Under the pieces are notes generated by a model that saw only the letters and a program-made list of their open reading frames with translations, did no database searches and was not told where the DNA came from. A DNA stretch of 46,976 nucleotides from NCBI RefSeq assembly GCF_001194135.2, contig NC_068985.1, positions 66,074,939 to 66,121,914 on the forward strand. The letters are read 5' to 3'. A program made the translations under genes and the position numbers. Positions 1 through 46,976 of this stretch are shown here, in pieces. The stretch's first letter is position 1. Each line of letters opens with the position of its first letter. This DNA comes from Octopus bimaculoides (lineage: Eukaryota).

Positions 1-560
1 ATTTTTCTGTCAACATTACATATTTCAGTAATTGACCAGTTAACGATATTGAAACTAAGTCACGACTGGTATGGCTAGAGCACTGATCGCTTCGATCCTG
101 TTTCTTGCGTTTAGCTCTGTCTTCAGTATTGCTCTCACCCTGCGATAACATTCTCTTCTGATCCTTTCCCTCATCACTGAATGCTTGATATTGTCCCCTT
201 CAATTACCCCTATTTGTAGCTCTCCGCTGGTTCTAACTATTTTATGACATTTTGCTGATCAAGGTTCACGTTAGATGTTTTTGTCATTTTTCCTTTGATA
301 AAGGTAGCTTTTGCACATTTATCAAGGCCAAATTGCATCCTGATGTCATCACTGAATTGTTTAACAATCGCTAGTAGGCCTTTGTAATTTTTGCAAATAG
401 CTTTAAATCATCCATATAAATGAGATGATTTATATTTTTATCAAACATTTTATAACCATACTGTGTATCACTGAGCAATTTTGAGAGAGGTATTAAGGCT
501 AGACAAAAGAGGATTGGTGATAGTAAGTCATTCTGGAAAATCCCACATGAAATTCTTACA
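1..560 (-). mobile_element. R4/Dong-clade non-LTR retrotransposon, reverse transcriptase fragment (decayed, 5'-truncated, continues off the window start)
   Basis: Minus-strand translation gives GIFQNDLLSPILFCLALIPLSKLL...INHLIYMDDLKLFAK...VKQFSDDIRMQFGLDKCAKATF, with frameshifts. This matches the GIFQGDSLSP / YMDDLKL / FGLDKCA pattern of R4/Dong RTs. The truncation point abuts an (ATT)n run at ~560-576. Confidence 0.85.
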
Positions 561-649
561 TTATTATTATTATTATTTTATGATATAATTGAAATCCAAA
601 ACACAATTTTTGATGACGCGAAATTACTAATGATCATTAGTCTCTCTCG

Positions 650-735
650 TTTCTCGTATTTACTATGTACCAGTTGAGTACTGCCGTCGATGTGATCGAC
701 TGTCTCCCTCCTCTCTGATTCCAGGCCTTGTGCTG
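650..735 (+). mobile_element. Degenerate SINE 3' fragment ending in an (ATT)n tail
   Basis: gtaccagttgagtactgccgtcgatgtgatcgac...caggccttgtg is similar to the fragment at 3492-3612 and runs into (ATT)n. Confidence 0.55.
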
Positions 736-796
<61 letters not shown>

Positions 797-852
797 TTTT
801 TATTATTATTATTATCATCATCATCATCATCATCATCATTATNNNNNNNNNN

Positions 853-893
<41 letters not shown>
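736..893. repeat. (ATT)n/(ATC)n microsatellite with a small gap
   Basis: Seen directly. Confidence 0.97.
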
Positions 894-896
<3 letters not shown>

Positions 897-965
897 CGTC
901 TTGACTACCCGTCTTGACTACCCGTCTTGACTACCCGTCTTGACTACCCGTCTTGACTACCCGTC
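893..965. repeat. Tandem repeat of the 13-mer TTGACTACCCGTC (5 full copies plus one partial)
   Basis: Exact units at 901-913, 914-926, 927-939, 940-952 and 953-965; partial unit at 893-900. Confidence 0.97.
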
Positions 966-1429
966 TGTTAAAGGTACACCAGACACATGCATCATAACCA
1001 TATGTGCGCGACATAGTGATCTCATATCAAGATAAACAGCGCATGTCCTTGCAGGTGGAGCTCAGTTAGAATTTTCTTCAGGTTGAGTAGCCCATCCCGC
1101 TCAAATGGTCTCTGAATTATGTTTGTTTGAGGATGTTGAACGAAACACCTATGCTTCCCAAAGTGAATTATTCAAACTCCAAAGAATTCCTCTCAACACA
1201 TGGCTACGATGCTCCCTCACTACTTATGCTCGTGATCAGAGATGCACATATCGTCAGCCACTAACGGACATGCTCAAGGTCAAACAACTGACAAGCAAAT
1301 CTGTGGTATTGAGCAGAATATTTGCTGTAGCCCGTCTTTTATACCAAGACAAAACAATGTACATGATAACACTTCCAATCAGTTAAGATCAGAAGCCATG
1401 GGAGCCACTACCTGGTACTGAATCAGGGC
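893..1429 (-). mobile_element. Non-autonomous interspersed repeat, copy 1 (truncated), same family as 3633-4191
   Basis: 966-1429 aligns colinearly, at high similarity by eye, with 3718-4191 (ggtacacca...catcagggc). No credible ORF. The strand is inferred from the (TAA)n polarity of the Dong fragment at 1-560. Confidence 0.8.
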
Positions 1430-1928
1430 TAAACTGCTTCATGCTACATTAGTTTTGTGGTAACAAGTCTCTTCAAATCTCAATCTTTCATAGTATTCTT
1501 GCAGATTACGGGATTGCATTTTTCTGCATATTGTTTCTTCTAGTACGAAGAAACAACAGGGTAACGTTGTGAGTAGGAGAGGTTGGTAAAATGAAAAGGG
1601 AGAGTGAAGTACAGTTTCAAAATAAAACAGAGGCTGGAAAGGTAAAAGGGCAGAGTGAAGGATATTATCAGAATAAAAGAGGGGAAACTAAACTAAGGGA
1701 AGAGAAGTTAGTATAAGTCAAAGCACATGATAGGAAGAAATAAAAGAAAATAACAATTGAGAAATGAAAAAGAAAAACGAAAAAATGAAATGCAAAGCTG
1801 ACACAATGTTAAAGGGTTAGATTCTAACAGATTACATGAACTGTTAGGAAACCTACGTTCTTAAATCGAAAAAATACCCCAAAATTCTCTTTAGGAATCA
1901 TACAGAAATTACCAAGGTCAGATAGGTT

Positions 1929-1931
1929 TAG

Positions 1932-1990
<59 letters not shown>

Positions 1991-2185
1991 GGATAGATAG
2001 GGGGACAGATAGCCAGATAGCTGGATAGATAAATAGAAAGATAAATGGATAGACAGATAGATAGATAAATGGATAGACAGACAGACGGATAGATAGATAG
2101 ATACATGCATACAGATATAGATAGATAGGTAGATAGAGGGATAGATAGACGGATAGATAGAGGGATAGATAGACGGATAGATAGA
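1929..2185. repeat. (ATAG)n tetranucleotide microsatellite, partly degenerate
   Basis: Seen directly; explains the YLSI-repeat ORFs. Confidence 0.97.
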
Positions 2186-2690
2186 TGGGACCTACTAGTG
2201 GCGTCTGGTTTGTGTATAACCTTGCTACTAGTTCTTGTGTTAAGAATAATTTAACGTACGTTAGCGCTTTCGGATCAAGGATCATTCACCAGACGTTCCA
2301 TATGGTGGTTATTGCTCGTTGGTCAAAAGCTCCGGAAGCAGTAGATGAATTTCCAGCCGTTAAGTTCATTCCGGCGGTTGAAGCTTGGTGTTCTCTTCTT
2401 GATGGAATGTGCTTCCTTTATTCGTAGGTTGACTGTATCTATTCCACTTGCCTGTGTACGGGTGGCAATCCCTATCATAGTGCTGATGGTGTTGGAATAC
2501 GGCGCTGGGTGGTGTGGCCTTGTAGGGGTGTTCCTTCACTCTGACGTGAAGCTGTCGTTTTGTCGATCCTATATATGTTTCACCGCAAGTACATATCATT
2601 TCGTATATCACGTAAGTTTCAAGGCATAGTTGGACGCTGTCCATTGGCTGTTTTTCTTTGAAAGGGTATTGATTCAAATAGCATGTGTCC
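2186..2690 (-). mobile_element. Penelope-like element 3' end: GIY-YIG endonuclease plus 3' non-coding region
   Basis: The ORF 2366-2677 contains YVIYEMICTCGETYIGSTKRQLHVRVKEH. After a frameshift it continues LRIKEAHSIKKRTPSFN. This is the PLE GIY-YIG pattern Y..C.C...YIG.T.R.L..R..EH...L.I.EA..I....P.LN. Confidence 0.85.
2258..2296 (-). ncRNA. Minimal type I hammerhead ribozyme, degenerate (core CUGGUGA)
   Basis: Minus strand reads ACGU-CUGGUGA-AUGAUCCUUGAUCC-GAAA-GCGC-UA-ACGU: a 4-bp stem I, a GAUC/GAUC stem II and a palindromic stem III. It lies just downstream of the PLE GIY-YIG coding region. Confidence 0.7.
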
Positions 2691-2699
2691 AGTGTGTTA

Positions 2700-3490
2700 T
2701 TATTGTGGGAGAGGTCGTGTCACATTATCCTCAATTCCAATATCCTTCAGCCTCTTAGGTAGGAGTTAGCATGTTGTGCGAAGTGCACGTATTTCCACAT
2801 AATCATCTTAGTCTTCCAGTCACTTCATCTCCCCGAAAAGGTCCTGATATTATTCAATTTTTCAGTTTCTTTGGCATATACTCTATTATATAGTATTGTA
2901 AAGTCTATGACCTTACATTATTTCTATTGTCTTCTCTAATCATATCTGGTCATTCTACTTTAATATCAGAGTCAGTCACTATGTAGCAGTCCCTCCACAT
3001 TTTGTAATTCTTATTCTGTCACGACCTCTGGTTCATGTTCATATCCCTTTTCTGTGACTTGGACTCCACATACTAGGCTAACATACAAATTAAATCTTTT
3101 ACCTACCCTGTCATCCCTGCTCTTATACTCTTTTTGCGCTAGCTTTCTGCATTTACCGAATAGATAGCTAATACTTTCATGTCCTTCCCGCAGTTTCTGC
3201 GTTTGCTCGCTGACTGAGTCTACGTCTTTATCAAATCCGCCCTAATGGCTTCTTCCCAAGCGGCTACAATCAGCGATTTGATATTCCTTTGCAGGTCTCT
3301 GCCATCAGCCACAACGAACATTCTTTATTTCCAACATCCTCTATTTGTTGCATGAATTTCTCATGCAATTCATTCTCTTTCCAGCTCCTTGTTCTGTTTT
3401 TCTTCCTTCTGTTCTTGAAAACTCCTAATGTTTCAATAACCGTTTGTACATTTCTAGCCACCGGTAGCATTCTTTCTTCACTATGTACAA
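2700..3490 (-). mobile_element. R4/Dong-clade LINE C-terminal fragment (post-RT region, CCHC knuckle remnant, restriction-like endonuclease)
   Basis: Minus-strand translation across frameshifts gives RSWKENELHEKFMQQIE...SLWL...LIVAAWEEAI...CRKLAQKEYKSRDDRV...YEHEPEVVTE...VTDSDIKVE*PDMI...VEIRALRT. This matches WKEK.LHGQF / AAQEQA / LA.KEYK.RHD.V / YEH.PE / RPDIV / VIGALGT. Confidence 0.85.
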
Positions 3491-3491
3491 C

Positions 3492-3612
3492 ATGATTTTG
3501 CCTTTCATCCTTCCGGGGTCGATACAATAAGTACCAGTGAGACACTGGGGTCTATGTAATCGACTAATCCCCTCCCACCAAATTTCAGGCATTTTACCTT
3601 CAGTAGAAAGTA
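3492..3612 (+). mobile_element. SINE 3' fragment ending in (ATT)n
   Basis: tttgcctttcatccttccggggtcgatacaataagtaccagt...actggggtc...taatcgact is a conserved SINE central-domain-like block, recognised from memory, followed by an (ATT)n tail. Confidence 0.65.
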
Positions 3613-3632
3613 TTATTATTATTATTATTATT

Positions 3633-4191
3633 GAGTGAGAGAGCAGTGCGTGCCATCAAAGTGACGCTTGGATACAATTATACGAAGCTCAGTATACTCT
3701 CCACGACTAATCGTCTGATAAGGGTACACCAGGCACATGCATTACAACCATATGTGCGCGGCATGGTGATCTTATATCAAGATAAACAGCGCATGACCTT
3801 GCAGGTGGGGCCTAGTTAGAATTTTCTTCAGGTTGAGTAGCCCATCCGTTCAAAATGTCCCTGAATAAGGGTTGTCTGAGGATGTTGAACGAAACACCCA
3901 TATTTCTAGAGGTGAATTATCTAAACCCCAAAGGATTCCTCTCAACACATGGCTATGATGCTCCCTCACTACTTCTGCTCGTGATCAGAGATGTACATAT
4001 CGTCAGCCACTAAGGGACATACTCAACTCGTTAATATCAAGCAACGGACAAGCAAATCTGTGATATTGAGTAGAATATTTGCTGTAGCCCATCTTTTATA
4101 CGAACACAAAACAATGTACATGATAACACTTCACTTCCAATCAATTAAGATCAGAAGCCATGAGAGCCACTGCCTGGCACTGCATCAGGGC
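3633..4191 (-). mobile_element. Non-autonomous interspersed repeat, copy 2 (~560 bp, apparently complete), flanked by (ATT)n on both sides
   Basis: Begins gagtgagagagcagtgc right after (ATT)n, ends catcagggc right before an ATT-rich run, and is homologous to 966-1429. Confidence 0.85.
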
Positions 4192-4247
4192 ATTTATCAT
4201 TATTGTTATTATTATCATTATTATTATCATCATCATCATCATCATCA

Positions 4248-4321
<74 letters not shown>

Positions 4322-4436
4322 GCTTTTGTTGTTACTATTGTTGTTGTTGTTGTTACTTTTGTTGTTGTTGCTGTTATAATGATGGTGATGATGATGAGAC
4401 ATCACCATCTTCATCATCCTCACCACCACCATCGTT
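4192..4436. repeat. Compound trinucleotide microsatellite (ATT/ATC/GTT/GAT/CAT)
   Basis: Seen directly. Confidence 0.95.
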
Positions 4437-4544
4437 AGCGTCGTCTATAAAGTTGTTATCAAAGAGTTGTCAACATGATTAGACTAGAATATTTTATATT
4501 TGATAAAATAAAATTTTCCCCCTACTCTGTCTCTGTTTCTGTAC

Positions 4545-4546
4545 AT

Positions 4547-4629
<83 letters not shown>

Positions 4630-4650
4630 CACAAATACATACACATATGT
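4545..4650. repeat. (CA)n microsatellite
   Basis: Seen directly. Confidence 0.97.
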
Positions 4651-5738
4651 GTGCGCATGTGTGCATATACAAAATGAAGCACAGATATACAATAGTGCAT
4701 GCACCCTCACATAAACATACATGATCATATCTATAGCTAGCAGCCAAATAATATAAAAAAGAAGGGTAATGAAAATTTTTAGAAATGTTTATTCTCTGAT
4801 ATATGTTATTGATTTTTTTAATTCAACATCTTTGTTATCTTTGCTGCTAAAATAAGAGAAATATATTCTTTGATGAGCCTTTGCATTAATCAAGTTAACA
4901 CGGAAAACACTTATTATCACTTTATATAATCTCGGATAAAAGTTGAAAAGCAATATAAATACAAAACAGTTATAAAAAAAACAAAAAAAAAATAGTTGCG
5001 AAAGTAGTTGCAGTGGTAGGAACATCAATATTCACAACTACGATGCAAAACTACAATTTTAATAGCGATCAACAGAAATGTCAATGATGAAGTAAAAGTA
5101 TTTTATGAAATATTGGAAAGTAATTATAGTTTTCTTAGAAACTCTCTTCTACAAGCTGAGTGATTTATCATATAGTGACGAAAAGATGGATAAGACTGGG
5201 AAAATGAGTATGATGTGATTTTGTTCTCAGTTGCCGCATTGTTTACCGCGCACACGAAATATTTGGATATATATTTTGTACCTTATTAATATCTCGAACA
5301 GTTTTAAGCTGATTACAACACATTAATACCGAGGAAATAGAATTGTTATCTTGATACATTGAAAATCGATATTGAAATCTAAAAAGGAAATTAGATTTAC
5401 TATAATTATCGAACAATAATTTCAATAATTTTCTTTTTTTTTCTCAAATTAAGTAGAGGCAATTATTACATGCTTTAGGAAAGACTAAATATGAAAGCAG
5501 AATAAAATAAAATTAATTAAAGCTGAACAGAAATGATGCATAAATTCATGTATCAATCTTCTACGTATATTGCATCAGTCGTATATATTTGTTTTAAAAA
5601 AAACATGCGCGTACATAAACATGACTTATGTGATAGCAAACACCGGGGAAATGAAAGCAATTTCGAAAATTGATGAATGTAAGAGCAGAAAATTATATAA
5701 ATTACATAGTATATATGAACAGACAACATTAGGTTTGA

Positions 5739-5784
<46 letters not shown>

Positions 5785-5925
5785 ACACACACGCACACGC
5801 ACATATACACACATATACACATACATGCACACACATATATATATGCGTGTGTGTGTGTATGTGTGCGTGTCCGCGTATGTGTCTGTGTGTATATATATAT
5901 ATAAATATGTAAGTATGTATGTATG

Positions 5926-5961
<36 letters not shown>

Positions 5962-6023
5962 TACATATANNNNNNNNNNNNNNNNNNNNNNNNNNNNNNN
6001 NNNNNNNNNNNNNNNNNNNNNNN

Positions 6024-6063
<40 letters not shown>

Positions 6064-6160
6064 CACATACATATGTATATTTATACTTGTGTATATGATC
6101 ATAAATAAATATGTATATGTATGTATGTGTGTGTGTTTGCATATGTGTGTTTGTATGTAT
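5739..6160. repeat. Compound (CA)n/(TG)n/(TA)n microsatellite around a gap
   Basis: Seen directly. Confidence 0.95.
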
Positions 6161-6274
6161 ACGAATTCTATTTAAATCCACAATGAAAGTATGAAACAAG
6201 AAGTGACATTAAACTGAATTAACAGCTTACATTTGTAAGGACTTCGCTAGGTAAAGGGAAATTGAATTACAAGA

Positions 6275-6292
6275 ATAATGATAATAGCAATA

Positions 6293-6335
<43 letters not shown>

Positions 6336-6482
6336 GCAACAGCAGTAGAAATAAGTAGGAGGAGAGGGGGTGAGGAAGAGGAGGAGGAGAGGAGAAGAAG
6401 AAGGAGGTNNNNNNNNNNGAAGAAGGAGGAGGAGGAGAAGAAGAAGAAGAAGAAGAAGAAGAAGAAGAAGAAGAAGAAGAAG

Positions 6483-6514
<32 letters not shown>

Positions 6515-6530
6515 GAAGAGGAAGAAGAAG
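6275..6530. repeat. (GAT)n then (GAG)n/(GAA)n microsatellites
   Basis: Seen directly. Confidence 0.95.
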
Positions 6531-6539
6531 AGCCCTCAG

Positions 6540-7970
6540 TAAGGAAATCCCTGACACAGTGAGAACTGCTCGTAACTGGAAGGCATCAGAAATAGATATG
6601 GTCTCCGACTCTAGGTTGAAACTCCTCACCAATACCAATGAACACAGCGGCTGCACGTAACGAAATACATAACAGATCAGTCTCATCACTTGACTGGATG
6701 CTAGTAAGGATAAAAACACTCTGACCCAACGCTATACACCCTCAAATTTATAGACCAGTAACATGCCTACCACTAACATATAAAGCTCTCATATCAATAG
6801 CGCACAATCGGTCAGTTACACATTGAGAAAACAGTAATACTTTACCAGAAAAAAAAAAAAAAAAAAAAAATGGATACCGGAAAGTTTTGCATAGTTGTGA
6901 AGTGTTGCTACTGCTGAACCGGGCCTTTATAAGAGATCGTAAAAAGGAAAACAAACCTCTCTCTTGTAAGGATTGACTGTCAGAAAGCTTTCGATAGTCA
7001 ACATGGTCACTAGAATACCACGTAAATGAAGTAGTCGCAATATTGCTGAAGTATATCAGTGGTGCAATGACTAAGTGGAAAACTAACCTAATATTGAAAA
7101 AATGGGAGAAGTCCATTCAAACCAGCCCCGTGTCCTTAAAAAGAGGAACTTTCTAAGGAGTCTCATTATCCTCCCTACTTTTCTTCCTTTACGACCCACC
7201 ACCAGGCACATATACTATGGACAAATTATAAATTATCTCATGTATAGGGTCGACTTTAAATCTTTTCAAGCAATTCTTTTATTCTTTTACTTGTTTCAGT
7301 CATTTGACTGTGGCCATGCTGGAGTACCGCCTTCAGACGAACAAATCGACCCCAAGACTTATTTTTTGTAAGACTAGTAGTTATTCTATCGGTTCCTTTT
7401 GCTGAACCGCTAAGTTACGGAGACACAAACACACCAATATCGGTTGTCAAGCGATGGCGGGGGGGGGGGAACACACACACACACACACACACACACACAG
7501 CACAGATGAGGATAAAATGTGCCAAGTTAACTTTAAGAAGAGATAAATTAACCAGTACTGAGAATATAGCACTAGCCATAGACACTGAAATTAGAAAATT
7601 AGGCCACAGTCACCTAGGAATAGACGAAACAGCTAAAATACAACACACAGAAATGAAAGAAAACGTATGGAAGAGTACAGCAGAAAAGTTAGACTAAAAC
7701 TAAAATTTGGACTTAATACTAGAAGATAAGGTTAAATATGCTACTTATACCAGTTATAAAATTTTAGACAAAAGAGAAAAAAAAGCAGGAAACTGTTAAC
7801 ATTTTATCGAAGTCATCAGCCCAAGCAGATTTAGATAGAACCTATCTTGCTTTCTTGGAGGATATGGTCTCACGCAAACAGAAATCTACTATGAAATAAC
7901 AACATTCAGACTGGAAAAATGTTTAGAAATTAAGAATGCCGAGTATTACCATATGAGGCTAACGATATTA
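6540..7970 (+). mobile_element. R4/Dong-clade LINE reverse transcriptase region, decayed, interrupted by a SINE at ~7275-7503
   Basis: Colinear motifs across frameshifts: RNWKASEIDM, RPVTCLPLTYKAL, RIDCQKAFDS, MTKWKTNL, KRGTF*G.SLS, YLMYRVDFKSF (the YMDD position). After the SINE: KCAKLTL...HLGIDE..KIQHTEMKE...EYSRKVRL.LK..LN and GGYGLTQTE. Confidence 0.85.
7275..7503 (-). mobile_element. SINE, 3' half (same family as 8421-8877), inserted in the Dong RT
   Basis: ttcttttacttgtttcagtcatttgactgtggccatgctggagtaccgcc...(CA)n aligns with 8431-8640. Confidence 0.9.
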
Positions 7971-8420
7971 GTAGTGAAAATATCACTGGTGATCTGCGTT
8001 TATGTCAACCTGAAGAGCTTATATAAGCGGACTCACAGGCACATACACAAACTACAATCACACGCTTGATGTCACAATGCTACCCAGCAAAATAAGCGGA
8101 CAGACAAAAATTCCTGAACAAAATGCCAGTCTGTTGCAAGGCCGAGATTATGGTGCTTTGTTAAGTACCAAGTTCTGCCGACAAAGTACTTGTGCTTGGC
8201 TGTTCAAGCATTTGAAGCAAGGTCTCATCTTCCAGATTTTTACATCAATGGTTTAAATCACATCAAATGTTTAATCAAATACACAGCCTTCCATGATTGT
8301 TTCCATTTGTCGTTTAGAAATATATTCGTTGACCGATAATTTAATAACTGTTTTTGCAAGTTGTTGAAGTTATCTAATGACCCAGCAGTTCCTTGAAGTT
8401 ACAGCTAATTTGAAATATAT

Positions 8421-8877
8421 ATTCTTTTCTTTTATTCTTTTACGTGTTTCAGTCATTTGATTGCAGCCATACTGGAGCATCGCCTTTAGCCGAAAAAATC
8501 GACCCCAAGATTTATTCTTTGTAAGCCTAGAGTACTATCAGTCTCTTTTGCCGAACTGTTATGTTACGGGGACGTAAACACAGCAGCACCAGTTGTCAAA
8601 CGGTGGGGACAAACAGATACACACATAAATACATTCACACACACACACATGCACACACACGCACATGCATACAAACACACACGCACACACACACGCACAC
8701 ACAGGCACATATATATACGACGGGCTTCTTTCGGTTTACGTCTATCAAATCCACTCACAAGACTTTGGTCGGCCCGAGGCTATAGTAGAAGACACTTGTC
8801 CAATGTGTCAAGCAGTGGGACTGAACTCAGAACCATGTTGAAAGGCAAGCTTCTTACCACATAGCCACGCCTGCGCC
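8421..8877 (-). mobile_element. Full-length tRNA-derived SINE with an internal (TG)n and an AAAG/AATA-rich tail
   Basis: Minus-strand head ggcgcaggcgtggctatgtggtaag, A-box-like TGGCTATGTGG (8857-8867), B-box-like GAGTTCAGTCCC (8817-8828), and a 3' tail ...atgactgaaacacgtaaaagaataaaag. Confidence 0.9.
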
Positions 8878-8914
8878 TATATATTCACTTATTCTCAATT
8901 TTTCTTACACTTAC

Positions 8915-9070
8915 ATGCATATATGTATACATGTATACATACATGCATGCCTGTATACATACATACATACATACATACATACATACATACATACATACAT
9001 ACATACATACATACATAAAATAATATTCACATACATACATGCCATACTTACATGAATACATACTTACTCA
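8915..9070. repeat. (CATA)n microsatellite
   Basis: Seen directly. Confidence 0.95.
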
Positions 9071-9072
9071 TA

Positions 9073-10327
9073 CGAGGGTGGGCTGAAAAGTTCATAGGTT
9101 GTCTATGAAGGTGTGATACTAGGGCAGTGAAATCTTATATGCATTAATTTCAAATCTTGTTAATAACTGCATTGTTTCTTATAGGTAAACTGACATCGGA
9201 TTATTTAAAGAACACTTCAAATGTAACTACTAGTGACTTCTCTTGAAAATGGACAAAATTTGGCATCGTGGTCTTATGAAATATCTGCAGAAAAAGGCTT
9301 TAACCTAAAGCACATTCATACTGACAGGTTTGTTACATTAGGGGATGACACTCCAGCTTTACCAACTGTTCAAAAGTGGGTAGTTGAATTTTGGAGGGGA
9401 AGGGAGAGTATTGAAAATGACTCAAGATCTGGAAGTCCTGAAACCGCCATTACCGAGAACATTGATCGTGTTCACCACATAACGATGGATAAGAGACAAT
9501 TGGCTATAAACCAAATAACCGAAGCTATTAGCGTATCCTGTGAGGAACTTGAGAATATTCTGCAAAATGAACATGGCATGATGAAAGTTTCTGCTCGGTG
9601 GGTGCTACATCTTCTAACATCCGATCGAAAGTGCACCAGGCTGATCACATCCCGGAAAAATTTGACATTGTTTGAGGCAGATCCAGCTCGTTTTCCTTCA
9701 ATGTTTCCCGAGCTAGGATGAGTGTTGGGTTCATCATTTTGAATCAGAGACAAAGAGACAATTCATGCAGTGGAAACACCCGTTCTCACCTGCGCCAAAG
9801 AAGGCCAAGGTGGTTTCATCTTCAGGGAAATAGATGACCTCAGGTTTTGGGAAGCAGATTACCTCAGGTCTTGCGTTTATTGACTATCTTCAAAAGAGCC
9901 ACAGCATCAATAGAGAGTACTGTGCCAACTCATGACCAAAAACCCAAGAAAACTGATGAAAGGGCTCTCATATCATCAGGACAATGCTCCAGCACACAAG
10001 ACCTTGGAAGCTGTGCATGTCTATAGTTTTGAACTGGTCGATTCTCCTTATTTCATCCCATCACACTATAATCAGTTTCCCAACATGAAAAAACACTTGA
10101 CTGGGAAGTAGTATCGCAGTGCACAGTGATGATGACGCCATATCTGCCGTTGATGATGCTTTTGACCAACAGGATGAAAGCTTCTTCATCAATGGGATCG
10201 AAGTACTGTAACACTGACGGAAGAAGTGTGTGGACCGCAAGGGAGACTATGTCGAAAAATAAATCTCATTTGGTCACATCTCATGAAATTATCTTGGTCG
10301 CCCTATGAATTTTTCAGCCGACCCTCG
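9073..10327 (+). mobile_element. Near full-length mariner (Tc1/mariner) transposon with a pseudogenised transposase
   Basis: 26-bp TIRs cgagggtgggctgaaaagttcatagg (9073) and cctatgaatttttcagccgaccctcg (ends 10327) match at 24/26. Flanks are TA on the left and TG on the right. Motifs: KVSARWVLHLLT (WVPHEL), DECWVHHFESETKRQFMQW, HQDNAPAH and a degenerate YSPDL region. Several stops and frameshifts. Confidence 0.95.
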
Positions 10328-11544
10328 TGCATATAAATACATATATTCATATGTATATGTGTGTGCACGTGCGCGTGCGCGTCTCTTGCTTATGTGTGTA
10401 TGTACTTCATTTAACAAAGACAAAAATCTGCATTAAAAAATATGTAAACTCCGGAAAATTGTATTTTGCTGAATGAATTTTCAATCTAATCTAATTTTCT
10501 ATTTTCATTATCATTATTAACAAGTGCACTTGTGTTTTTATTTGATGGGCTTTGAATGTGATTCGTAATCCAAAATCAAAGTAGCAATTCTCTTGGTAAA
10601 TACTTTTCCAACTAGTCACTCTAATACAGAAAGACCAATACTTTTAAGAAATACAACAAAACTTCTGATATAATAATATGCAGAAATTTTGTCTGGTCGA
10701 AATTTAAAATAAGTAATGTGTTGAAATTTAAAGTCACACGGGTGAAAATTTACTTAATGGTTCTTCAAATATTTCTCCAAAACACACGCTTGTTATTGAA
10801 TGTTGCGTTTAGTCTAAATTTCCTCAAAGAGGACTAATTTATATCAAAATGTTTAGAAAATAACAATGTATCAGCAGAAAGCAGTTTTCCAGGTCAAAGA
10901 AAGAGAAGAATCAAAACGTAGTTTCTGGTCTGATTCCATATATTAAATTCTCATTATATTCGTGAATCTGTATCAAACGGTGTTTCTCATCGAAATTTCA
11001 ATTTATGATTTAACGGTGTAATGAAATGCCGTATCAACTTAGAACGCTCGGTTTATATTTAAAATTTGTTAATTAAACATCAGAGGCATAATATTATGTT
11101 GAAATATACTCATGAAATTTATATTCCGTTTTGGAATATGCCGCAAAATTATTGCAAAAAAAAAAAAGTTGAAGATAATGAATTTAAAATTTGTTCAGCT
11201 TAGATTTAATGGCTCTTTGTGTGTCTACGTAAAGGGACATGAACTTCTTATGAACATTCATTACGTTTCCATTTACTCTCATTTATTTTTTGTGCATCAA
11301 TAGGTTAACTAATTTCATCCTGAATGACAACAAAGAAAGTGAAATGAAGTATGTTGAAACTGCCATTTACAGACTTATATCTGGAATGGATTTCTAAAAT
11401 TTAACAAGGTTACAATCGCAACTTGATGTTTAGCATGTGCTATACGTATCATGTCGTACGAGATAAAAAAAAATGTGCGATAATATACAAAGTACCTGAA
11501 TATCTATTCATTATATACACAAACCTCATATACATACCTGGACA

Positions 11545-11916
11545 TGAGCACACACACACACACGCACACACACACACGCACACACACACGTACACACGAA
11601 CGCACACACACACACACACACATGTATATCAGGTATTTCATGGATATATGTGCAGTGTCATATATGTGTGTGTGTGTGTATACATATATGTGTGTGTGTG
11701 TATATATANNNNNNNNNNNNNNNNNNNNNNNNNNNNNNNNNNNNNNNNNNNNNNNNNNNNNNNNNNNNNNNNNNNNNNNNNNNNNNNNNNNNNNNNNNNN
11801 NNNNNNNNNNNNNNNNNNNNNNNNNNNNNNNNNNNNNNNNNNNNNNNNNNNNNNNNNNNNNNNNNNNNNNNNNNNNNNNNNNNNNNNNNNNNNNNNNATG
11901 TATGTATGTATGTATG

Positions 11917-11945
<29 letters not shown>
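11545..11945. repeat. (CA)n/(TG)n/(TA)n/(ATGT)n microsatellites around a gap
   Basis: Seen directly. Confidence 0.93.
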
Positions 11946-11947
<2 letters not shown>

Positions 11948-12350
11948 CTCCGCAAAATCTGCATAGGTTATCCAATTGGCTGCTTTTACTGCGCCTCTCT
12001 CCCTTTTGTGCATCAGGTATTTGGTTGATATTTTCTGTTCCTGGATTGCAAACGCATACCCTTCAAAGTGAGAGTTAGTAATCCGGTTGTTAGTCCATGG
12101 TGATGAATGATACTATTATCCCGGTGCTTTCTACTGACATATTCATGCCTGGTCTTCTGCTGATATGCGCTCATCCTTTCATCTGATGATACATTGCGGT
12201 AGAGTCGTGCGACTTCTTTGGGCATGAATTTAAGGTTATCGGACAAGGGATGCTGCTCAAGAAGCTGCTTTCTAAGTCTCATGATGTTATCAGCATCATG
12301 TATGCAACTTGGTCAAAGGATGTACTTCGACACTTGGTGGTTAAAAGATG
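11945..12350 (-). mobile_element. R4/Dong-clade LINE fragment (region before and including the start of the CCHC knuckle)
   Basis: Minus strand gives THFEGYAFAIQEQKISTKYLMHKRE, then after a frameshift DNLCRFCG. This matches EGY.FAIQEQ.I.TKY...CR.C. Confidence 0.75.
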
Positions 12351-13699
12351 TTGCCGAAGGGATATGAAACGACATATATAGACATTTGAGAAATTAAAAC
12401 GCTTAGTATGCATTCCATATACATGTATTAGGTATGCACAAAACATACTCATGCATATATTTAACTCTCACACACACGCACCCCCATATGTATGAATAAT
12501 CAGATTCGACATCCTTATCTAGGGTTTCAGGTTGATATGAAATCATATCGTTATCGACGACCTTGTTCTGGCTGAAACCAATTATGTGAACGGGGGAGTA
12601 TATTATACTAAGGAATACAAACATATATAAATCCCGTTTCGGTATCGTTTAATATCGGTGAATGATTAATGAATGCTAACTTACTAGAGCAGAAAACGTG
12701 ATTATTCTTTTCTGGATAAAGAAATGTACACTTTCATACGCACTGAGTTATAGGTGTAGAATTGATGCTAAAAATATGTAAAACAAACGTTATGAATGCG
12801 TCACGCACTCATATATTGACGTTCACACACACACACATGCGAACGCACACGCACACGCAGATATACAATCAACTACACGCATAAACATGTATCTGTTCGC
12901 TTGTATACTAATGTCAGTATATATAAATGTAAGCTTTACTTAATTCCCACCTATTTTCTTCATTTATGGCTCGTTGTCTTCTTTGTTCCGTTTTGTATTT
13001 GTCCATTTTATAAATTTACTTTTTGCATTTAATTCATTTGCTGATCATGTAATTCATGTCACTTACTTTTCACACGTTCGAAATTTAATGTGAAAACGGT
13101 AGTGTAAATACATGCGCGGACCTCACAGATATGCAAATACATTCATGCGAGATTTAAGCAAAACAAAACCAAAATGCTATCCTGTCCGTCTTCGTTTCAC
13201 TTGTAGTCCTCAGGTCATAGTTTCATGTTGGTGCGACATCTCATGCAGGTAACGATATAAATTCTAGATGATTATGAGTAAATTAATTATCAACTCAACA
13301 TCCGGTATTGCTTACTCTTTCATGTACTTCTTAATACTAACATGTGCACGATTCGGTCGAGTATTGTTAATGCTCTAAGAACAAAACGCTGAGACTTTGG
13401 AAGACATTTACAGAATGGACGGTTGCTCATTCTCAGCTAAACATCACTACACAAGGGACTGATGGAAAAATCAAAGAATATATTAAAAAGAATGGAGTAA
13501 AGTAGAAGGCATTCTTCTTCGATAAAGATATGTCTTTTACATCTACCAGTTTTAAGTGAAATAAGAATCCTCCAAATAAAAGAAATAGAAAGACTTGATG
13601 GGGACTTAAACCACTACTTTCCTGTATACATTGAAAACATATCTACGTCCCATAACTATTTTGGCGAAGCAAGAAATTATATGACAGATGTAGCTACAA

Positions 13700-14810
13700 T
13701 AGAATATTACTCGATAACTGGAATATATAAGTAAACTATCCTAAGAGGTCACTATAAAGTTGGTGTCAAGACAAAATATATTACTGTTAAATTTAAGCTC
13801 AACGACCTTTTGTATCCCCCAAGACCTCAACCTACACAAACTGTACGTGTTTATGAAAGATCACAATGAAACTTCACTTAGAATCCAAATTCTATGCATT
13901 GAAGCGTAATGGAGGAAATGCTAGCAAGAGCAGATTAGCTTGCAATGGATGTGTAGTAGTTGTACCAATAAGTAGTTATCTGTATTGTTTATATAATTAT
14001 TTACGTGTACATACAGTTTGGCATTGCTGAACTGTATGCAACAATAATCTTCTCTTTCAAGCCCTACAATTCAGGAAATTGTATGCTACATTGACAATAG
14101 TCTAATGGATGGCTAAATCGCCTTTATTTTATGACAGTTTCTACTAGGTGGAGAAGAATGAGAAGGAATTCTTTGATGTATCCATTACAAGTTTTGTTGG
14201 CGTCAAGATAGCCGATCTCGCAGATCTTTACATTGAAGACCGACTCAGAAACAAATTGAAAGAAGGTGAAATAGAACGGCATTGAAACGACGGGTGTGGA
14301 ATAGAAAACAAATATAAACAAAAAAGACATGGATTGAATTATCAGGTAATTGAAATATTTTACAGAATAACAATAAACTTACACATCGGCAAACACTAGC
14401 CATATCATAAATGAAATACAAAAGCTACCTGCGTAAACAAAAGGTTCTAATTACACACCAGCATTAAGCACCTTGTATGCAATCTCAATTGCTGAATCCC
14501 CAATGTATCCTCAAATTGGAGTATATTCGACAAGGCTACTCCTTATTTTATCAACGTACTAAAGAGATGCCGTTTCAAATAAAAACCAGTTATATAGAGA
14601 CAGCCCGTACTGGAATTATAGATGCAGAAATAGAAAACTCACGTAAATCGATTCACCACTTACTATGAACGTAGCCACAAATATTCTTTAACGTAATGGA
14701 CTTGCATTTATTTCACCGAAACTTTCGGGTATTACAAACTTTTAAATAAAACCTCTGTGAAGCATAGCTACAGCAAAGCAACCATGCATAATTCAGATTC
14801 TTTCCAACGC
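13700..14810 (+). mobile_element. Penelope-like element RT fragment, Naiad/Chlamys-like, heavily decayed
   Basis: Motifs MKDHNE (LKDHKENF), FDVSITSFVGVKIADLADLYI (FDVTMGSFDGAEICELVGLY), ERH*NDG (YRDDG), NVSSNWSIFDKATPYF (LSSNEEIFDKA.PYY), MNVATNI and KLLNKTSVKHSYS occur in the expected order. Confidence 0.75.
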
Positions 14811-15904
14811 AAATGCAATTTTAGACATTTACTCATCTTTCTTTTTATTAAAAAGCAGCTTGAGAGGAATCTGGGGTACAGAGCTGATATTTTAGACATC
14901 AACTAGATACAGAAGTTGTATATCGGCTTTATCAAAAACTCATAAAGATCCGATACACACCATATAGGAAGAGGCCTTTTATGTTTATACACAAGATCCT
15001 TAAAGCTCTAAACAGCCTTGCACATCCCTTTTTCTACTATTTTCTTGCTATAGTCCCATTTACTATTAATGTCAGCATATGTCATCATTTTCTCACTATT
15101 ATCCTTACCTGTTCCCTTGTGCGCCACTATCTAATGGCACATAACTGGGAACTGTCCAACTATTCTACATCTAGAACGTACTATTTAAGTACGATCAACT
15201 CTGAAATTTTTCACATACTCTACCTTCTAATCGCGTTTATACAACAATATGCTTCCTGGTGTAAAGAGTATTGTACATAATGCGATATATCATATCAGAG
15301 AATTCCAAACTCAATCCACCAGCGTATAATGAGTAGTATTAAGAACCACACAGCTAGGTAGCAATACAATGAAATACAGTCGTGATCTTTATGCGCTGAA
15401 GCATAGCGAACAGTCTAAACACATCGTCTTGCGATCATGTGGCGTTTATACATACAGTCACCCAGACTTCATATGAACTACCCAATACGATGGGCATAAA
15501 CCGTTAAAAGCCTTTCGTGCAATGCCGCAGCAGTCCTTCCTTACCAGTACTATAGACTCTGATCACACCAACACTGTGATCACACCAGAGTTATACAATC
15601 AGACATAACCTATTGTAAATTTTATTCTCCAGGTTACATCTCCTGACGGTGCATGCCTACACTTATGATTATACTGCTATGATGCCAAGAATTTAAACGA
15701 TGTGCTACTTTTGCTGCTGGGCTTGATCGCAAAAAGACTATGATGAGATGTGTTCATGAAAGGAGCATTAAGAAATACACAACGAAGCAATAATAGAATG
15801 AAACACTCAATCGTGCTTTAACATGTGTGAATGTACAAAACATTACTACGACAACAGCAACATTTATGAGTATCAGCGTCTGTGTACACACACACACATA
15901 GAAA

Positions 15905-15954
<50 letters not shown>

Positions 15955-16680
15955 CNNNNNNNNNNNNNNNNNNNNNNNNNNNNNNNNNNNNNNNNNNNNN
16001 NNNNNNNNNNNNNNNNNNNNNNNNNNNNNNNNNNNNNNNNNNNNNNNNNNNNNNNNNNNNNNNNNNNNNNNNNNNNNNNNNNNNNNNNNNNNNNNNNNNN
16101 NNNNNNNNNNNNNNNNNNNNNNNNNNNNNNNNNNNNNNNNNNNNNNNNNNNNNNNNNNNNNNNNNNNNNNNNNNNNNNNNNNNNNNNNNNNNNNNNNNNN
16201 NNNNNNNNNNNNNNNNNNNNNNNNNNNNNNNNNATATATATATATATATATATATATAATACGACAACAAAAGAATGAATGAGACCGATCTGTAAAATAG
16301 AGAAATTTATCTATAAATATAATGTGACAGTTAGTCGGTTGACATAATAAAACTCAGAGTTTCGGATGCTGGGGCTGAAGTCTGCTCCGGCATCTCATCA
16401 GTTCTTAAGACAAACGCTATGAAAAAACCCCGTTGAATAAAGGAAAATTACTCCAATAGGCATGGGGAAAATAATACTTCATTCATAGAATCCACATATG
16501 CACACATATACGCACACACATACACGTACGCACGCACACACACACACACACACACACACATTTATTTATATATATCTGTATACATACTCACACAAGTGTG
16601 TACATGTACATACAAACATAGATATACATATATAGGTCTACGCATACACGCACATGCACACGCATATATACCCATGCACG

Positions 16681-16960
16681 CATCACTACGCTTATATACA
16701 CATCTCTACACGCACACACACATACATACGCGGATATACAAAACGTAGTTTATATGCACATGCATATACATACACGGAAAGACGCATATACAAATAAAAA
16801 CACATATGCAAAAACGCACGCATCATTATGTTCATATATACATCTCTATACGCACATATGCATACATACGCGGATATACAAAACGTAGCCTATACACACA
16901 TGCACATACAGACGCAGATAGACGTATATACAAATAAAAACATATACGCAAAAATCATAA
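16681..16960. repeat. Two tandem diverged copies of a ~140-bp CA/TA-rich unit
   Basis: 16681-16820 and 16821-16960 share catc..ta.g...acatctcta.acgcac...catacatacgcggatatacaaaacgtag...tatacaaataaaaaca.atatgcaaaaa. Confidence 0.85.
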
Positions 16961-18750
16961 ACAGTAAAACATTCACATTCGCCGCAAAACTTGAATATAC
17001 AAATGAGTTATATATGAAAATACACAAATATACCCTCCTGTCTGTCAAGCACTTCTACACCTGCATATATATATATATAAACGTATATATATACATATAT
17101 GTATGAAGGAAGGAGACAAGTACAACAGATAGAGTCTTGCACTCGTATATATACAATCATTCGTACATATGTATATATGCACGCACACACACATTAGGTT
17201 TATACTACACGCGTAGAAGTTACACAATTATAAATGGTGAAAAATAATATACAGAAAAATATATGTATATATATGAGCTTGTGTATATATATATATATAT
17301 ACTTGTAGGCATTTATGTCAACACTGCATGTATAAATACAAGATTAATTCCCCATTACGGTCCCATTATACATAAAACACTCTTCTCCCATCTTTATCAG
17401 GTTTTAAATAATTTTATTGACTTCCCATTCTAATTCTAAATTTCTTCTTGTTCTTCTTTTCTTCCCTGCTTGTCCAACATACTGTCTCGTAGCGTTGCAA
17501 CCTCCAACAGTTTTTTCAAATAAGATACGTAGCAATCTTCTCTACCCACAGTTATCACATTAGGTTAAAATGTCTTATGGTTAAGTTGGATCCTATGTAT
17601 TTCCCTGAAGAGAAGATTACATCTTTATCAACATCACTCATTCCTTTGGAAGATACCATTTGTAATCTTCGAAACATATGTCGGAAATAAAAGAATTCAT
17701 TTAACAAATGCGTATTACTCCATTTATTAAATTTATATATNNNNNNNNNNNNNNNNNNNNNNNNNNNNNNNNNNNNNNNNNNNNNNNNNNNNNNNNNNNN
17801 NNNNNNNNNNNNNNNNNNNNNNNNNNNNNNNNNNNNNNNNNNNNNNNNNNNNNNNNNNNNNNNNNNNNNNNNNNNNNNNNNNNNNNNNNNNNNNNNNNNN
17901 NNNNNNNNNNNNNNNNNNNNNNNNNNNNNNNNNNNNNNNNNNNNNNNNNNNNNNNNNNNNNNNNNNNNNNNNNNNNNNNNNNNNNNNNNNNNNNNNNNNN
18001 NNNNNNNNNNNNNNNNNNNNNNNNNNNNNNNNNNNNNNNNNNNNNNNNNNNNNNNNNNNNNNNNNNNNNNNNNNNNNNNNNNNNNNNNNNNNNNNNNNNN
18101 NNNNNNNNNNNNNNNNNNNNNNNNNNNNNNNNNNNNNNNNNNNNNNNNNNNNNNNNNNNNNNNNNNNNNNNNNNNNNNNNNNNNNNNNNNNNNNNNNNNN
18201 NNNNNNNNNNNNNNNNNNNNNNNNNNNNNNNNNNNNNNNNNNNNNNNNNNNNNNNNNNNNNNNNNNNNNNNNNNNNNNNNNNNNNNNNNNNNNNNNNNNN
18301 NNNNNNNNNNNNNNNNNNNNNNNNNNNNNNNNNNNNNNNNNNNNNNNNNNNNNNNNNNNNNNNNNNNNNNNNNNNNNNNNNNNNNNNNNNNNNNNNNNNN
18401 NNNNNNNNNNNNNNNNNNNNNNNNNNNNNNNNNNNNNNNNNNNNNNNNNNNNNNNNNNNNNNNNNNNNNNNNNNNNNNNNNNNNNNNNNNNNNNNNNNNN
18501 NNNATATATACATATATAAATTTTTATAGACACATATACTGAACCATCCATTCCTACACATCTTTTCTCTGTTTCTTTCAATCTTTCTCTGTTTTTTCCT
18601 CCTAATCTTTTCAGTCGAAGAGCGTAGACTCGAAGCGTCAAAGGCTTCTCTATTGTTCCCGAGCATTAAACTAATACACTTGCATGTTGTTCCTTCACCT
18701 GTCTTGGTGGTTTGTTTTCTGCAAATTTGAACTACATATACATGTATGTA

Positions 18751-18782
<32 letters not shown>

Positions 18783-19599
18783 AGTGTGTGTATTAGTGTG
18801 TTGTGTTGAAAAACGAAAAGAAGAAAATGCCTGGAGAACTTTATCATGGACACAAGTAAGAAGTTATTTACATTTTTATGAAAATATGCCACCGTTTTTC
18901 AATCGCTTTGAGAAGGCAATTTAATCATACTGAAATGAAAGGAAATATAATTAAAATAAATTACGGTAATCTTTCACTGTTATCAGTTTTGTAAGTTCAC
19001 GTGCTTTTCTTGGAAAAATTACTTGGTGCTAGTATTTCGTTTCGTTCTGTCTGTTACTGGGTAGTAGTCGTGGCCGCAGTAGCAACAGTGGTTGTCAGAA
19101 AGAAAAGCGGAAAGTATGGTTGTCAACACAGCAACAGCAAGAATGCCAGTGGCTGTAGTAGTTGTATACAAAATTAAAAGTTGTACTAGTTGGGGTAACT
19201 TTAACAAAGGTTGCAGTAGCGTCGGTTGTAGTTGTCACCTTTTCTCTGCCACGGGTTATTAAACGTATTTGGAACTTGTTTATGAAAGTTATTTCTTTGT
19301 TGATACGTTGCTTCTGAATTATTTAATCGCTAGATTGATATATAAGGAATATCGTAAAAGTTTGGTTGATTTTGAGCCGCACATGTGTCCACACGTTCAC
19401 CGAATGTTATTGATTTGTATTCCCCTATTCTAATTTGTGATCTATACAGAGCCATGCCTTTTCGTGATGAGGCTGCTGTGTGTCCGATGTAATTTTCATC
19501 ACATCGTTAGCATGGAATTGTATAGATTAGGTTTACAGATGCACTGTTGAAGTTATTTTTATTGTGCAAAATTGCACCAGTTTGAAACGGATCTATGAT

Positions 19600-21830
19600 C
19601 CTTCTATCGGATTAAAACATACACTTCAGTTGGATATCTCGTATATGGTTAAGTTTTTCTCGAGTAAAATTTGGCCTTTGCTGGGATTTTTTCCAGTGAT
19701 TTGGGTTGTCTAGCCTGTTATGAGGGTATGTCTTCAAAGAATTTAGTTCTGCAGAAAATTAAGACTACACGAAGAACTATGCGACAAAATCAACGATGAC
19801 CAATCGGTGTTAAGAAACAACAGAACTACATCTTCACTGATGTGGAGGAGCAACAGCCTGGCGCTTTCTTTGAATATATTTTAAATCGGTCATATCAATA
19901 CTCAGAGACAAAAACTCAAACCAAACTTCAGTGAATGGATGGACTTTAATTTAAAAAGGAATTAAAAGTAACTGATAAAGGAAATGTAGTAGTTTTGGTG
20001 GATACAGTTCACTAGAGAGAAAGGATAATAACTATTACCAACGTTACTGCTTAAGTTACAACGACTAGTGCGACTCTTGCGGCTTCGAAGAGGGCTGCTA
20101 TGGCCATTGGCATTCTTGCTACTGCTACATAGACAGTATATTAGCTGCATCTTTCTCTCATGGCAAATCCTGCTGCTGCTGATACGACTAATACCGACTG
20201 AATATGAATATCAAGAATCCACACAAACAAGAAAAAACGTATAGCAAAACTGAAACTGAAATCAAGTTACTAATATCTTCCAAGCTCTCAACCCCAAAAG
20301 CAGCAACTATTTGTAGACAATTATCTCAAAATGGAATCAATGTCGAGACTTCTTCCCAATCTGGTATTCACAGATCGACTATCAAAAAACTAAAACAACA
20401 AATGAAGAAAACACTACATTTAGAAAACTGGACATTGCATTTCGATGGTAAACGCATTGATGACCAAGAATACCAAATGCTAGTTTTTAAAGAATGAACA
20501 GAGATAAGTTAAGTTAGAAGCGTTCCGATTACTAAACGAAAAAACCGATACTGTTGTGAAAAGAATAGCAGTTGTTTCAGATGATTACAATTTATGGAAC
20601 TGTGTAAAGATGATTGTCACTGATACAACGAGTGTGAACATTAGGAAAAGAAATGGCATTGTCATTCAGTTGCAAAAACTGTTTCCTCAAAAGGGTTTGA
20701 AAGAATCGCAATTTACTGGTTGTCAGCATCATATCCTTGATAGAGTTCTTCGTGTTGTAATGTATAACAAAATTGGAGAGAAAAAGTCATCTCCAAATAT
20801 TGAATATACATTCATCCCAGAGCTTGTAAGTAATTATGAGAAACTCCAGACTAATTTCAACAATGGTGAAGAAAAGATTACTGAATCAGCAGGATGGCGA
20901 GATGACATGAAACTTCCATTTCATTTGACAAGAGTTTTTCGTTTCTTTGAAGAGACCGTCACATTTCCTACTGTAAAGTTTCGAAAACTACCTAACTTAA
21001 GTAATGCAAGATAGAATTCTCGAGCAATGCTAGCTCTTTTGGCATTTATTCTTCTACCAGAGAAAAGAGTTTTGCTTCTCAATGTTTGTCGATTCATCTC
21101 TTACAGATGGTCAGAATTTTGGTTTACTGATCAAATGTTCAATGCACATGATTATCAGAAGTTACGTGGTAGCCTGCAAGTTCATAAAGAGGCATTGAAC
21201 TTTTGGAGTCGAGAACCATCAAAACTAGAAATTCCCGGAACAAATCAGAGTGCTGAACGGGCAACAAAGTGCCTTCAAGATCTTTATGATTTTTCTAAAA
21301 AGAAGGAGAAACTTCAGCTTCGATTTGTTTTATCTAACAAAACATATTAATTCTTCGTTATGTTAAAAATTTGCTAACATTCAGCATCCCTTTTCTTATA
21401 CAGATATTTAAAATTGGAATTAAACTTATAAAGTTAAAAATATGTATTGTTTCTAATTGTGTATGTTATCGAATGCTTGTAGTGGCCTTTGTCTTAAAAT
21501 AGACTAATTTTGAAACTTTGCACACAGCAATTCCAATTCAGTAATCTTAAAAATGTATAAATACACTTTTATTTCACAACTCTCTTGCGTTTACAAGGAT
21601 TTAGGTAGCGGAAATACAGAAGTGTGAATCTAGTGCCACCTAGTGATTATAGTTTTAAAATCCCATAACTCCGAAACTACTCTCCTAGAAAGCTGAAATT
21701 TCAGATATACTATTTCTGCATTGCATTGAGTCAGCACACCAGGTTTGGTAAAAACTTGAGCAGGCGTTATGAACACCTCTAGAATTTTGCATGATTTGGG
21801 TCAAAAGTGTTGATCGATTTCTTAAGTTGG
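19600..21830 (+). mobile_element. Decayed hAT-like DDE transposase (hATm / cc8K15.2-like family) plus 3' subterminal sequence running into a gap
   Basis: ORFs 20204-20497, 20556-21014 and 21027-21350 join into one protein with LHFDGK (D), VTDTTSVN (D), GCQHH (CxxH), WRDD, NAR* and TNQSAER (E). No TIR pair found. The 5' boundary is uncertain. Confidence 0.75.
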
Positions 21831-22149
21831 NNNNNNNNNNNNNNNNNNNNNNNNNNNNNNNNNNNNNNNNNNNNNNNNNNNNNNNNNNNNNNNNNNNNNN
21901 NNNNNNNNNNNNNNNNNNNNNNNNNNNNNNATATATATACATACATACATACTTATGTATATATCTTTATTTATCGATATCTATATCTATCTATCTATTT
22001 TTCTATGTATAGGAAACTAGAAGTTGGAAATGTACTGAAAATAGTTAAAATATTATTTATTATTATATGTAAAGATTCAACCGGTTTCACAGTTTACACT
22101 GATTTTCAAAAGTTTGAAATAGAAAGACGTGGCTTATGTCCCAGCTGAT

Positions 22150-23600
22150 TTACTTCTGTCTAGTGTTTGAAGCTTGCTCTATTTTTACAGGGAGTTCATT
22201 GCTCAAATCAAATATATGAAAAATGGCTCAATTCAACATCGATCATCCTCCCCAAAAAACTACAAATAAAACCTATCGCTAATGAATCCGAACAACAACA
22301 AAAAGTTAGAGAAAAGATGGCTCTTGACAAATTCAAAATGGAAACCCAGCTATTGCGGTTAAGAGCAAATTCGAACGAAGAGAAATTTAAAACAATTGAC
22401 GCACAAATGCAAACAGAAATTTCTAAAACATCCGAAGGCCGAGAAAACAATATTAAACTTTGAAGAGAAAAATGTGCAAACGAGGAATTATCATCTCTTC
22501 AACGGTGGGAGAGAAGTACTCTTTGGTTCTCCAATTATGAATCTCACTTCAAAAACGAATACTCTACCGAGAACCCATTCCTGAAAAAGTTAAAATCCAC
22601 AAACGACATTCAAAGCGAAATTATATTCACCAATTTCATAAGGACAATTCAAGACTATTTCAACAAGAAAATAATCCAAATAAAGAATCGAATTTTCCCC
22701 TCCGACTGGACTGAATTTTCTCCAAAACCTAAGGCATACACAACGGATAAAAAATATCAACTTAAAAATAATTACAGAGAGAAACGAGCACAATCCAGAA
22801 CAACAAATTTGCAAAATCGATACAAAAGAGGACAAATTAAGAGAGAAAATGTCATCGGATACATAAAAAGTATTAAAAGAAAAACCTTGAAGAATAATTT
22901 TTTTAGTTCTCGACACTAGATGGTACAAACCGAAGATGAGAAACCGAAAATAACCTATCTAAAAACTTTTCTCAGTAGAAGAAATTAATATTTTGTCAAA
23001 AGGCTTAAAATCTACCCCAACACCATAGCACCCTAACTCCAATGAAATAGAGAACAATAATTCACAGTTCTGTAGAAAACTACGCCTAAGAGAGGAACTT
23101 TACGATAAAGAAAACGGAAACTAACCAGTTGTAAGAAACAAGAGCGATTACAAGCCTACGAAAGGTAAGAATAAAGCTTTAGATAAATTCTGTGAATTTA
23201 TATCTACCTTCCCTTAAAAAGAACTTCTACAGCCTAAAATCAAACCCAATACCAGTCGGAAGGAATGGGATATTATATATGAACTGAAAAACAATAATTA
23301 AGGAAGCAGATAGAGGAAGTGCTATAATTGCTATAGATATTGAAATACTACAAAAGAGATATACTGTCTATATTACAAGATATGACCGACTACGAAAATG
23401 TAAATACTTACCAAAAATCAAAGACAATGACCAAACTGAACACAATCATTCATAGACATCATAAAGGTTTAACAATGTGACTAACTAACCCATTCAGATT
23501 GCAAGACTAGCTAATTTTACGGTCTCCCTAAAATCCATAAGAATCAAACTATTAAGAATGCATGTAAAGAACCAACTTCAAGTTGCATTAACACAATATT
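22150..23600 (+). mobile_element. Neptune-like Penelope element, N-terminal region to the start of RT, decayed
   Basis: Motifs ILPKKLQIK, NLSK...LSKGLKSTPTP, FCRKLRLRE, VRNKSDYKP, IKEADRGSA and FYGLPKIHK occur in the expected order. Confidence 0.8.
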
Positions 23601-23829
23601 CCACCTATTTGCGATAAAAGACCCGAAATACCTCTTACACGGTAGCAAGGCGCGCAAGAAATAGCAGCCAAATCTTTCTTTTTCTGCGTGGAAGGAGCCG
23701 TTTACGCGTGATTTCGATGTCACATTCGTTGAAAGCAAGCAAAATAATCTGGGAAAGAAAAAATCCCACGAAACAAAACCCACGAAACTCAGACTTTCCC
23801 GGCGACCCAACGGGTCACGGGTAGTCTAG
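23600..23829 (+). mobile_element. Helitron-like 3' terminus (GC-rich hairpin followed by CTAG|T)
   Basis: CCCG-gc-GACCC-aac-GGGTC-a-CGGG hairpin at 23798-23821, CTAG at 23826-23829, then T. No 5' TC end identified, so the start is approximate. Confidence 0.6.
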
Positions 23830-24978
23830 TATGTGTATATACGTGTGTGTGTATGTGTGTGTGTGTGTGTGCGCGCGAGCGTATATGCGCGTATAGTATG
23901 TTATGTATTTCTCACACAGGCACATGTCCATTAATTTAACAGGAGGAGAAATATCACACCACATTTTGTCTGGAGCTCAATAGATTCTTTCGAACACTGA
24001 ACGAGAAAATTAATGGTAACAGCAACAAATATATAATTACAGTATAACTAATTCAAGAAAATATTCCCTTCAAGTTATTTGGATTCTCATACTGGTTCAT
24101 ATGCAATTCGAACCATTGAACGTAGCTACTTTAAACTATTTGAATAATTTTGGTGAAGTAAGATCAAGCGGCACCGTTGTTTAATATACCGCTTTTAAAA
24201 TTAAATGAAATGCTGCTATTATGAATATAGTTCTAAACTTGCTTCTTACAACATACACAGATGGCTCATTGAATGAGTAACTGAATAAGAAACTCTCAAA
24301 TTATCCAATCTGATATATAAATATATAATTCTGAGAAGTATGATACCAATACAAACAACACAAGGAATGCTGCATATATTATTGAGATATACTATATGTA
24401 GAACACATTAATACATATGTATATGTAGTTGTGGGATGTTATTCTATCAATGAACCAGAGGCAAAATTTGATGCTTGATAAGAAAAATTTAGTGCAGTTG
24501 TTAATATTGCCAACCTTGAAGCGTGTTGGCATTATATCAAAGGACAAAGTAAAGCAAAATACGAGCAAAACATCCAAACACGGTAGATCACTGGAAAAAA
24601 GAAAGGATAAATGAAAAACATCCGCGCATCAGATTTATAATTAACGTGAGAATTCTTTATAATTTAGCAATATAATTGAAAATATGACAATGTTCGTGTT
24701 AGAAGAATAGAGTGTACTGTACATAGCGTAAGCGTAAGCGTAAGCATACAACCACAATATGCGTGTATACCCATACACACGCATAGCATACTCATGCTGG
24801 GAAATCGTATGCACACAAACATGTGTGTATGTATGCGTGTGTAGATACATGGTAAACGAATAAAATGTGTAGACATGTCAAGCGACTGAGTGAGACAGAG
24901 AATGAGAGAAAAACAGAAAGAAAGTAAGAGAAGCAGAGAGATTAGGAGAGAGAAAAATGCAATGAGACGTCTGTGTGC

Positions 24979-25019
<41 letters not shown>

Positions 25020-26623
25020 NNNNNNNNNNNNNNNNNNNNNNNNNNNNNNNNNNNNNNNNNNNNNNNNNNNNNNNNNNNNNNNNNNNNNNNNNNNNNNNNN
25101 NNNNNNNNNNNNNNNNNNNNNNNNNNNNNNNNNNNNNNNNNNNNNNNNNNNNNNNNNNNNNNNNNNNNNNNNNNNNNNNNNNNNNNNNNNNNNNNNNNNN
25201 NNNNNNNNNNNNNNNNNNNNNNNNNNNNNNNNNNNNNNNNNNNNNNNNNNNNNNNNNNNNNNNNNNNNNNNNNNNNNNNNNNNNNNNNNNNNNNNNNNNN
25301 NNNNNNNNNNNNNNNNNNNNNNNNNNNNNNNNNNNNNNNNNNNNNNNNNNNNNNNNNNNNNNNNNNNNNNNNNNNNNNNNNNNNNNNNNNNNNNNNNNNN
25401 NNNNNNNNNNNNNNNNNNNNNNNNNNNNNNNNNNNNNNNNNNNNNNNNNNNNNNNNNNNNNNNNNNNNNNNNNNNNNNNNNNNNNNNNNNNNNNNNNNNN
25501 NNNNNNNNNNNNNNNNNNNNNNNNNNNNNNNNNNNNNNNNNNNNNNNNNNNNNNNNNNNNNNNNNNNNNNNNNNNNNNNNNNNNNNNNNNNNNNNNNNNN
25601 NNNNNNNNNNNNNNNNNNNNNNNNNNNNNNNNNNNNNNNNNNNNNNNNNNNNNNNNNNNNNNNNNNNNNNNNNNNNNNNNNNNNNNNNNNNNNNNNNNNN
25701 NNNNNNNNNNNNNNNNNNNNNNNNNNNNNNNNNNNNNNNNNNNNNNNNNNNNNNNNNNNNNNNNNNNNNNNNNNNNNNNNNNNNNNNNNNNNNNNNNNNN
25801 NNNNNNNNNNNNNNNNNNNNNNNNNNNNNNNNNNNNNNNNNNNNNNNNNNNNNNNNNNNNNNNNNNNNNNNNNNNNNNNNNNNNNNNNNNNNNNNNNNNN
25901 NNNNNNNNNNNNNNNNNNNNNNNNNNNNNNNNNNNNNNNNNNNNNNNNNNNNNNNNNNNNNNNNNNNNNNNNNNNNNNNNNNNNNTATATATATATATAT
26001 ATAATTAAGATTCCATTGAATTAGGTACTCGAATTGAGGCGCCTTGCTGGGTGAGTTTAATCTTTTGTGTAGAGAAAAGCCAGTTATATGGTTCCCGTAC
26101 ATTGAAAGTCGAGTAGATTGTCTGACATTAATCGATTTATCACCATAAACTAGGATACATTTGACAAATCCCAATGGATTTGATTCTAAATGGTTGAAGG
26201 CTACATTCTACATAAAGTCTTCTAAATATAAGTTACTAGATCACTCCTCTTTTTATCCTCGTCCCCCACAATTTCCTCTGCTACTCTTATTTAATGACCC
26301 TGAAATAAATTACATTATTTTCTAAACTCATTCTGCCACAGATATAACAAAAGAAACTATGTAAATATTTTGAGTTCCATTATTGATATGAATTTGCTAA
26401 GAAAATGGTTCTATCCTTTATGTTTCTAGTCTGTGCGGTCATCTGAAGACAAGGTTTTCTTTCAAACGATATAATGTTTTCATTAATCAATTAAAGGGGT
26501 CGCTTGAAACGGCTGAATTGACACCTATACATCTTTCTTACTCATATATATATCGTCAGTGGATAATATATCCGAAAAAGAAGCAGTAATGTATTTACAT
26601 GCAGTTAAATATATGTCCAATCA

Positions 26624-26687
26624 TAGAGTGGCCAATGGTTCCGCATCTATAAAGCGCTTAGCTTTATGGCGGACTCGTCAGACTCTA
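26624..26687 (-). ncRNA. Type I hammerhead ribozyme, left arm, with two core substitutions
   Basis: Minus strand reads UAGAGU-CUGACGA-GUCCGCCAUAAAGCUAAGCGCUUUAUAGAUGC-GGAA-CCAUUG-GCC-ACUCUA. Stem I is a perfect 6 bp, but GAAA is changed to GGAA and GUC to GCC. Confidence 0.8.
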
Positions 26688-27067
26688 ATGGTGGAAAGCA
26701 TATGACCCATCTTCGAACATGAGATAGAAATCTGTTACAGTCAGTTAATATGAAAAGAAAGAATAAATTACCATTTGAGGTTTAACCAGGACCAGTTATC
26801 TCCTTTAGAACAGTTCAGTTGGCAAATGTTATGGTCGCTTAGAGCCGGAAAAAGTCCTCGTTGTCTGGTAACAGCCTAAGGGTGGAGATTCCCTGTTCAC
26901 CCCTTAAGTTCATAAGATTTTCCACCTAAACTGGTCTGAGGGAGACAACTCCACCTGGATAAACTTCAAACGTTATTTTATTCTTAGTTTACAAATTAAC
27001 AGATCCTAACGGATTTCTACCTACGGTTTGACGAGGGGTTATATGCCCTCTAACATTTGTATACGTA

Positions 27068-27135
27068 CGTATACTCTGATGAGTCCTACATGAAGCTGAG
27101 CGCTTTATGGATGCGAAACCATTGGTCAGTCTATG
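27068..27135 (+). ncRNA. Type I hammerhead ribozyme, right arm, intact core
   Basis: CUGAUGA at 27076-27082, stem II CAUGAAGC/GCUUUAUG, GAAA at 27115-27118, palindromic stem III ACCA-U-UGGU, GUC triplet at 27125-27127, and stem I UAUACU/AGUCUA (5 of 6 pairs, extended by G-U and C-G). Confidence 0.88.
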
Positions 27136-27138
27136 AGC

Positions 27139-27140
<2 letters not shown>

Positions 27141-27205
<65 letters not shown>

Positions 27206-27305
27206 ACACACGCACAACACACACACAACACACACACACACGTATATGTAGATAAGTGTACATATCTATACATATTTTATATATATATAATGTATATATA
27301 TGTGT

Positions 27306-27354
<49 letters not shown>

Positions 27355-27440
27355 TATGTGTGCGCGTATGTGTATGTGTGTGCGTGTGCGAGTGTGTGTA
27401 TGTGTGTGTGTTTGTGCGTGTATGCAATACACATAAACAC
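27141..27440. repeat. (CA)n then (TA)n/(TG)n compound microsatellite
   Basis: Seen directly. Confidence 0.95.
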
Positions 27441-28752
27441 ATATATGAATGTATTTATGCTAGCGAAATGAGGTTTATAAGATAATAATAAATTCTAAGT
27501 ATTTAATCCTCCTGAAATATATTACATAAAGTTCGTTGCAATGTCAAAGTTGTGACTCACCAAATGGGTGGTTGCCAAAAGTATTTCGGCCAGAACGTCT
27601 TTAATATGGACAAAATTTAGCTTAAAAATTGGCTATCAGGTATTTTATTTTAATTTAATAGCTGGTACTGGTTACCACGACATACCGAAATACAAGAAAT
27701 CAGTTATGTTTATCAAGTCAAAAGTTGGCAAGTTTGACCTGCCGCCTATCTGACATTTGGCTAGATTCCATCATTACGAAAGGCTTATTTTACCAATATC
27801 ATTCAAATATGCTTTACATTCTTTAATATCATCCTAAAATGAATGACATGTTCCCTCGTTTATAAATATCCGACGTTCATTATTGCCCCCAAACCATCTA
27901 CTCATCTCAATTTAAACTTTTCCATTAAATATGAAGTGCATTACATCGAAGACATTTCACAGAGCACTTAGATACATAAATTAATGATATATGGCATTCA
28001 GTGAGATCATGTTTGTCTTTGTGTGTGCCAAATATCATATTAGGCGTGTGTTATTAGCACACCGCTGCTAAATGTAGTTATCTATGAATTCTTACAAAAT
28101 GTTTGAATAAGTTTATGCTGGCATATTTACATATGCGTATATATTAAATGCCACTCGTAGATACACATATGAAAAAGCACTTAAGCACAAAATTTCATCG
28201 ACAAACATGTATGACAGTAAATTAACATACGCAACCTCAGACATCTTTCCCTCTCTTTCTCTTTTTGTATCACAATATATCTCTCCACTTTTTCTTTTTT
28301 ACACTGACGTTACATCTTAAAGAGCAACAACAGACCACACAGTCATGCAGTGACGAAAGAAACTTGGCTGCTACTGACTATACATAGCTTCTTACAGGGA
28401 GGAAACAACGCAAGTGACACTTTCCATCGATGCGGGTAATATCCTGGCTGCCTGCCGCAAAATAATGAATACATTTGAACATTTTGTTTTATGCCTTTCG
28501 TTCACGGAAGTTCTTGAAATGTGAAATTGATCATGTTTGAATGTAGTGTACAAAGAACTACATTCACTTTAAAGATAGGATGGTTAATTCTGGTTAGTTG
28601 GGTGACCAGAAAATCAACGGTAGTTAGATTTCATATCAGAGTATCCTTCTTCTAGATAAATATTTTGATAAGAACTAAGGGTTCATCACTCTTAAAGATA
28701 TTTTACTGCGTGTACCGTCTCGAATTCTTCTGTATGTTGCTTCACACACACA

Positions 28753-28793
<41 letters not shown>

Positions 28794-29289
28794 NNNNNNN
28801 NNNNNNNNNNNNNNNNNNNNNNNNNNNNNNNNNNNNNNNNNNNNNNNNNNNNNNNNNNNNNNNNNNNNNNNNNNNNNNNNNNNNNNNNNNNNNNNNNNNN
28901 NNNNNNNNNNNNNNNNNNNNNNNNNNNNNNNNNNNNNNNNNNNNNNNNNNNNNNNNNNNNNNNNNNNNNNNNNNNNNNNNNNNNNNNNNNNNNNNNNNNN
29001 NNNNNNNNNNNNNNNNNNNNNNNNNNNNNNNNNNNNNNNNNNNNNNNNNNNNNNNNNNNNNNNNNNNNNNNNNNNNNNNNNNNNNNNNNNNNNNNNNNNN
29101 NNNNNNNNNNNNNNNNNNNNNNNNNNNNNNNNNNNNNNNNNNNNNNNNNNNNNNNNNNNNNNNNNNNNNNNNNNNNNNNNNNNNNNNNNNNNNNNNNNNN
29201 NNNNNNNNNNNNNNNNNNNNNNNNNNNNNNNNNNNNNNNNNNNNNNNNNNNNNNNNNNNNNNNNNNNNNNNNNNNNNNNNNNNNNNNNN

Positions 29290-29322
<33 letters not shown>

Positions 29323-29819
29323 CTCTATTGATTTAGTGTATTGTATATTACTTTTATCAATCTTCAATTAGAAATCTCACGGTTGTTTTGAAAACTAAGA
29401 TCATTGTTGAAAATTTACAGAGAACCAGGAAATCGCATTTTGTTTGAAACATGATTCTTCAGATGGTGTAAAAGTCTATGCAGATAGCATCAAATGTGTA
29501 GTCATAGGGGGCAACATCGCTAAACCTTATAGACCTTGTGATACACTTGTAATCTTCCTATCTTGAGAGTTATCTATTTACTTATCATTTTATGTTAAGA
29601 TGTGAATAATCTTAACTATGAGAGGAAATCTAAAATACAATCTTTCAATTATATCATTCTACTACTGTACAACTTTGTTAGTAAAACCTTAGCAAATCTT
29701 AACATACATTATATCATACATTGTATTCTTAGTTTCATTTCAGAGAAAATTTGATATGGCTAGTTTTGAACCCACAGTCCCAGTGAACTCTGGATTCCCC
29801 CCCCCCCCAAAAAAAAAGA

Positions 29820-29945
29820 ACGTATGGTTGCATGTTTAACATTTCGCATCGTAACCATGTGATTCTTTGCACCTTGGACAAGGGTCTTCTGCCACAGCCT
29901 CAAGTCTTGAGTGAAAGTCAAGAATGGCAGCTCATGTATGTATGT
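29820..29945 (+). mobile_element. Degenerate SINE 5' part (same family as 8421-8877)
   Basis: aaccatgtgatt...gcaccttggacaagggtcttctgccacagcctc resembles the reverse complement of 8780-8840. Confidence 0.55.
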
Positions 29946-29954
29946 ATATATGCA

Positions 29955-30292
29955 TGTCTGTCTTTGGCTGGCCTCAAATCTCACCTGCGAACCCATGGAA
30001 AACAAACTTCAGCCAGCTATTCTGATTATATGTCTGTGCACACGTTTGAATGTGGTGTGTGCCAGAGGGCTTGCAAATCCAATGGGGGTCTTAAAAGACA
30101 TGTTAGGATCCACAATGAGCAGAACCTACCTGCAGGTATTGGTAGTACAAATCAGAGGTGCAATCTGTGTGGGTGTTTTTTCAAAACATTGTCTGGTTTA
30201 AAAAGGCACATCAGACGCCATGAAAGGGCTAAGGTGTAGGTGCAGGAGGTGGTCAAACTCTGTGTAAGGAGTAGACAACCACCATACCACCA
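29955..30292 (+). mobile_element. Probable 3' end of an RTE-type LINE encoding C-terminal C2H2 zinc fingers, ending in an (ATGT)n tail
   Basis: In-frame CLSLAGLKSHLRTH (half finger), CGVCQRACKSNGGLKRHVRIH and CNLCGCFFKTLSGLKRHIRRH, stop at 30237-30239, ~50 bp of 3' UTR, then (ATGT)n. The linkers are long and lack TGEKP. Confidence 0.7.
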
Positions 30293-30590
30293 TGTATGTA
30301 TGTATGTATGTATGTATGTATGCAAGCATGTATGTATGTATGTATGTATGTATGTATATATCTATGTATGTATGTGTGTATGTATGTGTGTATGTATGTA
30401 TGTATGTATGTATGTANNNNNNNNNNATGTATGTATGTCTGTATGTATATATCTATGTATGTATGTGTGTATGTATGTGTGTATGTATGTATGTATGTAT
30501 GTATGTATGTATGTATGTATGTATGTATGTAGGCTTAACTTTGTGTGTGTGTGTATGTAGGCATATCTGTGTGTATGTATGTGTATCTCT
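30292..30590. repeat. (ATGT)n microsatellite
   Basis: Seen directly. Confidence 0.96.
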
Positions 30591-30963
30591 GTGAGTGAGA
30601 ATGTGTTTACATATATGCTGCTTAAAAAGAATTGCAGGGGTTATTTATGTTCGTCTAAACACTTTCGGGTGGTGTTCCAGAATAGCTGCAATCCAAAAAC
30701 CGATAACAAACTAAATGAATAAAAATATAAATACCATATTTAATTTAACGTGTTTAACTATATTATAATTGTAAGAATTACCATATGATGATTACAAATA
30801 CGTTTGACAGAACTGTGTTTTAGTTACACTTGTAACAGCTATATCACATACACGCACACATACACACACATACATGCACACATACTGGCATATATAAATG
30901 TATATACAAATACAAAAGTTTTTAGCATTACAATTAGATGCTATTAAAAAACTCCAATCAAAC

Positions 30964-30964
<1 letters not shown>

Positions 30965-31013
<49 letters not shown>
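30965..31013. repeat. (AG)n microsatellite
   Basis: Seen directly. Confidence 0.97.
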
Positions 31014-31016
<3 letters not shown>

Positions 31017-31164
31017 TAAACATGCAGCTGCTTCTCAAACTTTCCTCCATCTTGTTATCTTCTTCTTGCCCGCCCTCCTTGTGTTTAAATCTCACTATCA
31101 CTCTCTTGTATCTATATTTTAACACTTTTACTCAGCATTTCATTTCTTAGAATACTCTGTATCA

Positions 31165-31365
31165 CTCTCTCGCTCTCTCGCTCTCTCCCCCCCCTCTCTC
31201 TCTCTATCTCTCTCTCTCTCAGTCTCTCTCTCTCACTATCTCTCTCTCTCTCAGTCTCTCTCTCTCAGTCTCTCTCTCTATTTTTCTCTCTCTCTCTCTT
31301 TTTCTCTCTCTCTCTCTTTTTTTCTCTCTCTCTCTTTTTCTCTCTCTCTCTCTTTTTCTCTCTCA
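31165..31365. repeat. (CT)n-rich polypyrimidine tract
   Basis: Seen directly. Confidence 0.95.
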
Positions 31366-31747
31366 CTCATTCTCGTTTTTAACTTTCCCTGTCTTTCTGT
31401 TTCTCTCATGTTTTAGCGTTACACACAACGTAGGTAAATAGGAACGTACTGCTGTACTATTGTGTTCACCAAGAAACTTTATGAATATCTTTTGATTTGA
31501 TCATACGAGAGTTTGCCATGTCAAGGAAGTTCCAACTATTGCACAATATTATACATACATGTCTGTTAGTAAAACTTTCTAGCACGTAAAGAAAAAATTC
31601 CATTTGAAATTGGCCAAGAACCAACTTAGCCTGAGGGTACTTATCTTCCAATTACTAATCAAAATATATGTATCAACAGTTACTTAACGACGTATATATA
31701 AATACTGAGTGATATCTCCTTTCTTATACATAATCATACACTCATAT

Positions 31748-31870
31748 ATGTATGTATGCATGTATGTATGTATGTATGTATGTATGTATGTATGTATGTA
31801 TGTATGTATGTATGTATGTATGTATGCATGTATGTATGTATGTATGTATGTATGTATGTATATATATATA
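31748..31870. repeat. (ATGT)n then (TA)n microsatellite leading into a gap
   Basis: Seen directly. Confidence 0.96.
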
Positions 31871-33242
31871 NNNNNNNNNNNNNNNNNNNNNNNNNNNNNN
31901 NNNNNNNNNNNNNNNNNNNNNNNNNNNNNNNNNNNNNNNNNNNNNNNNNNNNNNNNNNNNNNNNNNNNNNNNNNNNNNNNNNNNNNNNNNNNNNNNNNNN
32001 NNNNNNNNNNNNNNNNNNNNNNNNNNNNNNNNNNNNNNNNNNNNNNNNNNNNNNNNNNNNNNNNNNNNNNNNNNNNNNNNNNNNNNNNNNNNATATATAT
32101 TACAAACACACACATACACACACATATATATACTCAAGTATGCATACATACGCACAGACACACACACATAACATATACATAGACTTACATAACACAAAGA
32201 TAAATTCATTTACAGTGTGTAAAGAAAATGAATTATTTTCATATATACAAAATAAATACTGATTTTCTTTCATATATCTCAAACCTGAAGTATATAAGAA
32301 ATAAATAATAAATTATATTGGCATATTAAAAAATTGTCAAATATTCTAAAGATTCTCAAACGCTCTAGTATATTTTCTTTGGCTAATGTGCAGGAGAGTT
32401 TCAAGTATTTTTCTCTTTGAAAACTTGGCATCGACAGTTTTCTTCATGACTTTTATTTATGTTATTAATTTTATGGTATCAGTTTTGATAGTATCTCTCT
32501 TTTTTTTTATTTCATTATTCTTCATGAACGGTCTGTAAAAGTATTTTGGCAAAGTAAACACATTACTACAAATTCATATAATGAAACTTTATGTTCTTCT
32601 GAAGAGTTTTTTTTTTTGTTATGGTCTTCGTGTTAATGCGTCCTATGGAAAATACGAATAAAATGCGAGGGAAATAAACAAATTATGAATCTAAAAAAGT
32701 TATGCACCTAACTAAATAACGACGGTAGTTCCCAGAGAATCTATACATTTACGAAACATTGAATTGAAAACACAATGAATTCTAAAAACAAAACGGTAGT
32801 AGAAAAAAATATGTAACTAATATCGAATCACTACCGGCAATATTTCCTTTTGTAGTTTCCTTCTAGATTTGGTAATGGAATAAAAGGGTTGAGATTGCAT
32901 TATGTCTTGTACTTCGACATAATTTCTGATGCATCTCTGGGTCTGGTTTCTAGTCAAGTAAAATAAATTGGATCCTCTATCTATTTCTAGTCCCAGGTTT
33001 CAGCAAGATTTCCACATCTATGATAAAATGTACAATAAAATGACAACTTATTACGATAGGGTGTCTCAAGAAGTCATTGCTATGAGATTACTTATAGTAA
33101 ACCGAATACTGACACAGTGTGCACGAGGATAGGTCACAAAGAAAAAGCATATGTGTAGGTTTAACAAACATACGTTTGACTTCGCTGTGGAAATACAACC
33201 GATAAGGCTTTCTCTTCAGAATGAGCAGAAATTAATTCATCA

Positions 33243-33274
<32 letters not shown>

Positions 33275-36200
33275 ACACACAGAGATATATTACATTCACG
33301 CATACACGGATACGTGCACGCACATATATGGATACATGCGCGCTCACAAACACACACATCGGCATTTCTTCATTGTCGAATATGATATCAAAGCTTCTTT
33401 ATTGATATTGTGGATTCCATTGTCTTTGCCTTCCAATGTCTGAGAGAAATAGTTTGAAACTGAAGTAGTGAAGAGTTTCTTTGTTCTAGAAATTTTCTTT
33501 CTTCTGGTTCATTTTCTTTCTTCTGGTTCATTTTCTTCAACTTGTAATCCACTGTAGTCTTCTTTTTATTAGGTTGAATGTTGAATAAGTATCACATTTG
33601 TTAAAGAAATCATGTGTCCTTTTTACATGTCCTAGCTATGTAAAAAGGCTGGGAACATTTAAAAGGGGGCGAACTTTTCACAATGTTTACAAAAAATAAG
33701 ATAATTTGAAATGTGAATTGTACTTGTACAATACCACGGTGAAGTAAGAAAAATTATATGATGATAAAATATATTTAATCTTCTCATTTAAAAAAAAAAA
33801 GCGGAACAAAATATTTTGGTGCAGGGAAGGAGTTAATTTGAGAAGCATCGCAATTCCAGTACGCTAAAATTGCGAAACCACTGATTAACTACTAAGAGAA
33901 AGAAAAATTGTAGGATGCAATAAAGACAATTTAAAATGTTTAACTGCAGTGTTTCTCATAGAAAAGGCAGTCCTCAAACTGTGAGGGTTGAAAAAGGAGA
34001 GGACAACCAGGTTTTAAAAAAAATAAGATTATCAGAAGGTTTTAAAGCTTCGGGTGAATGTCTTAATTCGAAAGCTATGGCTGAATAGACAGAGTTAAAA
34101 ATTTGGAAGTTTGTAAAAATATTATTTTTTAAAGATTTAGCCGTTATTTCTGTACGAGATGCGATCACATTGGGACCTCACTCATTTAGTCTACTGGCTC
34201 GACAAGCTTTTAAACTTTTAAATCGTAATTTCCGAATTTTAGCATTTGTGGGATTAAGTAAAAATGTCGAGGAGCTGGTTTTGGGGTAAAATCTTAAGTC
34301 TGTTGTCAAAAATACTGAAATCAAGAAATTTTTGAAAATTGGAAGAGGCAGGTTTCGTATTCGAAATGTTCGATCCAAATTCTTTATAACTTCTTTCAAT
34401 AATGTTACATAGATTTGATGAAGCTTATATGTTGAATTTTAAGTTAAATTTCTTTGCAAAAATAAAACAAAACTAAATATTTGAAGTATGTTGACGCCAG
34501 TTATATACAAATTATGTACAACCATTTTTAATGCATTTGCTTATCTGTTACAAACTGTGCGGAAAATATCCCGTGTATGTACATGAAACTTTGATGACTA
34601 CCAATTTGATTCACTGAATATATAATAAATTTTCGTGTTATATTTCCAAGTGATATTTATTTACTCATAAATATAATATTCATATCTAATCTATTCAAAT
34701 GAGATTATTTATTAATGATCTTCCATTAGAAAAATTAATCTAGTTTGTGAAATACATTTTCTCTATTGGAGAATATTTTATTTAACGAAACCTTATTATC
34801 TACGTATACAATTTCTTCCCATTATTGATTTCAAATTAAAATGCATCTTTTGATGACAAATAAACCAAAATAAATATATTTTCAAATCTGTCTAATTTAT
34901 ATAAAGAAAATTGAATTACTTTAAAAATATTGGCAGCTCTATTTCTGTGTGCATTACAGAGCATTGCGAGACAAAACAAATTAGATTATATTCTATGATG
35001 ATATAATAGATACGTAATATACCACAGTGCCCTTAGAAGAATTGAACAAAGCAACACATGATAGAAAACGTGTTTAAAACTATTTTAAATACCTAATATA
35101 AGCTGTCTTTATTATATTCTGGTTTTAAACTGAAATGTTTTCAATTGATTTTCGAAGTCTACTCACTACAAAGATATACAGTTTTGGTTTAAGTAATATT
35201 GGTATAGTTTGGCTAATCAAAAATAGAATTTCTAAAGAGTAAGTTTTTAGACGAGTGTATTACTGCTAATTAATTTATTGATCTTCGAAATATAAAGAAA
35301 TATAAATATAAAGAGAGGTTATATTAACATTTTGTTGATTACATGGTTGTCGTTTTCCTGAAACACAGGCAGTTGAGCGGCGATGATAGAGAAACGTTGA
35401 ATATCTCTATTGTAAAGAGATAAAAGTAAATTAAGCGCATGCCATTTAATTGAGGTTTACAATTTCTCAGAATTCATCAGTATTAACTTGGCTGTTATAT
35501 TGAAACTGGGATGGGGATTCTTTTACATTCAAGTTTAGGAAATTCAGGTTAATTTTCATTAAGTTTTACAATCTTACATTTATACTTGTCATATGAGGAT
35601 CCGGACTCTTTGATTTGATACCTGTAACCTGTTGCAAACGAAGTTAAGAAATGTCCGACGCGAGGAAAATTTTGTGAAGCGATAATAATTTTTGTATTTT
35701 TGGAGTATATTCTCAGTTCAGTTCGCGTAACAAATGCTTGAATTATGTTCCTTAACTACTATAAAATCGTCATATATTGACACAATAAAAAAGGTGAAGA
35801 TGCAGGTAAATTAAACTTACCCTTTCATATCTGGAAGCAGGAAAGGAAAGGTTGTCGTCAAGATTAGCTTTGTTTTTTTTTCTTTCGAGGTGAATAGAAC
35901 AAAAGTACCAATCTGTTACTGTGATCGATATAATCGATTATACCCTTGAGCCCAAATAAGAAATTTTTACATTCAGTTTTCCAAGGAAGATGTACTAACA
36001 GATTGATAGTATACTCAATTCTCATTTTGCACGTATTCTTTTTGCACGGTTCTGAAATAACACGGTCCAAGAAATAGAGCCGATTATTTTTATGCAGTAT
36101 ATATATATTTTTTTTACTTTAACACAGTTTAAACATCTGTCCTTGTGTGAATACCGAATTTATAAGCAAGTGGCAAGTAAACGATTAAGTAACATCAATC

Positions 36201-36290
36201 GATTATAATTTACAAAACGCCGAAACTCTACGTAATACGATTAAGTAACAATTTAGCGAAGTAAAATAAAATCCAAACTATTTTTCCGTA

Positions 36291-37290
36291 CAGTGATCCC
36301 CCACTCTCCGGTGTGAGCGGGACCTATGCACTGTACATACTTCTGGTTGCGTGTAACCGCTCCATCAGACGGCGCGCAGCGGCAATCGTTAGCATCGAGT
36401 CTAATACGAAAGACGTGTCGCGTGTTTTATCCTCTGCTATATTTTTTATTTGCAATCGTGATAGTGAAAACCTGTCCCAAAATGTCGGTTGATACATCTA
36501 AGAAAAATAAAAGAGCATCAATTTCTTTGGAGACCAAGATCAATATTTTGGATCGTCTTCGTAAGGGCGAAAGTGCAGCGTCCCCTTGGGTAGAGCTTTC
36601 TGCCTGAACAAAGCTACGATAAGAACGATCAAAAGGAATGATGCTGCCATTAGAAGATCTGTAGCTTCTGGAACAAAATTATCTGCCAAGTTGTCGTCAT
36701 ATACAGGAGACATGATTCAAGAAAAAATAGAGAAAGCATTAATAATATGGATAGAAGAAAACAATCAAAAATGGATACCAGTTGATGGTGAAACCATAAA
36801 ACAGATGGCATTACGATTTTACAAGAAGATTAATGATCTGGAGTCGTCAAGTGTATTACATCTGTCTAGTAATATAAAGAAGAATGAATTTGCTGCAATT
36901 ACGGGATGGCTTACACAATTCCTCGAAAGACGCGCACTGCATAATATAAGAGAGGTGAAATTTCAGATAACACTGCTGCTGAAGAATTTCTTCCAAAACT
37001 ACCCCAAAAATTGAAGAAGGCGGTTACATTTCAGACCAAGTTTTCTACGCAGATGAAAATGATCTCTTTTGGAAAAAAATGTCAAACAAAACGTATATAG
37101 CAAAATCAGAGAAAATTGCCAGTGGTTTTAAGGCAGCTAAAGACCGTGTAACTTTCTTGTTATGTAGCAACGCTTCAGGAGATTGTTTGTTAAAACCGTT
37201 ATTAATTAATTAATCGATCAGTTCGTCCGCGTGCAATGAAAGGCGTAGACTTATGTAAATTACCAGTTCGTTGGAGAGCTAATAGAAAAT
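36291..37290 (+). mobile_element. Tigger/pogo DNA transposon, 5' part (left end, CENP-B-type HTH domains, start of DDE domain), 3'-truncated
   Basis: TA|CAGTGATCCCCC terminus at 36289-36291; ATG at 36482; RASISLETKINILDRL, EKALIIWIEE, GWLTQFLERR, QVFYADENDLFWKKM, KAAKDRVTFLLCSNASGD. Frameshifts present. No right TIR. Confidence 0.92.
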
Positions 37291-37530
37291 CATACCTTGT
37301 ATGAATGTATTTTCTTTGTTTATTTGTGCTTCATCTGTGGTATTCACTGAATAATGGTAGAGTGGGAAGACCTTGAATTTGGGAGACTTATTTTTTGCAC
37401 ATATGTCTGTGTCCACTCAGTGGAATCTGTCTAGTACTGGGGTCTTGTATTTATTGTCGATGAATGGTCAGTTTCTGAGAGTAGGCTTTGTTTGACCTAT
37501 GTAATCTTGACATTTAATAGCGTATATTAA
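37291..37530 (-). mobile_element. Neptune-like Penelope GIY-YIG C-terminal fragment
   Basis: Minus strand across frameshifts gives CQDYIGQTKPTL...TIHRQQIQDPSTRQIPLSGH...KFKVFP...KENTFI. Confidence 0.75.
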
Positions 37531-37719
37531 ATTCTTTGAAGAACAGTTAAAATGATTTTTTATGGTAAAAAATTCAAATTTACATTAATAGAACAATAAA
37601 AGATGATTTTTTAGCAACATAAAACCCTCAAACTATCCCGTTTTGCAGAATGCAGCCGATCCTTTTGCTCTCTTGATAAACAATTTCCTACCAACTTTAT
37701 ATAATTCTTTTTCCCTCCA

Positions 37720-38190
37720 CTTCACGACAAGTATAATTGTGTAAGGAGTAATCCTGCAGAGTTGCATCAACTCCATTTTGTATAGACTTCAATGCTTTAT
37801 CTTCCCACATTTCTATCTTGCACAAAATACGTCAATTTCGAAATTATCTTTGGTCACTTCAAGACAAAGTCATCCAGCTAGCTTATCGTTCTTTATTCCG
37901 TTTGGTGATTGTGTAGCTAACACAAATGAAATGTTTCTCAGTTTACCTGCATCACCTAACACTTGATTCTTGTCCAACAAGAGCATTAAAAGCACTTGTT
38001 AGTACCAGCCTACTCATCTAGGGTGCATTGTATATATATATATATATATAGTTATATGCAGATCAGTGTAAAATTTCTCTTTTGCATCATCCGGGGTTTA
38101 GCATCGAAGAAACATAAACGCAAATCAAGGAGCATAACATTTTTTCCCACTAAGAACTTCTAAATTTCTAATCTTGTCACTACTATCAGT
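37720..38190 (-). mobile_element. RTE-type LINE apurinic-like endonuclease fragment, interrupted by (TA)n
   Basis: Minus strand gives CYAP...DAKEKFYTDL, then LVLTSAFNALVGQE (the LGDFNARVG position). Confidence 0.6.
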
Positions 38191-38699
38191 TCCTGATTGA
38201 ATTTACCAATAATAATGTTTGCTAGGGTAAAGTCATACTCGGATAATTCAACAATTCAATTGTTGCTGCGAACGCTCAAGTATTAGCAATTTCTTTTCAG
38301 TGCATGGTAGCTCTATATATACCTGCGTCATTGTTATGACCCGTAAACAAAATGATATTCTCCGACCTACACGATCATTGAATATAGTCATTGTTTGCAA
38401 CATTTTTCCCATGAATCTCATAAGTCTTTTTGCCAATGTCCTAGTAATGGAAACTATAGATATGGACAACTTGTATATACACGCCTTTAAATAATCTAAA
38501 AAGAAATAGTCTTGAAATATTTATCTTAGCTTGCATAAGTGAGGTCATATTCCTCTTCCCACAAGTCAATCTGTACATATAAGACGAATGGCTTTGGGCT
38601 CCACACTCGGCCATGACAAATGGGAAAAGGATGGGAGAGCGTTGTACATGACAACGTGGGGAAAACAATTACTTTTAAAAAATAATCACACTATGTTTA

Positions 38700-41600
38700 T
38701 GTTGTGGTAGGATTACAACTACCCCTATAGACTGACACATTGTTATAAAATAAACAACTGTGAGCAAGCGGGGTAAGCAATTCACTGTAAGTCGTTGACT
38801 GAGCATTGAGTTTCGTGTAATAGTAATCGTATTGCGTCGTGTAAATATTTCTTTCCCCCTGCTTCGTGAAATTATATGTACAACATCAGGATATAAAAGT
38901 GGCGACTTGTTCGAACCTTGTGTTGGGCGTTTCATCCTTTTTTATTATGATATGAAACTAAAGAAAAAGTCGTTTTAACATGGAATTATTGGCCTCCGTG
39001 GTGCAGTTGCAACAGCAGGAACAACAACAACAACAGCAACAATAACAGAAGCAGTTACAACAGAAACTACAACAGCAACCACAGCAGCAACTACAACAAC
39101 AAGAAAACCAACAGTTGCTGTAATCAATGTTGAAGAAGTCTGAAAATACTTCAGGTTCGTACTCGTAAGACAGTGTAGCAAACTCAATTGAAGAATTCAA
39201 CTATAATCCAGAAGAAAGGATTACCTTCTCTGCATATTTCCGAAGATATAAAGACATCTTCATAGAAGAATGTAAAAATTGGTTTGATGAGAAAAAAGTA
39301 CGACTACTTTTAAGACAGTTATCCCTTGCCGAACAATATTTTATCGAAAATTTTCAGTGATAGAAGTTTCCTGTTCAATACTTGCTGGCAATGTTTAAAT
39401 TAGGTCAAAAAAGATGATGAAAACTTCGTCACTTATGCCGGGGTTGTTAACAGAAAGTGTGAAAAATTCAGATTAAATGAATTAAACCCCGACATGTTTA
39501 AATGTCTAATTTTTGTTCAAGAGCTTACTGCAAGCAAAGATGCAGATATACGTTCCCGGATATTAACAAAATTAGAACAGGACAAAAATTTAACTCTACA
39601 GGTAACAGCAGAATAATGTCAGAGGATTATAAAGCTAAAACATGACGCAGATAAAATTGAAGAAAAAGGCTGCTCTCATATTCATGCATGTCGACCGGTA
39701 ACGGATATGAAAAAGAGAAAAAAATGTCAAAACCGAATCCATGTTATGGGTGCAATGGTCTACATTTTAAAATTAACTGTCCATTTAAAAATATAAAATG
39801 CTTCAAGTGTTGGCAAGATAAATCATAAAATATCACACTGTAAAACAAAACCTAAAAAACTGATCAACAGAAAAAATAACGTAAACAGGTTATCATTGAC
39901 AAGAAATACGAACGAGTTTCAAAGGAAATGTGTGTATGTAAAAATTAATCGCACAAATGTAAAGTTACAATTGGATAGGCAGTGACATCTCGATAATGTT
40001 AACACATATACACGGAAAAAAAATCAGGAGACCTAGATTAAAAGTAACTTAAAGACTAGCACGTGGTGTTTCAGGAAAAAAATTACATTTTAATGGCGAA
40101 ATGATAAATGATATTACATTTCGTGGGAAAAACCTTAAAAGCCAAAGTTTTTGCGTTGAATGATACAACAAATTTATTCGGAACAGATTGGATGGAATTG
40201 TTTAATTTATGGTACTTCCCCATAGATCTTTTTTGTTAAAATGTGAATGATTTTCCGGCAGTACAAATAAATCGTCAGACGAATTTTAAAAAATTCAATA
40301 AAGATTTTTCCTGAAGTTCTGTCTGATGATTTAGGTCTGTGCGCCAAAACGAAGGCGAAGTTTCAAGTAAAACAAAACGCCATACCGGTATTTAAACAAA
40401 AACGAACTGTACCTTCCGCAGCGTTAGAACAGATAAAGAGTTAGAGAGACTAAAAGAAACTGAAGTCATCCCAAAAGTGGAATATAGCAAATGGGCGTCA
40501 CCAACTGTGTATGTTAGGAAAAAGAATAATAATATCAGAGTGTGTACTGATTTTTCCAGTGGTTTAAACGAATGTCTTAAAACGTGCCATTATCCGCTAC
40601 CTACCCCGGAAGACATTTGCGAAATTAAACGTGGCAAGATATTTTCTAAATTGGGTCTCTCTGACGCGCACCTACAAAATAGAGTAGACGATGAATGCTG
40701 TAAATACCTAACAATAAACACACAAAAAGGAGTGTATAAATACAACAGGTTACCATTTGGCTTAAAAGTCGCAGCAGCGAATTTTCAACAGATCATGGCT
40801 GCTATGTTAGCGGACAAATTCGAGCCCATTCTCAATGTGTGACAATGTGTTGATGTACGCACAGAGTCGTAGTGCCAGCCACACTACAGAAAGGATTACT
40901 TTCATATTAGTCACCAAGGGATTTCGAGAATGAAATCGTTAATGATAAGTTATGTATATTGGTCAAGAAATAGTGAAAGCATGCAGAGAGTGTACACTTG
41001 CTGTAAAAGCACCTACCACTAAATGGCAACCGTGGCCCAAAACAGATATTCCATGGTACAGACTGCATGTTGATTACACAGGTCCACTTAAGGGTTCAAA
41101 TTACCTTGTTGTGGTGGACAGTTTTTCAAAGTGGCCTGAATTGCATATGTGTAAAAAGCCGACATCTGCAGTTACGGTAAGTTTTTTTACACACGAATTG
41201 TTCGCTAGATATAGCATTTCTGATAGCGTTGTGTCTGATAATGGAACTCAATTTATTCAGACGAGTTGGGAAAATTTTGTAAAATGTCCGTTATCGAGCA
41301 TGTCACCACTCAGTCATATCATCCTAGGTCAAATGGATAAGCGGTTGTTTCGTAGACACTTTCAAGAGGACGTTGAAAAAGGCGAACAATGGACGATCTT
41401 GCACTTCAACAATTTCTAAGAGTGTACCGAGTAACACGTAATCCAAACACCCGTCTGGAATGTCACCCGCAAAATTGATGTTTGCAAGAAAGATCAGATT
41501 TGTTTTTGATAAGTTGATACCGAGTGAAAAATAGAAAAAAAAGGTGAAAAACAAAAATACTTCAATATTCTTCAAGTTATGTGACAAAGTTTTTTTTTGA

Positions 41601-41760
41601 AGCCTATAGATATGGTAAAGAAAGCTGGGGTGATGGTGTAATTATTAAACAAAGTGGAAGAATGATATTCCTGGTAAAAGGAAAAAAGTCGAACATAAAA
41701 GACATATTAATCAACTTAAAAAAGATTCACGGAAAAAAGAGTCACGTGAAATAAAATCTC
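38700..41760 (+). mobile_element. Ty3/Gypsy LTR retrotransposon (Mag-like clade), decayed and internally deleted, with no 3' LTR
   Basis: Candidate LTR TGTTGT...ACAACA at 38700-38885, TGGCGAC PBS-like motif at ~38900. Gag: FNYNPEE..TF..YFRRY, MFKCLIFVQ, two CCHC-like knuckles. Protease KLQLD.GSDI. RT: SKWASPTVYVRKK, RLPFGLKVAAANFQQIM. Integrase: RLHVDYTGP, VVSDNGTQF, YHPRSNG. Confidence 0.92.
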
Positions 41761-41829
41761 TATGAAAGTATTGTACGACGCGTTTTAAACTACACATTCT
41801 AGTACCAGAAAACGGAAAAGAACGGAAAC

Positions 41830-42330
41830 ACTGGTTACCAACCTCAGAGACTTTTGTGCCGCAGGAGTCTCAGTCTTGCAGCAGCACTGAAGTACAGGTT
41901 ACAATGACTTCTTTCAGGCTGTTGCTGGTGAGCTTCAACACTTTATATAGGATGATACTCCTCTCTACTGTGAATATTGAAAACTCGTATACCAAGAGTG
42001 GCCAAAATCCGTGGGAGAATGCCATGCTGATAAATCCAGGCATCACACTTGCCAGGTAGACATGACTTTACTATTGTGGATATCGATGTTTCTGGCTCTT
42101 GGTAGATTTCATGGATGGATGCTGTATCTTTCAGACTGTTATTAAACACCTTTCCCAGGTTCGTCACTATTTTTTTTGTTTTGTTTTTGACAACCTGATA
42201 TCTTCGAAAATCTTCCTTTCTGAATTAAGGTATCATTGTAGAAATTCTTCAGGAAATAATCTCTATCTGAAACGTATCTTGCATTCAGCTCTGAGTTGCA
42301 AGATTATTCTAAGCTGACTGAATTGTCTTT
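41830..42330 (-). mobile_element. HERO-like (RLE-type) non-LTR retrotransposon fragment, post-RT region
   Basis: LGKVFNNSLKDTASI...KSCLPGKCDAWIYQHGILPRIL matches the LGKVFD.SL.DT.SI...KSGLPGKFKAWIYQHGILPRILWPL pattern I recall for HERO elements. Confidence 0.75.
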
Positions 42331-42639
42331 GACTCTTCCTTCTCTGGAATCTACATCTCTTCTTTATATCACCACTGATGGGTCACCATGCCTCTCAAAT
42401 CACCCTCTGGATCCTTCAAAGCCTGTGGAATAAACAAGTTTTATACATCTTATACAGTAGATCACTCGGTCGAGAAGCTGAAATTTTCTTTGCCTTCTTC
42501 ACCCCTTTTCGGATCTCTTACCTAAAATTCTTCGCCTAAAATTGGTACAGATGGACTGATATAGGAATTACTGAGAAGAATAGGTGATATGATCGCTGCA
42601 TCTTTGCCCCAACAGCTGTACTTATTTCCTGTCTCAAAA

Positions 42640-43870
42640 ATTTTGAATGCCTATATTCAAGGACACTTTTGATTTTGTGTTCAAAATAAACAATTTTTCT
42701 AAGAAATGAAATAATGTCGAAAACTGTTTTTTAGTAATTATGGATGGCTCTTCACTATACTCCGACATTGACTGCGATGAGGGCGTGGAAGCATGTATGA
42801 ATGTTTTTGAAAAACTGTCAAACAGAAGTATTCCATCAAATTTTCTCTGTAAATTATTGAAGTTTATGTTACAATGTAACGTAATTAAGTATGGACAAAA
42901 TTTTATCGCCAGGGGTGGGTGGAGATGCGCCATTGTCAACTCCATGGCAGTTAAATTAACTAATGTCTTCATGACAAAGTTTGAGACACAATTAATGGAG
43001 AAATTCAAATTCCTGCTCTATCATGAAAGTATACTTTAGTTTCGGTTCACTGATGACGATTTGTTTGTTTGTTGCAGGAGAGTTTAGTTAACATTGCATT
43101 TCTGTGACTGCTTCGCAAAAACTATGGCTTTAAGAATATAGAATTCTTGTAGTTTTAAAAATATTTTGTAAACCCACGTCATCTCAAATTTATTTTACAG
43201 CCGCGCCGAGCATCCACATCATACAATTAAGTCAAACCCGAACTCCCGGATTTTAAGGATAAAATGGATTTGTACTGACATAGGGGATTAGTAGAGATGC
43301 TTTTGTGAGTCATTATATAAAACACGGTTATAATGAATCAGGATTAAAGGAAATAGTAAATTACATAGATAAAATTAAAAGGAAATTCAAACCCTCACGC
43401 CTAATTTTAGCAACCATAATAATAAAATTAACGACCAAATTCCTTCATTGATTAACTGGCACCGAAATTTCGTTGGCAATTCAAAGGTGTAGTATGAAAG
43501 TTACTAGCATGTTTTAGAAAAACATTTCCGTTTCAAACAAATATTCCCTCATTCACCTATTATAGCCTTTAGATGCTATAAAAATATAAGAGAGTTATTA
43601 ACCATTATCTCTAAACCGAATAAAATCTCCATTGGAGTTTTTGAACGTTGTATCCCTGAAAAAAAAAAAAGCCGCAAGGCTGCTAAACATTGCTCATTGT
43701 ACAACAACACGAGCAAAGTTATTCTAATTACAAATTATAACGGAAATGTTATGATTTATACAAAAGGTGGGACGTGTAAGGATTCCAATTTGGTGTTCGC
43801 AGTAGAATGCACCAAACTCGACTTGATTTATGCTAGCTGCACAACAAAAAATTACTGGTACTTAATTTAT
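42640..43870 (+). mobile_element. Neptune-like Penelope element, RT through GIY-YIG, decayed
   Basis: LVIMDGSSLYSDIDCDEGVEAC, MAVKLTNVFMTKFE, RFTDDDL, EHPHHTIKS...LRIKWIC and CKDSNLVFAVECTK...YASCT occur in the expected order. Confidence 0.82.
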
Positions 43871-44534
43871 CTTCCTAGAAAGGTTGAAAGACAAAGTCGA
43901 CCTCGGAAGAACTTGAGCTCAGAATGTAAAGACGGACGTAATGCCGCTAAAGCAAACGGCACATATTCTGTGAAGGATGACCGGATTTCTTCGTCTTATT
44001 CAATAGGACATCTGTTTGAATTCTTCTGAAAATTGCTCGAATTGCTAATCATGCACGTAGGGTCTATCGTGAATCACTTTGCTAACCGCACCCTGTCGCA
44101 ACGGGAATGCATTTAACCGAGGCTGTACGTTGGTTTGTATAAGTTTGGATTTTCTAGCATTGTCACTTTTTTGAGTATGTTTTCTAATATAATTGTAGAT
44201 GCAGGATTTTACAAAATACGATAATAAGCCGATAGCATCAAATATAATCGAGGCAAAAGTCGGAGTGGTGTGAGGAGATATGTCATATAACAGAGTGTCG
44301 TGCCGGAAATAATTACTTTATTTCCGGCTGCAACAGCAAAAGTTAAAATGATAACAATGACACGAACAATACTGGATTAAGATTCAATATAGAAAATCTA
44401 ATTATGGTAGTAAAAGTTCTTTTGAACACGTATATATACATATATAACGCAATAATAACATACACACATATAGATGTGCGCGTAAGTATAAATCTATGAA
44501 CATTTATATTATGTATATACAAACACAACCCGCC

Positions 44535-44549
44535 ATACACACACACACT

Positions 44550-44586
<37 letters not shown>

Positions 44587-44592
44587 CATATA

Positions 44593-44662
<70 letters not shown>

Positions 44663-44800
44663 GCGTAGGTGTGTGCGTGTATATACTTACATACATACAT
44701 ACATACATATATAAACATCTATACAAACACGGACACGCACACGCAATCACTCACACACACAAATGCACACACAAACATGCGTGCGCATATATAGTGTAAG
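44535..44800. repeat. (CA)n/(TA)n/(CATA)n compound microsatellite
   Basis: Seen directly. Confidence 0.95.
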
Positions 44801-45047
44801 TGCTTGTGTGTGTATGCATCTGTGTACAATTCTTGCAGTAAAATTACATGAAGTTCATATAAATAAATGTCAATGAGATATATTTCTTTGGGTTTTTCAA
44901 TTTCTCACCGCAAAGATATATCATTAGTATTGAATTGAAATAAGAATATAACTGCTGAAAGCTATCGGCAAATGAAAGAATTTTAACAATTCTTTCCTTT
45001 ATTGATCAGGTTCAGAAAGAGAAATGCGATTATAATTTACGAATATA

Positions 45048-45255
45048 ATGAATATGATGATGATGATGATGATGATGATGAAGAAAAAGAAGAAGAAGAA
45101 GAAGAAGAAGAGGAAGAAAAAGAGTAGGAGTAGGAGGAGGAGGAGGAGTAGGAGGAGGAAGAATAGGAAGAAGAAGAAGAAGAAGAAGAAGAAGAAGAAG
45201 AAGAAGAAGAAGAAGAAGAAGAAGAAGAAGAAGAAGAAAATGGTGATGAAGATAT
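45048..45255. repeat. (GAT)n/(GAA)n/(GAG)n compound microsatellite
   Basis: Seen directly. Confidence 0.96.
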
Positions 45256-45454
45256 AAGGCTATGTGAAGTATATTTAAATTTTTACTTTTCTCAAGTATG
45301 CGAGTAGTTTGACTAAACTAAAATAATCAACATCATCTATTGACCGTAACCTGCGTCAGATACGATGACTGACTTTCCATAAAACCCGTGTTTTGAGTTT
45401 ATTGACAACTATGGCAATACTGGACTCTCAGATGAGGATTTTACTGCACAACCA

Positions 45455-45505
45455 CTCCAACAACAACAGCAGCAGCAGCAACAACAACAACAACAACAAT
45501 AGTAA
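45455..45505. repeat. (CAA)n/(CAG)n microsatellite
   Basis: Seen directly. Confidence 0.93.
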
Positions 45506-45885
45506 CGAAGCGAAAGTGGGAGAGAGGAGAGAGAGCATGATAAGGGGAGAGAAAGATGGTGAAAGGGGGATAGAGGAAACATATAATTGCTTGTGTCTCT
45601 ATAGTGTAGTAAAGTTAAACATGAAAGTTGTCAGTTGTGAAGGTTTTAAATAGCATCATGAAATATGCCAAGTATCAAAGAATATACAGTTCGTGCACCA
45701 ACATATGTATTAGTCATCCTTATATAATAGAGGAATGTGATTAAGAAATAATAATTATATGATAATGTAACTTTTACAAAAACAAAGCCTTTTTATGTCA
45801 AGAATATCCAGAAAAATAGTAAAAATTCCAATATTAATAAATTACATCACGTGTAAACAAACATAAGTCTGTTTTTGAAGTGCTT

Positions 45886-46030
45886 GTAAATACTGACAGA
45901 ACAGCATATATAGGATAAAATCGTTACAGAGCAGAAAAATCTGTCACCAACCATCTCATGGCTGGTTGCGGACACATTTTTCTGCTCTAAAAGGATCTTA
46001 TCCTATATATGCTGTTCTATCAGTATTTAC
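45886..46030. repeat. 145-bp near-perfect palindrome (MITE-like or long hairpin)
   Basis: Left arm gtaaatactgacagaacagcatatataggataaaatc...agagcagaaaaatctgtc matches the reverse complement of the right arm gtaaatactgatagaacagcatatataggataagatcc...agagcagaaaaatgtgtc. Confidence 0.9.
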
Positions 46031-46589
46031 GCGTCGAAAAATATACCTTTCTAATTACACTCCAATATTAATACATTAATATATTTTTTCGAAAAATGGC
46101 ACTTATGATTGTATTTTTAATGCTGCACAGCCTAAAAAAAAAAAAAAAAAAAAATGAATCTTAATTTACTGCATGTTTCCATCTTTGATATTTATTAATT
46201 CCTCACTTCCGATTCAAAACATGTTTCTTGTAGTATACAACGTGAAGAGTTAAACTTTTTGCAATATCCACCTACTAAAATTCTTCATACAACTTACGTG
46301 TATAATTTTATCGCTAACATACTCTGATATTTGAATTAATCATAAAAGTTATCGTTATTCTCTATATTTATAATTTTTTTTTACCTTTGGTTAGCGTTTT
46401 CATAATGTTTATGTTAATATAATTACAGGTCATTGATAACTTCTACTTTAAACGATAAACTAGCATTTGTAAAACTTTGATAAACGGAAAGAGATGAAAT
46501 TATATATATTTTGCCGTTCTTTAATGTTTGAAAAAGTAGCTGTGCACACATTACATGTGCAATTTGATTACATAGACAATTTATTACAT

Positions 46590-46746
46590 ATCTGCATGCA
46601 TGCATACATACATACACACATACATACATTCATACATACATACAGTCATGCATGCATGCATATACACATACATACATACATAGATTAGTTACAGGATTCA
46701 TTACAATGTAGGCGTCCATTTGTGTTCTTTTTATACTTCATACCTA

Positions 46747-46827
<81 letters not shown>

Positions 46828-46828
46828 C
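46590..46828. repeat. (CATA)n and (TATC)n microsatellites
   Basis: Seen directly. Confidence 0.95.
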
Positions 46829-46976
46829 TACTGACGGACGTGCTGTCACATCGGCTGCAGAGGTAAACCTTTTTTTGACCTTATATTGCCCACATTTGTT
46901 AAAAATCTTTTCATATAATCTGTGCGAAGCACCCATGCTTCATTTGTGTATTTTTCGAAGGGAGGAATTGGCCCCT

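What the first reader, a model, noticed from the sequence alone, without database searches (positions are those of the whole stretch)
26614..27143. ~530-bp fold-back element with a hammerhead ribozyme on each strand (viroid-like or retrozyme-like architecture)
Seen: two diverged arms (about 75% identical inside, about 84% over the ribozyme) are inverted around a ~77-nt spacer that has its own small hairpin (taagggtg/cacccctta). Each arm ends outward in a type I hammerhead followed by ctatga-nn-ggaca and then (CA)n or TA-rich sequence. There is no credible ORF. A transcript from either strand would fold into a long imperfect rod in which its own hammerhead pairs with the antisense of the other. 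Established: rod-like viroid and satellite RNAs carry ribozymes of both polarities paired against each other; animal non-LTR retrozymes and Penelope pLTRs carry type I hammerheads, usually in direct tandem repeats; Penelope elements can also make inverted ends. Inference: this is either an integrated copy of an ambisense ribozyme-bearing RNA mobilised by Penelope RTs (abundant in this window), a non-autonomous fold-back PLE derivative, or two independent insertions that landed head-to-head. I know no description of this arrangement in cephalopods, but I cannot search.
Basis: partly seen in the sequence, partly recalled or inferred. Interest (0 to 1): 0.85.

Follow-up and report, generated by a model that had tools for sequence, protein, structure and literature searches.

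The report
Decayed head-to-head Penelope-type ribozyme repeat
This is most likely an old, dead, head-to-head double insertion of the ribozyme-bearing 3' end of a Penelope-type retroelement in an octopus-like genome, an arrangement already described for these elements, and not a viroid-like entity.

Summary
The fold-back is real. Arms 26614-26833 and 26911-27143 are inverted, 77% identical, and separated by a 77-nt spacer with a small hairpin. Both arms end outward, exactly 16 nt past a hammerhead-like motif (...GGACA). The right end abuts (CA)n and the left end is TA-rich.

Only the right arm keeps a complete type I hammerhead core. The left arm carries two core substitutions (A13G, U16.1C). 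Rfam reports no hammerhead, even at E<=10.

The unit occurs once in the window. No copy could be retrieved elsewhere, because the tools gave me only about 20 kb of octopus DNA.

The anatomy matches published Penelope-like element (PLE) insertions on these points:
- hammerhead near the 3' end
- an adjacent inverted 5'-truncated copy, head-to-head
- a palindrome at the inverted junction
- microsatellite flanks

Symmetric termini fit two 3' ends better than a copied circular RNA. One dead ribozyme and the absence of tandem units mean this locus cannot yield unit-length or circular RNA by self-cleavage.

Verdict: a new member of a known kind, of low interest. It remains untested whether a distinct fold-back family exists genome-wide.

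The parts
26614..26833 (-). Left arm: inverted copy of the element's 3'-terminal ~220 nt, with its 3' end pointing left and outward
   Evidence: 77% identical to the reverse complement of 26911-27143.
26624..26687 (-). Left hammerhead remnant, core broken. It reads CUGACGA, but GGAA replaces GAAA (A13G, at 26641) and C replaces U16.1 (at 26631). The would-be C17 is 26630.
   Evidence: RNAfold prefers an alternative UCCGC/GCGGA pairing.
26614..26629 (-). Left 16-nt tail after the would-be cleavage site (ACUCUAUGAUUGGACA). It is the 3' strand of helix I plus the terminus ...GGACA.
26834..26910 (.). 77-nt spacer between the arms, with no detectable homology between its two halves. It may be extra 5' sequence of one copy or junction filler.
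26877..26906 (.). Small hairpin or palindrome at the inverted junction (TAAGGGTG, 13-nt loop, CACCCCTTA). It overlaps the inner (5') end of the right arm.
   Evidence: and the MFE. Palindromes at PLE inverted junctions are described in PMC3846280.
26911..27143 (+). Right arm: direct copy of the element's 3'-terminal ~233 nt, with its 3' end pointing right and outward
27060..27073 (.). Perfect 14-nt palindrome TATACGTACGTATA. Bases 27060-27072 are the only indel between the arms (present on the right, absent on the left). It sits just 5' of helix I.
27070..27133 (+). Right type I hammerhead motif with an intact core:
- helix I UAUACU/AGUCUA
- CUGAUGA
- a long, imperfect helix II (G-C, UCC/GGA with a UG bulge, then a 7-bp tip AUGAAGC/GCUUUAU)
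- GAAA
- helix III ACC-AUU-GGU
- C17 at 27127, with predicted cleavage between 27127 and 27128
   Evidence: Descriptor hit. Pair counts show 92.5% of cells paired. The hammerhead structure scores -6.6 kcal/mol against an MFE of -17.3. No Rfam hit.
27128..27143 (+). Right 16-nt tail after the predicted cleavage site (AGUCUAUGAGCGGACA), the terminus of the element
27141..27241 (+). (CA)n microsatellite directly abutting the right terminus. It is either the target site or a 3' tail, and is not part of the repeat. (TA)n and (TG)n follow up to 27421.
   Evidence: TRF.

Best explanation
This is an old, inactive insertion made by Penelope-like-element (PLE) machinery.

**What it is.** Two copies of the hammerhead-bearing 3'-terminal ~220-270 nt of one retroelement family lie head-to-head. 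That region would be a pLTR or a non-autonomous, retrozyme-like derivative. The 5' ends meet at a small palindromic junction and the 3' ends point outward into microsatellite or AT-rich DNA.

**How it arose (inferred).** A GIY-YIG endonuclease nicks the target, and reverse transcription is primed at the element's defined 3' end (...GGACA). A second, inverted, 5'-truncated copy is made in the same event by self-priming or template switching. This is the route proposed for the inverted pLTRs of PLEs.

**Role of the ribozyme (inferred from the literature).** The hammerhead is a cis element of the family. Such hammerheads are thought to process transcripts of tandem units, and to act as dimers through a quasi-palindromic helix III.

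**State of this locus.** It is a relic.
- The arms differ by 23%.
- The left ribozyme core is mutated.
- There is no tandem partner.
- In any read-through transcript the intact ribozyme would be locked in a ~220-bp imperfect hairpin.

**Shown here:** the anatomy, the broken left core, the sequestration in the fold, and the absence of an ORF.

**Inferred:** mobilisation by PLE enzymes and a single-event origin.
For: - The inverted arms are far beyond chance.
- Both arms end at the same position, 16 nt after the hammerhead site, in ...GGACA.
- A complete type I hammerhead core sits in the right arm. It was the only descriptor hit in the window: 0.09 hits expected per shuffled window, and it lies exactly at the arm terminus.
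- Helix I shows one compensatory C-G/G-C change between the arms.
- Helix III ACCAUUGGU is quasi-palindromic (self-duplex -10.3 kcal/mol).
- Helix II is long and bulged. Metazoan PLE hammerheads have these traits and escape standard descriptors (PMC4209133).
- There is a hairpin at the inverted junction. 'Palindromes at the inverted junction' with head-to-head arrangement are reported for PLEs (PMC3846280).
[quoted passage not shown] Here (CA)n abuts the right end.
- The window is octopus-like: several repeats share 75-89% nucleotide identity with an Octopus sinensis chromosome. Penelope is among the abundant old repeat families of octopus genomes (PMC8967140).
- Rfam-type hammerhead 1 motifs were already counted in a squid genome (PMC6962438).
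Against: - No sequence link to an autonomous PLE was found. The arms match neither PLE remnant in the window.
- No other copy could be retrieved.
- Rfam hammerhead models do not score the motif.
- No target-site duplication was found.
- 23% divergence between the arms, plus a compensatory change in helix I, could mean two different source copies rather than one event.
- Only the right end touches a microsatellite.
Confidence: 0.62

Rival explanations
1. Two independent insertions of the same hammerhead-bearing retroelement family landed head-to-head at one microsatellite-rich hotspot at different times.
For: - The arms are 23% diverged, and one helix I pair changed on both sides (C-G to G-C). 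This hints that the arms come from different functional source copies.
- The 77-nt spacer is unrelated to either arm and could be original target DNA.
- Microsatellites are very dense here, about 45 arrays in 44 kb, and PLEs prefer them (PMC8557442).
Against: - Chance head-to-head landing within 77 nt is unlikely unless the family is very abundant, yet no other copy exists in 47 kb of the window or about 20 kb of O. sinensis.
- The small palindrome at the junction fits a single self-primed event (PMC3846280).
- One compensatory pair among 20 is not significant.
Confidence: 0.15
2. It is a distinct non-autonomous fold-back family. The whole ~530-bp hairpin unit (two arms plus spacer) is the mobile unit, copied by PLE enzymes, with a ribozyme available on either transcript.
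For: - The termini are symmetric and the rod folds strongly on both strands.
- The ribozyme-plus-tail block is the best-conserved part, 82% against 75%.
- PLE pLTR sequences alone suffice for mobilisation in trans (PMC3846280).
Against: - It is single-copy in all DNA I could search.
- One ribozyme is dead.
- The conservation difference is not significant (p=0.23).
- A hairpin transcript would sequester the ribozyme.
- The ordinary PLE insertion mechanism already produces this shape.
Confidence: 0.1
3. It is a DNA copy of a viroid-like or deltavirus-like circular RNA that carries hammerheads of both polarities, reverse-transcribed and integrated by a PLE reverse transcriptase.
For: - In rod-like hammerhead RNAs the plus and minus ribozyme domains lie opposite each other, which at the DNA level is an inverted repeat like this one (established knowledge of Avsunviroidae).
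- Hammerhead-bearing HDV-like circles exist in invertebrates (PMC7936874).
Against: - Both arms end at exactly the dyad-symmetric position 16 nt past the sites. That is expected for two 3' ends and improbable for an arbitrarily opened circle.
- The left core is broken (A13G, U16.1C).
- The helix III type is that of genomic metazoan type I and PLE ribozymes (PMC4209133).
- There is no coding capacity and no RNA evidence is available.
Confidence: 0.03
4. The hammerhead resemblance is fortuitous. The element is an unrelated inverted duplication, or a MITE or Foldback-type DNA transposon with long terminal inverted repeats.
For: - No Rfam hammerhead hit even at E<=10.
- My permissive descriptor hits 6% of shuffled windows somewhere.
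- The hammerhead fold is not the MFE of the motif (-6.6 against -17.3 kcal/mol).
Against: - The full motif lies exactly at the conserved terminus of the arm. It comprises CUGAUGA, the G10.1-C11.1 pair, GAAA, a 3-bp helix III, C17 and a 6-bp helix I. The chance of that within about 100 nt is roughly 1e-4, scaled.
- The homologous arm keeps all but two core positions.
- No target-site duplication of any DNA-transposon type flanks the unit.
Confidence: 0.08

Closest known systems
Inverted pLTR / head-to-head insertions of endonuclease-containing Penelope-like elements (e.g. Pen2a_Av of Adineta vaga, PMC3846280; general scheme in PMC8557442, fig. 2)
   Same: - ~200-bp terminal repeats in inverted orientation, immediately adjacent, with heads inward and 3' ends outward.
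- A palindrome at the inverted junction.
- A hammerhead in the repeat near the 3' end.
- A microsatellite flank.
- A short extension beyond the ribozyme.
   Different: - No RT/GIY-YIG ORF and no second direct pLTR follows the right arm, so only the inverted pair is present.
- No target-site duplication was found.
- No sequence link to a coding PLE has been shown.
- The arms are strongly diverged.
Animal non-LTR retrozymes and Smalpha-like type I hammerhead repeats (PMC7229834; bioRxiv 10.64898/2026.07.22.740005)
   Same: - Short (~200-350 nt), AT-rich and non-coding.
- Carry a type I hammerhead with a weak, quasi-palindromic helix III.
- Thought to derive from PLE pLTRs.
- Solo 'monomer' copies are common in genomes.
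   Different: Retrozymes are defined by tandem direct repeats, each with a ribozyme, which allows excision and circularisation. Here the two units are inverted, one ribozyme is dead, and no unit-length RNA can be released.
Minimal or atypical hammerheads of metazoan PLEs (PMC4209133)
   Same: - Long helix II with bulged bases.
- Short helix III with palindromic character, suggesting action as dimers.
- Not found by standard descriptors.
   Different: - Helix II here is longer (about 11 pairs with two bulges, 32 nt).
- Helix I can extend to about 6 bp.
- Activity is untested.
Hammerhead arm of Avsunviroidae, the retroviroid-like CarSV, and HDV-like circles with hammerheads (PMC7936874; own knowledge for the plant agents)
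   Same: Ribozyme sequences of the two polarities lie opposite each other in a rod-like fold.
   Different: - Those agents are RNA replicons with two active ribozymes and closed ends.
- This is a chromosomal DNA repeat with open, symmetric ends abutting a microsatellite.
- It has one dead core and the hallmarks of retroelement 3' ends.

Membership tests
Hammerhead ribozyme, type I | Conserved core C3-U4-G5-A6-N7-G8-A9 ... G12-A13-A14 ... A15.1-U16.1, H17 | tested here: met
   Right arm only: CUGAUGA, GAAA, A-U, C17 at 27127. The left arm fails: GGAA (A13G) and C at 16.1.
Hammerhead ribozyme, type I | Three helices around the core, helix I open (type I), helices II and III closed by loops | tested here: met
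   The structure I named pairs 92.5% of cells across the two arms, against 22-45% when partners are slid. There is one compensatory pair in helix I. Helix II is imperfect, with a UG bulge and a UAC bulge.
Hammerhead ribozyme, type I | Scores with the curated covariance models (Rfam Hammerhead_1 and relatives) | tested here: not met
   No hit at gathering score, nor at E<=10 on 901 nt or 101 nt. Atypical PLE hammerheads are known to escape descriptors (PMC4209133).
Hammerhead ribozyme, type I | Site-specific self-cleavage | not testable with these tools
   This needs in vitro transcription of the right arm as monomer and dimer.
Penelope-like element insertion (pLTR pair) | RT plus GIY-YIG ORF, or sequence identity of the repeat to the 3' end of such an element | tested here: not met
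   - There is no ORF in or next to the unit.
- The arms show no similarity to the two PLE remnants in the window or to any other window sequence.
- A genome-wide test was not possible.
Penelope-like element insertion (pLTR pair) | Adjacent inverted, 5'-truncated copy (head-to-head) with a palindrome at the junction | tested here: met
   hairpin at 26877-26906. The feature is described in PMC3846280 and PMC8557442.
Penelope-like element insertion (pLTR pair) | Hammerhead within the repeat near the 3' end | tested here: met
   The motif ends 10 nt, and the cleavage site lies 16 nt, from each outer terminus. Compare the fig. 1 legend of PMC8557442.
Penelope-like element insertion (pLTR pair) | Target-site duplication of variable length and/or microsatellite target | tested here: inconclusive
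   No duplication was found. (CA)n abuts the right end only. In PLEs duplications are often unreadable in microsatellites (PMC8557442).
Animal non-LTR retrozyme | At least two consecutive tandem direct units, each with a complete type I hammerhead | tested here: not met
   TRF finds no tandem array of the unit. The two copies are inverted and one core is broken.
Animal non-LTR retrozyme | Expressed as small circular RNA | not testable with these tools
   No transcriptome data were accessible.
Viroid-like / HDV-like ambisense hammerhead RNA | Functional ribozyme in both polarities | tested here: not met
   The left (minus-strand) core carries A13G and U16.1C.
Viroid-like / HDV-like ambisense hammerhead RNA | Exists as a circular, RNA-replicating molecule | not testable with these tools
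   This needs RNase R or total RNA-seq and northern blots.
MITE / Foldback DNA transposon | Terminal inverted repeats flanked by a fixed-length target-site duplication | tested here: not met
   The flanks are ...AAATATA| and |CACACA.... The only shared k-mer is an 8-mer, 27 nt and 145 nt away from the ends.

The most novel reading that the evidence does not exclude
The 530-bp hairpin is one copy of a previously undescribed cephalopod family in which two hammerhead-bearing PLE termini plus the spacer move together as a fold-back unit. Alternatively, it descends from an ambisense hammerhead circular RNA captured by a PLE reverse transcriptase. Either way, transcripts of either strand would carry a ribozyme and form long dsRNA.
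Probability: 0.07. Interest if true: 0.7.

Novelty: new member of a known kind. Interest (0 to 1): 0.2.

Why it matters
As it stands the finding is of limited importance. It documents, in an octopus-like genome, the known Penelope-type head-to-head repeat with a hammerhead near each outer end. It also shows that such ribozymes can be missed by Rfam models because of a long, bulged helix II.

Possible practical uses:
- a seed sequence for annotating this repeat family and its ribozyme in cephalopod genomes
- a reminder that such inverted pairs can give long hairpin RNAs, which are potential substrates for RNA editing or small-RNA pathways in cephalopods

It would bear on the origin of ribozyme-bearing mobile RNAs only if the paired unit proved to be a propagating family, or to have an RNA-circle counterpart.

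Tried and rejected
- **Rfam scans.** I ran them at gathering score and at E<=10 on 901 nt and 101 nt. There was no hammerhead; only low-complexity microRNA-like noise in the microsatellite.
- **Copies inside the window.** blastn with word size 7, a 24-mer with 3 mismatches, and a covariance model built from both arms with filters off found none. The best extra hit, 2877-2917 (E=0.45), is an AT-rich chance match on inspection.
- **Copies in public collections.** The pattern CTGANGAGTCC-N(15-30)-GATGCGAAAC gave 0 hits in viral contigs. It gave 13 hits in metagenome contigs, all unrelated GC-rich sequences.
- **Reaching copies through spurious ORFs.** A six-frame concatenated translation searched against 5.8 billion proteins gave no hit at E<=1. 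Exact look-ups of two window ORFs were not on record.
- **A PLE reverse-transcriptase-like ORF (42710-43036)** found no homologue.
- **Integrase ORF.** It led to an Octopus sinensis locus and two ENA contigs. None holds the arm or the ribozyme.
- **Target-site duplication search:** nothing convincing.
- **Higher conservation of the ribozyme block than of the inner arm:** not significant.
- **Pfam on the suspected PLE remnants:** only a sub-threshold GIY-YIG hit.
Full report
**1. What is there**

The fold-back is real.
- The repeat finder reports two collinear inverted pairs: 26687-26833 with 26911-27057 (147 nt, 75%), and 26614-26687 with 27070-27143 (74 nt, 82%).
- The self-inverse blastn match has E=5e-61.
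- A local alignment joins them into arms 26614-26833 and 26911-27143. These share 170 of 220 aligned bases (77%), with 22 transitions, 28 transversions and a single 13-nt indel.
- The indel is part of a perfect palindrome, TATACGTACGTATA, in the right arm (27060-27073).
- The 77-nt spacer (26834-26910) shows no homology between its halves. It contains the hairpin TAAGGGTG/CACCCCTTA (26877-26906), which overlaps the inner end of the right arm.
- Either strand folds into a long imperfect rod: -259.7 kcal/mol (z=-19) and -227.5 kcal/mol (z=-15).
- There is no coding capacity. The longest internal ORF is 48 aa, and a 94-aa ORF exists only because it runs through the (CA)n.
- The unit sits in a 2.8-kb contig between two assembly gaps (N runs 25020-25985 and 28794-29289). 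The 23% divergence between the arms argues against an assembly artefact.

**2. The ribozymes**

No Rfam family, hammerhead or otherwise, reaches its gathering score in the window. No hammerhead model appears even at E<=10 on 901 nt or on 101 nt around the right motif.

Read by hand, the right arm has every defining element of a type I hammerhead:
- helix I UAUACU/AGUCUA (one U-C mismatch)
- C3-A9 = CUGAUGA
- G10.1-C11.1
- G12-A14 = GAA
- helix III A15.1-C-C / G-G-U16.1 around an AUU loop
- C17 at 27127

My own permissive descriptor found this as the only hit in 47 kb, on both strands. Shuffled windows gave 0.09 hits on average, and 17 of 300 had at least one. So a hit exactly at the conserved end of the arm is very unlikely to be chance.

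Helix II is unusual. It spans 32 nt: a closing G-C pair, UCC/GGA offset by a UG bulge, a UAC bulge, and a 7-bp tip. This probably explains the Rfam silence.

Cervera and de la Pena describe metazoan PLE hammerheads in exactly these terms: a larger helix II with unpaired bases, and a short helix III of palindromic character. They also note that the Drosophila virilis variant escaped their descriptor (PMC4209133).

Other structural observations:
- Helix III here (ACCAUUGGU) is quasi-palindromic and can pair with a second copy (-10.3 kcal/mol), as expected of ribozymes that act as dimers.
- The hammerhead fold (-6.6 kcal/mol) is not the MFE of the isolated motif (-17.3 kcal/mol).

The left arm is not an intact ribozyme. 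It reads GGAA for GAAA (A13G) and has C for U16.1. From established hammerhead mutagenesis, both positions are essential. RNAfold instead pairs UCCGC with the mutated GCGGA.

Across the two arms my named structure keeps 92.5% of cells paired, against 22-45% for slid partners. There is one compensatory C-G/G-C pair in helix I. With only two sequences this is a hint, not proof.

**3. Ends and flanks**

- Both arms stop exactly 16 nt after the (would-be) cleavage site, in A(G/C)UCUAUGA-NN-GGACA.
- A 100-bp (CA)n starts at the last bases of the right terminus, followed by (TA)n and (TG)n.
- The left flank is TA-rich unique sequence.
- No target-site duplication is detectable.
- Microsatellites are extremely dense in this window, about 45 arrays. 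Direct abutment is therefore suggestive rather than compelling.

**4. Context and origin of the window**

- An integrase ORF (40949-41416, Pfam rve) finds 'uncharacterized protein K02A2.6-like [Octopus sinensis]'.
- The corresponding O. sinensis locus shares several window repeats at 75-89% nucleotide identity.
- Evidence for Penelope elements in the window itself is thin. There is one sub-threshold GIY-YIG hit (2369-2719, minus strand, E=0.0045).
- A frameshifted remnant at about 42.7-44.0 kb is one I recognise only from motifs. Pfam and the protein database gave no support for it.
- Neither remnant resembles the arms.
- The literature states that Penelope is among the abundant, ancient repeat families of octopus genomes (PMC8967140).
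- 235 Rfam hammerhead-1 loci were counted in the giant squid genome (PMC6962438).

**5. Search for other copies**

This is the decisive test, and it could not be done properly.
- There is nothing else in the window.
- There is nothing in viral contigs.
- There were only unrelated hits in metagenome contigs.
- There were no spurious-ORF relatives in the protein collection.
- There is nothing in the 62 kb of fetched loci, including about 20 kb of O. sinensis.
- The collections on hand gave me no cephalopod DNA beyond that single locus.

**6. Interpretation**

Every structural feature matches the published anatomy of PLE insertions:
- pLTRs carry hammerheads, drawn 'near the 3'-ends' (PMC8557442).
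- In Adineta vaga an 'adjacent inverted pLTR' of about 200 bp completes the insert.

The element is therefore best read as an inverted pair of PLE-type 3' termini, either pLTRs or a non-autonomous derivative. It has no internal ORF, and it is old and decayed.

The symmetric termini are what two retroelement 3' ends give automatically. For a cDNA of a circular rod they would require opening the circle precisely on its dyad axis.

The locus cannot function as a retrozyme. Those are defined by at least two tandem units with complete ribozymes (PMC7229834; bioRxiv 10.64898/2026.07.22.740005). Here the copies are inverted and one core is dead. In a read-through transcript the intact ribozyme is fully paired with the antisense of the other arm.

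**7. Rivals**

- Two independent insertions (0.15) are favoured only by the divergence and the single compensatory pair.
- A true fold-back family (0.10) and an integrated ambisense circular RNA (0.03) remain formally open, because genome-wide counts and RNA data were out of reach.
- A fortuitous motif in an unrelated inverted duplication or MITE (0.08) is disfavoured by the completeness and position of the motif and by the lack of a target-site duplication.

**8. Verdict**

The viroid-like part is not.
- This is a new member of a known kind, of low interest (0.2).
- There is a small residual chance (about 7%) that it represents a propagating fold-back or ambisense family, which would be considerably more interesting.

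Noticed in passing
window 16340-16407 (-): There is a second hammerhead-like motif: aagaaCUGAUGAG-AUGC...GCAU-CGAAA-CU-CUG-AG-U|U. It has a 5-bp helix II, a 3-bp helix III with a triloop, and only 2-3 weak pairs in helix I.
- It lies about 90 nt from an (AT)n array and an assembly gap (15956-16233).
- Rfam does not recognise it.
- Its score with my arm model is weak, 10 bits.
- It may be the 3' end of another PLE-type element, or it may be chance.
   Followed up: partly
window 2369-2719 (-), with a (GATA)n array at 1932-2186: This is a fragment of a GIY-YIG endonuclease domain (YVIYEMICTCGETYIGSTKRQLHVR; Pfam E=0.0045, below threshold). It looks like the C-terminus of a Penelope-like element. 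Its 3' side runs into a 255-bp tetranucleotide microsatellite. I saw no canonical hammerhead in its 3' region; it has CUGGUGA rather than CUGAUGA.
   Followed up: partly
window ~42600-44030 (+): This is a frameshifted remnant with PLE-like RT and linker motifs (MDGSSLYSDI, FRFTDDDLF, AFRCYKNIRELL) by my own reading. Pfam and the protein database gave no support. (CA)n and (TA)n arrays lie about 500 bp downstream, at 44537-44662.
   Followed up: partly
window 39400-41834 (+): This is an LTR-retrotransposon pol remnant (RVT_1 at 40396-40839, rve at 40949-41416). It is 78-80% identical at nucleotide level to a locus on Octopus sinensis chromosome CM016874.1 (L014).
   Followed up: yes
window 7273-7499 and 8418-8893; L014 at 2504-2917, 4697-5099, 8237-8561, 15475-15592: A short interspersed repeat is present twice in the window and at least four times in 20 kb of O. 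sinensis, at 71-89% identity. It is probably one of the abundant octopus SINE-like families. It is unrelated to the fold-back.
   Followed up: no
window 25020-25985 and 28794-29289 (N runs); 11 N runs in all: The fold-back sits on a 2.8-kb contig bounded by assembly gaps. Several gaps in the window abut microsatellites. Sequence beyond the gaps may not be reliably adjacent.
   Followed up: no
window 16676-16954: There are two copies of a 140-bp tandem unit (84% matching) in CA-rich sequence, next to the second hammerhead-like motif.
   Followed up: no
L015 and L016 (ENA assembly ERZ21867824): These 'metagenome' contigs of 78 kb and 526 kb are full of LINE, Gypsy and integrase ORFs. They are eukaryotic DNA, not microbial. 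They share no nucleotide similarity with the window.
   Followed up: no
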